Shown here: positions 1 to 64,000 of the stretch, piece after piece
Layout of the letters: each line of letters begins with the position of its first letter
Position numbering within the stretch: the first letter of the stretch is position 1
Assembly (NCBI GenBank): GCA_964644845.1
Contig: CAZXXS010000078.1
Span: forward strand, 3,561 to 67,560
Direction of reading: 5' to 3'
Length of the DNA stretch: 64,000 nucleotides
Source: an uncultured Cytophagia bacterium
Lineage (GTDB): Bacteria; Zhuqueibacterota; Zhuqueibacteria; Oleimicrobiales; Geothermoviventaceae
Notes under the pieces: model-generated
What the model saw: the letters and a program-made list of their open reading frames with translations, nothing else
What the model was told of the DNA's origin: nothing
Databases searched by the model: none
Program-made: the position numbers and the translations under genes

Positions 1-50
1 GCGCGGAAAGCCTGGCAAACGCAGCGCTCATCAAACCTGAGGAGGATCTC

Positions 51-413
51 ATGAATCCCCAGACGAACAAGCTGCTTTACTGGGCTCCCCGTTCCCTCTG
101 CATCCTGTTCGCGCTTTTCCTCAGTCTCTTCGCCCTGGACGCTTTCGCGCAGGGCACAGGGTTTTGGCGCAACGTTGCGGCTTTTCTGATTCACCTGGCC
201 CCGGTGTACCTCGTGCTGATCGTGCTCGCTCTGGCCTGGCGTTGGGAGTGGATCGGGGCGGCCGTGTTCGTCGCGCTTGCCTTCCTTTACCTGGTGACCA
301 CCTGGGGTCGTTTTCACTGGACGGCCTACCTTGCCATTTCGGGCTCCCTCACCCTCATTGGCCTCCTGTTTCTGCTGAACTGGCTCCACAAACTGCGGTT
401 GAGAACGTCGTAG
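51..413 (+). CDS. Hypothetical integral membrane protein (about 4 TM, 120 aa)
   Basis: GAGGAGG RBS before ATG 51; four hydrophobic segments; no recognisable catalytic motif. Confidence 0.75.
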   Translation: MNPQTNKLLYWAPRSLCILFALFLSLFALDAFAQGTGFWRNVAAFLIHLAPVYLVLIVLALAWRWEWIGAAVFVALAFLYLVTTWGRFHWTAYLAISGSLTLIGLLFLLNWLHKLRLRTS

Positions 414-568
414 CGGGCTTGAGCTGTCCCTGGAGTGTCGCCAGGCGACACTCTTCCAGGAGAAATCGACGTCTTTAGCCGCTGTCATCTGCTCGAACCT
501 ACGGCGGGCTTCTCGATGCCACCGGAGGTTTCGGCAGGACAAGTCACACAACACCCGTTTGACAGAAA

Positions 569-1093
569 ATGACGGGAGGACCTGTGAAGCCGCTCAAGGT
601 AGTGCTGTTCGTTGTGGGAATGCTCGCTGTTGCCTTTTCGTCACCAGCTTCGGCGGGAGACACCAGCGTGGGCGTTCGACTCGAGTTCGTGGGCGGACCG
701 TGCATTTCCGGCGTTGTTAGCCAGCGTTTGGGGACAAACACCGTACTCAAGTTCGCGGTCGGGGGGTTCCCGGGAATCATTTTGCGGTTGCAGGCAAACC
801 TGGCGTTCGCCCCTGACCGGGACGGGACGTTCTTCGGTACCGGCGGCGTGGGCTACAACCGTTACTACCGGGGACAGGCAAACGGACACAGTCTGGTGGA
901 ACTCCACAGCGGCGTGGGCTACAGCTGGCGTGCGGGGAGCAGTGCTGTGATCGCGCCGGAAGCGGGATTGCTTTACATCCCGACTTCCGCCAATCCCTGG
1001 ATCGTGGACGTTTGGAAGAGCAACGGCGGCACCGGTCCAAAACTGCCGCTGGTCCCCTACGGCGGCGTTGACGTGCTGCACAACGCTGAGTAG
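569..1093 (+). CDS. Hypothetical exported protein, possibly a small outer-membrane beta-barrel
   Basis: Signal-peptide-like N-terminus ending ASA; Gly/aromatic-rich alternating strands (GVGYNRYY, GVGYSW). Start uncertain (569 or the GTG at 584). Confidence 0.55.
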   Translation: MTGGPVKPLKVVLFVVGMLAVAFSSPASAGDTSVGVRLEFVGGPCISGVVSQRLGTNTVLKFAVGGFPGIILRLQANLAFAPDRDGTFFGTGGVGYNRYYRGQANGHSLVELHSGVGYSWRAGSSAVIAPEAGLLYIPTSANPWIVDVWKSNGGTGPKLPLVPYGGVDVLHNAE

Positions 1094-2074
1094 GTCCTAC
1101 GCCCAACACAATGTCTCTTCCAGGGGGTCTGGTCCAGACGGGCAGCCCTTTGCAGCTTGACGCACCGAAGTGCCACCTGGGCAAAGGGTCGCTGAAGGGC
1201 AGAGGTGAATTGTGCCCTGTGTTTGGCAGGCTGTTCGGGATTGGATTCGTTGTGCCGATTGCCGAAGGGCGCAGTTGGATTGTGCTTTTCACCTGCCAGC
1301 CTCACGACACGTGGTGGCTGTTGCTCAATCAGGGGCACGCTGCCTTTGCCACCAGAGAGGACCGATGCCACCGTCCCCGGTCAACGGGCGGAAATGTTTC
1401 GACCACGAAAAAGAATTCTCGAGCCCCTTCGACTTTGTGGCCCCTGAGAAACGCAGTTTGGGGAGTCGCACACGTCGCTCCTTGCTCGAGCGCCGGGGTG
1501 TAGTTTTCGCACGGGGGCATGTTCGCTTCAACGCGAGAGGGCCCCGTCTTACGTCCTTCTCCTCCGCAGTGATGCCAGACGTCCACATGTTGGCACAATG
1601 CAGGGCGAGGACCACTTTCGGTTCTGGTCCGAAAACAATTCCGCAGAGAAGAACCAGGTCATCCCGGGAGAAAACGCTTTCCCGCTGGCAAAGAACCCGA
1701 GAATCCTCGTGAGGCAACCTGGTGCGTCCCTCGAGAGCGCCCGAAGCGGTACGACGCGCGGCCGTTGCCACCAGCCGGAGAGAGCGAGTCCCTTCCTGCA
1801 CGCATCCATTCGCTTCCGTCTTACGTCACGACGTGCACAGGAACTTCAAGCCTGTACACACCGTTCGGGCTGAACCGTCAGCCCCGTGATCGCTCACCTG
1901 GTCAGGTACGCAAAGGTTGCCAGGGTACCTCGAGCGCTTTTGACGACGGGAACTGGCCACGAGCGTTCAGCGAAAACCAAAGGCCACGTTGTCGACCTCG
2001 GAGGCTGCTTCACCGGCCACACACAAGCCATCTTTGTCAGCTCCGCAGAACCGATTGGGAAACCAGACGTTTCC

Positions 2075-2095
2075 TGTCAAGAAAAATTCTTGACA
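2075..2095 (+). promoter_or_regulatory. Perfect inverted repeat TGTCAAGAA-AAA-TTCTTGACA containing a TTGACA -35 box upstream of the peroxiredoxin pair
   Basis: 9-3-9 palindrome read directly; TTGACA at 2090-2095, 86 nt before ATG 2181; only a weak -10 (GACATT) at 17-nt spacing. Confidence 0.55.
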
Positions 2096-2180
2096 AAGTC
2101 CCCCAAATTTACGACATTGAGAATGCTTACTAATTCCTGGCAGTCCAGAGTGTGTGTCTTCAACGAAAAGGAGGTCGGGA

Positions 2181-2786
2181 ATGGCACTGAAGATCGGCCA
2201 GCCGGCCCCGGGTTTCGAGGCGAAAGCCTTCTACCGGGGCAACTTCAAGAACGTGAAGCTTTCGGACTACCGTGGCAAGTGGGTGGTGCTTCTCTTCTAC
2301 CCAGGGGATTTTACCTTCGTCTGACCCACCGAATTGGCGACAGTTGCCGCCGTCTACGACAAGCTTCAATCCCTTAACGCGGAAGTTCTGGCCATCAGCG
2401 TCGACAGCCAGTTCACACACAAAGTTTGGCACGAGCAGGAGCTCTCCAAACTCGTCGAGGGAGGGATTCCCTACCCGATGCTCTCGGACACAGGCGGTAC
2501 CATCGGCTCCCTCTACGGGGTCTACGACGAGCAGGAACACGTGAACATTCGCGGACGCTTCATCGTCGACGCAGACGGCGTGTTGCAAGCCGTGGAGCTC
2601 TTGCCCCCACCCGTGGGTAGAAGCGTAAAGGAACTCGTTCGACAGCTCCAGGCGTTGCAACACACACAGCACACCGGCGAAGCGACAACGTGCGACTGGG
2701 TGCCGGGCGGCACGACGCTTAAGCCGGGTCCTGATCTGGTTGGCAACGTCTGGCAAGTCTGGCGACCGGACGTTTCGCTGGACTGA
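2181..2786 (+). CDS. prxU: Selenocysteine-containing peroxiredoxin (AhpC/TSA, PrxU-type), Sec at codon 48
   Basis: AAGGAGGT RBS, ATG 2181; frame reads [12 protein letters not shown](2322-2324)-PTE, placing UGA exactly at the peroxidatic Cys of the FTFVCPTE motif; continues in frame into ORF 2334..2786. Confidence 0.93.
2335..2352 (+). promoter_or_regulatory. Bacterial SECIS-like hairpin of peroxiredoxin 1
   Basis: TGGCGAC-AGTT-GCCGCCG begins 11 nt after UGA; 6 of 7 pairs (one A-C mismatch, one U-G). Confidence 0.6.
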
Positions 2787-3026
2787 GCGAGTGTCGCGAA
2801 CGCTGTTCTTCTCCGGTACGAACGCGAGTGACAGCCAACACGTTCCGCCGGAGTACCGGGATCACAGTAAAACAAGGGGGCACAGTCTTAAAAGATGGGA
2901 TCACCATCCCCGCTCCAGGCGCTTTGCCTGGGGTGGGTTGCCCGCGTTTGGGATTGGCAATTTGAGCGGGCGTTCAACTCGGCTTCGAATGTGGCCGCCA
3001 CGAAACCAACCAAGGAGGTGACAGGA

Positions 3027-3776
3027 ATGAACAAGACCACAGGTCGCGCAATTGCAGCCGCCATCGGGCTCTTCTTCCTCGTGGGCTTGTTCTGGCTGTC
3101 CCCGCGCACCAGCGACACCAGCTTTGCCGCTCCGCAAAAGGCAATGAAACACCAGATGGTGAAGGAGCACAAAGCGGAGCGCATGCTTGCGCGCGTAGGC
3201 AGCCAGGCACCCGATTTCGAACTTCCGGCCTACGTGAACGGCGGATTTAAGAAAATCAAGTTGTCTGACTACCGCGGCAAGTGGGTAGTGGTTTGCTTCT
3301 ACCCCGGCGACTTCACCTTCGTCTGACCGACGGAACTGACGGCGGTCGCCGTCAAATACAAAGAGCTTCAGTCGCTGGGCGTGGAGGTGCTTGCCATCAG
3401 CACCGACAGCCGCTTCTCACACAAGATCTGGCAGGAAATCGAGCTTTCCAAAATGGTTAAAGGCGGTGTTCCCTTCCCGATGCTGGCTGACCGGGGCGGA
3501 CGAGTTGGCCGCATGTACGGGGTCTACGATCCCAAGTCGGGCGTCAACATCCGCGGTCGCTTCCTCATCGATCCGGATGGGGTGATCCAGGCAATGGAGG
3601 TCTTAGCGCCGCCGGTCGGTCGCAACGTGAATGAGCTGATTCGCCAGATCAAGGCTTTCCAGTACCACCGCAAAACGGGCGAGGTCTGTCCGGCCGGCTG
3701 GGAACCCGGTAAAAAGACTCTCAAACCGGGTCCCGACCTTGTCGGTAAGGTCTGGAAGGTCTGGAAACCCGAGTAA
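3027..3776 (+). CDS. prxU: Exported or membrane-anchored selenocysteine peroxiredoxin (PrxU-type), Sec at codon 100
   Basis: AAGGAGGT RBS, ATG 3027; N-terminal hydrophobic segment [17 protein letters not shown]; [12 protein letters not shown](3324-3326)-PTE; in frame with ORF 3381..3776; resolving motif EVCPAGW. Confidence 0.93.
3337..3354 (+). promoter_or_regulatory. Bacterial SECIS hairpin of peroxiredoxin 2
   Basis: Perfect 7-bp stem TGACGGC-GGTC-GCCGTCA starting 11 nt after UGA; GGUC loop resembles the E. coli fdhF SECIS apical loop. Confidence 0.8.
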
Positions 3777-3831
3777 GAGGACTCACCAGGATGGTGGCGG
3801 CCACCTGAATAGCCGGGTCATCTTCCGGACG

Positions 3832-3869
3832 ACAACAGGCATCCTCGCGAGGATGCCTGTTGTTTTTTT
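3832..3869 (+). terminator. Rho-independent terminator after the peroxiredoxin pair
   Basis: Perfect inverted repeat ACAACAGGCATCCTC-GC-GAGGATGCCTGTTGT followed by a T run. Confidence 0.9.
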
Positions 3870-4144
3870 GCGTCTGCGGCCCAGCTAAGCGCAAGCCGCA
3901 CGAACGTCAGGGTGCTCGGCCTGGTTCCGTGTCCTCCCTTGCAAACCAATCCTTCCCCACGCCAGCCAGACCGGACGCGGGGCGAACTGCCTCGCATTCG
4001 AGAAAGTAGAACCGAATGGACCCTGCAGGCGGAACGAAAATGCGCCCACAAACGTAAGTCCTCGTGAAGTCGCTACGTGTCCAAGGAGTTCGGGAGACGC
4101 TTGCTGCAGCGGACCCGACAGTTCTCGGGAAGGAGAGCACTGGC

Positions 4145-4786
4145 ATGCTTCAATTCACCCTGCAGGTTCTGATGGGGTTCATCGCCATCATGAACCCGAT
4201 CGGGAACGTCCCCATTTTCGTCAGCCTGGTTGATGGGTTGGATCGCTCTGCCCAGCTTCGGGTCGCAAAGCGGTCCACCACGCTCGCGTTTTTCATCGTT
4301 GCGGTGTTCACCGTTTCCGGCAACATCATCTTTCGCCTCTTTGGAATCACGCTACCGGCTTTCCGGATTGCGGGCGGCATCCTTGTGTTCATGGTGGCTT
4401 ACAATCTCGTGAATGTGCGGCGCTCACGTCAGCACTACCCACCCGAGGGTGAGCCGATTGAGCACGAGGATCCCGAGAGCATTGCCGTCACGCCCCTTGC
4501 AACACCGATCCTCGCCGGGCCGGGCACCATCTCCACAGCCATCGCCTTTGTCGGGGACCGCAGCGATCTGTTTCACATTGGGATCGTTCTGGGCGTGTTT
4601 TTCGGCGTAGCGCTCGCCACCTACGTCGCCTTTGTTTACGGCGAACTGCTCCTGGAGCGTCTGGGCAAATCCTGGATCAACATCATCACGAGACTGATGG
4701 GCTTGATCCTGGCGGTGATCGCCGTGCAGATGATCATCGAAGGGATTCACGGCTCCGTGCTGCTGTTTTCTGCTTCGGGGCGGTAG
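4145..4786 (+). CDS. marC: MarC family (NAAT) membrane protein
   Basis: IMNPIGNVPIF, FGITLPAFRIAGGILV, PLATPILAGPGTI and ITRLMGLILAVIAVQ motifs; start set at ATG 4145 after a GAAGGAG RBS. Confidence 0.9.
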   Translation: MLQFTLQVLMGFIAIMNPIGNVPIFVSLVDGLDRSAQLRVAKRSTTLAFFIVAVFTVSGNIIFRLFGITLPAFRIAGGILVFMVAYNLVNVRRSRQHYPPEGEPIEHEDPESIAVTPLATPILAGPGTISTAIAFVGDRSDLFHIGIVLGVFFGVALATYVAFVYGELLLERLGKSWINIITRLMGLILAVIAVQMIIEGIHGSVLLFSASGR

Positions 4787-5061
4787 GATTCGCCCGCGCG
4801 GCGAGCGCGGTCCAGACCTACAGGGGAGTTCCCTTGCGCCGGGAAGCCGAGGGACGAACGTAGTCCGGGTGGCGCGCGCAGAGCGACCCGCAAAGAATTC
4901 ACGACAAAAGCCATCTTCCAAATGCACCTTGAGTAGGACCGTGGTCCAGAGTGTGCGGGCAGAGCCCGCTAAACCCTTCACACACGTGGCCGTGGCCACT
5001 GGTGTTTTTCGGTAGCGAGCAGCACTTGGGGACAGCCTGACAACTGCAAGGAGGAGGGCAG

Positions 5062-6033
5062 ATGGAATACACGCGACTGGGACGCACAGGGCTGAAAGTG
5101 AGCAGACTGTGCCTTGGCACCATGAACTTCGGTCCGAACACGAGCGAGAAGGATGCTTTTAAAATCATGGACCGAGCTCTTGAGCTCGGCATTAACTTCT
5201 TCGACACCGCTAACACGTACGGGTGGAAGAAGGGCGAGGGGATCACCGAACAGATCATCGGTCGCTGGTTGTCGCAGGGCGGTGGAAGGCGCGACCGAAT
5301 TGTGCTGGCCACCAAAGTGTACGGTGTGATGGGCGATGGGCCGAATGATCGCGGGCTCTCGGCCTACCACATCCGCAAGGCTTGTGAGGACAGCCTGCGA
5401 CGTCTTAGGACTGACCACATCGATCTGTACCAGATGCACCACATCGATCGCGACACACCTTGGGAAGAGATCTGGCAGGCCATGGAACAGCTCGTGCGCG
5501 AGGGGAAAGTCATTTACGTTGGGAGCAGCAATTTTGCGGGCTGGCACATTGCCCAGGCTCAATGTGAAGCGCAGAAGCGCCATTTCATGGGTTTGGTCTC
5601 CGAGCAGAGTTTGTACAACCTCACCAACCGGATGATCGAGCTGGAGGTAATCCCCGCGTGCCAGGCGTACGGGCTTGGCATCATCCCGTGGAGCCCACTG
5701 GCAAGTGGTCTGCTGGCGGGCTCCCTGGACAAGGTGAAAAGCGGGCGCAGGGCTGAGGAATCCACGCAGAAACGTGCCGCACAATTGCGCGATCAGCTGG
5801 GGCAATACGAGGCTCTCTGTCGTGAGCTGGGCGAAGAACCCGCGAACGTGGCACTTGCGTGGTTGCTGCACCAACCCGCCGTGACCGCACCAATCATCGG
5901 CCCTCGAACGTTGCAGCAGCTTGAGGGAGCAACGCGCGCCGTGGAAATCAAGCTCTCGGATGAGATCCTGGCCAAACTGGACAAGATTTGGCCAGGCCCC
6001 GGCGGTCCGGCACCCGAAGCCTACGCCTGGTAA
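5062..6033 (+). CDS. Aldo/keto reductase
   Basis: LGRTGLKVSRLCLGTMNFG, FFDTANTYG, VLATKVYG, IDLYQMHH, WSPLASGLL motifs; GGAGGAGG RBS. Confidence 0.93.
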   Translation: MEYTRLGRTGLKVSRLCLGTMNFGPNTSEKDAFKIMDRALELGINFFDTANTYGWKKGEGITEQIIGRWLSQGGGRRDRIVLATKVYGVMGDGPNDRGLSAYHIRKACEDSLRRLRTDHIDLYQMHHIDRDTPWEEIWQAMEQLVREGKVIYVGSSNFAGWHIAQAQCEAQKRHFMGLVSEQSLYNLTNRMIELEVIPACQAYGLGIIPWSPLASGLLAGSLDKVKSGRRAEESTQKRAAQLRDQLGQYEALCRELGEEPANVALAWLLHQPAVTAPIIGPRTLQQLEGATRAVEIKLSDEILAKLDKIWPGPGGPAPEAYAW

Positions 6034-6040
6034 GCACCCT

Positions 6041-6064
6041 ACGCCCGGTCTTCCGGGCGTTTTC
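6041..6064 (+). terminator. Rho-independent terminator after the aldo/keto reductase
   Basis: ACGCCCGG-TCTT-CCGGGCGT hairpin followed by TTTT. Confidence 0.75.
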
Positions 6065-6785
6065 TGTTCAAAGTGAGCCTTGAGCCTCCAGACCGCCCCC
6101 GGGCCAAGCAACTTTGAGTTTTCGGCCGATTGGTACCGCCGCGAGAATCCAGCATGCGGTGGACTCGTGCAACGCAAACCGGTAAGGTGCCCACCACGGA
6201 CCGGTTGAAGCCGCGTCAGGATGCTTGTGTAAGGCAGTGCTGGCTTGCTCACCTGCCGTGTCCACCGCTGCTTCAGCGAACGTCGCAGGTCAACCGTGAC
6301 AGCAGTGGATCCAACGCAAACAGCCGACCGAGGGGAGCCCCGAGACGCCGTGAGGGCGAGCTCCCAAGACCGTTCCGGTGGCGCGGACTCGGATCGCAAC
6401 GGGTTTCTGGCTGGTCTTGTCCTGGGGACCGATCTTGAAGATCAAGGCATCCCCTCTTTTCGCGTCGAGACAGAAATCTCGACCTCTCTCAAAGCCGTCC
6501 GGGACTCGATCCGTGGACCCGCGGAGCAGGTCCGCCCCGGGGAAACCACGCGAGTTTCGGCGTAAGGAATCAACCAGACGCACGGCGCGACGTGGAGTCT
6601 TCTTTGAGCTCCGGGGCCGGTGGTCCCGCTTTGCGTACAGACTGATCGACTGGCAACATGCGCTGTGGAGCACTGGGGATTGTTCAGACCAACTCCAGGC
6701 CAAACCGGGGAGCTCGCGAAAGACAAAACGCTTTGTTTGGGGCCCGCTTTTGCGTAAATTTGCCCAGAAAAACCGGAGAGCTGGC

Positions 6786-7778
6786 ATGCAGCAAGTACGC
6801 GTCGGTGTTGTCGGCGTAGGCAAGCTGGGCACCTACCACGTTCAAAACTACCTGAATATTCCGGACGCGCAGCTGGTTGGCACCTGGGACGTTGTCCCCG
6901 AGCGCATGCGCGCGGTTGAAGCGCGCTGGGGTGTGCGGAGCTACCCGTCCCTGCAGGCGCTGCTTGAAGATGTCGAAGCGGTGAGCGTGGCGGTACCGAC
7001 GACGGCGCACCGGGACGTGGCAGCGCAGGCTCTGGCTGCCGGGGTGCACTGCCTCGTGGAAAAGCCGCTGGCGTCGACCTTGGGGGAAGCGGGCGAAATC
7101 GTGCGAACCGCTGCAGACCGGGGCCTGGTACTGCACGTAGGGCATGTGGAACGCTTCAATCCTGCCATTCTTGCGCTCCGTGGAGTAGAGTTGCAACCGC
7201 GTTTCATCGAGTCGCACCGGCTTGCGCCGTTCGACCCGCGGGGTACCGATGTGCCCGTCGTCCTGGACCTGATGATTCACGACATCGACCTGATCCTCAG
7301 TTTGGTAACCTCGCCAGTACGTCGGATTGATGCCCGAGGAGTGGCGGTCGTCTCCGACGACGCCGACATCGCCAACGCCCGCCTGGAGTTCAAAGACGGC
7401 TGCGTGGCCAACGTGACAGCAAGCCGCATTTCCCAGCGGAAGATGCGCAAGCTGCGGCTTTTCCAGCGCAACGCGTACATTTCGGTAGACATGCTCCAGG
7501 GGCTAACTGAGGTTTTTCGTCTCGAAGAACACGAGGCGCCACCCCCAGACAAAGATGCCAGACTGGTTCTCGGACAGATCGACCGGGGCCAGAGGAAGCG
7601 AGCCATTTCGTACGAGCGGTTGGCCGCACCGGAAATCAACGCACTCGAAGCGGAACTCCGCGAGTTCCTGAAAGCTGTGCGTGGAGAGCCAAGTACCGGC
7701 GTAACAGGGGAGGAAGCAAAACGCGCGCTCGAAGTGGCCCTGGAAATCGAGCGGATCGTGCAGGAAACCGCCGTCTGA
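6786..7778 (+). CDS. gnnA: Gfo/Idh/MocA oxidoreductase, likely UDP-GlcNAc 3-dehydrogenase (GnnA-like)
   Basis: GVVGVGKLG Rossmann motif, LVEKP, GHVERFNPA, FIESHRLAPF and DVPVVLDLMIHDIDL; first gene of the lipid A cluster. Start moved to ATG 6786. The gnnA name rests on context. Confidence 0.75.
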   Translation: MQQVRVGVVGVGKLGTYHVQNYLNIPDAQLVGTWDVVPERMRAVEARWGVRSYPSLQALLEDVEAVSVAVPTTAHRDVAAQALAAGVHCLVEKPLASTLGEAGEIVRTAADRGLVLHVGHVERFNPAILALRGVELQPRFIESHRLAPFDPRGTDVPVVLDLMIHDIDLILSLVTSPVRRIDARGVAVVSDDADIANARLEFKDGCVANVTASRISQRKMRKLRLFQRNAYISVDMLQGLTEVFRLEEHEAPPPDKDARLVLGQIDRGQRKRAISYERLAAPEINALEAELREFLKAVRGEPSTGVTGEEAKRALEVALEIERIVQETAV

Positions 7779-7982
7779 GCGGCGGAGCTGGAGCCACCAA
7801 CTTCAAGAGCCACCTTGGGGTGGTCCGCCGGAAAGACGGGCACACCCCGGTTAGCCGCAGAACCGAAATGGAAAGACGGCTTACTCGGCCGGCAACCACG
7901 GGCACCGCTTGAGTCGCGCCAATCCGAGTATGCGAAATGCTCACGTGTCAAGTCGAAAACAAACGCCACTGGAACGGAAGGT

Positions 7983-8567
7983 ATGGCCAAGTTTGACCTT
8001 CGCGAGAAGATCTTCAACAACCGAAGCTACACACCCATTCCCCTCCTGGTTCTTGCCCTCATCCTGGCGAGACCCTCGGTCTGGTCCATTCTCGGGGGTG
8101 TGGGGTTGATGCTTGTCGGCGAGTTTTGGCGGCTCTGGGCAGTCCGCTACGCTGGAGGAGCAACCCGAACAACGTCAGGAGTCGGTGGCGACGAGCTTGT
8201 GACAGCCGGTCCGTACGCGCACCTCCGTAACCCGCTCTACCTGGGGAATCTTTTCAACGCCCTGGGCATTTGCGTGGCCGCCTGGGCGTGGATGCCCTGG
8301 ATGCTCATCGTCTGCCTTGCTTTTTTCACCGTCCAGTACGGACTCATCATCTCGCTTGAGGAGGAGTACCTCCGAGGGCGCTTCGGCGAAGCCTACAGGG
8401 CCTACGCCTCCAGTGTCCCCCGCTTCTTTCCTCGACCTCGCGCGTGGTCTGGCGCAAGTGCCCTGAACCCGCAGCCCCTCCACAGGGCCATTCGCACGGA
8501 GCGGCACACGCTCGGCTCGCTTACACTGATCACGCTGTTGATCCTGCTACGCTGGAAAGTTTTCTGA
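7983..8567 (+). CDS. ICMT/Ste14-family membrane methyltransferase (LmtA-like lipid A phosphate methyltransferase candidate)
   Basis: LVTAGPYAHLRNPLYLGN and EEEYLRGRFGEAYRAYASSVPRF motifs; ends 2 nt before lpxB. Start ATG 7983. Confidence 0.8.
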   Translation: MAKFDLREKIFNNRSYTPIPLLVLALILARPSVWSILGGVGLMLVGEFWRLWAVRYAGGATRTTSGVGGDELVTAGPYAHLRNPLYLGNLFNALGICVAAWAWMPWMLIVCLAFFTVQYGLIISLEEEYLRGRFGEAYRAYASSVPRFFPRPRAWSGASALNPQPLHRAIRTERHTLGSLTLITLLILLRWKVF

Positions 8568-8568
8568 A

Positions 8569-9732
8569 ATGGAACGCACGGTCCTGATCGTCGCTGGCGA
8601 AACGTCCGGCGACCTTCACGCAAGCCGTCTCGTGCGCGAAATGAAACGCCGATCTTCGGGGCTGCGCTTCGTTGGGATCGCCGGCCCCCGGATGCGCGCT
8701 GAAGGGGTTGAGGCGGTGTACAGGGTCGAAGCGCTGTCTTTTCTCGGGTTCGCAGAGGTGCTGCGACACCTTCCCTTCATTCGGCAGGTCTCGCGCCGGA
8801 TGACCCACCTCCTCGACGAACTGCAACCCGAATTGGTGATTTTGGTGGACTACCCCGGCTTCAACCTGCGCTTCGCCAGGCGAGCCAAGGAACGGGACAT
8901 CCCTGTGTTCTACTACATTGCCCCTCAGGTGTGGGCTTGGGGAAGCGGTAGAATCAAGAAGATGGTCGAACGCGTTGACCGCCTGGCGGTCATTCTTCCG
9001 TTTGAAGAGCACCTGTTCCGTCAGTACGGGCTGGATGCACACTTCGTGGGTCACCCACTTCTGGACCTGGCTCACGACGAAACCCCGCGCGAGCTGTTTT
9101 GTGCCCGAGCTGGGGTAAATCCGGACGCCCAACTGATTGGCTTGTTCCCTGGGAGCCGTCGGCAAGAGGTCCAGCGTCACTTGCCCGTGATGCTCGAGCT
9201 CGCTGAGCTAATCGGCGGCCAGCTACCCAACACCCGTTTCGTGGTCGCCCAAGCATCTGGTCTCGGTGAAGGTACGTACACAGCGTCGGTCAGATCCTGG
9301 CCCTCGGGTGTAAAACTGCTTCGGCAGGGGCACTACGCCTTGATGCGGCATGCTTCGGCCCTGGTGGTTGCCTCGGGTACAGCTACACTGGAAGCGGCCA
9401 TCTTCGCCACCCCGTTTGTCGTGGTGTACAAAGTGAATCCCACAACCTGGTTCATCGCAAGACGCCTGGTGAAACTGCCCTACATCGGATTGGTGAACGT
9501 GGTCGCCGGCCGTCGGGTGGTGCCGGAGCTCTTGCAACACGACTTCACCCCCGAGAATCTGGCGCAGACTGTACGAGCGCTGCTTAAAGATGAGGCGTTG
9601 CGAAACCAGATGCGCGCCAACCTTCTCGATGTGCGTCGACAACTCGGGCAACCCGGGGCAGCCGCTCGAGCCGCGGGTCTGGCCCTTGAACTTCTGTCCG
9701 GGGAAAAGGGCTCCGGGACCGCTGGGGTCTGA
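8569..9732 (+). CDS. lpxB: Lipid-A-disaccharide synthase
   Basis: IVAGETSGDLHA, ILVDYPGFNL, YYIAPQVWAWG, FVGHPL, LFPGSRRQEV, VASGTATLE motifs. Confidence 0.97.
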   Translation: MERTVLIVAGETSGDLHASRLVREMKRRSSGLRFVGIAGPRMRAEGVEAVYRVEALSFLGFAEVLRHLPFIRQVSRRMTHLLDELQPELVILVDYPGFNLRFARRAKERDIPVFYYIAPQVWAWGSGRIKKMVERVDRLAVILPFEEHLFRQYGLDAHFVGHPLLDLAHDETPRELFCARAGVNPDAQLIGLFPGSRRQEVQRHLPVMLELAELIGGQLPNTRFVVAQASGLGEGTYTASVRSWPSGVKLLRQGHYALMRHASALVVASGTATLEAAIFATPFVVVYKVNPTTWFIARRLVKLPYIGLVNVVAGRRVVPELLQHDFTPENLAQTVRALLKDEALRNQMRANLLDVRRQLGQPGAAARAAGLALELLSGEKGSGTAGV

Positions 9733-9807
9733 GACAAAAAGCGTTTGTACGAGGATCCCCGCGTTCGGGGTTACGCTCGCATTCGCCAGCACGGAGAGCG
9801 ACATCAG

Positions 9808-10470
9808 GTGAGTAGCGAGAGACGATCCGACCTGTTGTTCACGCTCGGAACGAAGTTCGCGTGGCTGCTTGTTCTCGGCCTTGGGAGATCGGCCCGCATT
9901 CGTTTCGTCGGCAGACAGAACTTGCTGCGTCTCCGCGAGGAGAACCGGCGTTTTATCCTGGCCGTGTGGCACGGGCGACTTCTGCTGCCAGTGTACCTGC
10001 ACCGAAATGAGGGCATTTGCGCCATGGTCAGCCTGCACCGGGACGGCGAGCTCATCGCTCAGACCATCCAGCGACTTGGCTACACAACGGTCCGCGGCAG
10101 CAGTACCCGAGGCGGGCGCGAAGCTTTCAACGAGATGGTGCGGGCTATTCGCGCTGGCGCCAACGCGGCCATCATCCCCGACGGCCCAACTGGCCCACGT
10201 CACCAGCTCAAACCGGGCGTACTTTTCATCGCCCAACAAACGGGCGCTGCCATTCTGCCCCTGACCTTCGCTTGCGACCGTTACATCACGTTCAACAGCT
10301 GGGACCGTTTCACACTGTGGAAACCGTTTGCCAAGTGCGTGGCCGTCTACGGTGACCCGTTCTACGTGCCGCGCACGTGGACCCTCCGTCAGGTACTTCG
10401 GGCCGGGAAAGAGCTGGAACAAAAGATGATTGAACAAGAAGCTTTCGCCGATGCACTTTTTCGAGAGTAA
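9808..10470 (+). CDS. DUF374 / LpxJ-like lipid A late acyltransferase
   Basis: ILAVWHGRLL, MVSLHRDGELIA, TVRGSSTRGG, IIPDGPTGP motifs; lies between lpxB and lpxK. Start GTG 9808 is my estimate. Confidence 0.85.
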   Translation: MSSERRSDLLFTLGTKFAWLLVLGLGRSARIRFVGRQNLLRLREENRRFILAVWHGRLLLPVYLHRNEGICAMVSLHRDGELIAQTIQRLGYTTVRGSSTRGGREAFNEMVRAIRAGANAAIIPDGPTGPRHQLKPGVLFIAQQTGAAILPLTFACDRYITFNSWDRFTLWKPFAKCVAVYGDPFYVPRTWTLRQVLRAGKELEQKMIEQEAFADALFRE

Positions 10471-11527
10471 GCTGCTCGGCTCGCCACTTCTGCCTTTGGC
10501 CTGGCTCTACGGAGGCGTAGTCAGAGCACACTCCGCGCTTTACAGATCCGGCATTTTGAAGCAGCAACGAGTGAACGCTCTGGTCGTTTCAGTGGGGAAC
10601 GTGACGGTGGGCGGGACCGGCAAAACTCCCTTCACCGCGTGGCTTGCACGGGAGCTCGCCAACCGTGGCGTGAACGTTGGGATCGTGAGCCGCGGCTACG
10701 GCAGAAAATCACGCGGCACCGTGGTCGTGTCGAACGGAAAGCAGATTCTTGCCGACGTGTACGAATCCGGCGACGAACCCCAGCTGCTGGCCCTCAAAAC
10801 GCCTGGTGTGCCGGTAATCGCGGACGAGGATCGATCCCGCGGCTGCCGCGAGGCTGAGCGACATTTTGACTGTACAGCCCTTCTCCTCGACGACGCCTTT
10901 CAACACCACCGGTTACACCGAGACGTTGACATCGTACTGGTCAACGCACAGGTCGGGTTTGGCAACGCCTACCTCTTGCCAGCCGGACCTTTACGCGAAC
11001 CACTCCGTGCGCTTCGACGCGCCAGCCAGATCGTCCTGACCCACTGCCACAGCCTGGAACAAGCGCCTGAACTCGTTGCGCAGATTCGACGGCGTTCCAG
11101 TGCCCCCCTGAGTTGCGCCGACTACACGTTCACCGGCCTCATTTCGCCGTCCGGCCGTCGTAAATCCGTCGACTGGCTGCGCGGCAAGCGTGTTGTCGCC
11201 GTGGCAGGCATCGCCAACCCGCACAGTTTTTTTCAAACCCTGACCCGTCTCGAAGCCGTGGTCACCCACACTGCAGCTTTCGTGGACCACCACTGGTACA
11301 CCCGACGCGACGTCGCTCGTGTAAGACGGCTGGTCCGGGAGACCCGTGCGCAGGCCGTCGTCACCACCGAGAAAGACCTGGTGAGGCTCACCCCGCTCCT
11401 CGGTGACGACACGCACGACTGGCTCGCACTCGAAGCGGAGTTGCTACCGAACCCAACTTTCAGGCTAAACTGGAACAATCTGATTGAACAGTGGCAAGAA
11501 GCCTCGCAGATCGCTTCAACCGGTTAG
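10451..11527 (+). CDS. lpxK: Tetraacyldisaccharide 4'-kinase
   Basis: SVGNVTVGGTGKTP P-loop, VSRGYGR, GDEP, LLDDAFQH, LLPAGPLREP, TTEKD motifs. Confidence 0.96.
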   Translation: MHFFESKLLGSPLLPLAWLYGGVVRAHSALYRSGILKQQRVNALVVSVGNVTVGGTGKTPFTAWLARELANRGVNVGIVSRGYGRKSRGTVVVSNGKQILADVYESGDEPQLLALKTPGVPVIADEDRSRGCREAERHFDCTALLLDDAFQHHRLHRDVDIVLVNAQVGFGNAYLLPAGPLREPLRALRRASQIVLTHCHSLEQAPELVAQIRRRSSAPLSCADYTFTGLISPSGRRKSVDWLRGKRVVAVAGIANPHSFFQTLTRLEAVVTHTAAFVDHHWYTRRDVARVRRLVRETRAQAVVTTEKDLVRLTPLLGDDTHDWLALEAELLPNPTFRLNWNNLIEQWQEASQIASTG

Positions 11528-11805
11528 TTCCCCCCTTCCACCAAGTTGAGTCCAGCGCTACCCGACCGCCGGCTTAGCAGCCCCACGAAAGGAAGTCTGA
11601 GCCAGCAGAGCTCGCCCTTCGGATGACACCGTAGGCGTGAGCGCGAGCGCAAACAGCGCCCCCCTGTGGTTCCTGAACAGCCGAGCCGGATCGTCCAAGG
11701 CACCGAAATTGGGCAGCCGACACAATCTCGGCACCCCTACCAGTCGCTCCGGTGGCACAGTTGCACGCGCGGAACGTTGTTCCTTCCGGTCCCGCACCGA
11801 GCGAG

Positions 11806-14265
11806 TTACTTTGCCAGCGTAACTTTTTGAATTCGAACCTCGTCGCCGAGTTTCGCGCGCACCACGTAGACCCCCGAAGGGAGATTACGCCCAGCGTTGT
11901 CCTTGCCGTTCCAACGCAAAAGGTGCTGTCCGGGCGTGAACGTCTTGTCCGCGACCATTCGCACCAGGCGTCCTCGCACATCGAACACGGCCACCTGCAC
12001 GTTTCTGGCCTCAGGCCCAGGCACGCTGAGAGTCCACTGCACACTGGGATTGAACGGGTTTGGGTAGCCAGGACTCAGCGCAAACCGCAACGGCAGAGAG
12101 GAGAAGGCTGTGGCCACGCCCGTTGGCAGACGGCGCGCCACCATCAGCCGATCCAGGTAAATGGCGCCTCTCAATCTTCCGCGACACCGAAAATGGAAAC
12201 TGTCCACGTCCAGATTGGGTCCGTCAATCCTGCCGTTTCCGGTGATCCAGCCGTACACGGAGTCACGCTTCACGTCGAAGGTTACGAGCCGCCAGCCGAT
12301 CCAGTTAATCGGGATCCAGCGTGACACTTCGTAGCCGCTTTCGTTGTCATCCAGACAGAAGCGGAACTCGTTGCCGGAACCGTCCCCGAAAATGTAGACC
12401 TCCAGGACATCGCTGGGGCCGAACTTACCGGGCGTGGCCAGCGGATCGTGGATGTCGTCGAAGAAAACCCGGATAAAACCGCTTGTGTCAGCGAACTGGT
12501 ACTTGAGACGAGCTGCACCCTCGCCGAACAGAACGTGCTCGGTACTGATTTCAAAGCTCGTGGACTCCGGCACTGTGCCGCTCGTACTGCCGGACCACTC
12601 CGGATCGTGCCAGTTGGTCAGGTACTCGAAGTCGTCGAACGTCCTCAAGACGAAATTTTCGTCGGCTACGCGGAAACGCCACACCGTGTTCTCCTGCACT
12701 GGCAAGCCGGTTGTGTCGCGCAAGGTTGTGAAAGCACGCGCGATGAAGCGTCCACCGGGCTCAAAACCCTCGGTCGGCACAAACGCAACTGTGCTGCTGT
12801 CGCCGTAAACATCAAGCACCAGACTGCCCGCTACCGCGTGGCGCAGTACGTCGATCACGTTGAAAGCGTCCAGAGTCACCGTCGCGGAATCAAGAACCTT
12901 GTTGAACGCGGCGGAAACCACGCCGTTCGGACTCGGCATGGTGTCGCCGTCAGCAGGCCAGTTCCAGAACAGACGCGCTCGGCTGTTTTCCCGGCTTGCT
13001 GTTTCAAACACAAGGGCAAAGGGATCACCCGCCACGCCGTCTCCGTTTCCGTCAATCGCTCGCCCACCCAGATCTCGTGCCGTCGTATCCACGGTCACCT
13101 GGTAGAGCGTGCCGTACTGTAACAGCCCATCCGGTTTGAAGCGCAGCACCCTGCCCTGATTCAACCAGTAGAACGAACCGTTCACCGTTGGGGAGATCGA
13201 AAAAGCCGCTTCGACCGAGGGGCGGTTCATGGGCCGACTGAACTTGATGCGTACGTCTGACGTGACTGGCACACCCTCGGCGCCAGGCGTGGGACTGGTA
13301 GCCAGGACCAGTGGCGGCACATTGGAGGTGAGTCGAAAATCGCGAAAAGTAAAGGTGTCTTCAGGCACCACAACCACTGTGGTGTCGGGGTCGTAGTCTT
13401 TCCGCGAAGCAACCAGCGTGTACGTGCCGGGTTCCAGGCCGTCCCAAGCGTAGTAGCCATTCGAGTTGTCATCGGTCACGTACTGAAGACCAGCCTCCAA
13501 GAGGGACACAGTGGCTCCGTTCAGTGGTGTGTTGCTTTCGGTGTCGTAAAGGATTCCCGCCAGAGCTCCCGTAGGGATTGTTCCGGCGTCGTAGTACTCA
13601 AGGAACGAATGGTACAGGGCGCGCGCCTCGAAACGCAGGAAATCCGGGTTCTTGAGCTTGGCCTCCTCCACAGGGTTGTCGTGAAATGTAGCCTCGGACA
13701 ACTCGCCCGGCATGGTCAGATCATTCAGCACACCCAGATTCCAGCCGCCGTTGGGCCCGCCGTAGAATGACCAGTCGCCTCGGGCCATCCAGCCCGACGT
13801 ACGTAGCCCTTCGTAAATCGTGCGAGCCATGATTTCACTCATCACGTCGGCCTGTCCGGGCCACTGCGGCCCCAGCGAACTGGAGGAGGTGTGTAGTTCT
13901 TCGTAGAGCACCAGCGTAAAGCGGTGCTGACCGTTGTAGGCATTGTGGTGAATCGAGTGGAACCAGTCGACCCCGTTTCGGTTCGCGATGTCTTCCCGCT
14001 GGGACAGGGTGGGGTTGCTGTTGGTTCGCGTCAGGATCACCGTGTCGGCGCCCGCGCTGTTCAGATAGTCGCGCAGGTAAAGCGCCACCCGCAGGTTGAT
14101 CACATGCTCGTACACCCCCGTTGGACCGTGATTGGCATTCCCCGGGCCGTGCCCCGGGTCAAGGCAAAAACTCAGGCCCGAAAGATCTGGCTCGGTCGCC
14201 AGCGCCGTCGTCACCAGACCCGCAGTAATCAAAGCAAGAAGCGTTGTGGACTTCGTAAGGTGCAT
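11806..14265 (-). CDS. Secreted multidomain N-acetylmuramoyl-L-alanine amidase (Amidase_3, carboxypeptidase-regulatory-like domain, two SbsA/Big_5 Ig domains, CBM/CIA30-like domain, FlgD/T9SS-type CTD), paralog B
   Basis: Signal peptide; Zn ligands DPGHG...EHVIN...SIHHNA and catalytic ELSEATF; IKFSRPM Ig motif; YPNPFN...VFDVRGRLVR...WNGKDNAGRNLPSGVY CTD. Confidence 0.9.
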   Translation of the reverse strand: MHLTKSTTLLALITAGLVTTALATEPDLSGLSFCLDPGHGPGNANHGPTGVYEHVINLRVALYLRDYLNSAGADTVILTRTNSNPTLSQREDIANRNGVDWFHSIHHNAYNGQHRFTLVLYEELHTSSSSLGPQWPGQADVMSEIMARTIYEGLRTSGWMARGDWSFYGGPNGGWNLGVLNDLTMPGELSEATFHDNPVEEAKLKNPDFLRFEARALYHSFLEYYDAGTIPTGALAGILYDTESNTPLNGATVSLLEAGLQYVTDDNSNGYYAWDGLEPGTYTLVASRKDYDPDTTVVVVPEDTFTFRDFRLTSNVPPLVLATSPTPGAEGVPVTSDVRIKFSRPMNRPSVEAAFSISPTVNGSFYWLNQGRVLRFKPDGLLQYGTLYQVTVDTTARDLGGRAIDGNGDGVAGDPFALVFETASRENSRARLFWNWPADGDTMPSPNGVVSAAFNKVLDSATVTLDAFNVIDVLRHAVAGSLVLDVYGDSSTVAFVPTEGFEPGGRFIARAFTTLRDTTGLPVQENTVWRFRVADENFVLRTFDDFEYLTNWHDPEWSGSTSGTVPESTSFEISTEHVLFGEGAARLKYQFADTSGFIRVFFDDIHDPLATPGKFGPSDVLEVYIFGDGSGNEFRFCLDDNESGYEVSRWIPINWIGWRLVTFDVKRDSVYGWITGNGRIDGPNLDVDSFHFRCRGRLRGAIYLDRLMVARRLPTGVATAFSSLPLRFALSPGYPNPFNPSVQWTLSVPGPEARNVQVAVFDVRGRLVRMVADKTFTPGQHLLRWNGKDNAGRNLPSGVYVVRAKLGDEVRIQKVTLAK

Positions 14266-14286
14266 TCCAAGTACCTTCCAGTTCTC

Positions 14287-15237
14287 TTACTTCGCAGTCA
14301 CATCCAGTACGTAGATCGCGTTTGTAGAATCGTCGTGGAAGACCAGTCGTCGGCCATCAGGCGACCAGCAGGGGTCCATTTCCAGCATGTCCGCAGTGCG
14401 AGTCAGCTGAACGCGTTCAGAACCGTCGGGTCGCACAGCGTAAAGGTCAGAAGCCAAGTAGCGGTGGCCGTCGTCCTTCGCAACGAAGAACACAATCCAC
14501 TGCGAGTCCGGCGACCAACGTGGCCGGTTTCCAGGACCCAGGTCCACCAACGTCTTTCCGTCTGAGCTCACCACGAAAAGGTCTCCGCCAGAGACCTCAA
14601 AAACTAACAGTTGTCCGTCAGGAGACGGGCGAAGATTCAACACGTAGCCTTCGCCGTCAGCTTGGAAGAGGGGTTTCTCTCGCCCGACACGGAAAATCGC
14701 ACTCCCTTTTGCGTAGAACGTTCGTTCCGGTACCCGGGAAAGAGCTTCAACTTTGCCGTTGGAACCAACCGTCCAAGACTCGAGCTCCTCGGCGGCAAAA
14801 AGCACAACCTGATTGTCTCCCACCCAACGAGGCACCCCAGCCATCCGTTTCCGCCAGTCCGTCAGCTGAGTAACGCGTCCGGTGGCCACATCGATGATCT
14901 GGACGGCGTGTTCGCGCCTCTTGTTGCGCTCGCGACTAACCCGGCACAGAATCGCGCGACCGTCGGGCGACCAAGACATGCCAAATCCTGCCCCAAGAGC
15001 ATCGGTCAGTTGCCTGACCCCCGAACCATCCGCTGCCACAAGCCAGATGCCCTGGTAGTTCGGCCGTGTGGCAGCAATCCAGCGGCCGTCTGGGCTCCAC
15101 ACCGGGTGCGCCAGGGCTTCTCCCTCCGGGGAGAGTCTGACAGGCGGTCCAACTGCCCGCAGCTTGCCGAAAGCGTTCACGCTCAGGGCTAAACCGAGCA
15201 GAAAAACAAGAGCAGATCCCGTACGCCGAAAACTCAT
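14287..15237 (-). CDS. Exported TolB-like beta-propeller (PD40 repeats)
   Basis: Signal peptide; repeated WSPDG/PSPDG/WSPDS motifs. Confidence 0.88.
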   Translation of the reverse strand: MSFRRTGSALVFLLGLALSVNAFGKLRAVGPPVRLSPEGEALAHPVWSPDGRWIAATRPNYQGIWLVAADGSGVRQLTDALGAGFGMSWSPDGRAILCRVSRERNKRREHAVQIIDVATGRVTQLTDWRKRMAGVPRWVGDNQVVLFAAEELESWTVGSNGKVEALSRVPERTFYAKGSAIFRVGREKPLFQADGEGYVLNLRPSPDGQLLVFEVSGGDLFVVSSDGKTLVDLGPGNRPRWSPDSQWIVFFVAKDDGHRYLASDLYAVRPDGSERVQLTRTADMLEMDPCWSPDGRRLVFHDDSTNAIYVLDVTAK

Positions 15238-15881
15238 TCCAAAAACCTCCTCGAGAATGTCACACTCAGAGCCAAGAAACAGCTACGGCATCGCCTCCAG
15301 GGCGATGCGCTGTGCGCTCTTTTCTTCAGCCAGCACCCGTGGCCCCAGAGCCGCCTCCTCCGGCACAATGGAGCCCGCCCACACGGATGGCGCTGACCAC
15401 GCTCGACATCCGCCGAACCCGCTTCTCTCTAACGAAGACCGTCAGGCAGAGTTTCCCGTGCGAGCTTCCTTTATGAGCTCGCGCACACTGTCCAGCACGA
15501 CTCAAAACAACGCGCGGTTTCGCGCTCGCCCGCAGCTTGACCAAGCGTCACCCCTTGGCCGAAAAATCCTTGCGGACAACCCCTCCGCAGCCGGTGAACA
15601 TCGATCCTGCTGGCGTTGTGGGAAGCGCGAAACGAAACCAGGACCTGTCTCTTCAGGAAGTGCTGCTGACTCACCCCCTCCCGCCAGGGCGCAGGATCCT
15701 GCCAAGAAAAAGCACTGGCTCGCCACTGGCGAGCCTCTTAGCAAAACCGGGAACCAAAGAACCAAACAACTCTCCCACGAGAGTTCTTGGACCCGGCACC
15801 ATTTCCCAGAGCGAAATCAACTCAGTGCGCGACTTCACACCACCGCTCGCACAAGCCGAGATCTCCCGGTCAAACAGCCGG

Positions 15882-18356
15882 CTACCGAAGCAGGACCAGC
15901 CGTCCGATTTGAATCTGCCCACCAACGGTCAGACGGGCAAAGTAGATGCCGCTGGGTAGGTCCTGTCCACTTCCGTCGCGACCGTCCCAGGTGAAACGGT
16001 GCCAGCCTTCCGTCGTCTGGCCACGCCACAGGGTTGCCACCTGTTGACCAAGCAGGTTGATTACCTCGAGCACACCTTCACGTCCCACCGCTCCCGGTCC
16101 AATCCAAAACTTGATTTCCGTAGCGCTTCGAAAAGGGTTCGGCCAGTTGGGTGCCAACCGAAATTCTTTGGGTGCGCTCTCTCGCCGTTGGCGGTCGTGC
16201 CAGAGAACGGCTGTGGCGGGAGAACGAGCCAGTAGTACCAGGCGGTCGAATCCCAGTTCACCGGCAAGCTGCCCAGCTTGCTCAAGGCGCAACCCCAGGA
16301 AGAGCAAGCTGTCGGCATCGGCGCGCCCGTTGCCACCGGGGCCAGGAACAAGGTCCTCACCGACACACACTTCCAGCGATTTCCAGCCTGCCCAGTCGAT
16401 CTTGTTCGCTACGGAGTACTCCTCGCCGTCCAGATCCTGGAAGACCAAGCAGAGCACGTTGCCACTCTGGTCACCGCGCACGGCAACCGTCAGCATCTCA
16501 TCGCGTGCCACCTTTTCCGGAAGCCAGGCGGCCGGTTTCTCCCGGTTGATGAGCAACACGGAGCCAGGAACGTCGAAACGGTAGCGAAGCAATCCGTACA
16601 CGCTGTCACCGTACGCAGGTCCACGGACCAGCTCGAAGGCGGTACTGTCGACACAAATCGCAGAGCTGTCGCCCTCGACTTCCAGCGACCAGGCCAAGGT
16701 GTCGGCAGCAAAATCGTCCAGAATCACCGGGTACAACGGCCTGGACGAAGCGTAGAAATCCCACCGAAAGTAGTTCTCAAGCTGTCCCCCGCTCAGGTCG
16801 CTCAGATTCTTCATCACAGCGACTTTGTAGCCGAGACCCGCTTCCAGATCGCGAAGGGCAAACACAGCAAGTCTTCCGCCAACGAAGCCACGACTCGAGT
16901 CGATCATTTGCTCCGAGTACTGCACTGCCACGGGCACGCGGATGCGGCGGTGGCTCATCAGAAGCACGGCGTCGTCGGTCACAACGTGGGGATCCAGACG
17001 TTTGTTGAAAAGCACCCAGAGAATGTGCCCGGGCACAACGCCCGTGTCCTCACGTGCAGGCTCGAAGTCAATCACGGCGAGCGCAGCTGTGTCCAGCGGC
17101 GCTGTGTGAAAGCGGACTTCAAAATCCCCACCGGGCTGTCCGTCCGCGTCACCGTCCAACGGGTGCCCGTAGCGGTCCGTGCAAGCCTCCGTCAACAAAA
17201 GCCTGTACTCTGTGTCAAAAGCGAACCGCGTGCGGGGTGTAAAAACGACCTGGCGAGAATCATCGGACCATTTCCACCGGCCGTGAACCGGCGGCTCCAG
17301 GGCCAACCCCTGTTCGACCGAGAGCGGATCCATCGGACGGCTGAAACGCACGGCCAAGGAAGTTTGGACGGGGACATCCCTTGCTCCGTCCTGTGGGTAA
17401 ACGGTCTCCACAGTGGGTGGCGTCACGGGAACGAGACGGAAATCAAGGAACGCAAATTGGCCCCGGCTCACGCGCACAGTGTCCCGAGCTGGCTCGTGCA
17501 AGGAGTCGACTGCCAGAACTTCGTACAGGCCCGGGTCAAGATCCGCCAAAACGTACAATCCGTTGCCGAAATGATCGGTGGTCAACGTTGTGTCCAGAGG
17601 CATCACACGAACACTGGCTCCGTCCAGTGGCCGACCCGCGTCCATGTCCGAAACAATGCCTGCTAAGGCACCGGTTATCGGGGGTTCTTGGCCGTAGTAC
17701 TGCAGGAAGCTTTGCAGCAACGCCTTCGCTTCGAGCTGCAAGAATCCCTGGTTACGAAGTTTACGTTCTTCAACGGGGTGATCAAAAAACGTTGCTTCGG
17801 ACAGTTCGCCCGGCATGGTCAGATCGTTCAGCACGCCAAGGCGCGAAGGGATGCCGTAAAAGGTGTAGTCGCCGTACACGCGTGCCGACTCTGTTCGCAG
17901 AGCGTGGTAGATCTCCGCTGCCATGATGTGACTCATGACGTCGGCCTGGCCGGGCCACTGCGGCCGGTGATTTGCCAGCTCCTCGTAAAGCAACAGCGTG
18001 TAGCGCGCACTCCCGTGCTCTGCGTTGTGATGAATCGAATGAAACCAGTCGACACCGGCCCGGTTGGCGATGTCTTCGCGCTGGCTCAGCGACGGGTTCG
18101 TGTGAATTCGCGTGAGGATGACAGTGTCGGCCCCCGCTGCTCTCAGGTAGTCGCGAAGCTTGAGCGCTACTTGGAGGTTGATTGTGTGTTCGTGCAGGCC
18201 CGTTGGTCCCTGATTCTGATTTCCCGGACCATGCCCGGGATCCACGCAAATGCTGATGCCTTCCAGCGACTGGCCGAGACCTGCGGTTGCAGGTACAAAC
18301 AGTCCCATCCCGAGCAGAAAAGCAAGCGTACGTTTGCAAAAATCGGAACGCGGCAT
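15882..18356 (-). CDS. Secreted multidomain N-acetylmuramoyl-L-alanine amidase, paralog A (same architecture as 11806..14265)
   Basis: Signal peptide; DPGHG...EHTIN...SIHHNA...ELSEATF; VRFSRPM Ig motif; WPNPF...WDGRDGSGQDLPSGIY CTD. Confidence 0.9.
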   Translation of the reverse strand: MPRSDFCKRTLAFLLGMGLFVPATAGLGQSLEGISICVDPGHGPGNQNQGPTGLHEHTINLQVALKLRDYLRAAGADTVILTRIHTNPSLSQREDIANRAGVDWFHSIHHNAEHGSARYTLLLYEELANHRPQWPGQADVMSHIMAAEIYHALRTESARVYGDYTFYGIPSRLGVLNDLTMPGELSEATFFDHPVEERKLRNQGFLQLEAKALLQSFLQYYGQEPPITGALAGIVSDMDAGRPLDGASVRVMPLDTTLTTDHFGNGLYVLADLDPGLYEVLAVDSLHEPARDTVRVSRGQFAFLDFRLVPVTPPTVETVYPQDGARDVPVQTSLAVRFSRPMDPLSVEQGLALEPPVHGRWKWSDDSRQVVFTPRTRFAFDTEYRLLLTEACTDRYGHPLDGDADGQPGGDFEVRFHTAPLDTAALAVIDFEPAREDTGVVPGHILWVLFNKRLDPHVVTDDAVLLMSHRRIRVPVAVQYSEQMIDSSRGFVGGRLAVFALRDLEAGLGYKVAVMKNLSDLSGGQLENYFRWDFYASSRPLYPVILDDFAADTLAWSLEVEGDSSAICVDSTAFELVRGPAYGDSVYGLLRYRFDVPGSVLLINREKPAAWLPEKVARDEMLTVAVRGDQSGNVLCLVFQDLDGEEYSVANKIDWAGWKSLEVCVGEDLVPGPGGNGRADADSLLFLGLRLEQAGQLAGELGFDRLVLLARSPATAVLWHDRQRRESAPKEFRLAPNWPNPFRSATEIKFWIGPGAVGREGVLEVINLLGQQVATLWRGQTTEGWHRFTWDGRDGSGQDLPSGIYFARLTVGGQIQIGRLVLLR

Positions 18357-18828
18357 GAGGGGAAGGCTCGTTCGAGATTCCGGTCGAATTCACACAAGAA
18401 TCGCGCTCACATCTACAGACTCCGAGGACCAATCTACGCCAAAGGAGGCAGCAAATCAAGTGCTTTTCGTCGCAGGGGCCGTCCTCGGCTCTTCGAGGAA
18501 AACGCCACGTTTTCCCCGCTCACGCGCCCTTAGCGCAAAACGAGGTCTGAGCAGTATCCTGTAGATTTGCACTCCGCAGCTAAGTCGGCTGCATTGGAAC
18601 GCCAAACGCCTCTTCGCAAAATGCTTCTGTGCCACGGGGTTGGACGAAGCTCTGGAGACCCAATCCTTACGGCGGAAAGCGGTTTGCTGGCACCTCTACC
18701 CTGTCAGGACACCGCGCCCAATCCCAGGCGGTCCAAGTTCAGGAAAACGGTACCCGGATTTTCTCCGCCGGCGTGGTCGCCGGAGAAAACGGCTTAGCCA
18801 AAACCCGCCAGAGCGACGATCCGTTTTC

Positions 18829-19938
18829 TCAGGGTGAGCGCAGTCCAGAAAGGTCGGTCGGCACGGTACCCTCGAGAAACTGGCGGAGCACCCGGCTCAA
18901 CACAGTGAGCGCCTCGACGCTGACGCACTCGGAGGGCGTGTGCGCCACTGCCAGTTCCCCGGCGCCCAGAATGACGCTGGGGAGACCGGCCTTCACCAGA
19001 TTTTGAGCGTCGGTCCAGGCGGACATGCCCACCAGACGCGCGGGTAAGCCTGTGGTCACCTCGTAGGCACGCACGAGTTCGCGGACCACCGCAGCCTCCG
19101 GCGACGTCACAAAAGGTGGATCGTGGTGGTGAACCTCGTACTGCGCCCCCCAGCGCTCCACAGTTGCCAGCACGCCGTCTCGCACAGCGTCGAGGCCGTG
19201 CTCGGGAAGCACGGGAAGATCGATCTGAAACGTGCAGCGATCGGGGGTAAGCTGCACATCCAGTCCCCCTTCGATCCGTCCAACGTTCACACCGAGCTGA
19301 TCAAAGCGACTGTTGCTCGAACGCCAGAAGGGTAACCGCCTAAGCTCAGCGATCAAGTCCAGGGCCTTCAGGATCGCGTTGTCTGCTTCACGGAAAGTGG
19401 CGCCGTGCGAAGCAGTTCCAGCTACGGTGACCGTCAGTTCCAGCGTACCAGCCTGTGCAACAGCGATGCCGAGATCCGTCGGCTCCAGAACCACGGCCCC
19501 TTCCAGTTGGTCCTGCCAGGGCCACCCGAATCCCTCGGAGCCCTTCGCCTCGTTCTCTTCGTCCACAAAGAAAGCCAGCGCGACCCCCACGCCCTGGCCA
19601 GCAGCTTCGAGGGCCGCCAGAAGAGCGGCAATCTGGCCCTTTGTGTCCACAACACCGCGTCCACAAGCGAGCCCGTCTTTGACCACGGCGTTGAAACCTT
19701 GTGGGTGGCCCCACACGGGGACGGTGTCCACGTGTGTGGCAATTAAGAAGCGCGAACGCCCGCGACGCGCGTACAGGTTGGGCCGTCCAGCCAACACCTC
19801 CTCCAGCTTGACCTCAAAGTGAAGCTCCTTCAGGAAGCTGGCAAGCCACAGCTGGACTTCACGCTCCTGCCCGGTCGGGCTTGGAATGCGGACGAGGTCC
19901 GTCAGCCTGCGGAGGATTCGCGCAGCATCTTGATCCAT
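18829..19938 (-). CDS. M20 family metallo-hydrolase (ArgE/DapE-like deacylase or peptidase)
   Basis: ATHVDTVP, GRGVVDTKG, VDEE, VLEPT, AHTPSE metal and catalytic motifs; start set at ATG 19938. Confidence 0.88.
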   Translation of the reverse strand: MDQDAARILRRLTDLVRIPSPTGQEREVQLWLASFLKELHFEVKLEEVLAGRPNLYARRGRSRFLIATHVDTVPVWGHPQGFNAVVKDGLACGRGVVDTKGQIAALLAALEAAGQGVGVALAFFVDEENEAKGSEGFGWPWQDQLEGAVVLEPTDLGIAVAQAGTLELTVTVAGTASHGATFREADNAILKALDLIAELRRLPFWRSSNSRFDQLGVNVGRIEGGLDVQLTPDRCTFQIDLPVLPEHGLDAVRDGVLATVERWGAQYEVHHHDPPFVTSPEAAVVRELVRAYEVTTGLPARLVGMSAWTDAQNLVKAGLPSVILGAGELAVAHTPSECVSVEALTVLSRVLRQFLEGTVPTDLSGLRSP

Positions 19939-20444
19939 TTTCCCTGCCGGCCGATCTCGCGAAAGCCGTGACGTTCGTACATGGCCCGAGCCCTGGTGTT
20001 CCCTTCGCCCACCCAAAGGATTACGCGTGGGTTTTCCCTTTCCATCGCGCGCACAGCGGTTTCAAAAAGCCGCCGTCCCACACCATGGCCACGGTAGGCA
20101 GGAACCACCACCATTTCGTGGATGTTTCCGACTTGCCCAAGCGTCTCGTCCTGCCACTTCGTGTGAGCCGAGACGAATCCCACGGGCTCACCGTCCTTGT
20201 TCCATGCCACAAAAAAGTGTGTCGGATCGCCGTAGTACAGCCAGTCCAGGTACTTCAACACGCGATCCCGATCGGTGTAAGCGTACTCCTCAAGGTCGCC
20301 GTAGGCAGCCTGGTAGATTTCCGCTAACCGGTCCCGCCACTCAAGATACTCCGCCTCGTCCTTGAACGGACGAACGGATTCCTCGCGTTTCCCCGCATCC
20401 GGCGCAGCTACTTTCGGGACTTGTCGAGTCCTGGCCACACCCAA
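19902..20444 (-). CDS. GNAT family N-acetyltransferase
   Basis: IHEMVVVPAYRGHGVGRRL acetyl-CoA motif and NTRARAMYERHGF; start uncertain. Confidence 0.88.
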   Translation of the reverse strand: MGVARTRQVPKVAAPDAGKREESVRPFKDEAEYLEWRDRLAEIYQAAYGDLEEYAYTDRDRVLKYLDWLYYGDPTHFFVAWNKDGEPVGFVSAHTKWQDETLGQVGNIHEMVVVPAYRGHGVGRRLFETAVRAMERENPRVILWVGEGNTRARAMYERHGFREIGRQGKWIKMLRESSAG

Positions 20445-20478
20445 AATCAGCTCCCAGCCGGTACAGTCGACTACTCAC

Positions 20479-20504
20479 AAAAATAGCCGCCCGTTTAGGC
20501 GGCT
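20479..20504 (-). terminator. Rho-independent terminator downstream of tRNA-Ser
   Basis: Minus strand AGCCGCC-TAAACG-GGCGGCT then ATTTTT, immediately after the CCA end. Confidence 0.8.
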
Positions 20505-20506
20505 TG

Positions 20507-20599
<93 letters not shown>

Positions 20600-20606
20600 G
20601 TCGGTG

Positions 20607-20634
20607 AATTTAGAAAAATCCCCGGCTTAGTCAA
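20607..20634 (-). promoter_or_regulatory. Sigma70-type promoter of tRNA-Ser
   Basis: TTGACT-N16-TAAATT ending 7 nt before the tRNA 5' end; a 16-nt spacer is typical of stable-RNA promoters. Confidence 0.7.
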
Positions 20635-21537
20635 GGGGTTTCTCGGCGGTCTCCCTCGTCTACCCGCCACACTTGAAAAACGCCACCGCGTGGAAAAAAC
20701 CGTCTCCGATCCAAGCACCCGGCCGCAATACCCTACCCACGTTAGGAGCCAAAGGTTCCCGCCCACGTCGAAAAATGTCCGAGCTGAGCCCTGTTCCAGC
20801 ACCGCCAGGACACCTGCCCTCCCGGAGCAAAATGCCTTTCCAGTCCTGATCAGTTCGGCGAGAATCAAAGCGCCCTGAGCTCATCTGCTTTGGTGTGGGC
20901 CGTCCAGGTGACGCCGATTCCCGGGAGAACCCTATTTGGCCCCCCTGATCGACCGACAGTCAGCTGCCCTTTTTCTTACAACTTTCTTACAACGTTGTCC
21001 GTACACGTGGCCGCTGCCTCCCGAACGTGGCCAGCGCTCCACGGCTAAGCATTCCAGAAACAAAAGTAGAAGTTCCGTCCTCAGTCGGGCAGCAGGGAAC
21101 ATCCGCTCGGATGTGGCCCAGACTGAAAGGCGAATTCGCAAGCGACAGCCGAGGTGTTCTTCCAGGTCTTCGAAAGCTCACCGGAAGATCCGGGGGGCCA
21201 ATCTGACCAGCTTGTGTGTACCTGGGCAACCCGCTGGCGAAGAGGCGTTTTCTCGGCGAGAGAAAAGAGGGAACTTCTGGACTGTTTCCAGAGTGCCCGG
21301 GAATTCAATTCGCGGGCTATTTCATGCGTAAACCCGCTAAGGCAGGTTCGAAACCCAACCGGCTTCAACTGGTCTTCACCAGGCTTGGTCAAAAACTGGA
21401 AATCCCAGGCCGAAGTGCAGAGCGATCCTTAAGCTCCTCCCTTAGCCTGGAAACGGTTTTGCCGACAAGAATCAAGCCGCTCTAACGGGTCCGCGAGTTA
21501 CCACGGGAAAATAGGCGAGTCCCTGACCACTTGCTGC

Positions 21538-21566
21538 TTGCGGTTGGCCGCGGGGTTCGCTAAATT
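21538..21566 (+). promoter_or_regulatory. Putative sigma70 promoter of the small Cys-rich protein / HAD operon
   Basis: TTGCGG-N17-TAAATT, the same -10 hexamer as the tRNA promoter. Confidence 0.4.
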
Positions 21567-21640
21567 CTGCGGCAAGTCAAATCGATGGTTGTTTGACGCA
21601 ACGTACTCACTCTGTTCAGTCGCAACTCTGGAGGTCAGGG

Positions 21641-21841
21641 ATGGCAGAGTGCAAACACTACCAGGAGAATCTTAGCCGCTGCAACTGTACGTACGAGCCA
21701 TGTTCTCGGAAGGGCTACTGCTGCCAGTGCATCGCGTACCACAGGGCACACGGCGAGTTGCCAGCGTGTTTCTTCCCGGACGACGTCGAACGGACGTACG
21801 ACCGTTCCATCCGCCGATTCGTTCAGCTTCACTCCCGCTGA
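21641..21841 (+). CDS. Small cysteine-rich protein (DUF6485-like, 66 aa)
   Basis: GGAGGT RBS; C...CxCxxxxC...CCxC..H......PxCFF...E.TYDRS pattern. Confidence 0.8.
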
Positions 21842-21869
21842 CCCCGAAACACACAAGGAGATCGAACGC

Positions 21870-22544
21870 TTGGATTTTGAAGCCATCATTTTCGATCTTG
21901 ACGGAACACTGGTGGACACCGCACCAGACGTGTGGCGCTCGGCAAACCACACCCTGCGCTTGATGGGATTGCGCGAAATTACCCTTGAACAAGCCCAGCG
22001 AAGCATCGGGCCTGGTCCGGACAATTTCGCTCGCATCGTCCTTCCCCAGGGGCAGCTCGACCGCTTCGACGAATTCATCAGCCTTTTCCGCCAGCACTAC
22101 GCCGACCACTGCCTCGACAACACGCAGCCTTTCCCCGGTGTGATTCAGCTTTTGCAGCAACTGGATTTCATTCGTAAGGCTGTGGCGAGCAACAAACCCC
22201 GTGTGTACACGGAGAAAATCCTGGATCAACTCGGTTTGATGCCTTTTTTCGACACCGTTGTTGGCCCTGAGGATGTTCAGCGGGTCAAACCCGAACCGGA
22301 CATGTTGCTTCTTGCGGCGCAACGTCTGGAGGCAAGACCTGCCCGGACACTCATGGTCGGCGACACCGACAACGACATCCTTGCAGCACGCCGTGCAGGG
22401 ATGCCAACGTGCGCCGTAACTTACGGGTACAGTCCCAAAACCGTGCTGTTAGCCTTGAGGCCGGATTACTTGATCGATTCCCCCCTGGACCTACTGGAGG
22501 TGCTGGGCGTGCCTTCCAGAGCCGCCAGTACCGCTGCCAGGTAG
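21870..22544 (+). CDS. HAD-IA phosphatase (phosphoglycolate phosphatase / MupP-like)
   Basis: FDLDGTLVDT, VASNKP, KPEP, MVGDTDND motifs; TTG start. Confidence 0.88.
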   Translation: MDFEAIIFDLDGTLVDTAPDVWRSANHTLRLMGLREITLEQAQRSIGPGPDNFARIVLPQGQLDRFDEFISLFRQHYADHCLDNTQPFPGVIQLLQQLDFIRKAVASNKPRVYTEKILDQLGLMPFFDTVVGPEDVQRVKPEPDMLLLAAQRLEARPARTLMVGDTDNDILAARRAGMPTCAVTYGYSPKTVLLALRPDYLIDSPLDLLEVLGVPSRAASTAAR

Positions 22545-22711
22545 GCGTGGATTGTTACCCGGCCTCCGCTGCTGACAGTGCGAGCAGCTGTGCACTTCAC
22601 GCCTACGTTTGGGTCGGAACAACAAGGGCTACAGCGGCCATCGTTGTGCAAACCCGACCTTGGACTCAGTCGCAGTGATTCATTCAAGCAAACCCGTTTG
22701 GAGGTCTCGGA

Positions 22712-23842
22712 ATGAACGTGTCTCGTAAGGAATTTTTGGAAATCTCCGGGCTCACGCTCGCGGGTCTCGGTTTCGGTAGGCTTCTTGGGCGCGTAAACGT
22801 TGCGAAAGCCTCCACGAAAGGCTTCACCTTGAGCTACAAGCCGATCCGCCTTGTTCTGAAACACGCCTGGACCCTCAGCCGCAACACCAGCACCTACAAG
22901 GACAACGTGTTCGTGAAGCTTGAGGCCGACGGTGAATTTGGCCTTGGCGAAGCGGCTCACAACGTTCGCTACCACGAAACGCTGCAAACCACAACGGAGA
23001 CGCTCGAGAAGGCTCGCCCCACCCTCGCAAATGCCGATCCGTGGCATTTTGTCGACACACAGCTTACCATTTTCGGGCTTGTCAAAGGCCAAAACGCCGC
23101 AAAAGCCGCCCTCGACATGGCCATGTTAGACTGGATTGGCAAGAAACTCGGTGTTCCCCTGTACCGGTTCTGGGGCCTCAATCCCAAGAAAGCACCGCAA
23201 ACCACTTTTTCAATTGGCATCGACAAGCCAGAGGTGATCAAACAAAAGGTGCGTGAAGCAGCGCCTTACCCGATTCTCAAAATCAAGATGGGCAAAGGCA
23301 ACGACGAGGAAATTCTCAAAGCCATCCGCGATGTGACGGACAAGCCGCTGCGCGTGGATGTGAACGAAGGTTGGAAAACCAGAGAAGAGGCCCTGCGCAA
23401 AATTGAGTGGCTGGCAAAAAACGGCGTGGAATTCGTGGAACAACCCATGCCGGCTGACAAGTTCGAGGATTCGGTGTGGCTAAAGGAACGCTCGCCGCTG
23501 CCCATCATTGCCGACGAATCCGTTAAGACATCGGCGGACATCCCAAAGCTCGCCGAGGCCTTCCACGGTGTGAACATCAAAGTGGACAAGGCCGGTGGAC
23601 TTCAGGAGGCGTACCGGGCCATCTGGATGGCGAAGGCCGTCGGCTTGAAGACCATGCTCGGCTGCATGATCGCCAGTTCCCTGTCCATCACCGCCGCAGC
23701 GCACCTTTCGCCGCTCGTGGACTACGCAGACCTGGACGGGAATCTGCTCATTTCGAACGACCCGTTCGAAGGCGTCAAAGTAAAGGACGGCTGGTTGATT
23801 TTGCCGGACAGACCGGGCATCGGTGTGAAGGGCTCGTTCTGA
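22712..23842 (+). CDS. Dipeptide epimerase (L-Ala-D/L-Glu epimerase, enolase superfamily) with a Tat-like signal
   Basis: KIKMG, DVNEG, EQP, DES, NIKVDK, DLDG motifs; N-terminus SRKEFL plus hydrophobic stretch and AKA site. Confidence 0.88.
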   Translation: MNVSRKEFLEISGLTLAGLGFGRLLGRVNVAKASTKGFTLSYKPIRLVLKHAWTLSRNTSTYKDNVFVKLEADGEFGLGEAAHNVRYHETLQTTTETLEKARPTLANADPWHFVDTQLTIFGLVKGQNAAKAALDMAMLDWIGKKLGVPLYRFWGLNPKKAPQTTFSIGIDKPEVIKQKVREAAPYPILKIKMGKGNDEEILKAIRDVTDKPLRVDVNEGWKTREEALRKIEWLAKNGVEFVEQPMPADKFEDSVWLKERSPLPIIADESVKTSADIPKLAEAFHGVNIKVDKAGGLQEAYRAIWMAKAVGLKTMLGCMIASSLSITAAAHLSPLVDYADLDGNLLISNDPFEGVKVKDGWLILPDRPGIGVKGSF

Positions 23843-24265
23843 GCCGGATCGCCAGATGACTGAGGCCACCGACTTTCGGTGACAGAATCCTCAGCGCTGC
23901 GCGAAGCGTCTGAACTACTTCAGCGCTCTCGTAAGAGGGCTCCGTGGTTGGTTTTCTTTGCACAGATCCAGGAACTGCACGGGCTCAACTGTGGCGTCGG
24001 ACCGGTGTCCCGAATTCAGGACTCTTTCACTTCAGACACCCGTGTCTGCACGAGAAGTGTGGGAAGTGGTTCTGCTTTTGGCAGTGCGTCTGGTCGCGGT
24101 AGAACTGTTTCGTCCGGGCGTTCCCGTGCCTGTGTGTCGCATGTTTCCCACCTGCCGAGCTGACAGGGCTCGCACCCCGGACCACGGCGCTCGAACCTAC
24201 ACACCGACCGTCCAGTTCAACGGCGTTGTTGCGGGGGTACCGTACAACTTGCGTGGAGGTGCGTC

Positions 24266-25168
24266 ATGCACAACACGGCGAAACCCCTGGTCCTTTCCCT
24301 CGTTCTTCTCTCTTTACCTTCGTCACCGTCTGCAGCGGCTCCTGGAGCAGGCCTCTTACTTGTAGCCCACGGAGCGCCCGGCAAAAGCTGGACGCAACCG
24401 ATTCTGCACCTGGCGACCAGGGTCGACAGCGTTCTCAAGGAGCGGGGGGAACGTCCTTTCTGTCGCGTCGCGGTTGCTTTTCTGGAATTCGCCAAACCAA
24501 CCGTTGCTGAGGCTGTTTCGGCCCTTGAGCGCGAAGGGGCCGATTCCGTTTTTGTTCTGCCCATTTTCATCGCTCCCTCGGGACACACGCTACGCGACCT
24601 GCCCAACGTGCTGGGGCAATCAGCGGACCCGGACGTTCTTCAGCAGCTCGCCGACGAAAGTACGCCAATTGTTCGTACGCGTGCCCACGTGACCGTTGGT
24701 CCCACGCTGGCCTACGGCGATTTTCTCGAGCGCGCTCTGGTCCGGCAGGCCAAGCGAATCTCCACCAGGCCAGATTCCGAAGCCGTGGTCATCCTGGCGC
24801 ACGGAGATTCGGATTTCGCGCCCATCTGGCGCAAGTTGCTGATTCGACTCGGGGCCGCTGTGTGCGGCCGTACTGGCATCAGCTGGTTCAACTTTGCCAC
24901 CGTCGAAACGGGTCAGGCATTTCTGGAAAACGGGTTACCAGTCATCCGGCAGGCTCTCGAAGCGCGTCCTCGCGTACTCGTGCTCGGCCTGTACGTGAAT
25001 TTGCCAGCAGAAAAGATCGCCAAACGTCATCAGGACCAGCTTCGAACCCTCTTGAGCAACTTTCGCGGGCGCCGTGTTCTGTTCTCCAGCGCAGCGATTG
25101 TCAACGATCCGGATCTCCCAGCCTGGTTAGCTGGCCTGGCCACAAGCATCCGCCGAGCAAGACGCTAA
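24266..25168 (+). CDS. Exported CbiX/SirB-type class II chelatase-like protein
   Basis: Signal peptide; LLVAHG, VAFLEFAKPT, LPIFIAPSGHT; second domain with VILAHG. Confidence 0.78.
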   Translation: MHNTAKPLVLSLVLLSLPSSPSAAAPGAGLLLVAHGAPGKSWTQPILHLATRVDSVLKERGERPFCRVAVAFLEFAKPTVAEAVSALEREGADSVFVLPIFIAPSGHTLRDLPNVLGQSADPDVLQQLADESTPIVRTRAHVTVGPTLAYGDFLERALVRQAKRISTRPDSEAVVILAHGDSDFAPIWRKLLIRLGAAVCGRTGISWFNFATVETGQAFLENGLPVIRQALEARPRVLVLGLYVNLPAEKIAKRHQDQLRTLLSNFRGRRVLFSSAAIVNDPDLPAWLAGLATSIRRARR

Positions 25169-25456
25169 AAGCACGCGCCAGCAGGCTCAAATGACGAGGA
25201 GTTCGCAGGCCCTTCCTGATCAAATGTTTACGGACTCGACGCAATTCGCTCCTACAGTGAGTCTCCTTTACCATTCTGCAAGTGCTTTTCGCAGCTGACG
25301 GAGGGTCTCCCTTGTTTGTCCACTTCCGCGACGTTGGGGCACTGCACTTGGTGCGTGTCGATTCGGTCCTGGATCGCGTTCTGCAGGTCGGAAGCATCAA
25401 AGTTCGACAGCTAATGTTAGGTTAACAGCTCCGCAACCCATCGGAAGGTTCATGCC

Positions 25457-27814
25457 ATGGCCATTTCTGAGAAAATGCGCACCTACATCCAGTTTGAAAT
25501 CCCCGAGGAGGCGATTTTCAATCCGGACCGCTGGGCGTTTGCCTACGTAACCACACTGACGGGTTGGGACTCCGGGCCGTCCGGCCTCAGTACCAGCCTG
25601 CGTCTGAGCGACGGATCTGAGGCGTGGCTCGACGTTTCCGTTTGGGCACCCGGTGCACTCCGTTTCCGGTTTGGCAGGCCAGGCAGGCACTGGCCCGATT
25701 GTTCGGAAATGCTCACCGGGCATCCAGAGCCCGCACCCCACAAAGTCGAAAGCGGCGGCAAAACACTGGTTTTTCGGGCGCCTGGCGTGGAGGTCAGGAT
25801 CGAACAGGACCCCTGGCAATTGGAAATTCGCGACGAACGAGGCCACGTGCTTCAGCGGACGCACGACGTCGGCCCATTGAAGCAGCATTTCCCCCTTTAC
25901 CCGCTGGGTCTGCAGCGGGAACAGAGGACGAACCGTGTCCGGGTGTTTGCCAGTTTCGACCTCTGGCCGGATGAAGGCCTTTTCGGACTCGGTGAAAAGT
26001 TCGGGCCTTTGAACAAACGGGGACAGCGTGTTGTCTCCTGGGATTCGGACACGACCAACTGTTCCACTGACCGCGCGTACAAGAACGTCCCTTTTCTGAT
26101 GTCAACTCGCGGCTACGGGCTGTTTCTGCACGACAGTCACCGCATCGAGTACGAACTGGGCAGCTGGAGTTTCACGGCCACCAGTTTCGCCGTGGAGAAC
26201 GATGGCCTGGAATGGTTCTTCATCTACGGTCCCGAACTGCGGCAAGTTCTGCGACGGTACACGGCTTTGACAGGCAGAGCCCCAGTGCCACCTCTCTGGA
26301 GCTTTGGCCTCTGGATGTCTCGTTTCGGCTACAAGAATCGGGCAGAGCTGGAAGAAATCGCCACCAAACTGCGCCGGCACCGCATTCCCACCGACGTGTT
26401 GCATTTGGACCCTTTTTGGCTTCACAAGGATCGCTACTGTGACCTCGAGTGGGACGAAACGGCCTTTCCAAACCCGGAGGAGATGCTTCAAGGCCTTGCC
26501 CAGCAGGGTTTCAAGGTGTGCCTCTGGGAACAGCCGTTTGTACCCGTGAGCTCGTCGATGTACCGCGAAGGGGCAGAAAAGGGCTACTTTGTTCGAGACG
26601 GGGAGGGAAACATCCTTCTCATCCACGACTTCGAGGAAAAAGAAACAGCGGTCGTGGATTTCACCAATCCCGAAGCCGTTCGGTGGTACCAGGACAAACA
26701 CCGTCGTCTGCTCAAACAGGGCGTCGCCGTTTTCAAAACCGACATGGGCGAAGCCGTGCCGCGGGAAGCCGTGTTCGCCGACGGCCGGCATGGCGACGAA
26801 ATGCACAATCTCTACCCGCTGCTGTACAATCGTACGGTCTGGGAAACTGTCGCAGAAAAATGGAACGGCTGTGGGATCGTTTGGGGACGCTCGGGCTACG
26901 CGGGGAGTCAGCGCTACCCGGTGAACTGGGGTGGCGACTCATTCAGCACGTTCAGCGAGATGGCCGCTGTGCTCCGCGGGGGGCTCAGTTACGGACTTTC
27001 CGGCGTCCCGTTCTGGAGTCAGGACATCGGTGGCTTTCAGGGGGGAAAACCCAGTCCAGAGCTCTACGTACGCTGGGCCCAGTGGGGACTGCTGAACTCG
27101 CACAGTCGCTGCCACGGCGTGCAGCCTCGTGAACCCTGGGAGTACGGCGAAGAGGCAGAACGCGTGTTCCGAACATTCGCCGAACTGCGCTACAGCCTCT
27201 TGCCCTACATTTGGAGTGCAGCACACGAGGCGTCCGAAACGGGGCTTCCTGTAATGCGACCGCTTGTTCTCGAGTTTCAAAAGGATCCGACCACCTGGCA
27301 CATTGACACACAGTACCTTTTCGGGCCGTGGCTTCTTGTCGTACCTGTGCTGGAAGCAGGCGGGTCGGTGCGCTTCTACTTGCCTCCAGGTTTTTGGCTG
27401 GACTTCTGGACGGGCGAAGTTCTGGAAGGTCCCTCCTGGCACGAACGCGTCGTGCCCCTGGACAAGATTCCGCTTTTCCTCCGCGAAGGCGCGCTCGTAA
27501 GCAGGGCACCCGTAGGCCAGTTCGTCGGCGAAAAACCGTGGTCTCCGCTGGAACTGGAAATGTTTGTCACCTCAAGCTCCGAGTGGACGCTCAGAGACAG
27601 CACAGGACGCCCTCAACGGGTACGGGTGCAGGTGGCGGAAGGTCTTGCCGACATCCGTTGGGACCCGCTACCTACAAACGTCCACCTGGTGTGGCGTGGG
27701 CCAGTTCGGGTTGACGCCTTTCGACTGAACGGTTTACTACCGGAAGCCCAACCCCAGACACTTCCCTCGGGGGAAAATCGGGTCAACGCTGTGTTTGACC
27801 AACACACGAGGTAG
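25457..27814 (+). CDS. Glycoside hydrolase family 31 (YicI/alpha-xylosidase-like)
   Basis: FGLGEKFGPLNKRG, AYKNVPF, FKTDMGE nucleophile, WGGD acid/base, SQDIGGF, RYSLLPYI, QYLFG motifs. Confidence 0.93.
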   Translation: MAISEKMRTYIQFEIPEEAIFNPDRWAFAYVTTLTGWDSGPSGLSTSLRLSDGSEAWLDVSVWAPGALRFRFGRPGRHWPDCSEMLTGHPEPAPHKVESGGKTLVFRAPGVEVRIEQDPWQLEIRDERGHVLQRTHDVGPLKQHFPLYPLGLQREQRTNRVRVFASFDLWPDEGLFGLGEKFGPLNKRGQRVVSWDSDTTNCSTDRAYKNVPFLMSTRGYGLFLHDSHRIEYELGSWSFTATSFAVENDGLEWFFIYGPELRQVLRRYTALTGRAPVPPLWSFGLWMSRFGYKNRAELEEIATKLRRHRIPTDVLHLDPFWLHKDRYCDLEWDETAFPNPEEMLQGLAQQGFKVCLWEQPFVPVSSSMYREGAEKGYFVRDGEGNILLIHDFEEKETAVVDFTNPEAVRWYQDKHRRLLKQGVAVFKTDMGEAVPREAVFADGRHGDEMHNLYPLLYNRTVWETVAEKWNGCGIVWGRSGYAGSQRYPVNWGGDSFSTFSEMAAVLRGGLSYGLSGVPFWSQDIGGFQGGKPSPELYVRWAQWGLLNSHSRCHGVQPREPWEYGEEAERVFRTFAELRYSLLPYIWSAAHEASETGLPVMRPLVLEFQKDPTTWHIDTQYLFGPWLLVVPVLEAGGSVRFYLPPGFWLDFWTGEVLEGPSWHERVVPLDKIPLFLREGALVSRAPVGQFVGEKPWSPLELEMFVTSSSEWTLRDSTGRPQRVRVQVAEGLADIRWDPLPTNVHLVWRGPVRVDAFRLNGLLPEAQPQTLPSGENRVNAVFDQHTR

Positions 27815-27847
27815 ATCGGAGAGCGAGAAAAGCACGGAGCGAACCGG

Positions 27848-28903
27848 ATGGAACAACTGGGCTGGGGCATCATCGGTTGTGGCGTGATCGGGTACTGGCA
27901 CGACCAGGCGGTGCGCCAGAATGCAGATCGGGCCCGGGTTGTCGCCTACTGCGACAGTAAGAGGGAACGCGCTGAGCGCTTCAATCAACAGTATGCCCAC
28001 GGCAGCGCACGCGTGTACGCGGACTTTCGCGAGATGCTACGAGATCCCAATGTGGACGTGGTGTCAGTCTGCACCCCTTCCGGCTACCACATGGAGCCCG
28101 TCCTGGCAGCGGCAGCGGCAGGGAAACACATTCTTTGCGAGAAACCGATTGAGATCAAACTCGACCGCATCGACCGCATGATCGACGCGGCGGAGAAGCA
28201 CCGCGTCAAGCTTGCGGTCGTCTTCCAGCGGCGCACGTACGAGCCTTGCCAAAAGATCAAAGCCGCTCTGGACGCCGGGGAGCTCGGCAGGCCAATCCTT
28301 GGAAGCGTCTACCTCAAGTATTTCCGCAGTCAGCACTACTACAACTCCGGTGCGTGGCGTGGCACCTGGGACTTAGATGGCGGTGGGGCCCTGATGAACC
28401 AGGGAATTCACGGGATCGATTTGCTGCTCTGGTTCATGGGCGACGTGCGCAGCGTGGTCGCCAAGATCCGTACGCTGTCGCGTAAAATCGAGACGGAAGA
28501 CACGGCTGTAGCATCTTTGGAGTTTACCAGCGGTGCGCTCGGCACCATCGACGGCACCACAGCCGCAAACCCCGGCGAGCCAACACGCCTTGAGCTCCAC
28601 GGAGTTCGCGGAACCATCATTTTCGAGGAATCAAGAATTACAAAGTGGGCTGTCGGTGGCGACGAAAATCACCCCGCTGCTGAAGTGAAACTTCCAGCGG
28701 AAGAAGCCGAGCCGGCCGGAGGGAAGCTCGACGAGAAAGCGCTCGCAGGTCTGGGCCACGTCCGACATGTGGCTGATCTCCTCGGTGCCATCGAGCAAGA
28801 CCGCGACCCATTGGTTACGGCAAAAGAGGCTCGTCGCTCAGTCGAGTTGATTCTCGCCATTTACGAGTCGTCAAGGATCAATCAGGAAATTGTACTCCGT
28901 TAG
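27848..28903 (+). CDS. Gfo/Idh/MocA family oxidoreductase
   Basis: GIIGCGVIG, LCEKP, WRGTWDLDGGGALMNQGIHGIDL motifs. Confidence 0.92.
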   Translation: MEQLGWGIIGCGVIGYWHDQAVRQNADRARVVAYCDSKRERAERFNQQYAHGSARVYADFREMLRDPNVDVVSVCTPSGYHMEPVLAAAAAGKHILCEKPIEIKLDRIDRMIDAAEKHRVKLAVVFQRRTYEPCQKIKAALDAGELGRPILGSVYLKYFRSQHYYNSGAWRGTWDLDGGGALMNQGIHGIDLLLWFMGDVRSVVAKIRTLSRKIETEDTAVASLEFTSGALGTIDGTTAANPGEPTRLELHGVRGTIIFEESRITKWAVGGDENHPAAEVKLPAEEAEPAGGKLDEKALAGLGHVRHVADLLGAIEQDRDPLVTAKEARRSVELILAIYESSRINQEIVLR

Positions 28904-28927
28904 TTTCTTTGCCAAAGGAGGGAGGTC

Positions 28928-31024
28928 ATGAAGCGCCAGGGGTGCGTCATTTTCGCAGTGTTCATGTTGCTGACAGCGAGCAGCACGCCAACGCTCGCCC
29001 AGTACGTGCCGTTTCGTGCCTGGGACGACAAAGCGCTAAGCTGGAATGTGCTACGCTGGGGCTACGGCCAGATGCTGGAGGATCACATCCGCCGGGTGGC
29101 ATTTGAGGCAAACCTGCACAGAGCTTGGCCGAAGACTCCGCAAGCCATTCGGGAAAAGCAAAGAGCGTTGCGTGCCCAGTTGTGGCACATCTTCGGACTG
29201 GACCAGCTGAAGAAAGTTCCTCTCCAGGCGAGAATCACCGGGGAAGTAGACCGCGGAAATTTCGTCATCCAAAAGTTGATCTACCGGAGTCTTCCAGGGG
29301 TGTACGTGACGGGAAATGTCTACGTACCGAAGGATGGACAACAGAAGCATCCGGCAGTCTTTTGCCCACATGGCCACTGGCCGCAGGGGCGTTTTCAGCC
29401 CGCCGTTCAAGCGCGAGCCGTTGGTCTCGTCAACCTGGGGTACGTCGTCTTGACCATCGACAAGTACGGTTACGGCGAACGGCGTTTCACCGGTCACTGG
29501 GACGCTTTCTACCTGCTGCCTTCAGGACTGACGCTGGAGGGGCTGCAGATCTGGGACAACATGCGCGGCATCGACTACCTGCTCAGCCGGTCCGACGTCG
29601 ATCCAAGTCGGATTGGCATCACTGGCGCATCCGGTGGCGGCAACCAAACCATGTACACCGCAGCCCTGGACACTCGGATCGCAGCGGCTGTGCCTACGGC
29701 CTCGGTAAACACGTTCGATGGCCTTTTCTTCCGCGGTATTGGCTGTGTCTGTGAAGGGACTCCGAACATCCTGCGCTTCGCCGACGAGTGGGATGTGCTC
29801 GCTTGCATCGCCCCACGGGCGCTGTTGATCCCCAGCAACGTGCTCGACCCCATCTTCCCCGTCGCAAAGACCCGCGAAGCGTACTTTCGCACACGGGACG
29901 TTTACGCAGCTCTGAACGCCAGGGACCGCATCGCCATCCGGCACTTCTACGACAAGCATTCTTACAACCGCGAGGTCCGGGAGGTGATGTACGGATGGTT
30001 CGAACACGTTTTCAGACACAAGAAATTTGAGGCTGTACCTGAGCGTCCTGAGTGGCTCCCAACGGAAGATTTTAGCGAGCTTAGAGTTCTGGAAGACGGT
30101 AAATTTCCAGAGGACGCAAAAACACTTACCGACATTGCGATTGCCTTCGGGCGCCGGTTTGAACACCCGCAGAAGTTCGCCGCAAAAAGGGAGCTGGAAT
30201 CCTACCGAAAAAAGGTGCTACCTTTCCTGCGCGACCAGGTCTTTGGTGGTTTTCCCGAAGAGCCCGGTGAGGTCAGGGTTCAGGTCATCGACACCACGAA
30301 CTACCGAGGCTGGCGAATGGAAAAGTGGCTCATCTGGAGCGATTGGGACATTTTGCTTCCGGCCGTGTTCGTCCACGCAGAAAAACCGGTGGGAACCGTC
30401 GTCCTGGCGAATTCAGCCGGTAAGTCGCGCGCTTTCGTCGACAACTGGGTCCTCGAAGCCCACAACCGCGATTTCAACGTGCTCGCCGTCGATCTTCGGG
30501 GTGTAGGTGAAACGGCGGAGAAGACGCGCCTCCTTGTACAGAACGGACTCGTGGCCGGAAAACCGGTTCTCGGCGAATGGGTCTGGGACTACCGTCGCTG
30601 CGTCGATGCCTTGCAGCGACAGAACGTCCAACCGGAAACGCCTGTGTTCCTCGTAGGTGACGGCCCCCTGGGCCTTTCTGCAGCTCTGACCCCCTTGTTC
30701 GACCGACGGGTTCGCGGCGTTGCAACTTTGGGAACTCTTGGAACGTACATCGCACGCGACCGCTACGATGTAGACTGGGTGTACTACCTGCATGGGATCC
30801 TGAAGGAAGCAGACATTCCGCAGTTACTGGCCCTGGCAGCTCCTGCGCGGCTGGTTCTAGCCGGAGCCATCTGGCCTTCTGGCGAACCAGTAACATCCGA
30901 GGAAGCTCGACAGCTCTTTCAGCCAGTGGCTAGCGCGTACAAGCTTCTGGGTCAGACAAAGCAATTCGTTTTGCTCCACAAAACCGGCATTCGTGCTTCC
31001 CTGAAGGCGCTGTTGCCTCAGTGA
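28928..31024 (+). CDS. Secreted tandem alpha/beta-hydrolase (acetylxylan-esterase-like)
   Basis: Signal peptide; PHGHW, IGITGASGGG nucleophile elbow, DPIFP; second degenerate hydrolase domain (AVDLRGVGE; LVGDG lacking Ser). Confidence 0.82.
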   Translation: MKRQGCVIFAVFMLLTASSTPTLAQYVPFRAWDDKALSWNVLRWGYGQMLEDHIRRVAFEANLHRAWPKTPQAIREKQRALRAQLWHIFGLDQLKKVPLQARITGEVDRGNFVIQKLIYRSLPGVYVTGNVYVPKDGQQKHPAVFCPHGHWPQGRFQPAVQARAVGLVNLGYVVLTIDKYGYGERRFTGHWDAFYLLPSGLTLEGLQIWDNMRGIDYLLSRSDVDPSRIGITGASGGGNQTMYTAALDTRIAAAVPTASVNTFDGLFFRGIGCVCEGTPNILRFADEWDVLACIAPRALLIPSNVLDPIFPVAKTREAYFRTRDVYAALNARDRIAIRHFYDKHSYNREVREVMYGWFEHVFRHKKFEAVPERPEWLPTEDFSELRVLEDGKFPEDAKTLTDIAIAFGRRFEHPQKFAAKRELESYRKKVLPFLRDQVFGGFPEEPGEVRVQVIDTTNYRGWRMEKWLIWSDWDILLPAVFVHAEKPVGTVVLANSAGKSRAFVDNWVLEAHNRDFNVLAVDLRGVGETAEKTRLLVQNGLVAGKPVLGEWVWDYRRCVDALQRQNVQPETPVFLVGDGPLGLSAALTPLFDRRVRGVATLGTLGTYIARDRYDVDWVYYLHGILKEADIPQLLALAAPARLVLAGAIWPSGEPVTSEEARQLFQPVASAYKLLGQTKQFVLLHKTGIRASLKALLPQ

Positions 31025-31192
31025 CAGCCTCATTTTCGGGTAGCTTCGTCGAAGCGTTCAGCATCGTGTCGGTCCCGAACTGTGGCACCCCCGTTTGCGT
31101 CGAGTTTGGCCTGTTCAATCACGGCATTTCGCTGTTGCGAACCAAGCAGTACCAGGTGCTTTGAAACGTACAAGTCTTTCCGGAGGCAGGTG

Positions 31193-32263
31193 ATGACCGA
31201 ACTAACGTCCCGAGAACGTGTCCTACTGGCCCTCTCGCACCGCAAGCCGGACCGTGTGCCCATTCACGACGCACCGTGGGAAACCACCATCGACCGCTGG
31301 AAACAGGAAGGCATGCCAGCAAACGCCATTCCGGAGGAGTACTTCGGCTACGAGCTGCGATTGTTCGGCTTTGATGGCTCGCTCCAGCTCCCGAAAAAGG
31401 TTGTGGAAGAAACCGACGAGTTTGTAATCGTCAGAAACGCGGACGGAGCGACCCGGAAGGACTGGAAACACCGGACGTCCACGCCAGGGTACCACGAATT
31501 TTTGATCCAGGATCGTGCAGCGTGGGAGGAACACAAGCACCGTTTGGCGTGGAACGATTCGCGGGTGGAGTGGGAAAAGGAGCTGAAGCGTTTCCGGCGG
31601 GAAAAAGAAGCCGAACGTTTTTGCGTGTTCGCAGCCGTAACCGGTTACGACCGGGCCCAGGGCCTAATTGGCAGCGAGCGACTTCTGATTGCCATGCTGG
31701 AAGATCCAGCCTGGATCAGAGACGTGTTTGCAACCGTCGCTGATCTGACAATTCAGGCCGCTGAAGAAATGCTGGCTCGCGGATTCGACTTCGACGGCGT
31801 TTGGCTGTTCAACGACATGGGCTACCGGAACGCCACCTTGTTCTCACCTCAACTCTACCGGGAGCTGATCAAACCAATCGACCATCGCCTTGTGGACTTT
31901 TTCCACGGCCGAGGGCTCAAAGTCATTCTGCACAGCTGTGGTTGCGTGAAAGCCCTCATTCCGGACCTCATCGAAGTAGGGTTCGACTGTCTCCAGCCTC
32001 TGGAAACCAAAGCAGGAATGGATCTCGTGGAGCTCAAGAAGCTCTACGGTGATGCACTGGCGTTCATGGGAGGCATCGACGTACGGAAAATGGCTCACCC
32101 AGACCCAGCGGTCATCGAAGAGGAGATCCGGATCAAGTTCGCTGCCGGGATGGCTGACGGTGGGTACATTTACCACTCAGACCACTCCGTCCCGGACAAC
32201 GTATCCCTGGAACGGTACCGTTACGTGCTCGACCTTGTGCAGAAGTACGGTATCTACCAGTAA
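31193..32263 (+). CDS. Uroporphyrinogen decarboxylase-like / MtaA-CmuA family protein
   Basis: MTSRERV-like start, PDRVP, FNDMG, ILHSCG, LQPLE, LAFMGGID, GGYIYHSDHSVP; GGAGG RBS, start ATG 31193. Confidence 0.85.
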   Translation: MTELTSRERVLLALSHRKPDRVPIHDAPWETTIDRWKQEGMPANAIPEEYFGYELRLFGFDGSLQLPKKVVEETDEFVIVRNADGATRKDWKHRTSTPGYHEFLIQDRAAWEEHKHRLAWNDSRVEWEKELKRFRREKEAERFCVFAAVTGYDRAQGLIGSERLLIAMLEDPAWIRDVFATVADLTIQAAEEMLARGFDFDGVWLFNDMGYRNATLFSPQLYRELIKPIDHRLVDFFHGRGLKVILHSCGCVKALIPDLIEVGFDCLQPLETKAGMDLVELKKLYGDALAFMGGIDVRKMAHPDPAVIEEEIRIKFAAGMADGGYIYHSDHSVPDNVSLERYRYVLDLVQKYGIYQ

Positions 32264-32319
32264 TTCCGGTCGTTTTGCCGCTTTGGGGTCTGGAAAAAGC
32301 GGGGAAGGAGGGGAAAATC

Positions 32320-33375
32320 ATGACGCAAGCAAAACAGGCACACAGACGCAGGGTGCTGTTGCCCCCTGGATACGCTGAACTACTGGAAGCGCTGAAAGCC
32401 CGGATTCGGTCGGCACAGGTTCGGGCGGCACTTTCAGTAAATCGAGAGCTTGTGCTTTTGTACTGGCAAATCGGTAAAGACATTTTGGAGCGGCAACGCC
32501 GGGAGGGTTGGGGCAGCAAGGTCATTGACCGGCTTGCGCGCGACCTGAAACGGGAATTCCCGAAGATGAGGGGGTTTTCGCCCCGCAATCTAAAGTACAT
32601 GCGCACATTCGCGGAGGTCTACCCCAATGAGGAATTTGTGCAAGAGGTACTTGCACAAATTCCGTGGTACCACAACATCACCCTCTTGGAGAAAGTAAAA
32701 GATCCACACGAGCGTCTCTGGTACGTCCAGCAAACACTGCAGAACGGTTGGAGCCGGAACGTTCTGGTTCTTCAGATTGAGAACGGTCTTTACTGGCGCC
32801 AGGGCAAAGCGGTCACTAACTTCGAAGCCACTCTGCCTCCGGCGCAGTCCGACCTGGCCCGTTCTTTGATCAAGGATCCCTACGTTTTCGACTTCCTCTC
32901 ACTGGGCCTCGAAGCGCAAGAACGCGATGTCCAGCGAGAACTTCAGAACCATCTTCGCGATTTTCTTCTGGAGCTGGGGAAAGGTTTCGCGTTTGTGGGC
33001 AGCCAGTACCGGTTAGAGGTAGGTGGAGAGGATTTCTACATCGACTTGCTCTTTTACCAGATCCGGCTGCGTTGCTACGTCGTGATTGACCTAAAGGTGG
33101 GCAAATTCAGACCCGAGTACGCAGGTAAGATGAGTTTCTACCTTTCAGCCGTAGACAACCTGCTCCGGGGGCCTGCTGATCGTCCCAGCATTGGCCTCAT
33201 TCTTTGCAGAGACAAGAATCGGGTTGTGACCGAGTACACGTTGCGAGATTTGCACAAGCCGATGGGCGTCGCGACGTACCGGGTCGGTCAGGCGTTGCCG
33301 GCGGAGCTGCAGCAAACGCTGCCCACACCAGAGGAACTGGAAGCACAATTCCGTCATCTGCCCCCACAACCCTGA
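32320..33375 (+). CDS. DUF1016 / YhcG PDDEXK nuclease domain protein
   Basis: VNRELVLLYWQIG, GWGSKVIDRLARDL, GFSPRNLKYM, KDPYVFDFL, FLLELGKGFAFVG, IDLLFY, VIDLK motifs. Confidence 0.93.
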   Translation: MTQAKQAHRRRVLLPPGYAELLEALKARIRSAQVRAALSVNRELVLLYWQIGKDILERQRREGWGSKVIDRLARDLKREFPKMRGFSPRNLKYMRTFAEVYPNEEFVQEVLAQIPWYHNITLLEKVKDPHERLWYVQQTLQNGWSRNVLVLQIENGLYWRQGKAVTNFEATLPPAQSDLARSLIKDPYVFDFLSLGLEAQERDVQRELQNHLRDFLLELGKGFAFVGSQYRLEVGGEDFYIDLLFYQIRLRCYVVIDLKVGKFRPEYAGKMSFYLSAVDNLLRGPADRPSIGLILCRDKNRVVTEYTLRDLHKPMGVATYRVGQALPAELQQTLPTPEELEAQFRHLPPQP

Positions 33376-33644
33376 ACGGGGCTGAAGCTCGCCCGGTAGA
33401 ACAAACCACTCATCCTTTCGAATTCAGGTTCAACCCGTCGAGTCTGGCCACGGAGCTGGCTCGTCTCGACAGGCCGTCGGGCTCGGCGAAGCCAATCCCC
33501 AGGCCCAAAGGGAGCAGAACAGTTCTGAACCGTGGGGCGAGGACAGGCTACGCGGCGCCGGGATTGTCGCTGCCCCCGTCCCTACCGGACGGGATTTCTC
33601 CGCGTGGTCCAACCTGCTTTTCCACGGAGGTTCCAGATCGCGCG

Positions 33645-35075
33645 CTAAAACCGGCTGTTCAATCGAAATTCGACACCCCGAAATTCGGGCACGAAAGCGC
33701 AAACGCCCCCGGAACAGAGCAAACCCGCCCGCCTTGAGCCAATCGTCAGCACAGCCTGGTGCCGTCCGTCCAGGGTAGCCGAAAAAACGAGAGCCGGAAG
33801 CGTCTTCCGCTCCTCAATCGGATTGGAACTCCGGTCGATTTGCACTGCAACAGAGTAAGAGGAGGCTTTCGCCAGATTGAACGTCACCAACTGGTTCCAG
33901 TAGTTAGGTCCATCCACCAGGCGTACACGCTGGAGCTGAACGTCCAGGAATGTGCTCCAGACTGTGGTCAGGTAGCGTTCTACTTCAATTGCCCCCGTCC
34001 GCACGCTCTCCCGTCCGAACATGTGGTCCGACGTTTCATCCAGCACAGCCCTGAGATTCCACTGTCCAAGTTGTTCGTAGCGGACGTCCAGAAACCACTC
34101 GTGGTAACGCGAATGAGGAGCGTTCGTGTGGGTAGCTCCACGATTAACAAGCACGACCACGGACCATCCCGTTGCCGGAGCAGACGTGAATTGAACCTGA
34201 AACCCACGTTCATCCCGCGGCCACAGCAAATGCGTGTGCCGATTCAGGAGAGCCACGGAGTGCGTCGGCACCAACGGCGGAGGATTGTTGAACGGGAGAT
34301 CGAAATTCAGGTAGTCTTTCCACTCGAAACTGAAAGCCCCAAGCGGCAGAGCGACCGACGCTGCCGTGTAGAAGGCGTGCGAAGCAGCACCTCTGAACCA
34401 GACTCCCACGCTCCGCCAGGCGTATTCGGACGTCACGTTGAGCAAATCACCGAGCCAGTGTGCGCGCACGGCCCCAAAATCCGCTCGATCAAAAGCAAAC
34501 CGGTCGGAAGGGTACCAGCGCATCGCCGCCGTACCAACCTTAAACCTCGGCATCAGCCAAAGGTTGACGTCCGCTCCTCTGACCACGTTCTCGCGTCGTC
34601 CGGTCTCTGGACTGAGGGGTTGCGCAGAGAAAAAACGCCCATCTGCCCGGGAACCCTGATACTCCAGCCACACGCCGTCCGCGTTCCGATCCTGGACGAA
34701 TGAACGCTCGATTCGATCCAAAACCAGCGTGCGCAGCTCGAAAGATTGGAAGAGCAAGCCTTGCCCGATCTTCTCGTAGTAATTGCCGAAACGCATCCGC
34801 AGTCCACCGTGACGGACCTCCACGAAACGCTGACTAATTTTGCCGAACGAACCCAACTGCGGGGTGGACTGGGCCATCTCCAACCGGAAACCAAAACGAA
34901 TATTCTGCGCCCAGAAATCTGTGTCCAGCCAGTCGCGCAACACATCCGAATTGTCCGCCGTCGACCTGCTGTACTCAAGGCGGTTGGCAGCAAGCACGTT
35001 GTCAAATGGCTGTGCCCGTCCCCACGTTGGGAAAACTACCAGTCCGATTCCCGCCACTGTCCACCAGAGCTTCAT
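33645..35075 (-). CDS. DUF6029-like outer-membrane beta-barrel with a C-terminal CSGGVC loop
   Basis: Signal peptide (start ATG 35075); GNYYEKIGQGLLFQSFE motif; C-terminus RRAGLLCSGGVCAFVPEFRGVEFRLNSRF with terminal Phe (BAM-type signal). Confidence 0.8.
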   Translation of the reverse strand: MKLWWTVAGIGLVVFPTWGRAQPFDNVLAANRLEYSRSTADNSDVLRDWLDTDFWAQNIRFGFRLEMAQSTPQLGSFGKISQRFVEVRHGGLRMRFGNYYEKIGQGLLFQSFELRTLVLDRIERSFVQDRNADGVWLEYQGSRADGRFFSAQPLSPETGRRENVVRGADVNLWLMPRFKVGTAAMRWYPSDRFAFDRADFGAVRAHWLGDLLNVTSEYAWRSVGVWFRGAASHAFYTAASVALPLGAFSFEWKDYLNFDLPFNNPPPLVPTHSVALLNRHTHLLWPRDERGFQVQFTSAPATGWSVVVLVNRGATHTNAPHSRYHEWFLDVRYEQLGQWNLRAVLDETSDHMFGRESVRTGAIEVERYLTTVWSTFLDVQLQRVRLVDGPNYWNQLVTFNLAKASSYSVAVQIDRSSNPIEERKTLPALVFSATLDGRHQAVLTIGSRRAGLLCSGGVCAFVPEFRGVEFRLNSRF

Positions 35076-35223
35076 CCGTCGCCGTACTCTGTGTGCGTTA
35101 TTTGGCCGCTGTCCTTTCACCTCAGGTTTCCCGTAAAGATCAACGCGTCGCTACAGAAGCACTTTTCACCTGTCAACAGCCTCGTCACCCTCATCAACAA
35201 GTCGAAAGCGAAGTCGAAGTCGT

Positions 35224-35751
35224 TCACTCTTCTGTCCGCTGCCAGTCTTTCAAGGCCCGAATCACTGCCTCCTCAAGCGTTTTTTCATCCCCAGGCGAAT
35301 AACCCACGTGCTCCCAGAGAACCTGCAAATCCTTCCCGATGAGCAGGCTCGTGGGCAACACACTCACGCGAAACAAACGCGACAATTCCTGATTTCGATC
35401 AAGGATCACGGTAAAGCGGAAACGTCGTCCGCGTACGAGCGAGCGAACACGGGAGGCTGTGGCCTCACCGTCCTCGCTGATGGCCAGCAGCGAAAAACCG
35501 TCCCCTTTGAAGCGGGCGAAAATCTCGTCCAGGTAGGGCAATTCCTTTTGACAGGGAGCGCACCAGGTGGCCCAGAAGTTCAGAAGGACGGGTCCCTTCT
35601 CTGTGAGCTCACTCAAGTGCACACGTTTCCCATCGAGGGAACGTGCTCGAAGATCAGGAACGCGTCTCAAATCCCCAGCTGCGAACCCGGGCGCCCTACC
35701 CAGGAGAAGAACAACGAGGGCCAAAACAACCGTCCGGCTAAGAGTTCGCAT
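35224..35751 (-). CDS. Exported TlpA-family thiol-disulfide oxidoreductase
   Basis: Signal peptide; LLNFWATWCAPC active site; cis-Pro VLPT. Confidence 0.93.
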   Translation of the reverse strand: MRTLSRTVVLALVVLLLGRAPGFAAGDLRRVPDLRARSLDGKRVHLSELTEKGPVLLNFWATWCAPCQKELPYLDEIFARFKGDGFSLLAISEDGEATASRVRSLVRGRRFRFTVILDRNQELSRLFRVSVLPTSLLIGKDLQVLWEHVGYSPGDEKTLEEAVIRALKDWQRTEE

Positions 35752-35963
35752 CTCAAAACCTCTTCAGCTTTGCGTGGAAACGACCGACCCAGGCTAGCAG
35801 TGCAGCCTTCTTACCGCCCTGCCGCAGCTTAAATTCGTCTCGGTAGACATACCTTCGGGAAAGCGCGACGACGTTTGCGCTCAGCCTGGGAAACCTGGTC
35901 AGACCTCGCAGGGTGGTTGGCCCCAGCACTGCCGTCCCAAAGCTGCTCCGTCAGTCCGCGCAA

Positions 35964-36785
35964 CTAACGGAACACCGCAACGCGTCTCGTCGCCACGTCT
36001 TGACCGCACCTTGCGCGGATCAAGTAGACCCCTGCAGGAACTTGGTTACCGCTTCGGTCCCTGCCATCCCAGACAACACTTCTTCCACCAGATCCCACCG
36101 GCCCCCGAAAAAGGAATCGAATTTTCCGGCCCCGGAGATCAAACACCGCCACTTCTACAGGCTCATTTCGAGAGGCCCAGATGCGCACTCGCGCGGCGCT
36201 GGATCTTCCATCCGGCACAAAGGGATTTGGGTAGACGGCACTCAGCTGGAAATTTTCGGGCGCAGCCCTGGGCGTCTCATCCTTCACACCCGTCTGCGGG
36301 AGCCAGGTCTCAATGGTCTGGATGAGCGCCGCTTTGTCGTAGCCGTAGTTGGTGTAACGAACTACCCAATCTGGACTGAGGACCACATTGTGAGGAATGT
36401 ACCCCATCCCGTACTGCCTCCACACCTTCCCCTGGGAGTCCAGTAGAATTTGGTACCTTAGACCAAACTGGTTCCTGAAGGTTTCCACCGTAGAGGCAGC
36501 CTCCTTCAGGTTGATTCCAATGACCTGAAGCCCCTTGTCTTTGTAAACCTCAAAGATGTCTTTCTGTAAGCTCGGAGCCTCCGAGCGGCAGGCAGGTCAC
36601 CACGTCGCAAAGAAATTCAGTAAAACAACTTTTCCTTCGTAGGCTTTCAGCCGCACGTCGGCACCACGAAGGTTCTTGAGAACGAAATCGCGAACGGTGT
36701 CGCCGACGGCGTACTGTGCTTTGCTTGTGACAGGCAATGACAGAAGAAGAGCCACCCCCGCTGCTACGACCCTACCTCCTCGCAT
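35964..36785 (-). CDS. Selenocysteine redoxin (TlpA/AhpC fold, UPAC active site) fused to a FlgD/T9SS-type CTD; Sec at codon 63
   Basis: ORFs 36597..36785 and 35964..36488 share a frame; bridging sequence reads LLNFFATW-TGA-PACRSEAPSLQKDIFEVYKDKGLQVIGIN; signal peptide; cis-Pro YIPH; CTD YPNPF...VFDLRGRKIR...WDGRDRSGNQVPAGVY. Confidence 0.9.
36570..36586 (-). promoter_or_regulatory. Bacterial SECIS hairpin of the Sec redoxin
   Basis: Minus strand GCTCGGA-GGC-TCCGAGC, a perfect stem starting 11 nt after the UGA at 36597-36599. Confidence 0.78.
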
Positions 36786-36896
36786 GTTTTCCTCCCTCTT
36801 GCTGGTGAATACCCGCTTTGCTTAACGAACCACGTCGACGAGATCGATATTCCCGCTAATCGAAAATTCAGAGCCACCCTGTTCGCTCGGTGAAGG

Positions 36897-37799
36897 TCAA
36901 AGGGTTCTGCCAGCCCCCTGCACCTGAGTGCCTGCAAGCCGCTCCAGCGCCTTTACGAGCGCCTGGGTACCGAGCTCTCCCTCTCCTGCCGCCTCGCACG
37001 AGGCAAAAAGCTGGTGGACGGTGCTCACCCCCAGGAGAGGCAGGTGTTCTTGCCGAGCAGCTTCCAGGGCAAGGCGAAGATCTTTTTGCTGCAGCTTGAT
37101 CATGAAGCCGGGTGCGAAATCGCGCTGCACCATTTTGGGACCCAGATTGGCCAGTTGCCACGAGCCAGCAGCCCCACCTTTAGTCGCCTCGATCACTCTG
37201 GCCGGATCAACCCCCATCTTGCTGGCAAAGAGCAGCGCTTCCGAAACCGCAAGATTGGTTACCGCCACCAGGATCTGGTTGCAGAGCTTCGTCGTCTGCC
37301 CCATTCCGTGGTCACCCATGTAAGTGATTGATTTGCCGAGCACCTCGAAAATCGGCAGGCAGCGCTCAAACACGGAACGCTTCCCGCCCACCATGATTGC
37401 CAAAGTCCCTGCCTCTGCTCCGACGTCTCCACCGCTAACCGGCGCATCCAGCATCTCGACGCCTTTCTCGGCCAGACGGGTAGCCATCGCCTGGGTTGCG
37501 GAAGGTGAAATCGTGCTCATGTCGATCACAACCAGTCCTTTTCGGGCCCCCTCGACCACACCGTTCTCGCCGAACAACACCCGTTCCACGTCGGGCGTGT
37601 CTGGCACCATCGTGATAACCACATCCACCTGTTCGGCCACTTCTGCCGGACTTCGAGCCGGCTTCGCCCCTTCACCGGCAAGCTCTTCGACGGCCTGCCG
37701 ACTGCGGTTGTGCACCACAAGCGGGAATCCCGCCTTCAACAAATTCCGGGCCATGGGCTTGCCCATGATCCCCAGACCAATGAACCCAACCCGCTCCAT
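36897..37799 (-). CDS. garR: NAD(P)-dependent beta-hydroxyacid dehydrogenase (2-hydroxy-3-oxopropionate reductase-like)
   Basis: GFIGLGIMGKPMA, IDMSTISP, LDAPVSGG, GQTTKLCNQ, KDLRLAL motifs; AAGGAGGT RBS, start ATG 37799. Substrate not certain. Confidence 0.82.
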   Translation of the reverse strand: MERVGFIGLGIMGKPMARNLLKAGFPLVVHNRSRQAVEELAGEGAKPARSPAEVAEQVDVVITMVPDTPDVERVLFGENGVVEGARKGLVVIDMSTISPSATQAMATRLAEKGVEMLDAPVSGGDVGAEAGTLAIMVGGKRSVFERCLPIFEVLGKSITYMGDHGMGQTTKLCNQILVAVTNLAVSEALLFASKMGVDPARVIEATKGGAAGSWQLANLGPKMVQRDFAPGFMIKLQQKDLRLALEAARQEHLPLLGVSTVHQLFASCEAAGEGELGTQALVKALERLAGTQVQGAGRTL

Positions 37800-38076
37800 T
37801 TTGAACACCTCCTTGCCGAACGCTGTCCATTTCCAGCAAAACCCGGGCTTACGCCTTGAACCAGCTCACGCCGTCGGGAACCGACACGAAAGCAAAGCTC
37901 CAGCGAGATCACCGCGCGCCGCCACCCGACGAGACGCGGACGCAGTAGTCGCCGTCTCCAGCCAGAACAAACGGAGCCACGCGATTTAGCACGGTGTTTG
38001 CAAGCACTGGTCGGAATTTCTCTGCCCAAGCTCCGGGAAAAGCTTTCACTGTCCAATTTCGAAACAGGAGGTCCAG

Positions 38077-38394
38077 TTGAAAACCAGCCAGCTCACCCGC
38101 ACTTTTCTGGCATTCCTGTTCGGTCTGGCAATGGGTACCATGGGGGCGGTCACAGTTGTCCGCGAAGCCGTACCTCTTCGCAACCATGTGGTAATGATCG
38201 GCATTTACCTGGCCGGGGCCGTTCCTCTGGTGCTCATCGTGTTTCTCTGGTACCTGCACGTGGTGCGCACCTTTAAACGGCTGTTGGGCGAGAAAGCTGG
38301 TGCCCTTGTCAGCAACTTCACCTCGCTCGTCTTCGTGGGACTTTTTGTGATGTACCTGCTGGTTGTCGGTCTTTTCTACGCGGCAACATACTGA
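38077..38394 (+). CDS. Hypothetical membrane protein (3 TM, 105 aa)
   Basis: GGAGGT RBS before a TTG start; three hydrophobic helices. Confidence 0.7.
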   Translation: MKTSQLTRTFLAFLFGLAMGTMGAVTVVREAVPLRNHVVMIGIYLAGAVPLVLIVFLWYLHVVRTFKRLLGEKAGALVSNFTSLVFVGLFVMYLLVVGLFYAATY

Positions 38395-38601
38395 GCCACC
38401 TCCAGGCGTTGCCACGTCTGTGTGGGAATCACGGTGCGAAGGTGTTTTTTTCAGGACGCCGGGAGATGTCCGACAAACACGGCCCACGGGCCGTAACGCC
38501 GCAAGCGATCGGCGTACCCAGATCACACCAACCTCGTGATGCACAGGGGTGCTGCCGCACAATCCGCCTTAGAAGGCGGTCACAGCATTCGCCCACCTGC
38601 T

Positions 38602-39114
38602 TCAGTGTTCGTGAGGGACCCCTTTGATGTGCAGAATCAGGTGCTCCCGGTCCTCGAACTGTTCAACCCAGCCGTAGTTGGCGTCGGTTTTGGAATCGAG
38701 CTCGCGCACGTACGGCTTGATGTCCAAAAGTGGTGTGCCGTCGAAAGCATCCAGACCGGAGACACGGACAACATTCCCCTCGATGCCGAGCAAGCGGACC
38801 ACCGAAAGCCCCAGTGGATTCGGCCGGTTGGGCGAACGGCTGGCGAAAACCCCAACGGTCACGCCACCCGCCCACGGAGGTCGGACGATCAGCTCCACAT
38901 CCCCTTCTACGCGGTGCAAGTAGTACAGCACCGTGATGTACCGGAAGGTTTCAAGCCCCTTCAGACCCTGCTCGTAGACCGGATCCAGCACCAGACGGAA
39001 GTCCCCCTCGTCGCCGTCAACCGGTTGGTAAGGCGCGTTGTTCCTGTACGGCGTGCGAATGACGCCGATCGGTTGAAGCACCATTGCCTCAGAACGGAAA
39101 TCGTCCTCGTTCAT
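38602..39114 (-). CDS. trmO: tRNA (N6-threonylcarbamoyladenosine(37)-N6)-methyltransferase, TsaA/TrmO family
   Basis: PIGVIRTP, GVFASRSPNRPNPLGLS, LDAFDGTPLLDIKPY motifs. Confidence 0.92.
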   Translation of the reverse strand: MNEDDFRSEAMVLQPIGVIRTPYRNNAPYQPVDGDEGDFRLVLDPVYEQGLKGLETFRYITVLYYLHRVEGDVELIVRPPWAGGVTVGVFASRSPNRPNPLGLSVVRLLGIEGNVVRVSGLDAFDGTPLLDIKPYVRELDSKTDANYGWVEQFEDREHLILHIKGVPHEH

Positions 39115-41156
39115 TCCATCAACCGTTGAACCTGTTCGCTCGTCCCGGCAACCAGCAGCGTGTCGCCCAGCTCGATGCGGTAGTCCGGCGACGGCACCAC
39201 CGTGTTGTTGCTGCCAGAACTCGATTTTCGAATCAAGATCACCTCGACACCGTAATTTGCGCGCACATTCAGCTCGCGTAGTGTTTTACCCGCAAAGTGG
39301 GGTGGGGCTTCAACTTCTGCGAGAACGTAGCCCTCGCCAAGGTTTACCGTTTTTGTGCGTTGCACCCACGACAACGCTCCGTGCATCCCACTGGAAAGAT
39401 CGCGGCGCATCAGCTCCCGATTGTACACTTCGAGCACGTCTGATTTTCGCACCGATCCCACCAGGCGCCCCTCGTCCAAAACTGGCAGTTCCTCCACGTT
39501 CTCACGCGTAAAGAGCCGCATGGCCATGTCCAGATTGTCGTCAGGGCGTAGCGACGGGTACGTAGGATCGGCGAGATCTCGGGCAATGATGAGCTCGTCC
39601 AGCCACTCTTTGTCCAAAATTACCTGCCTGAGCTGGTGCACGGAAATGGTACCCAGGTACTCCTTGGTGTCCCTGACCACAAAAAACTCAGACCGCGGCG
39701 AATTTACCGCCAGGTCGACGAGTTTCCGAAAGGGCGTCTGCTCGTTCACAACCACGGGATCTCGTGTCAGCACGGACTTCACACTTAGCCGGCGCAGCAC
39801 GTTGAACTCCAGCGGTTGGAACAGCTCGATCCCCCTGCGGACCAGCTTTTCGGTGTAAATGGAAGTTCGCTTAAGACGGGTAGCCAGAAGTACCGAGATC
39901 ACACAGGCAGCCATCACAGAAGGGATGATCTTGTAGTCGCCGGTCATCTCGAAAATGATGATCATCGCGGTGAGTGGGGCGTGTGTTGTGGCCGCTACAA
40001 CGGCTCCCATCCCCACCAGAGCGTAGGCGCCTGGACCTGCGGTAACGGACGGGAACAAGTGGTGTACCAACGTTCCCAGCAACCCACCGGTCATGGCCCC
40101 CAAAAACAGAGAAGGAGCAAAAATGCCACCGGATCCGCCTGACCCGAGGGTCACAGATGTGGCGAAAAGTTTCAGCAAAATGAGCGCCAGAAGGAGGTAC
40201 CAAACGCCTTTCCCGGCCAGTGCCATGTCGATTGTTTCGTAACCCACGCCCAGAATGTGAGGGAAAGCTAAGGCGAGAACACCAACCAACAGGCCTCCGA
40301 TGGCTGGCTTGGTGATGTCCGGCACGCGCATCGCATCGAAAACATCCTCCACGCGGTAGAGCAACGTGGTAAACCCCACACCCACAAATGCGGCCACAAG
40401 ACCGAGAAGGGCGTACGGAATCAGTTCGAAACCGCTCACAAGCTCGTAACGCGGTACGATGAAAGCCGGCATGTCCCCAAGGAAATAGCGTGACACGACG
40501 GTGGCTACGACCGACGAGATTACGATGGGGCTGAACTGCGGCACACCAAAATCGCCCAGAATGATCTCAACCGCGAACAGTGCACCAGCGATCGGAGCGT
40601 TGAACGCACCAGCGATGCCAGCAGCCGCACCACACCCAACCATCGTACGCAGGCGCCGGGCTGACACTTTCAACCCCTGACCGATGGACGAACCCAGCGC
40701 TGAACCAATCTGAACAATCGGTCCCTCGCGTCCCGTGGATCCACCCGTGCCGATGCAAACCGCGGAAGCAAGCGCCTTGATCAGGACCACCCTTGGTCGG
40801 ATCACTCCCCCGTGGACAGCCACAGCTTCCATCACCTCCGGCACACCGTGCCCACGAGCCTCAGTGGCGATCCGGTAGACCATCGGTCCCACAATCAGGC
40901 CACCAATTGCGGGGATGAAGATTAACACGTACCACGGGATGCGGTGAGCCGCCTCAAGCAGGTTGTTCCAGGATCCGAAAGAAACCCACTGAAAAAAACC
41001 GATCAGGTAGCGCAAAGCCACTGCTGTCAGGCCTCCGCCTACGCCGATCACAGTGGCCACCAAAATCATGAAAACATACTCCGAAGCTTTGAGCCGCGCG
41101 AGGTAGTACCTCCACAACCCACCGGCCCGTGCCGCACTCATCATTTTCCGTTGCAC
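39111..41156 (-). CDS. CLC chloride channel/antiporter with a CBS pair and a C-terminal TrkA-C (RCK_C) domain
   Basis: GHGVPE, GSTGREGP, AFNAPIAG, FAVEII, GGIFAPSL motifs; CBS repeats; GKTLRELNVRANYGVEVILIR TrkA-C. Start may be 41144. Confidence 0.92.
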   Translation of the reverse strand: MQRKMMSAARAGGLWRYYLARLKASEYVFMILVATVIGVGGGLTAVALRYLIGFFQWVSFGSWNNLLEAAHRIPWYVLIFIPAIGGLIVGPMVYRIATEARGHGVPEVMEAVAVHGGVIRPRVVLIKALASAVCIGTGGSTGREGPIVQIGSALGSSIGQGLKVSARRLRTMVGCGAAAGIAGAFNAPIAGALFAVEIILGDFGVPQFSPIVISSVVATVVSRYFLGDMPAFIVPRYELVSGFELIPYALLGLVAAFVGVGFTTLLYRVEDVFDAMRVPDITKPAIGGLLVGVLALAFPHILGVGYETIDMALAGKGVWYLLLALILLKLFATSVTLGSGGSGGIFAPSLFLGAMTGGLLGTLVHHLFPSVTAGPGAYALVGMGAVVAATTHAPLTAMIIIFEMTGDYKIIPSVMAACVISVLLATRLKRTSIYTEKLVRRGIELFQPLEFNVLRRLSVKSVLTRDPVVVNEQTPFRKLVDLAVNSPRSEFFVVRDTKEYLGTISVHQLRQVILDKEWLDELIIARDLADPTYPSLRPDDNLDMAMRLFTRENVEELPVLDEGRLVGSVRKSDVLEVYNRELMRRDLSSGMHGALSWVQRTKTVNLGEGYVLAEVEAPPHFAGKTLRELNVRANYGVEVILIRKSSSGSNNTVVPSPDYRIELGDTLLVAGTSEQVQRLME

Positions 41157-41202
41157 CCTTCCATCGTCGGTATGCTCTCAGAAAAAGCTCACACCTCCTG
41201 TG

Positions 41203-41841
41203 TCATCCCCCAATTGGCCAGAGCAGAAAAACGGCCACGTCCCAGACGGCATGCGAGAGAATTCCAGGCCACAAATTCCCGCTCGTCGCCAGCACGCTGC
41301 CCCAGAACAGTCCAGCGGTAAGCGCCGCACCCACAAGCATTAAGTTACCGGACCAGATGTGCACCGCCGCGTAAATCCCCGCTCCAACCAGAACAGCCCA
41401 CCAGCGTTGAAACCGACAGTGCTCGAGGTTTTTCTGCACAAAACCTCTCCAAAAGATTTCTTCGGCTGGCGCGATCAAGAAAACAAGTGCCAGGCCGATC
41501 ACGCGCGGGTCCGTTCCACTTCGAATCTGGTAGATGGCGCCGACTTGCGCGTGTGCGGAAGGTAACAAGACGCCAGCCAACTCGTTGCCAAGCCAAAACA
41601 CACCGTAAAGGGCCGCTGCCAACCCCGCCCCGAGAGGAAGCCATCGCCAGCGCCAGGTGAGCAAACCGAGCACTTGAGCTTGGTCCTGAACGACAGCCCA
41701 CAAAGCCAGAGTTCCTGCCGAGAGGCTCATCAACAGCCAAAAGTTACCCGCACCTAAGCCGAACATGACCCCCCACAAAATAAAAGCGACCGCCAGCGGC
41801 AGAGCAAGCCTGGCGATCGCTCCTTTGTCGCAGCGGTTCAT
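41203..41841 (-). CDS. CPBP (Abi/CAAX) family intramembrane glutamic endopeptidase
   Basis: APAEEIFWRG, YAAVH, ILSHAVWD motifs; hydrophobic. Confidence 0.9.
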   Translation of the reverse strand: MNRCDKGAIARLALPLAVAFILWGVMFGLGAGNFWLLMSLSAGTLALWAVVQDQAQVLGLLTWRWRWLPLGAGLAAALYGVFWLGNELAGVLLPSAHAQVGAIYQIRSGTDPRVIGLALVFLIAPAEEIFWRGFVQKNLEHCRFQRWWAVLVGAGIYAAVHIWSGNLMLVGAALTAGLFWGSVLATSGNLWPGILSHAVWDVAVFLLWPIGG

Positions 41842-41854
41842 ACCAATCGCTGAA

Positions 41855-43201
41855 TCAGATCAGCTTTTCGACAACCAGAGCCAGCGCGAAAACCACACCA
41901 AATTGTGTCACAAGCTGCGCTGTCCGCAGGTCCATCGTGAGCAGTTCCGGGGAGTTGAAGGCCTGAATTTTCTTGAACAGCTTCACGTTCTTCAAAGCTG
42001 TGGGCAGCGTAACAAGAACGGCCAGAGTAACAGGCGGGAAAAGCCCGAGAATCACCGCCACCACGGTCACAAAATAGGCACCCAGCACCAAGATCAGGTA
42101 GGGCACCTTAGCTCGTTCCAGACCGAGGTTCATCGGCACGGTCTTCACAGCGGCCTTCGCATCGTTCAGGATGTCGCGCGTGTTGTTCGCGTACAGGACA
42201 GCGGTGATCAAAAGGCCAATGGGCACAGAAGCCAACAGCACGTTCCAGCTGAAATGCTGTGTTAGCACGTAGTACGAGCCCAGAACCATCAGCGGACCGA
42301 AAGTGAGGAAAACCATCGCCTCACCAAGCCCACGGTACTTGAACCCGAGCGGACGCCCGCCGTAGAAATAACCTGCAACCACACCAATCCCACCGAGGAG
42401 CAGGATGACCCAGTCGATGCGAATCGTCAGGTAGAAACCAATCAACGAGCCTACCGCGAAAGCGGCGATGCCCGCCCAAAGGACCTTGCGCGGCGGCAGG
42501 TAGCCCTCAACGAGCAGTTTCGTGCCCCCAAATGTGTCGTGACGGTCGACACCGTGAGCGAAATCGAAATACTCACTCGTCAGATTGGTACCGACGTGCA
42601 GAAGAAACGCACCGAGAAGCACCAGAGGCAAAAGCTCCCAGTTGACATGTCCTGGAAACGTCAACGCAAACCCCGCGCCAATCAACCCTGCCAGCGTGGT
42701 AAAACTGAGGCTGAAAAAGCGCATCACCTGGACCCAGTACTTGCTCTGGGGCAGGCGTTTGCTCCCGACTTCCGTTACGATTTCGCGCCGTGGAGAAACG
42801 CCGCGCCGGTGGTCAGTCAGGTAGAATTTTTCCGGCACAATTTTGACAAGGACAATCCCCGGGATGACCTCGATGAAAGGTTTCATCTCCGGGTTTTTCT
42901 CCACCAACGCAGCCTTGATGTCCGGGTACTCATCAACGGGTCCCCAAACAATCGCGCGTCCTTCGCCTTGGGCAAACACATCCGGCGTACCGCGGTCGAT
43001 TGTGAACGTCACGCGTTCGGGGTGTTTCCGAATGTTCGCCAGCGAGCGCGCGTCCGGTTTAAGGGCGATCCACAGCGCGTCGTCGTCACCCACAAAGTAC
43101 ACTTTAGCGGACCAGCTCTCAGCGCCGGTTCCCGAAGCCAACGTCAGCGTCTTCGACTCGTTGAGTAGTTCCTTCAGAGTCTCGTTCAGTTTCCCGCTCA
43201 A
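41855..43201 (-). CDS. Fusion: PNPOx-like split-barrel domain plus UbiA/MenA-type prenyltransferase
   Basis: AAGGAGG RBS 9 nt before TTG 43201; N-domain LTLAS...KVYFV...SLANIRKHPERVTFTID; C-domain NLTSEYFDFAHGVD, YRGLGE, YANNTRDILND and many TM helices. Confidence 0.82.
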   Translation of the reverse strand: MSGKLNETLKELLNESKTLTLASGTGAESWSAKVYFVGDDDALWIALKPDARSLANIRKHPERVTFTIDRGTPDVFAQGEGRAIVWGPVDEYPDIKAALVEKNPEMKPFIEVIPGIVLVKIVPEKFYLTDHRRGVSPRREIVTEVGSKRLPQSKYWVQVMRFFSLSFTTLAGLIGAGFALTFPGHVNWELLPLVLLGAFLLHVGTNLTSEYFDFAHGVDRHDTFGGTKLLVEGYLPPRKVLWAGIAAFAVGSLIGFYLTIRIDWVILLLGGIGVVAGYFYGGRPLGFKYRGLGEAMVFLTFGPLMVLGSYYVLTQHFSWNVLLASVPIGLLITAVLYANNTRDILNDAKAAVKTVPMNLGLERAKVPYLILVLGAYFVTVVAVILGLFPPVTLAVLVTLPTALKNVKLFKKIQAFNSPELLTMDLRTAQLVTQFGVVFALALVVEKLI

Positions 43202-43882
43202 ATCCCTTACCCTCCTTGCTCGTCGTCTTTCTGTTTCTCCCTTGCGGCCTTTCAGGCAGCCGAAAATACAAATTTCAAATGAGATACGCAACCCCGGCCT
43301 GATCCAGCGCTACCTCCATTTTCACGTGGGAACTGACGGACACACCAACCTGGCCTGGCTGTTGTCGACTAAACGGGTTCCAGGTCAAAACGCCCCTTCA
43401 AAAAAACCGTGCAATTCGAAACGGCCATGAACTGCTGGGCCTTTCTCGCGGTGCACAGAAAATCCGCTCACCAGGCAAACAGAGTCAAATGCGTGGAAAC
43501 GGCTCGAAGCCGTCGGAAACCTTACTTGCCACACAGATCGGAGGATTTGTAGACAAAGTGCCGGCCGTACCGTGGCAGCGGTTTCTGTACCCACGGAACC
43601 TTTCGGGATTCAGTCAAAACTCCGCTGTGGCCTGCCGAGTACACGACAGATCGACACGCCAGGCCGAAAAAACGTCCTCCTCAGCGCCAATTCGCAGACT
43701 GCGGCCCTGCCGGCTGCGGCGGCGCCTTCGGAGGGGGGCTGCACGCGGCGCTACCCCGTCCCATCGCACCAGCCTCGCGGATCCGAAGCATCGCGACCGT
43801 CGTAAAAATGGCTGGAACACAGTACGAACTGGCTTGCTCCAGGCGGACTGATCAGGCTTCACTCGAGGAGGTGGTTTGCATC

Positions 43883-44440
43883 ATGGTCCCAGAACGCCGC
43901 AGAGACGCTGGACTCTACCGGTTCTTCCGAAAATGGACGGGTGTTGCGTTCGAGGACCTTGGCCTGCACTCCAGCCAGATCGCCGAGTACGTAAGCGACT
44001 TGCTCGCTCGTTTCGCGCGCACAGAAAATATTTACCGAATTCGCGACCTACGCGGCCGCACACTGAACACGATTGTGGACATGCTCCTCGAGGCCGAGGA
44101 AACCAGCCACATCGGTCAGCCGGGATTTGATCCGTTTCGTGAGCGGGAAATCCGCAAGCACGTGGGCGACTTTGCCCTTTTCATGACGGGCATTTTTCGC
44201 GACTACGTGCAGCAGCTCGGCGTGATGAGCCTCTACACACGCGAGGGCGAACGCTCCTACTACGAGGTCTACGAATTCGACAGCAGTCTCTCCGTTCCCG
44301 GAAGCGAGCTGTTCAAGCAACTTTTTCAGGACTTTGAGCGAGTTTCTGGGGCCCTGGACTACATGCGCCGTGTTTACTTCCGTCCTGAGCGTCACAGCGG
44401 TCCTTACCGGTCTCTGCTGGAACGCCTCCGAAACTGGTGA
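43883..44440 (+). CDS. Conserved hypothetical protein (185 aa)
   Basis: GAGGAGGT RBS; protein-like helical sequence with YVSDLLARF, RKHVGDFALFMTGIF and EGERSY. Confidence 0.78.
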   Translation: MVPERRRDAGLYRFFRKWTGVAFEDLGLHSSQIAEYVSDLLARFARTENIYRIRDLRGRTLNTIVDMLLEAEETSHIGQPGFDPFREREIRKHVGDFALFMTGIFRDYVQQLGVMSLYTREGERSYYEVYEFDSSLSVPGSELFKQLFQDFERVSGALDYMRRVYFRPERHSGPYRSLLERLRNW

Positions 44441-44582
44441 CGGGCCGGGTTGCGGAAAAACAGCCCCCCTGACGCCAATTCGGCAACGCGAAACGGAGGG
44501 GTCTGCCCGTCCAGCGCAGCTTTTGGAGCTGGCGTCGGCCAGGATTTGTTGTGGAATCAACACCAACAGCTCGAGTAAAACG

Positions 44583-45554
44583 CTACAACCTCGGGAGTTT
44601 CTCTACTCGCTCGTGCAAGCGTTGTTCCACTTCTTCCACCACTTGTTGCGGCAACTCCCAGTCGGCGGCGGGTGCCGTTTCCTCAATCTGGTCCGGCCGG
44701 CGCGCGCCAACAATGGCCGAGGTAACCTCCGGCCGGCGCAACACCCAGGCGATCGCAAGTTGAGCCACAGAGCGACCGTAGCGGGACGCAATTTTCCTAA
44801 GCTGTTCAACCAGCTCCAGATTTACGCTGAATTCCGGTTCGTTGAAAGCGGGGCTGCGCCGACGCCAGTCGTCTTGAGGGAGCTGCTGTAGCCTTTCACG
44901 GGTGAACTTACCCGTCAGTAAACCGCTGCCCATGGGCGAGTAAGCAACCACGCCGATCCGATTCTCTGCACAGAAAGGTAAGAGCTCCGTCTCCACGTCT
45001 CGTCGCAACATCGAGTACGGCGGTTGTAACGACGCCACCGGGTGAATCTTCTGCACGCGCTTGATCTGCTCTACGCTGAAATTCGAGACACCGATGTAGC
45101 GAACTTTGCCTTCCTCCACAGCCTTAGCCATTTCGCCCCAAGCTTCTTCGATGTCCTCGTCCGGGTTGGGCCAATGGATCTGGTACAGGTCGATGACGTC
45201 CACGTTGAGCCGACGCAAGCTCGCTTCCAGTTCCTGACGCACGCTCCAGGCTTTGAGACGACCGGAGACTCTGCCCCTGGCGTCCCAGACCAGCCCGCAC
45301 TTTGTGGCGATGATCACCTCATTGCGCCGTCCTGCAATAGCCTTGCCCACAATTTCTTCGCTGTGGCCGAGACCGTACACCGCAGCGGTGTCGATCCAGT
45401 TGACACCCAGATCCAGCGCTCGTTGGATCGTGGCAATCGACTCGCGATCATCCTGCGGCCCCCAACCCCACTGCCAAGGGCCTCCGATGGCCCACGCGCC
45501 CAGTCCGACAGTTGTTAACTCCAGGTCCGTGTAACCCAGTTTCCGTTTACGCAT
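44583..45554 (-). CDS. Aldo/keto reductase
   Basis: GLGAWAIGG, WIDTAAVYGLG, IATKCG, IDLYQIHWP, GVSNFS, YSPMGSGLL motifs; start ATG 45554. Confidence 0.93.
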   Translation of the reverse strand: MRKRKLGYTDLELTTVGLGAWAIGGPWQWGWGPQDDRESIATIQRALDLGVNWIDTAAVYGLGHSEEIVGKAIAGRRNEVIIATKCGLVWDARGRVSGRLKAWSVRQELEASLRRLNVDVIDLYQIHWPNPDEDIEEAWGEMAKAVEEGKVRYIGVSNFSVEQIKRVQKIHPVASLQPPYSMLRRDVETELLPFCAENRIGVVAYSPMGSGLLTGKFTRERLQQLPQDDWRRRSPAFNEPEFSVNLELVEQLRKIASRYGRSVAQLAIAWVLRRPEVTSAIVGARRPDQIEETAPAADWELPQQVVEEVEQRLHERVEKLPRL

Positions 45555-46191
45555 TCTCACCTCCGTCCTGTTCTCCGAAAAGTTGCAGCACACACGTCGT
45601 CTCCGAGACGGTTGCCGTGCCCGCCGACTACGCACCTACCCTGCCAAGGCAAAGGTACTTTGTGTCAACGCTTTGTTCAAGTGCCATTATTCCCGCGGAC
45701 TGCGTTGCTTTTCGAATTACAGCACCTCACAGGCAACAAATAACGAGAGCCACCCTCACAGCCGTGCAAACCGCCACGGCACACGAGGCCGCGGCCACGG
45801 AACCCAGCCACGTGCAAAAAGGACTTCGGCAGGCAGGCTCGGCAAGATCCATCAGCCAACCGAGCGCACGGATCCTGCTTGCCTTTCCCTCAATTCAACC
45901 GGCTTCGGTCCCTTGAAACACGCAATCAGAACCTGCCGAAAGAAAATCCTTAAAGGTCGCTTTCTCACTTAGGCATCTGCCTCCCGGCGACACAAAGCAA
46001 ACCCCGTCTGGCAAAATCAAAAAACCCGTGGACCGCAAAACCCCACGGCCGTTGTTCCAAAATTCAGGGGGCTCGCAACCGGGCTGGTCGTCCTGATTTC
46101 CCGTGACAGTGCGGCGCTTGTAACCTGCCTGGAGTTTGCGATTAGCCCAACTGTTTTGTACATTCGCGAACCAGCGCCAGGAGGATTGCCG

Positions 46192-46950
46192 ATGTCCACG
46201 AAATCCGCTTCTCTTTTCACGTTCCTTTTCTCGGTCAAAGGCCACCACGTCGGGCCTGAGGGCTGGGCGCACGCCTGGTTCGTTCAGAACGTGGCGCAGG
46301 ACGTCTCGGTGGCAGTGAGCGAGGCGCACGGTTTCAACAGCGCCTGGTACCGTGCCGCCCAAAGCGGCTGGGTCATGCGTAGTTTCGAGGCCGACTACCG
46401 CCGTCCCTGGGTCCTGGAACAAGACCTCGTCGCTGAAACCTGGATCAGCAAACGCACGCGCGTTCTGGCTGTGCGGCAGTACTTGTTCAGGGACGTTAAG
46501 ACGAACAAGCCCGTAAGCGGTGCACAGGCCGAGTGGGTGTACATCAACACGTCCACGGCCCGCCCCACCACGATCCCGAAGGTCTTCGCTTCCCGCTACA
46601 TCCTTCACCCACGTACAGCGCTTCAAGAGATTGACTTTCCCCAGGAAAAAGCAGTGTTGATCGGCACAGTCGATTTCCGCGTGCGCTACTCCGACCTGGA
46701 CACCAACGCGCACGCGAACAACGTGGCTTACATCCGCTGGATCACGGACGCACTGCAGGAAACCGGCGCTACCGGCCGCCCCGTCTGGTGGAAAATTCAG
46801 TTCAAACTGCCGGCTGGTTTAACTGAGAATTTGCGTGTTGAGGTTTGCAGCACCGGAACGGGCACCGAAGGCGCAGGCTGGCAAGTAAACGTTTTCAGCA
46901 AAGACCGCGGTAGCGTGCTCGCTGCCGCGCGGGTCCTGACGGCACCCTGA
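46192..46950 (+). CDS. Acyl-ACP thioesterase family (double hotdog)
   Basis: GGAGG RBS; WVMRSFEADYRRP, VRYSDLDTNAHANNVAYIRW motifs. Confidence 0.85.
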   Translation: MSTKSASLFTFLFSVKGHHVGPEGWAHAWFVQNVAQDVSVAVSEAHGFNSAWYRAAQSGWVMRSFEADYRRPWVLEQDLVAETWISKRTRVLAVRQYLFRDVKTNKPVSGAQAEWVYINTSTARPTTIPKVFASRYILHPRTALQEIDFPQEKAVLIGTVDFRVRYSDLDTNAHANNVAYIRWITDALQETGATGRPVWWKIQFKLPAGLTENLRVEVCSTGTGTEGAGWQVNVFSKDRGSVLAAARVLTAP

Positions 46951-47038
46951 TGGGGACTGCGACCTTCAGGAAGGGCGTAAGGCCAGGCATTTCCGGTGGG
47001 GTTGAACCCGCTTACGACGCGGCTTCTGGCAGACCGAC

Positions 47039-48079
47039 TCAAGAAGAGGTCTGCAGTTGCACCTCCGCCTTGTGCAGTGTTTCTTCGCTGCGACTGATTC
47101 GCGAAAGGGAGTACCCTTCCTTTCCAGCAAAGATGAACCCCACCAGCGCTACAGGCAGGAAGCTGATGGCGTGCACAGCCACCGCAAAGCTCAGCGAAGC
47201 GGAAGCCGGAATCCCAAACAGCTCCAGCGATTTCATGCAAAGCCAGTGGTAAGTACCCACGTAGCCTGGAGAGCTCGGCACCACTACCGCGATTGTCGTA
47301 ATCACCAGTGTCACCAGAGCCGCGTTCCAGGGCAGGTCGTAAGCACGGGAAAGATCAAACGCCTGAAACCCAAATACGAACACCAACACGTACCCCGCCC
47401 AAATCAGGACCGACAGGACAGCCAACCACAGGTAATCCAGCCTGCGCCGCAGAGGTACAACGCCGCGAGCGAATTCCCGGATGAGAGCAGCCACTTTGTC
47501 CGCCAGTTTCCGCGACAACGGCCCGAGCAAACGCCGTACCCACCGCGTAACCGTGCCCTCGTACTTGCGCAAAGCAACCAAGAAAACGATCAGGGCCAAA
47601 GCAAAGGCAAACGTCAGGTAGCCGCTTGTGCGTACCCAGGCAGGGAAGGGGAAAATCACGAACGTGACCCCCATGATCACGATCAAGGTGAGCACGTCAA
47701 TCACGCGCTCAACAGCAATGGTGGCCAGCGCGAGACTGGCGGGCAGACCACCTTTCTTCCCGATGATGTAAGCCCGCAGCACTTCGCCGAGATGCGCCGG
47801 AAGCACGTCGTTGGCCATGTAGCCAATCATGAGCGCGCTGAAAAGCTGCCCTGAGCGGAAACGGTGTACAGGATCGAGCAGCAATTTGTGCCGCACGGCT
47901 CTCAGCCAGTGGCTGCCGAAAAGAGCCGCCAGGGCCGGCACAAACCACCAGTAGTCAGCCTGAACAAGCGCCTGTCCAACCTGGTGTAGGTCTACCCCCT
48001 TGATGGCAAGGTACAGGAAAAACACGCTGATGGCCAACCCAACGAACAACCGCAAGCTCTGTTTGATCCTTTTCGCCAT
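47039..48079 (-). CDS. Lysylphosphatidylglycerol synthase TM-domain / flippase-like membrane protein
   Basis: LRAVRH, IGYMANDVLPAHLGEVLRA, ERVID, VPSSPGYVGTYH motifs. Confidence 0.88.
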   Translation of the reverse strand: MAKRIKQSLRLFVGLAISVFFLYLAIKGVDLHQVGQALVQADYWWFVPALAALFGSHWLRAVRHKLLLDPVHRFRSGQLFSALMIGYMANDVLPAHLGEVLRAYIIGKKGGLPASLALATIAVERVIDVLTLIVIMGVTFVIFPFPAWVRTSGYLTFAFALALIVFLVALRKYEGTVTRWVRRLLGPLSRKLADKVAALIREFARGVVPLRRRLDYLWLAVLSVLIWAGYVLVFVFGFQAFDLSRAYDLPWNAALVTLVITTIAVVVPSSPGYVGTYHWLCMKSLELFGIPASASLSFAVAVHAISFLPVALVGFIFAGKEGYSLSRISRSEETLHKAEVQLQTSS

Positions 48080-48097
48080 CAGCCACTCCAGGTCATT

Positions 48098-49189
48098 CTA
48101 CACACCAAACCTCACGGTGATCACGTCGCCGTCTTTGACGACGTAGTCTTTGCCCTCAAGCCGCAAAACCCCTTCCTCGCGGCACCTGGCAAATGAGCCA
48201 AGCCGAACCAGGTCTTCGTACGGAACAACCTCCGCCCTGATGAACCCTCGCTCCAGATCGCTGTGAATCACACCGGCTGCTTCCTTGGCACGCGTGCCAC
48301 GCCGAATGGTCCAGGCTCGTACTTCTTTCTCGCCAGCCGTGAAAAAGTTGACGAGCCCAAGCAGTTCGTACGAGTCGCGGATCAGCCTGGACCGCGCCGG
48401 TTCCGTCAGGTTCATGTCGTCCAGGAAAGCCCTGGCGTCTTCCGGCTCAAGCTGTGCAATCTCGGCTTCGATTTGGGCACAAACGGCCGTGACGCGCGTG
48501 TTTGGCACCGCCGCCACGTCGGCGAATTTGTCAAGCCAAAGCTGCTCTTCCCCGAGCTCGTTCTCCCCGATGTTGACCACGATCAGGGTCGGTTTCAGCG
48601 TCAGGAAACTGTACCCGCGGACGACCTTTTCTTCCTCCGGTGCCAGCTCGAGGATGCGCAGGGGTTGGTTGTCCTCCAACACTGTCCGGAAACGACTCAA
48701 CAGCTCGAGTTCGAACAGCTCCTCTTCATTTTTCGTCTTGTGCGCTGTTTTCTCAAGCCTCGCGATCCGGTTCTCTACGATCGCCAGGTCTGAGAGCAAA
48801 AACTCGGCCATCAGCTCGTCCAGGTCTCGAACGGGATCCACATTCCCCAGCGGGTGCGGTACAGACTCATCCCCGAAAGCTCGAAGAACGATCAGGAGTT
48901 CGTCCAGGGTGCGGATGTAGCCGAGGAACTCGTCGTCGAGCCCAGAGCGAGAGCCTCCTTCGCGCTGGACCGGTGCCATGTCCACGTACTCAACAGTGGC
49001 TGGCGTCACCTTGCGCGGCTGGAAGATCGCTGCCAGATGCTCCAGGCGTTGGTCTGGAACATTCACTACGGCCCGATGGGTCTCGCGCTTGCCACCCATG
49101 AATTTGTCCACGGCTACCGTTCCACCCGTCAGCGCGTTGAAAAGAGTCGTTTTGCCCGAAAGGGGTAATCCCACAATGCCGACGATCAT
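48098..49189 (-). CDS. ychF: Redox-regulated ATPase YchF
   Basis: GIVGLPLSGKTTLFNALT, VPDQRL, FLTLKP, FFTAGEKEVRAW, AAGVIHSDLERGFIRAEV, GKDYVVKDGD. Confidence 0.96.
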   Translation of the reverse strand: MIVGIVGLPLSGKTTLFNALTGGTVAVDKFMGGKRETHRAVVNVPDQRLEHLAAIFQPRKVTPATVEYVDMAPVQREGGSRSGLDDEFLGYIRTLDELLIVLRAFGDESVPHPLGNVDPVRDLDELMAEFLLSDLAIVENRIARLEKTAHKTKNEEELFELELLSRFRTVLEDNQPLRILELAPEEEKVVRGYSFLTLKPTLIVVNIGENELGEEQLWLDKFADVAAVPNTRVTAVCAQIEAEIAQLEPEDARAFLDDMNLTEPARSRLIRDSYELLGLVNFFTAGEKEVRAWTIRRGTRAKEAAGVIHSDLERGFIRAEVVPYEDLVRLGSFARCREEGVLRLEGKDYVVKDGDVITVRFGV

Positions 49190-49213
49190 TTCGGCCTCCT
49201 GCGCCCTGCTCGT

Positions 49214-49927
49214 TTACCCGTCACAGCCATCCGCACCAAGTCCCAGGCGACACTCAAGCCGCTGAACACCACGGAGCACGTCAAGAAAAGTCGTGTACGG
49301 TTCAAAAGCGTAGCCATTCTCTCGACACCAGTCCTGCAAAGGCCCTTTGGCGAAAATGTAGTCGGCGGCTTCCACACCGTGTCGGTCACTGATGCCATCG
49401 CCGACGAAAACTGCGAAATCGCCGTCTTCACGAAGTCGCCGGATGTGGTAGCCTTTGCAGTTCGCACACTCGTCGCACTCAATCCCGTGGTAGGGCAGTT
49501 CCGGCACGATTACACCGCCGTCCAAGAGCACGGCTTTGTTCGAGTAGAATTCCACGTCTTCAAGGCCGGCTTTCGCGAGGACTCGACGAATGTAAATGTC
49601 CAACCCGTCGCTCAGTACGGTGACAGGGTAGCCACGCTGGCGACAGTACCGTACGAATTGCGGGAAATGCGGATCCACAGTCTGCTGGCTCAGCAATCTC
49701 TCGAATTCCCGAGAGTCAAAGCGGCTGGCGGCGCAGATTTCCTCCAGGTACTCTTTGGACGTAATCTCGCCACGGATGTAGCGGTCTACTGTTTCCTGCC
49801 AGCGCTCTTTTCCGGCAAAGGTCTGAAAAAACAGGTCCCCCACGTCGTTTACAGCCGTTGTGCCATCGAAATCGCAAAAGATGCGAAGCCTTTTGACGTC
49901 AGTCTCTGTCCCAACCGGATTGTTCAT
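49214..49927 (-). CDS. MtnX-like HAD-IB phosphatase
   Basis: FCDFDGTT, VLSDG, CANCK, VGDGISD, ADYIFAK motifs. Confidence 0.85.
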   Translation of the reverse strand: MNNPVGTETDVKRLRIFCDFDGTTAVNDVGDLFFQTFAGKERWQETVDRYIRGEITSKEYLEEICAASRFDSREFERLLSQQTVDPHFPQFVRYCRQRGYPVTVLSDGLDIYIRRVLAKAGLEDVEFYSNKAVLLDGGVIVPELPYHGIECDECANCKGYHIRRLREDGDFAVFVGDGISDRHGVEAADYIFAKGPLQDWCRENGYAFEPYTTFLDVLRGVQRLECRLGLGADGCDG

Positions 49928-50421
49928 GCTTGTCCCACTGGAGTTGCTGGTTCAATCCCGTCACTGTCGCCGAGATTTTGTTCATCATCTACCAAGAAAT
50001 CCCTGTCAAAGAGCGAAGAACAGCACATTCTCGCCCACTCCGAGGACACCACCACAAGCCCCTTGCAGCGTTTCAGCCGCGGCAACCGGGCGGCACTGCC
50101 CAGCGGTTTCGCCTTCTTACGAGCCCGCAGTCCCGACCAGACTGGAGCTCAGCAGGTCCGCTGCTCCTCGAAGGCACCTCCCCGACACGCCACACGCACT
50201 CCGGACTGGAAGCACGTGTCCCAAAACAAGCGTGGCGCCCGCTGCCACTGCGGACGCCACACTAAAAGGTTCTCGTCAGAAGCCGAGGAAGAGCGTTGCC
50301 GTTTATCTCCGCTCCGTCGGAACGGTCTTCCCGCCCCAGCAGAAGGCTCTCCGAGCAAACAAGCAGTTTCAGGCCCGAAAGCCTGTACACGCTTTGCCCA
50401 GGCTACATCGACGCGGCAGAC

Positions 50422-53109
50422 CTACTTGGCCTGTTCTTCCTCGACTACCGCCTGCGCAGCGGCAAGACGGGCAATGGGTACGCGGAAAGGCGAGCAACTG
50501 ACGTAGTTCATACCCACACGGTGGCAGAACTTGACCGACTTGGGCTCACCGCCGTGCTCACCACAAATACCCACCTTGAGTTCGGGCCGCGTGCTGCGTC
50601 CGCGCTCGACACCCATCTTCACCAGCTGACCAACACCTTCCTGATCCAGCACCTGGAACGGATCCTCTTTGAGGATCTTCTTCTCGATGTACATCGGCAG
50701 AAACTTGCCGACATCATCGCGCGAGTACCCGAACGTCATCTGCGTCAAATCGTTGGTGCCGAAGGAGAAGAACTGGGCCTCGCTTGCGATCTTGTCCGCC
50801 GTCAGCGCTGCACGCGGCACCTCGATCATCGTGCCAACCAGGTACTCAACCTCAACGCCGTACTTGTCCATCACTTCCTTGGCCACCCGGTCAATGACCT
50901 CTTTCTGGTTTTGGAACTCTTCGACGGTCCCGACAAGCGGAACCATCACTTCGGGCAGCACCTTTACACCCTGTTTGGTCAGCTCGCAAGCAGCCTCAAA
51001 GATGGCGCGCGTCTGCATCTCGGTGATCTCGGGGTAAGCAATGCCGAGACGGCAACCGCGGTGGCCAAGCATCGGGTTCAGCTCGTGCAACGATTCGACC
51101 CGTTCTTTTACCTTCTCGACCGGGACACCCAGCTCATCAGCCACCTCGCGCTGGGCCTCTTCTTCCTGCGGCAAGAATTCGTGCAACGGGGGATCGAGCA
51201 ACCGAATCGTTACGGGCAGGCCTTCCATGACCTTGAAGATGCCCAGGAAATCTTCCTTCTGGTACGGCAGAATCTTGTCGAGGGCTTTCCGCCGACCCTC
51301 TTCGTCCTCGGCCAGGATCATTTCGCGCATGGCCTTGATGCGCTCGCCCTCGAAGAACATGTGCTCGGTGCGACACAGGCCGATGCCCTCAGCGCCGAAG
51401 TTGCGCGCCACCTGGGCGTCATGCGGCGTGTCGGCGTTGGTGCGCACACCCAGTTTGCGGATTTCGTCCACCCACTGCATCAGTTCAGCGAACTCGCCGG
51501 TCATTTGCGGTTCCACCGTTGGCACTTGCCCGAGCATTACTTCGCCCGTCGAACCGTCGATGCTGATCCAGTCGCCCTCTTTCACCACAATGTCGCCAAC
51601 TGTGAACTGTTTCTTCGCGTAGTCCACATTGAGAGCGCCGCAGCCAACAACGGCTGTCTTGCCCATGCCGCGGGCTACAACGGCTGCATGCGAGGTCATG
51701 CCGCCACGAGCCGTCAGAATGCCTTCCGCCGCGTGCATGCCGCCCACGTCCTCCGGCGACGTCTCTAACCGGACCAGGATTACCTTCTCACCCCGCTTGG
51801 CCCACTCTTCGGCGTCGTCGGCGTGAAAAACGACACGACCCGTTGCTGCCCCAGGAGAAGCCGGCAGTCCTTTGGCGATCACTTTCTTCTCCGCCTTGGG
51901 ATCGAACATTGGGTGCAGTAGCTGGTCGAGCTGGTCGGGCGTTACCCGCATGATGGCCGTCTTCTTGTCGATCAAACCTTCTTTCACCATGTCCACAGCC
52001 ATTTTGACCGCGGCCTTGGCAGTCCGCTTGCCTACGCGGGTCTGAAGCATCCACAGGCGTCCCTGCTGAATCGTGAACTCGATGTCCTGCATGTCTTTGT
52101 AGTGCTTCTCAAGGCGATCCCGGATCTCCTCGAGTTGTTTGTAAGCTTCCGGCATCACCTCTTCCAGCGTCTTCTGATCTGGCGAGGTCTTGGTGGCCTT
52201 GTTGATCGGCTGCGGCGTGCGGATGCCAGCTACCACATCCTCGCCCTGGGCGTTCACCAAATACTCGCCGTAGAAAATCTTCTCGCCCGTGGCCGGGTCG
52301 CGCGTGAAGGCAACACCCGTGGCGGAGTCCTCACCCATGTTCCCAAAAACCATGGCTTGCACGTTCACCGCGGTGCCCAGGTCGTCGGGAATCTTGTTGA
52401 GTTTGCGGTACGTGATGGCCCGTTCGTTGTTCCAGGACTCGAAGACAGCGCGAATGGCACCCCACAGTTGCTCCCACGGATCCTGCGGAAACTCTACTCC
52501 CTTCCGCTCTTTGATCAGTCGCTTGAACTCCTGCACCAGGGTCTTCAGATCCTCGACGGTGAGGTCAGTGTCCCACTTGTAGCCTTTCTGCTCTTTGAGA
52601 CGATCGATGATCTCTTCGAAGGGATCGATCTCTTCTTTCGATTCCGGCTTCAGACCGAGAACCACGTCCCCGTACATCTGAACGAATCGGCGGTAGGAAT
52701 CCCAGGCAAAGCGCTCGTTGCCTGTTTTCTTGGCAAGCCCTTTTACCGTCTCGTCGTTCAGACCCAGGTTCAACACCGTGTCCATCATGCCAGGCATCGA
52801 AATGGGGGCCCCGGAACGCACCGACACCAGGAGAGGATTCTCCGGATCACCGAACTTGGAGCCCATGATCTTCTCGATGTGTTCGATGCCCTCCTTGACC
52901 TGCTTCTCAAGCTCGGGGGGGAATTTGTTGCCCGACTCGTAGTACTGTTTGCACATTTCCGTCGTAATCGTGAAGCCTGGCGGCACAGGAATCCCCAAAC
53001 GTGCCATCTCAGCCAGGTTCGCCCCCTTACCACCGAGCAGGTTCTTCATCTCGGCGCTACCTTCAGCGGTACCACCTCCGAATTTGTACACCCATTTCTT
53101 CTCAGCCAT
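50422..53109 (-). CDS. ppdK: Pyruvate, phosphate dikinase
   Basis: [35 protein letters not shown] phospho-His, [28 protein letters not shown]. Confidence 0.98.
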
Positions 53110-53739
53110 CGTCGTCCTCCAAGTTTTTCAGAACCCGTCCGTGGAGAGCACCGTAAGTCACGATTGTTCAGTCCAAGCCGACATGCTGTAACGCCCCTCC
53201 GCTGCAGCAGTCAGCGCAGAAACCACATCATAACGGCAAAACGCCTTGAATCCGACATCTTTCTACGCCTTGTCTACGCGATGCGTTCGCCAAAATTTTC
53301 GTCTTCTGCGACGCTGCACTTCGCCCGTTGACCCTTCACAGACCTGAGACGGAAGCGAAACAAAACGTTGGGAGGTGCGCCCGGATCGGTGCGGCGAGGC
53401 GTTTCGCGTAAAGCGCAGAGTTGACCGAAGCACAAGTTTTCCCCACCAGATCCCCCTTCTAAAGTGAACCGATTTTGTGAACCACATTGCGACTCGGGAT
53501 CCAGCCGCAAAATCCAGTGGAGCAGGATCTCCCAGGAATCGCACAGCCGCCAACAGCGAACCTTTGCCGTTTCGCGCCCGCTTTGCAACGGTGGTTTCGT
53601 CCTGTCCGAACGTCGCAGGACGTCCCCAGAGCAGATTACACGGGCGACAACCCTGAGACTGCTGCGGAGCCGACTGGTTCTGCCCCCTCAGCCAGCCGAC
53701 ATTCCGCCGGCACAGGCACTGCACCCCGCTGTTCCCACA

Positions 53740-54264
53740 TCAGAGGAAAAAGACGCCCAGCCCGGCGGCGACAACGATCACGAGGATCGGGTGCACTTTC
53801 AGGAAAGTGAGTACAACGAAGCTGGCCAGCGCGAGCACACCAGCTTGCCAGTTTGCCACGCTTCTTGGGAAAAGAGTCCAGACCACCCACGCCAGCATGC
53901 CAATCACCACGGGGCGCAGCGCCATGAACATGCCGTTGATGCGGGGATTGTCCTTGTGCTCGTAGAGCAGGTACGCGAAAATCAGCATGCCAATGGCAGC
54001 CGGCGCACTGACACCCAAAATCGCGACCAGGCTACCGAGCAATCCCGCCACTTCCCAGCCAACAAAGGCCGCCAGTTTTACCGCAATGGGTCCAGGCAGC
54101 GCGTTGCCCATGGCCAGAGCATCCACGAATTCCTCCGGTGTGAGCCAGTGGTGGAGGTCTACCACTTCTGCCTGGATCAGCGGGATCATGGCAGGTCCGC
54201 TGCCGAAACCGAATGTCCCAACCTTGGCGAAGGCCAGGAACAACTTGCCAAGCGCCACAACCAA
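53740..54264 (-). CDS. chrA: Short-chain chromate transporter (CHR family)
   Basis: KVGTFGFGSG, WLTPEEF, NALPGPIA, ALRPVV motifs; single CHR domain. Confidence 0.85.
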   Translation of the reverse strand: MVVALGKLFLAFAKVGTFGFGSGPAMIPLIQAEVVDLHHWLTPEEFVDALAMGNALPGPIAVKLAAFVGWEVAGLLGSLVAILGVSAPAAIGMLIFAYLLYEHKDNPRINGMFMALRPVVIGMLAWVVWTLFPRSVANWQAGVLALASFVVLTFLKVHPILVIVVAAGLGVFFL

Positions 54265-54266
54265 CG

Positions 54267-55964
54267 TCAGTTCTCCGAGGAACTCTGCTTCACCTCACCG
54301 CTAAGAATGGCCGTGTACTGGTCCGGGTTCGTCAGGATTGCGACCGCCTTCTGCAGCTGTTTGTCGTCGTCGAACGTTGCCTCCACCGCGGCTTTGGTTC
54401 CCCAGAGCTTGGCGGCAATTTCCCGTTGCAGTGCCTGGCGAATGAAGTCGATGCTCTCCTGGAACTCTCTTTCCTTTACCTCTTTCAGCCGCTCGTCGAT
54501 GGTCTTCAACCCGGGTTCCAGCGACGCCAGAAATCCAGCCCGTTTGGCCTCCTTCTTGAAGTCGTCGTAGGCGTCCTCGCCTTCCACCTTGTAATCAAAC
54601 TTGTTTTTTTTCAGGAAGTCGCGAAACTCAGCGATCAACGCGTCATCCACCTGAAAATCGCGCGGGAGATTTGGGTGCTTGGTAGAGTATTCGACGGCAA
54701 AGTTGAACAACATGGATTTCATCAAAAGCGCGATTTCAAGGGCGTTGAGCGAATCGGCTTTCACGATTACGTCCGGCGTGATGCCACCTCCGCCCTGTAC
54801 CTCGCGGCCATGCAGCGTGTGGTAGACCTTGGCACTGTCATTCTCAAAGGTTTTGTTCAGAAGGACTTCCTGCTCACGTCTGAACACTTCTGGCTTCTGG
54901 ATCAAACGCCCGCTCGGAATGTAGTACTTGGCCGTGGTGATTTTAACGGCCGCATCCCGGGAGATCGGCACCACCGTTTGCACCAGCCCTTTACCGTACG
55001 TTGGTTCGCCCACAATCACGCCGCGATCGAGGTCCTGGATGCAGCCAGAAACGATCTCCGAAGCCGACGCACTGTAACCGTTCACCAGTACCGCCAGAGG
55101 TCCCTCCGGCCAACTCGGGCTCCGTCTGGACCGGAATTCCTGCTGGGCCTCTTTGATGCGACCTCGTGTACTCACGATCAGTTGCCCTTTGGGCACAAAA
55201 TTCTCCGCCACCTCAACTGCCGCTTCCAGCATACCGCCCGGGTTGTTGCGCAAATCCAAAATGATGGCCCGCGCTCCCTGGTTGCGCAACTCGTTAACGG
55301 CTTCACGAACTTCCTTCCCAGCGTTGCGCGAGAAACGTGTGAGTTTGATCAGACCGACGCCGTCGCGAACCATTCCTGCGTAGCTCACATCTTTCGGATG
55401 GATCTCGTCGCGAATCAAGCGAAATTCCAGAGGCTCTGGCACCCCGGGCCGCCGAATCTTGATTGTCACGGGGGTACCTTTCGGGCCGCGCAACCTGGCA
55501 GCCGTCTCGGAAATGCTCAGTCCCTTTGTGGAGACCCCGTCAACCTCGATGATCTGATCGCCTTCCCGGATGCCTGCGCGCATGGCCGGCGTGTCCTCGA
55601 ACGGCGGTTCAACCACCGTAGGCCAACCATTACGCATGCCGATACGCATGCCGACACCACCGTAAGCACCGCGGGTCATGATATTCAGCTCTGTCTTCCC
55701 CTCCTTTTCGATCAACACCGTGTAGGGGTCCAGAGCATCCAGCATGCCGTTGATGCCGGCGTGCATGAACTTGTCCGGATCGATTGGCTCCACGTACCGC
55801 TGGGTCACTTCTTCGAACACGCGTCCGAACAAGCCGATGTTCTTACGCACACTGGCGTAGTAGTCCTGGCCTGTTAGCCCGACCGTTGTGGAAAGCCAAC
55901 CGCCAAACGTGATCGCCGTCAGAATCAGAACAACGACGACGCCAACATTTTTCTTGCTACGCAC
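54267..55964 (-). CDS. ctpA: S41 carboxy-terminal processing protease
   Basis: LDPYT, PDZ GGVGM, IILDLRNNPGG, NGYSASASEIV (catalytic Ser), TYGKGLVQ (Lys), GGITPD. Confidence 0.95.
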   Translation of the reverse strand: MRSKKNVGVVVVLILTAITFGGWLSTTVGLTGQDYYASVRKNIGLFGRVFEEVTQRYVEPIDPDKFMHAGINGMLDALDPYTVLIEKEGKTELNIMTRGAYGGVGMRIGMRNGWPTVVEPPFEDTPAMRAGIREGDQIIEVDGVSTKGLSISETAARLRGPKGTPVTIKIRRPGVPEPLEFRLIRDEIHPKDVSYAGMVRDGVGLIKLTRFSRNAGKEVREAVNELRNQGARAIILDLRNNPGGMLEAAVEVAENFVPKGQLIVSTRGRIKEAQQEFRSRRSPSWPEGPLAVLVNGYSASASEIVSGCIQDLDRGVIVGEPTYGKGLVQTVVPISRDAAVKITTAKYYIPSGRLIQKPEVFRREQEVLLNKTFENDSAKVYHTLHGREVQGGGGITPDVIVKADSLNALEIALLMKSMLFNFAVEYSTKHPNLPRDFQVDDALIAEFRDFLKKNKFDYKVEGEDAYDDFKKEAKRAGFLASLEPGLKTIDERLKEVKEREFQESIDFIRQALQREIAAKLWGTKAAVEATFDDDKQLQKAVAILTNPDQYTAILSGEVKQSSSEN

Positions 55965-56253
55965 GCCTATCTACCTCCTTTGAACGTGAGCACCGCGCCC
56001 CCTCTTCACCTTTTCCAGCAGCCAAACTGAACAGCAACCGCTGTGCCACTCGCCGTTTCTTGGGGAGATCAACCCGAAAACACCGGCTTTGTTCCACCGT
56101 CGGTCAAGCTCGCCCCCCCGCGAAATCTCCTGCTGTGCAATCGCCATCCGTTGACGGGATCGAACCACTCCTGCGCAGGAGGCATCAAATCCACGGTGTT
56201 TTTCGCCCCTTGGCTACCACTGAACCGCGCCGCAACGCCTTGAGCCGCAAGTT

Positions 56254-56925
56254 CTACGCGTCACCATTTTCCGTACCGTTCCCTCCGGAGTGACGCAGAT
56301 TCGCCAACAACGGACCAACCCTTGCCCAGATTTGCTGACTCAAGGTGTCGGGCTCCTGAAGCCCGTCCAGCACTACCACCCGTCGGGGTTCGTCGTCAGC
56401 CAGCTTCAAGTAGCCTCGCCGCACACGCTCCCGAAACCAATGGTCTTCGCTTTCCAATCTGTCTCGCTCACCACCAAGTCTGTGCAGGCGGCGAGCACCT
56501 TCATCCGCCGGGACATCGATGCAGAATGTCAGGTCCGGCACCAAACCCAGCGAACCGAGTTCGTTAGCTCTACGAATTAGGCTGAGATCAATCCCTCGAC
56601 CGTAACCCTGATACGCGGTTGTTGAGTCGAAAAAGCGGTCGCAGACCACGACCTTACCCGCCTCCAGCGCAGGCCGGATCTTCTCGGCTACCAGCTGGGC
56701 CCGTGCCGCCTCGTACAGCAAAAGCTCCGTCACCGGAGCCATTTCGTGAAGCTGGCGATCGAGTAGTAGCTCTCGAATTCGCTCGGAGATCCGTGTACCA
56801 CCCGGGTCTCGCACGAACAGCACTTCGTGCCCGGTCCGTTCCAACTGTCGGCAGAGCCGCTCGGCCTGGGTGGTTTTACCGCATCCGTCAATCCCCTCAA
56901 AGGTAATGAAGAGCCCGCGCGGCAT
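56254..56925 (-). CDS. tmk: Thymidylate kinase
   Basis: FITFEGIDGCGKTTQ, RDPGGT, VCDRF, AYQGYGRG, PDLTF; start ATG 56925. Confidence 0.97.
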   Translation of the reverse strand: MPRGLFITFEGIDGCGKTTQAERLCRQLERTGHEVLFVRDPGGTRISERIRELLLDRQLHEMAPVTELLLYEAARAQLVAEKIRPALEAGKVVVCDRFFDSTTAYQGYGRGIDLSLIRRANELGSLGLVPDLTFCIDVPADEGARRLHRLGGERDRLESEDHWFRERVRRGYLKLADDEPRRVVVLDGLQEPDTLSQQIWARVGPLLANLRHSGGNGTENGDA

Positions 56926-56932
56926 TTTACGC

Positions 56933-58330
56933 TCAGATGTCGATGAACTTCCAGTGTCCACCGCGGAACCGCCAGATGTTCAGAGCCAGGCGAGCAAATT
57001 CGCCAACCGTGTGCACGGACCAGATGCCAAGCAGTCCCGCTCCGAGAATAAACGTGACCAACCAGCCGAATCCAACTTCGAAAATAGCGGAGCTGATTAC
57101 CGCCAGCCACATGAGCCAACGCAGGTCACCCGCCCCACGCAGGTGCCCCATGATTACACCGCCCATGGCTTTGGGAATCTGCACCACAGCGAACACGTAG
57201 AGAACACGCGCGCCCAGAGAAACCACCTGGTGGTCCGAAGTCACGAACAGGCGAACAATCTCGTCTGAGAAGAGAACGAGCGCAGCAACGATGGCCGTCA
57301 CAAACACGCCGACCACCGCGTTCGCCGTGTGAGCCGTCCTTTCGGCCAACTGACGGTCTGAAGCTCCGAGGTTTTGGCCCATCAGCGTCATGGCGCCTAC
57401 CCCGAAGCCGAGGTAAATCATGCTGAGCACGCCTTGAATTCGCAGCAGCACGCCGTGGGCTGCAAGTGCCGTCACGCCCAGCATGGCCGCGTAGCTCATC
57501 ATGATGAACTGCGCCACCGCCCAGACCAGCTGCTCCACCGTGGTCGGAAAGCCAGCGTTAAACAGTCGCCGCAAGCTGCGCCAGTTTGGTGTCGTCAGCT
57601 CACGAAAAGACAGAAAGATGCGGCTCTTGTGCGAACGAAGCAGCACAAACGTGGCCACAAAACCTACGCTGTGCGAAATGCCCACAGCCAGAGCCGCGCC
57701 GCGCACTTCCAGCCGGGGGAAACCGAACAAGCCAAAGATCAGCAGCGGCGCCAGGACAAGATTCAGGCCGTTGATCAGCACGTTGATGATCATCGAGTAG
57801 TGGGTGTCGCCCGATCCCCGGACGATGCCCACAGCGATGAAATTCAAAATGATGAACGGCCCGAACACAGCGACTGTACGCAGGTAAGTCACGCCTGCGG
57901 CACGGGCCGCCTCTGTTCCCTCGTGGCGAATGAGCTGGAAAAGATACACGGCCCCGCCGTACCAGATGGCCGAAAAAAGCACCGCCACGATGACGCCGAT
58001 CATCAGGGACTGGCCGAGGATGTGATTTGCTTCCCAATCCTCGCCAGCCCCCACGTGGCGCGAAATGATCAAAGAACTGCCAACCACAAACGTCAGAATG
58101 ACCGTGAAGAACAGGATCACGATCTGGATGGCCATGGCGACGCCGGCGAAATCGGCCGCGCTGAGCTTGCCGATCAGGATGGCCTCAATCGTCCACATGA
58201 TCGTTTGAGACGACAGATCCACCACCGCCGGCAGGGAGGTTTTCAGGATGTTCTTCAAAGGTGACGCTGCGACGTAACGCCGCACGGGCCGGGCCGTCGT
58301 CACCTCAGCATCCCGTTCAACCTTGCTCAC
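56933..58330 (-). CDS. MATE family efflux transporter
   Basis: About 12 TM; RGSGDT...M, NLVLAPLLIFG, GAALA, GQNLGA motifs. Confidence 0.92.
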   Translation of the reverse strand: MSKVERDAEVTTARPVRRYVAASPLKNILKTSLPAVVDLSSQTIMWTIEAILIGKLSAADFAGVAMAIQIVILFFTVILTFVVGSSLIISRHVGAGEDWEANHILGQSLMIGVIVAVLFSAIWYGGAVYLFQLIRHEGTEAARAAGVTYLRTVAVFGPFIILNFIAVGIVRGSGDTHYSMIINVLINGLNLVLAPLLIFGLFGFPRLEVRGAALAVGISHSVGFVATFVLLRSHKSRIFLSFRELTTPNWRSLRRLFNAGFPTTVEQLVWAVAQFIMMSYAAMLGVTALAAHGVLLRIQGVLSMIYLGFGVGAMTLMGQNLGASDRQLAERTAHTANAVVGVFVTAIVAALVLFSDEIVRLFVTSDHQVVSLGARVLYVFAVVQIPKAMGGVIMGHLRGAGDLRWLMWLAVISSAIFEVGFGWLVTFILGAGLLGIWSVHTVGEFARLALNIWRFRGGHWKFIDI

Positions 58331-58402
58331 ACGCAGCCCAGTTTGCTTTCTTCACCGTCCCGCCAGGAACGCGCCAGCACGCCAGACCAGAGGTGCGCGT
58401 TC

Positions 58403-59719
58403 TCAATCGTAGTATTCCAGGCCCAGATGCGTGATCAGCTCCTCGCCGCGCAGGTAACGCAGCGTGTTCTTGAGCTTCATGAGCTGGATGAACAGGTCAT
58501 GCTCGGGGTACAGGCCCGGAGCCGTCATCGGCGACTTAAAGTAGAACGACAACCACTCCTGAATGCCGTACATGCCAGCGCGTTGGGCCAGATCCGTGAA
58601 CAGAGCCAGGTCAAGTACCACCGGAGCAGCCAGAATCGAATCGCGGCACAGAAAATCGATCTTGATCTGCATCGGGTAACCGAGCCAACCGAAAATGTCC
58701 AGGTTGTCCCAGCCCTCTTTGTTGTCGCCGCGCGGTGGGTAGTAGTTGATGCGCACCTTGTGGTAGTAGCCCTGGTACAGATCCGGGTACAAATCGGGCT
58801 GCAAAATGTAGTCCAGTACACCGAGCTTGCTCACTTCTTTGGTTTTCTCGGCTTCCGGATCATCCAGAACCTCGCCGTCGCGGTTGCCGAGAATGTTTGT
58901 CGAGAACCAGCCCTCGAGGCCGAGAAGACGCGCCTTCAACCCCGGGGCAAGGATGGTTTTCATCAAGGTTTGACCCGTCTTGTAATCTTTCCCGGCAATC
59001 GGGATTTTCCTGTCCTTGGCGAGTTGCGTAAGCGCCGGGATGTCCGTGGTCAGGTTGGGCGCACCATTCACAAAAGGCACACCCTTCATCAACGAGGCGT
59101 AGGCGTAAATCATGCTCGGTGCGATGGCCGGATGATTCTCCTTCATCGCCTTCTCAAACGCCTCCAGGTCGTTGTGCACGTCGTGAGGCGTCATGTACAC
59201 TTCCGTACTGCCGCACCAGATCGTCACTGTGCGATCCACTTTGGTTTCTTCCTGGAAGCGGGCGATGTCGTCCATCAGCTGCTGGGCCAGTTCGTACTTA
59301 TTCGCAGCTTTCTTGACGTTCGGCCCATCCAGCTTCTTCACGTAGTTCTTGTCGAACACAGCCGGCATCGGCTTGATGGTCTGAAGAAAATCCTTGATCT
59401 GGTCGAGATGGGTGTCGGAAAGCACACCCGCCTTCTTGGCAGCTTCGTAAGCACTGTCCGTAAAGATGTCCCAACCACCGAACACAAGGTCATCCAGCTC
59501 CGCCAGCGGTACAAAATCCTTGATCTTGGGCACGCGATTCTCTGTGCGTTTGCCGAGGCGAATCGTGCCCATTTGGGTCAGCGAACCAATTGGCTTTGCC
59601 AAACCGCGACGCACCAGTTCAACACCGGCCATGAACGTCGTACTGACAGCTCCCATGCCCGGCGTCAGAACACCGAGCTTTCCCTTCGGCTCTGCAATTT
59701 CAACACCCTTCTCGATCAC
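58403..59719 (-). CDS. ino1: myo-Inositol-1-phosphate synthase
   Basis: GMGAVSTT, VFGGWD, IAGKDYKTGQT, WFSTNILGNRDG, GDNKEGWD, CRDSILAAP, SFYFKSP. Confidence 0.96.
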   Translation of the reverse strand: MIEKGVEIAEPKGKLGVLTPGMGAVSTTFMAGVELVRRGLAKPIGSLTQMGTIRLGKRTENRVPKIKDFVPLAELDDLVFGGWDIFTDSAYEAAKKAGVLSDTHLDQIKDFLQTIKPMPAVFDKNYVKKLDGPNVKKAANKYELAQQLMDDIARFQEETKVDRTVTIWCGSTEVYMTPHDVHNDLEAFEKAMKENHPAIAPSMIYAYASLMKGVPFVNGAPNLTTDIPALTQLAKDRKIPIAGKDYKTGQTLMKTILAPGLKARLLGLEGWFSTNILGNRDGEVLDDPEAEKTKEVSKLGVLDYILQPDLYPDLYQGYYHKVRINYYPPRGDNKEGWDNLDIFGWLGYPMQIKIDFLCRDSILAAPVVLDLALFTDLAQRAGMYGIQEWLSFYFKSPMTAPGLYPEHDLFIQLMKLKNTLRYLRGEELITHLGLEYYD

Positions 59720-59796
59720 GACCTCTCCTCCTACCTGTTTCTGTTGGTACAGCCTGTCTGCCCGGGTTCCACGCCCGGACAGCTTCGTACCTCAAA

Positions 59797-60162
59797 TCAA
59801 CTTCCAGTCCGAGCACGCACCAGTTCGTTACCTTCGCCCAGCAAAACAATGGTCGGTCTCCAGTGCAGGACTTCGTCCTCGTGCACCAGACCGTAGGAAA
59901 GGATGATGATCCGGTCGCCCACCTGTCCGCGCCGCGCCAACGGTCCGTTCAGACAGACGGTTCCGGAACCACGCTCTCCCGGAATCAGGTAAGTCTCCGA
60001 CCGATCTCCATTGTTCAGGTTCAGAACCTGAACGCGTTCATTCGGATACAATCCCGCCACGTCCATCAAGTCTTCGTCCAGCGTCAGACTTCCTTCGTAC
60101 TCGAGTTCTGTCTGCGTTACAACAGCGCCCTGGATCTTGGCACGCAAGACCTGAATCAACAT
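59797..60162 (-). CDS. panD: Aspartate 1-decarboxylase proenzyme
   Basis: AKI...YEG|SLTLD self-cleavage site, NNGDRSETY, CLNGP; start ATG 60162. Confidence 0.9.
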   Translation of the reverse strand: MLIQVLRAKIQGAVVTQTELEYEGSLTLDEDLMDVAGLYPNERVQVLNLNNGDRSETYLIPGERGSGTVCLNGPLARRGQVGDRIIILSYGLVHEDEVLHWRPTIVLLGEGNELVRARTGS

Positions 60163-60853
60163 TGCCTCACACCTCAGTGCAGTTTCCGAGCAGGCGTACG
60201 GTTCCCCACCCAATCAGCATTTGTGCTTGCGAACAGCCTGACGAGCGAGCGTTTTGCCTCCAGCCCTACGCGTCACGTGTCCCCCAATTTCCACGGCAAC
60301 ACGCGGCTGCGCCGGGAAGGGAACGTCCGTGTCCGGGAGCAGCAGGGCCAAAACGCGTAGCCCAAGCCCGCTCGAAAAGGACGAATCCTTCGAGCCAAAT
60401 CGGTGTGCGCGCGATCCGAAATTTGAATTCACCAGCAGGGCTGAGACACACGCACTCGCCGCTGGGGGTAACTCCCACTCTGGAGCCGGAAAACTCACCC
60501 ACAGGGGCACTTTTCACCTTGAGTCATGCCAGGTTAAGTCCGGCTCTAACCTCAAAATTGTGACGGCCACCCAGATTGACCCGTCGATTGACCACCGAAA
60601 ACAGGCGCCAACCAAACATTTGGCGTCTGGCCGTACCATCGTACAGCGACGACCAGGCGAAAATCAGAACTGCAAAGTCGTCTCGGCCCAACTCCGTCAG
60701 GCCATCCAGGATCGAAAAAGGCACCACGCAACCGCAAACCACAGCGTGCAAAACGCTTCGCTGCCCCCCACCCGTGCCCTTCGCGGACTTCCTGAGGCCA
60801 ATTGGCGTACCACACAGCTGTTTCGAAGTCCCTGTCCGCCGGTAAGTTCTGCC

Positions 60854-61513
60854 TCAGTCGGCGTCGAAGCTCTGGCCCTCCGGTAACGTGTCGCCCTTGC
60901 GACCATTTTCCTGAGACCAGATGTAGTGAATCCGCTGAATCGCCGTGATGTTCGCCAGTACAGCGACAATCAGGATGGCCACAATCAGCAACACCTCGTG
61001 CAACAGCGCGCTCACGCCCAAGTACACAACACGTTCTGCCCGCTGCATGATGCCGATCTTGCACTCAAAACCAAGACCCTCAGCGCGCGCCCGCACGTAG
61101 CTCACCATCACCGAGCCCCCCATGGCCACCAAAATCGCCACCACAACCCACTCTTTGCCTGTCTGGAAGAAGTACAAAGCCATGCCGAGAAAAACCAGAA
61201 TCTCAGAGTAGCGATCCAGGGTCGAATCGTAGAGCGCGCCGAACCGCGTCACTTTGCCGGTGCCGCGGGCCACCCGACCGTCCAGCATGTCGCACACCCC
61301 GCCCAGCAACATCAGGGCCCCGCCCCAGTGGATGTGCCCGAAGGCAAACACCGCGGCTGCAATCACGTTGAGGCCGAATCCGACAGTGGTAAAGACGTTT
61401 GGGTTGACTTCCAGCTTGACGAAAAAGTCAATCAACGGCTGAATCAACCTTACGAAACCATCCCTAAGCGGCTGAGGAAGAATGTCTATTTTGATCTTTG
61501 CCGTCTCCGACAC
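60854..61513 (-). CDS. CDP-alcohol phosphatidyltransferase (phosphatidylinositol-phosphate synthase-like)
   Basis: PNVFT, DMLDGRVAR..G..TRFGALYDSTLDR signature; SYVRARAEGLG...GIMQRAER. Start GTG 61513 estimated (61594 possible). Confidence 0.88.
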   Translation of the reverse strand: MSETAKIKIDILPQPLRDGFVRLIQPLIDFFVKLEVNPNVFTTVGFGLNVIAAAVFAFGHIHWGGALMLLGGVCDMLDGRVARGTGKVTRFGALYDSTLDRYSEILVFLGMALYFFQTGKEWVVVAILVAMGGSVMVSYVRARAEGLGFECKIGIMQRAERVVYLGVSALLHEVLLIVAILIVAVLANITAIQRIHYIWSQENGRKGDTLPEGQSFDAD

Positions 61514-61547
61514 TTTAGGCGCCTCACTCTGGTCTTCGTCCACAGCG

Positions 61548-62282
61548 TCAGACGGAGCTTTCAATCCTGGCCCGACGCGTACAGCCTTCCACAATCAGAA
61601 CCATTTCGCCACGCAGCTTTCGGCCTTCCGCTACCCGGGCAAGTTCAGAAAGTGTTCCTCGCAGAATCTCCTCGTGAATTTTGGTCAGTTCACGCACCAC
61701 AACGGCTCGTCGGTCGCCCAAGAAATTGTGCAGATCGCGCAACGTCCTGAGCAACCGGTGAGGGCTTTCGTACAGCACAATCGTGCGCGGTTCCTCGACC
61801 AGCTGTTCGAGACGTTTCTGCCGGCCTTTCTTTGCCGGCAAAAAGCCTTCGAACACAAATCTGTCTGTCGGCAGACCCGAGACAACGAGTGCCGCCACAA
61901 AAGCTGTTGGTCCCGGAATCGGACTGACCGGTACACCCGTCTGGGCACAGAGACGAACCAGGTAGAAAGCGGGATCGGAGATCCCCGGCGTACCCGCGTC
62001 ACTAATCACGGCCACGCTCTGGCCCGCCTGGAGTCGTGCCACAAGCTCCGGGGCACGCCGTTCTTTGTTGTGATCGTGGTAGCTGACGAGCGGCGTCTCG
62101 ATTCCGTAGGCCTTGAGCAAACGTCGCGAGTGCCGCGTGTCTTCGGCCGCAATCACGTCCACAGCTTGCAGCACCTCCACGGCCCGGAATGTCACGTCCT
62201 GCAAATTGCCGATCGGGGTGCTGACGACGTACAACGTCCCTTTCTGAATCTTCGCACCCTTGTCGACGCCCTCACTCGTCAC
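61548..62282 (-). CDS. rsmI: 16S rRNA (cytidine(1402)-2'-O)-methyltransferase
   Basis: GTLYVVSTPIGNLQD, IAAEDTR, ISDAGTPGISDP, FEGFLP, YESPHR, RELTKIHEE. Confidence 0.96.
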   Translation of the reverse strand: MTSEGVDKGAKIQKGTLYVVSTPIGNLQDVTFRAVEVLQAVDVIAAEDTRHSRRLLKAYGIETPLVSYHDHNKERRAPELVARLQAGQSVAVISDAGTPGISDPAFYLVRLCAQTGVPVSPIPGPTAFVAALVVSGLPTDRFVFEGFLPAKKGRQKRLEQLVEEPRTIVLYESPHRLLRTLRDLHNFLGDRRAVVVRELTKIHEEILRGTLSELARVAEGRKLRGEMVLIVEGCTRRARIESSV

Positions 62283-62630
62283 AGCCGAGAACCGTTGGGG
62301 AACTGGTTTGTCTCACAGGGCCGCAGGGCCCTACCCATGCCGCACACGGAAACCGCCCAGCCCGCCTCCGCAGCAGCGCAAACTTCGTCACCTGGCTACA
62401 GCCCGACGCGTCAGCTTGTTTGCACTTCCCAGCCGTACCGTACCAAAAGCTGCACATCTGGTCCATTCCGCGTCAATTCCCCGCGACACACAAGTCCCCC
62501 CCACAAAACCCGCTAGCTCTTAGGCCCCAAACCCACTCCGCAGGTTCTCGCGCTCGTGGTAGCCTGGTGCGCGTCCAACCTGTCGCCATCGGCGCGTCGC
62601 CCACACCCGGGTCGCTTGGCCCATTCGTTT

Positions 62631-64000
62631 TCAGAGCTTGTACCGCGTGTCGTTCGGGCTTCGTCCCTTAGCCGGAGCCCGTTTCGGAAGCACTGAGCGC
62701 AACGTCTTGCGAATGATTTCCAGCCCCTTGCTCGCTTCTTCCTTGCTCAGGTTCAACGGCGGACGGAAGCGAACCGAACGGTCACCGCTGGCAAGAAGAA
62801 TCAACCCATTCTTGAGGGCCTTCTCCAGAAACGTGTTGCGGAGCTCTTTCGTTGGCAGGTCGAATGCGATGAAGAGCCCACGTCCTCGGACATTTGTCAT
62901 CTGGCCGTCCGTGTCCCGAGCCATGTCCAGAAGACCATCCAACAGGTACTCGCCCACTCTGGCGGCGTTTTCCACCAGGTTTTCTTCCTGAATAATCTCG
63001 AGGATTCGCGTAAAGCGCACCATGTCCACAAGGTTGCCGCCCCAGGTGGAATTGATGCGACTCGACTCCTGGAACACGTGGCCTTTCACCTCGTCCAGCC
63101 GTCTTCCCGCCAGAATGCCGCACACCTGCGTTTTTTTGCCAAACGCCATGATGTCGGGCTTCACACCGAAGTGCTCGTGGGCCCACATCTTCCCGGTCAG
63201 ACCAACGCCGGTTTGTACTTCGTCGAAAATTAGCAGGATCTCGTGTTCGTCGCAGATCCCGCGCAACGCCTTGAAAAACTCCGGCCGGAAGTGGTTGTCG
63301 CCGCCTTCACCCTGGATCGGTTCGATGATCAGAGCCGCAATGTCGTCCGGGTCTTGCGAGATGGCCTGACGGATTTGCCGCAGACTGACTTCCTCGGCTT
63401 CCTTTACCTTTGCCAGGTTCTCCTCGTTCAGAGGAAACGTGATTTTCGGATTGAGAACACGTGGCCAATTGAACTTCGGGAAGTACTGGTATTTGCGTGG
63501 ATCGCTCGTGTTCGTGAGCGACAGCGTGTAGCCCGAGCGCCCGTGAAAGGCTTCGCGAAAGTGAATTACCTTGTGCCCCTTCTCTTCGGTGTACCCCTTC
63601 TCGAAGTTCTTGCGAACCTTCCAGTCGAAAGCGGCTTTAAGCGCGTTTTCCACGGCGAGTGCACCGCCGTCGATCAAAAACATGTAAGGCAAGTAATCGG
63701 GGATGGCGTAGCGGGAAAAGGTTTCCACGAACTCGGCCATCTCGACCGTGTAGAAATCCGAATTTGAGGGCTTGTTGACTGCCACGCGCAACAGCTTCTT
63801 GCGCATGTCGGCCGTTTTTAGCTTGGGATGATTGTGTCCCACCGGAGCTGTGGCAAAGAACGTAAAAAAGTCGAGATACTTCTTCCCCGTCAGCGCGTCG
63901 ACGATGTAAGAGCCTTTGCTCCGATCCAGATCCAGCACCATGTCGAATCCATCCACAAGCATGTGCTTGCGGAGGATGGCGTGAACCTGGTCGGGCCGAA
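62631..64000 (-). CDS. lat: L-lysine 6-aminotransferase (class III PLP); 5' end lies beyond the window
   Basis: Frame open to the window edge (RPDQVHAILRKHMLVDG); NKPSNSD, GGALAVENALK, FHGRSGY, QGEGGDNH, DEVQTG, FGKKTQV, INSTWGGN. Confidence 0.93.
   Translation of the reverse strand, partial: RPDQVHAILRKHMLVDGFDMVLDLDRSKGSYIVDALTGKKYLDFFTFFATAPVGHNHPKLKTADMRKKLLRVAVNKPSNSDFYTVEMAEFVETFSRYAIPDYLPYMFLIDGGALAVENALKAAFDWKVRKNFEKGYTEEKGHKVIHFREAFHGRSGYTLSLTNTSDPRKYQYFPKFNWPRVLNPKITFPLNEENLAKVKEAEEVSLRQIRQAISQDPDDIAALIIEPIQGEGGDNHFRPEFFKALRGICDEHEILLIFDEVQTGVGLTGKMWAHEHFGVKPDIMAFGKKTQVCGILAGRRLDEVKGHVFQESSRINSTWGGNLVDMVRFTRILEIIQEENLVENAARVGEYLLDGLLDMARDTDGQMTNVRGRGLFIAFDLPTKELRNTFLEKALKNGLILLASGDRSVRFRPPLNLSKEEASKGLEIIRKTLRSVLPKRAPAKGRSPNDTRYKL

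What the first reader, a model, noticed from the sequence alone, without database searches (positions are those of the whole stretch)
35964..36785. Hidden selenoprotein carrying a surface-secretion (T9SS/FlgD-type) C-terminal domain
Seen: the ORF track splits this gene at TGA 36597-36599, but read-through gives FFATW-U-PAC, the thioredoxin CxxC position, with a perfect hairpin 11 nt downstream. The protein has a signal peptide and the same CTD as the two amidases. Established: Sec often replaces the N-terminal Cys of redox CxxC motifs; most characterised bacterial selenoproteins are cytoplasmic or periplasmic. Inference: a cell-surface selenoenzyme that standard pipelines would annotate as two fragments.
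Basis: partly seen in the sequence, partly recalled or inferred. Interest (0 to 1): 0.8.

Follow-up and report, generated by a model that had tools for sequence, protein, structure and literature searches.

The report
Secreted-type selenoprotein disulfide oxidoreductase gene
This is one real gene, wrongly split in two by gene callers, that encodes a selenocysteine-containing thiol-disulfide oxidoreductase with an export signal and a type IX secretion tail; the enzyme family is already known to use selenium, but the secretion tail on it does not appear to have been described.

Summary
Window 35964-36785 (-) is a single 273-codon gene with TGA at codon 63 (36597-36599). It reads FFATW-U-PAC, and a perfect 7-bp hairpin (36570-36586) begins 11 nt after the TGA.

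- **Conservation:** The TGA is conserved in 20 homologous loci, down to about 28% protein identity, from MAGs labelled Calditrichota, KSB1, Krumholzibacteriota and Deltaproteobacteria. In 79 other homologs the same column is always Cys.
- **Hairpin:** It covaries (5 of 8 pairs have compensatory changes; 91% of cells are paired) and is absent from the Cys forms (p=6e-11).
- **Selenocysteine use:** Two PrxU peroxiredoxin genes in the same window also carry TGA at their catalytic Cys, so the organism very likely decodes Sec.
- **Domains:** Signal peptide, then a TlpA/ResA-like thioredoxin fold, a linker, and a T9SS type-A C-terminal domain (TIGR04183). All 19 tail-bearing Sec relatives and both window amidases match the same model.
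- **Annotation:** Public annotations split the gene into 62-aa and 174-aa fragments.

The catalytic domain belongs to the long-known "Prx-like thiol:disulfide oxidoreductase (UxxC)" selenoprotein family. The news is therefore the secretion-tail architecture and a conserved three-gene module, not a new selenoenzyme. Surface location, the Sec machinery and the T9SS machinery could not be tested. Interest is moderate.

The parts
35964..36785 (-). Complete selenoprotein gene: 273 codons including Sec63, with stop TAG at 35964-35966
   Evidence: In-frame purifying selection is seen on both sides of the TGA, including the 36 codons between the TGA and the GTG start chosen by ORF callers. Against L001 that stretch shows 10 synonymous and 3 nonsynonymous differences.
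36791..36796 (-). Shine-Dalgarno-like GGGAGG, 5 nt upstream of the ATG
   Evidence: Read directly from the sequence.
36717..36785 (-). Signal peptide, residues 1-23, with predicted cleavage SKA|QY
   Evidence: By inspection: basic n-region, hydrophobic core, small residues at -3 and -1. Homologs show the same layout, with Gln at +1 in most of them. No signal-peptide predictor was available.
36333..36707 (-). TlpA/ResA-like thioredoxin-fold domain, residues 27-151
   Evidence: Pfam AhpC-TSA 1.7e-25 and Redoxin 4.6e-23. The closest solved structure is ResA 4nmu_A, E=1.3e-21.
36597..36599 (-). UGA = Sec63, first position of the U-P-A-C redox motif. It aligns with the N-terminal Cys of the ResA CxxC.
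   Evidence: The column is TGA in 20 loci and TGT/TGC in 79.
36588..36590 (-). Cys66 codon, the resolving residue of UxxC
   Evidence: Invariant in alignment A1.
36570..36586 (-). bSECIS-like hairpin GCUCGGA-GGC-UCCGAGC with a G-containing apical loop. It begins 11 nt after the UGA.
   Evidence: Covariation analysis gives 91.4% of cells paired, 5 of 8 pairs with compensatory changes and 28 double-change cells against 7.3 in shuffles. Slid registers give 14-53% paired. Cys-form homologs lack the hairpin (3.05 of 7 pairs against 6.5 of 7, p=6e-11).
36237..36332 (-). Linker, residues 152-183. It is variable and is replaced by 200-500 residue inserts in long-form relatives.
   Evidence: Alignments; Pfam scan of the long forms.
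35967..36236 (-). T9SS type-A C-terminal sorting domain, residues 184-273, with the YPNPF...G..V...GVY...K/R pattern
   Evidence: TIGR04183 above cutoff. Pfam FlgD_ig 29.1 bits. It aligns with the tails of both amidases and of 18 Sec-form homologs.
35224..35751 (-). Downstream Cys paralog: a TlpA/ResA-like protein (WATWCAPC) with a signal peptide and no secretion tail
   Evidence: It sits immediately downstream of the Sec gene in the window and in L001, L003, L010 and L011.
33645..35120 (-). DUF6029 protein, third gene of the conserved module; the called start is probably 35075. It is predicted to be a large all-beta outer-membrane barrel with an invariant C-x4-C near the C-terminus.
   Evidence: Pfam DUF6029. 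Only 12 homologs were found. The AF2 model has pLDDT 80 and pTM 0.74 with about 27 predicted strands. Its best fold matches are 24-stranded usher pores at TM about 0.5-0.57. Synteny is shown.

Best explanation
The locus encodes one 273-residue precursor of a selenocysteine-containing extracytoplasmic thiol-disulfide oxidoreductase.

**Shown here.**
- UGA63 occupies the position of the nucleophilic N-terminal Cys of a TlpA/ResA-type CxxC motif, giving U-P-A-C.
- A conserved, covarying stem-loop lies in the coding sequence 11 nt downstream. It has the layout of a bacterial SECIS element: a short stem and a small apical loop containing G.
- The protein has an N-terminal signal peptide, a thioredoxin fold, a linker and a T9SS type-A C-terminal domain.

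**Inferred.**
- SelB bound to Sec-tRNA(Sec) binds the hairpin and inserts Sec at UGA63.
- The precursor crosses the inner membrane through SecYEG, and signal peptidase I cuts after Ala23.
- The C-terminal domain then targets the folded enzyme to a type IX secretion system, which releases it or attaches it to the cell surface.
- There, Sec63 attacks substrate disulfides (or other oxidised sulfur species) and forms a selenenylsulfide with Cys66. Selenium would give faster exchange and resistance to irreversible over-oxidation where no repair system exists.
- The gene works together with the adjacent periplasmic Cys-TlpA paralog and the DUF6029 outer-membrane barrel. The three form a conserved module.
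For: 1. **Read-through.** The ORF and motif are. In-frame purifying selection spans the TGA.
2. **Conservation.** The TGA is conserved in 20 loci from 98% down to about 28% identity, and 79 other homologs have Cys at that column.
3. **Hairpin.** It is conserved with compensatory changes, including changes that alter the encoded amino acids. It is absent from the Cys forms.
4. **Not an error.** The same TGA appears in two further assemblies of the same organism.
5. **UGA is still a stop.** It is the commonest stop codon of the large ORFs, 19 of 39, so there is no genome-wide reassignment.
6. **Sec trait.** Two PrxU genes in the window have TGA at the peroxidatic Cys. They score 316 and 379 bits on NF040737, cutoff 270.
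7. **Domains.**. All 19 Sec-form tails and both amidase tails hit TIGR04183. Long-form relatives score 30-44 bits on Pfam Por_Secre_tail, cutoff 27.
8. **Module.** The gene order Sec-TlpA-CTD, Cys-TlpA, DUF6029 recurs across 34-82% identity in Calditrichota, KSB1 and JdFR-76 MAGs.
Against: - No selA, selB, selC or selD was found among the window ORFs scanned (46 of at least 150 aa) or by the tRNA and Rfam scans. The rest of the genome could not be searched.
- No T9SS component (PorU, PorV, SprA, PorK-N) was seen in the window. I found no paper documenting T9SS in Calditrichota.
- The window protein's own TIGR04183 score is only just above cutoff (23.9 against 23).
- Rfam has no matching SECIS model, and the single-sequence folding energy is unremarkable.
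- No reductant is known for a thioredoxin-fold enzyme outside the outer membrane.
- Selenium incorporation and localisation are untested.
Confidence: 0.8

Rival explanations
1. The protein is a selenoprotein, but it is not secreted. The C-terminal beta-sandwich would be a FlgD-like Ig domain used for periplasmic or outer-membrane association in a lineage without a working T9SS, making this an ordinary periplasmic TlpA-like selenoprotein.
For: - Pfam scores FlgD_ig (29.1 bits) above Por_Secre_tail for the window protein.
- The TIGR04183 score is marginal, 23.9 against a cutoff of 23.
- No T9SS gene is in the window.
- No literature on T9SS in Calditrichota was found.
- TlpA/ResA enzymes normally depend on periplasmic reduction via DsbD or CcdA (own knowledge).
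Against: - All 21 tails tested match TIGR04183.
- Relatives score well above the cutoffs on TIGR04183 and Por_Secre_tail.
- The domain sits at the extreme C-terminus behind variable linkers and extracellular-type modules such as LVIVD and HYDIN-like Ig, as in genuine T9SS cargo.
- The same tail is on two peptidoglycan amidases in the window, and on a GH31 hydrolase next to the Sec gene in related locus L004.
Confidence: 0.15
2. UGA63 is read through without selenium, for example by near-cognate Trp or Cys insertion, or it simply terminates translation and leaves two independent products.
For: - UGA followed by C is a leaky termination context (own knowledge).
- The Sec machinery was not observed directly.
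Against: - A position-specific, covarying hairpin is found only in the TGA forms.
- Homologs have Cys at the column and never Trp.
- The 62-aa N-terminal piece would lack the active site, and the 174-aa piece would lack a signal peptide and half of the fold.
- The 36 codons between the TGA and the called GTG start are conserved in frame.
- PrxU selenoprotein genes are present in the same window.
Confidence: 0.03
3. The gene is a pseudogene, or the TGA is an assembly or sequencing error.
For: Gene callers split the gene.
Against: - An identical TGA appears in two further assemblies and in 19 diverged homologous loci.
- Purifying selection acts on both sides of the TGA.
Confidence: 0.01

Closest known systems
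Prx-like thiol:disulfide oxidoreductase selenoprotein family (pfam00578, UxxC/UxxU; prototype from Geobacter, catalogued in PMC1088965 and PMC9312934)
   Same: - AhpC-TSA/Redoxin thioredoxin fold.
- Sec at the first position of a thioredoxin-like UxxC motif.
- Cys-containing homologs are widespread.
- The SECIS hairpin lies directly downstream inside the ORF.
- A deltaproteobacterial Sec form without a tail (L072, LLNFFATWUPSC) was retrieved by the same query.
   Different: - The described members are single-domain proteins. This clade adds a T9SS type-A C-terminal domain and, in many members, 200-500 residue extracellular-type inserts.
- It occurs in Calditrichota, KSB1 and Krumholzibacteriota MAGs.
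- It is embedded in a conserved module with a Cys paralog and a DUF6029 barrel.
ResA / TlpA / CcmG extracytoplasmic thiol-disulfide oxidoreductases (for example Bacillus ResA, PDB 4nmu and 1st9)
   Same: - Best solved-structure match, E=1.3e-21.
- The W-C-x-x-C-x-x-E-x-P active-site pattern and the cis-Pro region (IPHN against LPTS) align.
- Both are exported by a signal peptide.
   Different: - Sec replaces the nucleophilic Cys.
- NCBIfam ResA scores 104 bits against a cutoff of 170, so this is not a ResA ortholog.
- No cytochrome c maturation genes are nearby.
- The protein carries a secretion tail.
NCBIfam selenoprotein models: ResA-like WAxxUGC motif protein (NF041054), TUGYCR-motif redoxin (NF053656), and the UGC-containing TlpA family (PMC13188914)
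   Same: TlpA/ResA-like thioredoxin folds that use Sec.
   Different: - The motif here is W-U-P-A-C, not UGC or TUGYCR.
- Scores are 34 against 300 and 18 against 100, far below the cutoffs.
T9SS type-A cargo proteins (TIGR04183 / Por_Secre_tail), for example gingipains and many Bacteroidota hydrolases
   Same: - N-terminal Sec-type signal peptide, often with Gln at +1.
- Functional domain, then a linker, then an approximately 80-residue C-terminal beta-sandwich with the conserved motifs.
   Different: - The cargo is a selenoenzyme. The literature searches found no T9SS cargo with Sec.
- The host lineage lies outside Bacteroidota and its T9SS machinery is unverified.
PrxU, the selenocysteine peroxiredoxin of Eubacterium acidaminophilum type (NF040737)
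   Same: A Sec-containing thiol-dependent redox enzyme of the same superfamily. Two copies are encoded in this window.
   Different: - PrxU has the TxxU peroxidatic motif and is a true 2-Cys peroxiredoxin.
- The finding has a thioredoxin-like UxxC motif and a secretion tail.

Membership tests
Bacterial selenoprotein (UGA-Sec recoding) | An in-frame UGA that aligns with Cys in homologs | tested here: met
   The column is TGA in 20 loci and TGT/TGC in 79. No other residue occurs.
Bacterial selenoprotein (UGA-Sec recoding) | A bSECIS stem-loop immediately downstream of the UGA, with a small apical loop containing G | tested here: met
   A 7-bp stem starts at +11 with loop GGC. It is conserved and covaries and is absent from the Cys forms. 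The criterion is as described in PMC1088965. Rfam holds no matching model.
Bacterial selenoprotein (UGA-Sec recoding) | selA, selB, selC (tRNA-Sec) and selD present in the genome | not testable with these tools
   None was found among the window ORFs scanned or by the tRNA and Rfam scans. The rest of the MAG could not be queried. Indirect support comes from two PrxU genes with TGA at the catalytic site in the same window.
Bacterial selenoprotein (UGA-Sec recoding) | Selenium actually incorporated into the protein | not testable with these tools
   Requires 75Se labelling or mass spectrometry.
Prx-like thiol:disulfide oxidoreductase selenoproteins (pfam00578, UxxC) | AhpC-TSA domain with Sec in a thioredoxin-like UxxC motif | tested here: met
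   PF00578 scores 89.8 bits, cutoff 26. The motif is U63-P-A-C66. The family definition is taken from PMC9312934 and PMC1088965.
Prx-like thiol:disulfide oxidoreductase selenoproteins (pfam00578, UxxC) | Direct homology to the prototype (Geobacter WP_010940744.1) | not tested
   The prototype sequence could not be fetched. A deltaproteobacterial Sec form (L072) was recovered by the query at E=9e-20.
ResA (NF002854) / DsbE-CcmG (TIGR00385) / TlpA (NF047696) orthologs | A score above the curated cutoff of the family model | tested here: not met
   Scores are 104 against 170, 54.7 against 123 and 44.3 against 230. It shares the fold and superfamily but is not an ortholog of any of the three.
T9SS type-A cargo | C-terminal TIGR04183 / Por_Secre_tail domain at the extreme C-terminus | tested here: met
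   The full protein scores 23.9 bits and the isolated tail 26.6 bits, cutoff 23. All 21 tails tested match. Relatives score 30-44 bits on Pfam PF18962.
T9SS type-A cargo | N-terminal Sec-dependent signal peptide | tested here: met
   By inspection only: MRGGRVVAAGVALLLSLPVTSKA|QY. The layout is conserved in homologs. No predictor was available.
T9SS type-A cargo | T9SS machinery (PorK/L/M/N, SprA/Sov, PorU, PorV) encoded by the genome | not testable with these tools
   None was found among the window ORFs scanned. Genome-wide search was not possible. No literature was found.
ResA-like WAxxUGC (NF041054) and TUGYCR (NF053656) selenoproteins | The signature motif and a score above cutoff | tested here: not met
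   Scores are 34.1 against 300 and 18.4 against 100. The motif is WUPAC.
FlgD flagellar hook-capping protein | A full FlgD architecture, meaning the N-terminal FlgD domain plus the Ig-like domain | tested here: not met
   Only the Ig-like segment matches (PF13860 at residues 208-258). The FlgD equivalog scores 24 against 230.

The most novel reading that the evidence does not exclude
The conserved three-gene module would be a redox relay across the outer membrane. It comprises the T9SS-tailed Sec-TlpA, the periplasmic Cys-TlpA, and the approximately 24-stranded DUF6029 outer-membrane barrel with its invariant C-x4-C.

In this reading, reducing equivalents delivered to the periplasm (DsbD/CcdA type) pass through the Cys paralog and the barrel to a surface-exposed selenoenzyme. 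That enzyme would reduce extracellular disulfides, polysulfides or oxidised detrital proteins for these sediment and vent protein degraders. This would be the first bacterial cell-surface selenoenzyme system.
Probability: 0.12. Interest if true: 0.8.

Novelty: new variant of a known kind. Interest (0 to 1): 0.45.

Why it matters
**Annotation.** This gene, at least 19 relatives and two PrxU genes in the same window are recorded in public databases as truncated fragments. The selenoproteomes of Calditrichota, KSB1 and Krumholzibacteriota are therefore under-counted.

**Biology.** The searched literature describes bacterial selenoproteins as cytoplasmic or periplasmic redox enzymes. Here a whole clade carries type IX secretion tails, sometimes inside large multi-domain surface-type proteins. 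That suggests selenium chemistry is deployed outside the outer membrane, where resistance to over-oxidation and high reactivity without a dedicated reductase could be the selective advantage.

**Testability.** The conserved link to a periplasmic Cys paralog and an uncharacterised outer-membrane barrel gives a concrete, testable module.

Tried and rejected
- **Rfam.** Neither the gathering threshold nor a permissive E-value scan around the TGA gave a SECIS family hit. Rfam has no general model for this element, so this says nothing either way.
- **Single-sequence folding.** The z-score is not significant, so I relied on comparative analysis instead.
- **Sec and T9SS genes in the window.** I scanned 46 ORFs with Pfam or NCBIfam and ran a tRNA scan. 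Nothing was found.
- **Extending beyond the window ends.** Two exact-protein look-ups were not on record, probably because the called starts differ. I abandoned this.
- **Literature.** Searches for selenoprotein with type IX secretion or T9SS, and for Calditrichota or Caldithrix with T9SS or selenocysteine, found nothing relevant.
- **Promoter and terminator scan of the module.** Hits were no more frequent than in shuffles.
- **Naive scan for other TGA-interrupted ORFs.** It was very noisy in this G+C-rich window (182 candidates). Only the two PrxU genes stood up.
- **Rejected readings.**
  - FlgD function is rejected, because only the Ig-like segment matches.
  - Orthology to ResA, CcmG or TlpA is rejected, because all scores fall below the cutoffs.
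  - Membership of the WAxxUGC and TUGYCR selenoprotein families is rejected on both motif and score.
  - Genome-wide UGA reassignment is rejected, because TGA is the commonest stop codon.
Full report
**1. Observation**

On the minus strand a single reading frame runs from ATG 36785, preceded by GGGAGG, to TAG 35964-35966. The only interruption is TGA at 36597-36599, codon 63. Mechanical ORF listing therefore yields a 62-aa piece (36597-36785) and a 174-aa piece that starts at a GTG 36 codons after the TGA.

Read-through gives ...KVVLLNFFATW-U-PAC-RSEAPSL... Ten nucleotides after the TGA comes GCUCGGA-GGC-UCCGAGC, at 36570-36586. It is a perfect 7-bp stem with a 3-nt loop.

Taken alone the hairpin is weak evidence.
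- The 76-nt segment folds no better than shuffles (z=0.59).
- A perfect 7-bp hairpin 8-20 nt after a given TGA has a chance of about 1% in this 59% G+C window. It occurs at 14 of 1766 TGA trinucleotides.

**2. Domains**

- **Thioredoxin fold.** Pfam finds AhpC-TSA (1.7e-25) and Redoxin at residues 27-151, and FlgD_ig at 208-258.
- **Secretion tail.** NCBIfam TIGR04183, "T9SS type A sorting domain", matches residues 184-269. It scores 23.9 bits against a cutoff of 23, and 26.6 bits on the isolated tail.
- **Closest solved structure.** This is Bacillus ResA (4nmu_A, E=1.3e-21). Sec63 aligns with the N-terminal, nucleophilic Cys of the ResA CxxC, Glu69 with the conserved active-site Glu, and IPHN with the cis-Pro region.
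- **Signal peptide.** The N-terminus MRGGRVVAAGVALLLSLPVTSKA|QY is a typical signal peptidase I signal by inspection. Homologs share the layout, mostly with Gln at +1. From my own knowledge, this resembles the Q-rule described for Bacteroidota signal peptidase I substrates.

**3. Comparative test of the TGA**

The protein search returned, as its five best hits, only C-terminal fragments covering 60-68% of the query. Their contigs all show the same split into a 62-68 aa AhpC-TSA fragment plus a tail-bearing fragment. In every case translating through a TGA restores W-U-x-x-C.

A scan of one genome per species added more loci. By tblastn, the column aligned to residue 63 is TGA in 20 loci and TGT/TGC in 79, and never anything else. 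The TGA forms are as follows.
- **Main clade.** It has the motif FFATW-U-xxC-xSEAP and comes from MAGs labelled Calditrichota, Calditrichaceae, KSB1 and "Deferribacteres JdFR-76".
- **Second clade.** It has the motif FFANW-U-PVCGPEF and comes from Krumholzibacteriota MAGs.
- **Caldithrix sp. form.** A single locus, L017.
- **Tail-less form.** A deltaproteobacterial locus, L072.

Three further checks support translation through the TGA.
- The same TGA is present in two further assemblies of the window organism, one ENA and one NCBI (GCA_054028295.1).
- Codon-level comparison with L001 and L002 shows purifying selection on both sides of the TGA. This includes the 36 codons that ORF callers leave untranslated, where L001 shows 10 synonymous and 3 nonsynonymous differences.
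- TGA is the commonest stop among the large ORFs (19 of 39), so UGA is not reassigned genome-wide.

**4. The hairpin is a conserved RNA element**

Across 19 TGA forms aligned in register, the 8-pair helix behaves as follows.
- 91.4% of cells are paired, against 75.6% in shuffles and 14-53% when the 3' arm is slid by 1-3 columns.
- 5 of 8 pairs show compensatory double changes.
- 28 cells carry double changes, against 7.3 expected. None of 500 shuffles reached this.

Several compensations require amino-acid changes on both arms, for example Ser/Asn to Ala/His in L014. This points to selection on the RNA rather than on the protein.

The L017 form was left out of this alignment. It has its own hairpin, shifted by one nucleotide, with an AGGUA loop.

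At the same positions, Cys-form homologs pair only 3.05 of 7 positions, against 6.5 of 7 in the TGA forms (Mann-Whitney p=6e-11).

The layout matches the bacterial SECIS features described in PMC1088965: a short spacer, a stem, and a small apical loop containing G. Rfam has no model that detects it.

**5. Does the organism decode Sec?**

No selA, selB, selC or selD lies in the window, and the rest of the genome was out of reach.

While scanning for other interrupted ORFs I found two tandem peroxiredoxin genes.
- **PrxU-A**, 2181-2786 (+), has TGA at 2322-2324.
- **PrxU-B**, 3027-3776 (+), has TGA at 3324-3326.

Both read [14 protein letters not shown], so the TGA sits exactly at the peroxidatic Cys. 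With U replaced by C they score 316 and 379 bits on NCBIfam NF040737 (PrxU, the selenocysteine peroxiredoxin), cutoff 270. Hairpins follow both TGAs.

Three Cys-aligned in-frame TGAs in 64 kb make Sec decoding by this organism very likely.

**6. Architecture of the clade and context**

- **Tails.** All 19 tail-bearing Sec forms match TIGR04183.
- **Long forms.**
  - Many Sec forms are long, 458-789 aa.
  - Extra modules lie between the thioredoxin fold and the tail, or ahead of the fold.
  - L019, for example, has LVIVD repeats, a HYDIN/DUF1573-type Ig domain, the AhpC-TSA domain with Sec, and then the tail.
  - Pfam Por_Secre_tail scores 30-44 bits in four of the five relatives scanned, cutoff 27.
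- **Cys counterpart.** Cys forms with the same architecture also exist (P0007, FFASWCVPC plus Por_Secre_tail).
- **Module.** The short form found in the window sits in a conserved module of Sec-TlpA-CTD, a signal-peptide Cys-TlpA paralog (35224-35751) and DUF6029 (33645-35120). The same order recurs in L001, L003, L010 (KSB1) and L011, at 34-82% identity.
- **DUF6029.**
  - It has only 12 detectable homologs and an invariant C-x4-C near the C-terminus.
  - Its AF2 model (pLDDT 80, pTM 0.74) is all-beta with about 27 predicted strands.
  - The best fold matches are 24-stranded usher translocation pores and other outer-membrane barrels, at TM 0.5-0.57 with about 8% identity.
  - I read it as a large outer-membrane barrel of unknown function, not as an usher.

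**7. Mechanism**

*Shown:* a Sec codon at the nucleophilic position of a TlpA/ResA-type active site, a covarying SECIS-like element, and the order signal peptide, fold, linker, T9SS type-A tail.

*Inferred:*
- SelB-dependent insertion of Sec.
- Export through SecYEG and cleavage by signal peptidase I.
- T9SS-dependent passage to the surface or the medium.
- Thiol-disulfide exchange through a Sec63-Cys66 selenenylsulfide.

The substrate and the electron donor are unknown. The linked periplasmic Cys paralog and the outer-membrane barrel hint at a coupled system, but this is speculation.

The main rival reading is that the tail does not lead to secretion in this lineage, leaving an ordinary periplasmic selenoprotein. 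I give that about 0.15. Pseudogene, sequencing error and non-Sec read-through are effectively excluded by the comparative data.

**8. Comparison with what is known**

The catalytic domain fits the "Prx-like thiol:disulfide oxidoreductase" selenoprotein family. That family is defined by pfam00578 and a UxxC/UxxU motif. It has been known since the first prokaryotic selenoproteome surveys and was already abundant in the Sargasso Sea data (PMC1088965, PMC9312934).

- It is not a member of the newer UGC, WAxxUGC or TUGYCR TlpA-like selenoprotein families.
- It is not an ortholog of ResA, CcmG or TlpA, because all scores fall below the cutoffs.

Neither the reviews I read nor the full-text searches turned up a selenoprotein carrying a T9SS sorting domain.

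I therefore class it as a new variant of a known kind. It is a known selenoenzyme family in a new secretion-tail architecture and gene context, in poorly studied FCB-group phyla.

**9. Verdict**

Its novelty is lower than claimed, and surface localisation is still an inference. Interest 0.45.

Noticed in passing
window 2181-2786 (+), TGA at 2322-2324; window 3027-3776 (+), TGA at 3324-3326: Two tandem PrxU-type peroxiredoxin genes have an in-frame TGA exactly at the peroxidatic Cys ([14 protein letters not shown]). They score 316 and 379 bits on NCBIfam NF040737, cutoff 270. The second copy has an N-terminal hydrophobic anchor or signal. Both would be annotated as fragments. They are independent evidence that the organism decodes Sec.
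   Followed up: partly
window 33645-35120 (-); also L001, L003, L010, L011: The DUF6029 gene is always found downstream of the Sec-TlpA and Cys-TlpA pair. It has only 12 homologs, in Calditrichota, KSB1 and Zixibacteria. AF2 predicts a large all-beta outer-membrane barrel whose fold resembles 24-stranded usher pores. It has an invariant C-x4-C near the C-terminus and ends in Phe.
   Followed up: partly
L016 (TGA 8119), L019 (TGA 5313), L024 (TGA 2820): A second Sec clade (FFANW-U-PVCGPEF) occurs in Krumholzibacteriota-type MAGs. The thioredoxin domain is embedded in 660-790 aa proteins with LVIVD repeats, a HYDIN/DUF1573-like Ig domain and a T9SS tail. Cys-form TlpA paralogs lie next to them.
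   Followed up: partly
L017 (TGA 3251), Caldithrix sp. MAG: A divergent 267-aa Sec form has the motif GYS-U-PSC and a T9SS tail. Its hairpin is shifted by one nucleotide and has an AGGUA loop. This may give a route to a cultivable genus.
   Followed up: no
window 36717-36719 (Ala23 codon) and homologs; also DUF6029 at about 35013: The predicted signal-peptide cleavage leaves Gln at +1 (A|QY) in most Sec-form homologs and in DUF6029 (GRA|QP). This recalls the Bacteroidota Q-rule of an N-terminal pyroglutamate. The comparison rests on my own knowledge and was not tested.
   Followed up: no
window 11806-14265 (-), 14287-15237 (-), 15882-18356 (-): Two paralogous proteins of about 820 aa flank a PD40/WD40 beta-propeller gene. 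Each has Amidase_3, a CarboxypepD_reg domain, a Big_5 domain and a T9SS tail.
   Followed up: no
L004 1-2596: In a related locus, a GH31 glycoside hydrolase with a FlgD_ig-type tail sits immediately upstream of the Sec-TlpA gene. The window's own GH31 (25457-27814) shows no tail by Pfam.
   Followed up: no
window 36869-36881 (-): A weak terminator-like hairpin lies just after the upstream NAD-binding dehydrogenase gene and before the selenoprotein gene. Such hits are no more frequent here than in shuffled sequence.
   Followed up: no
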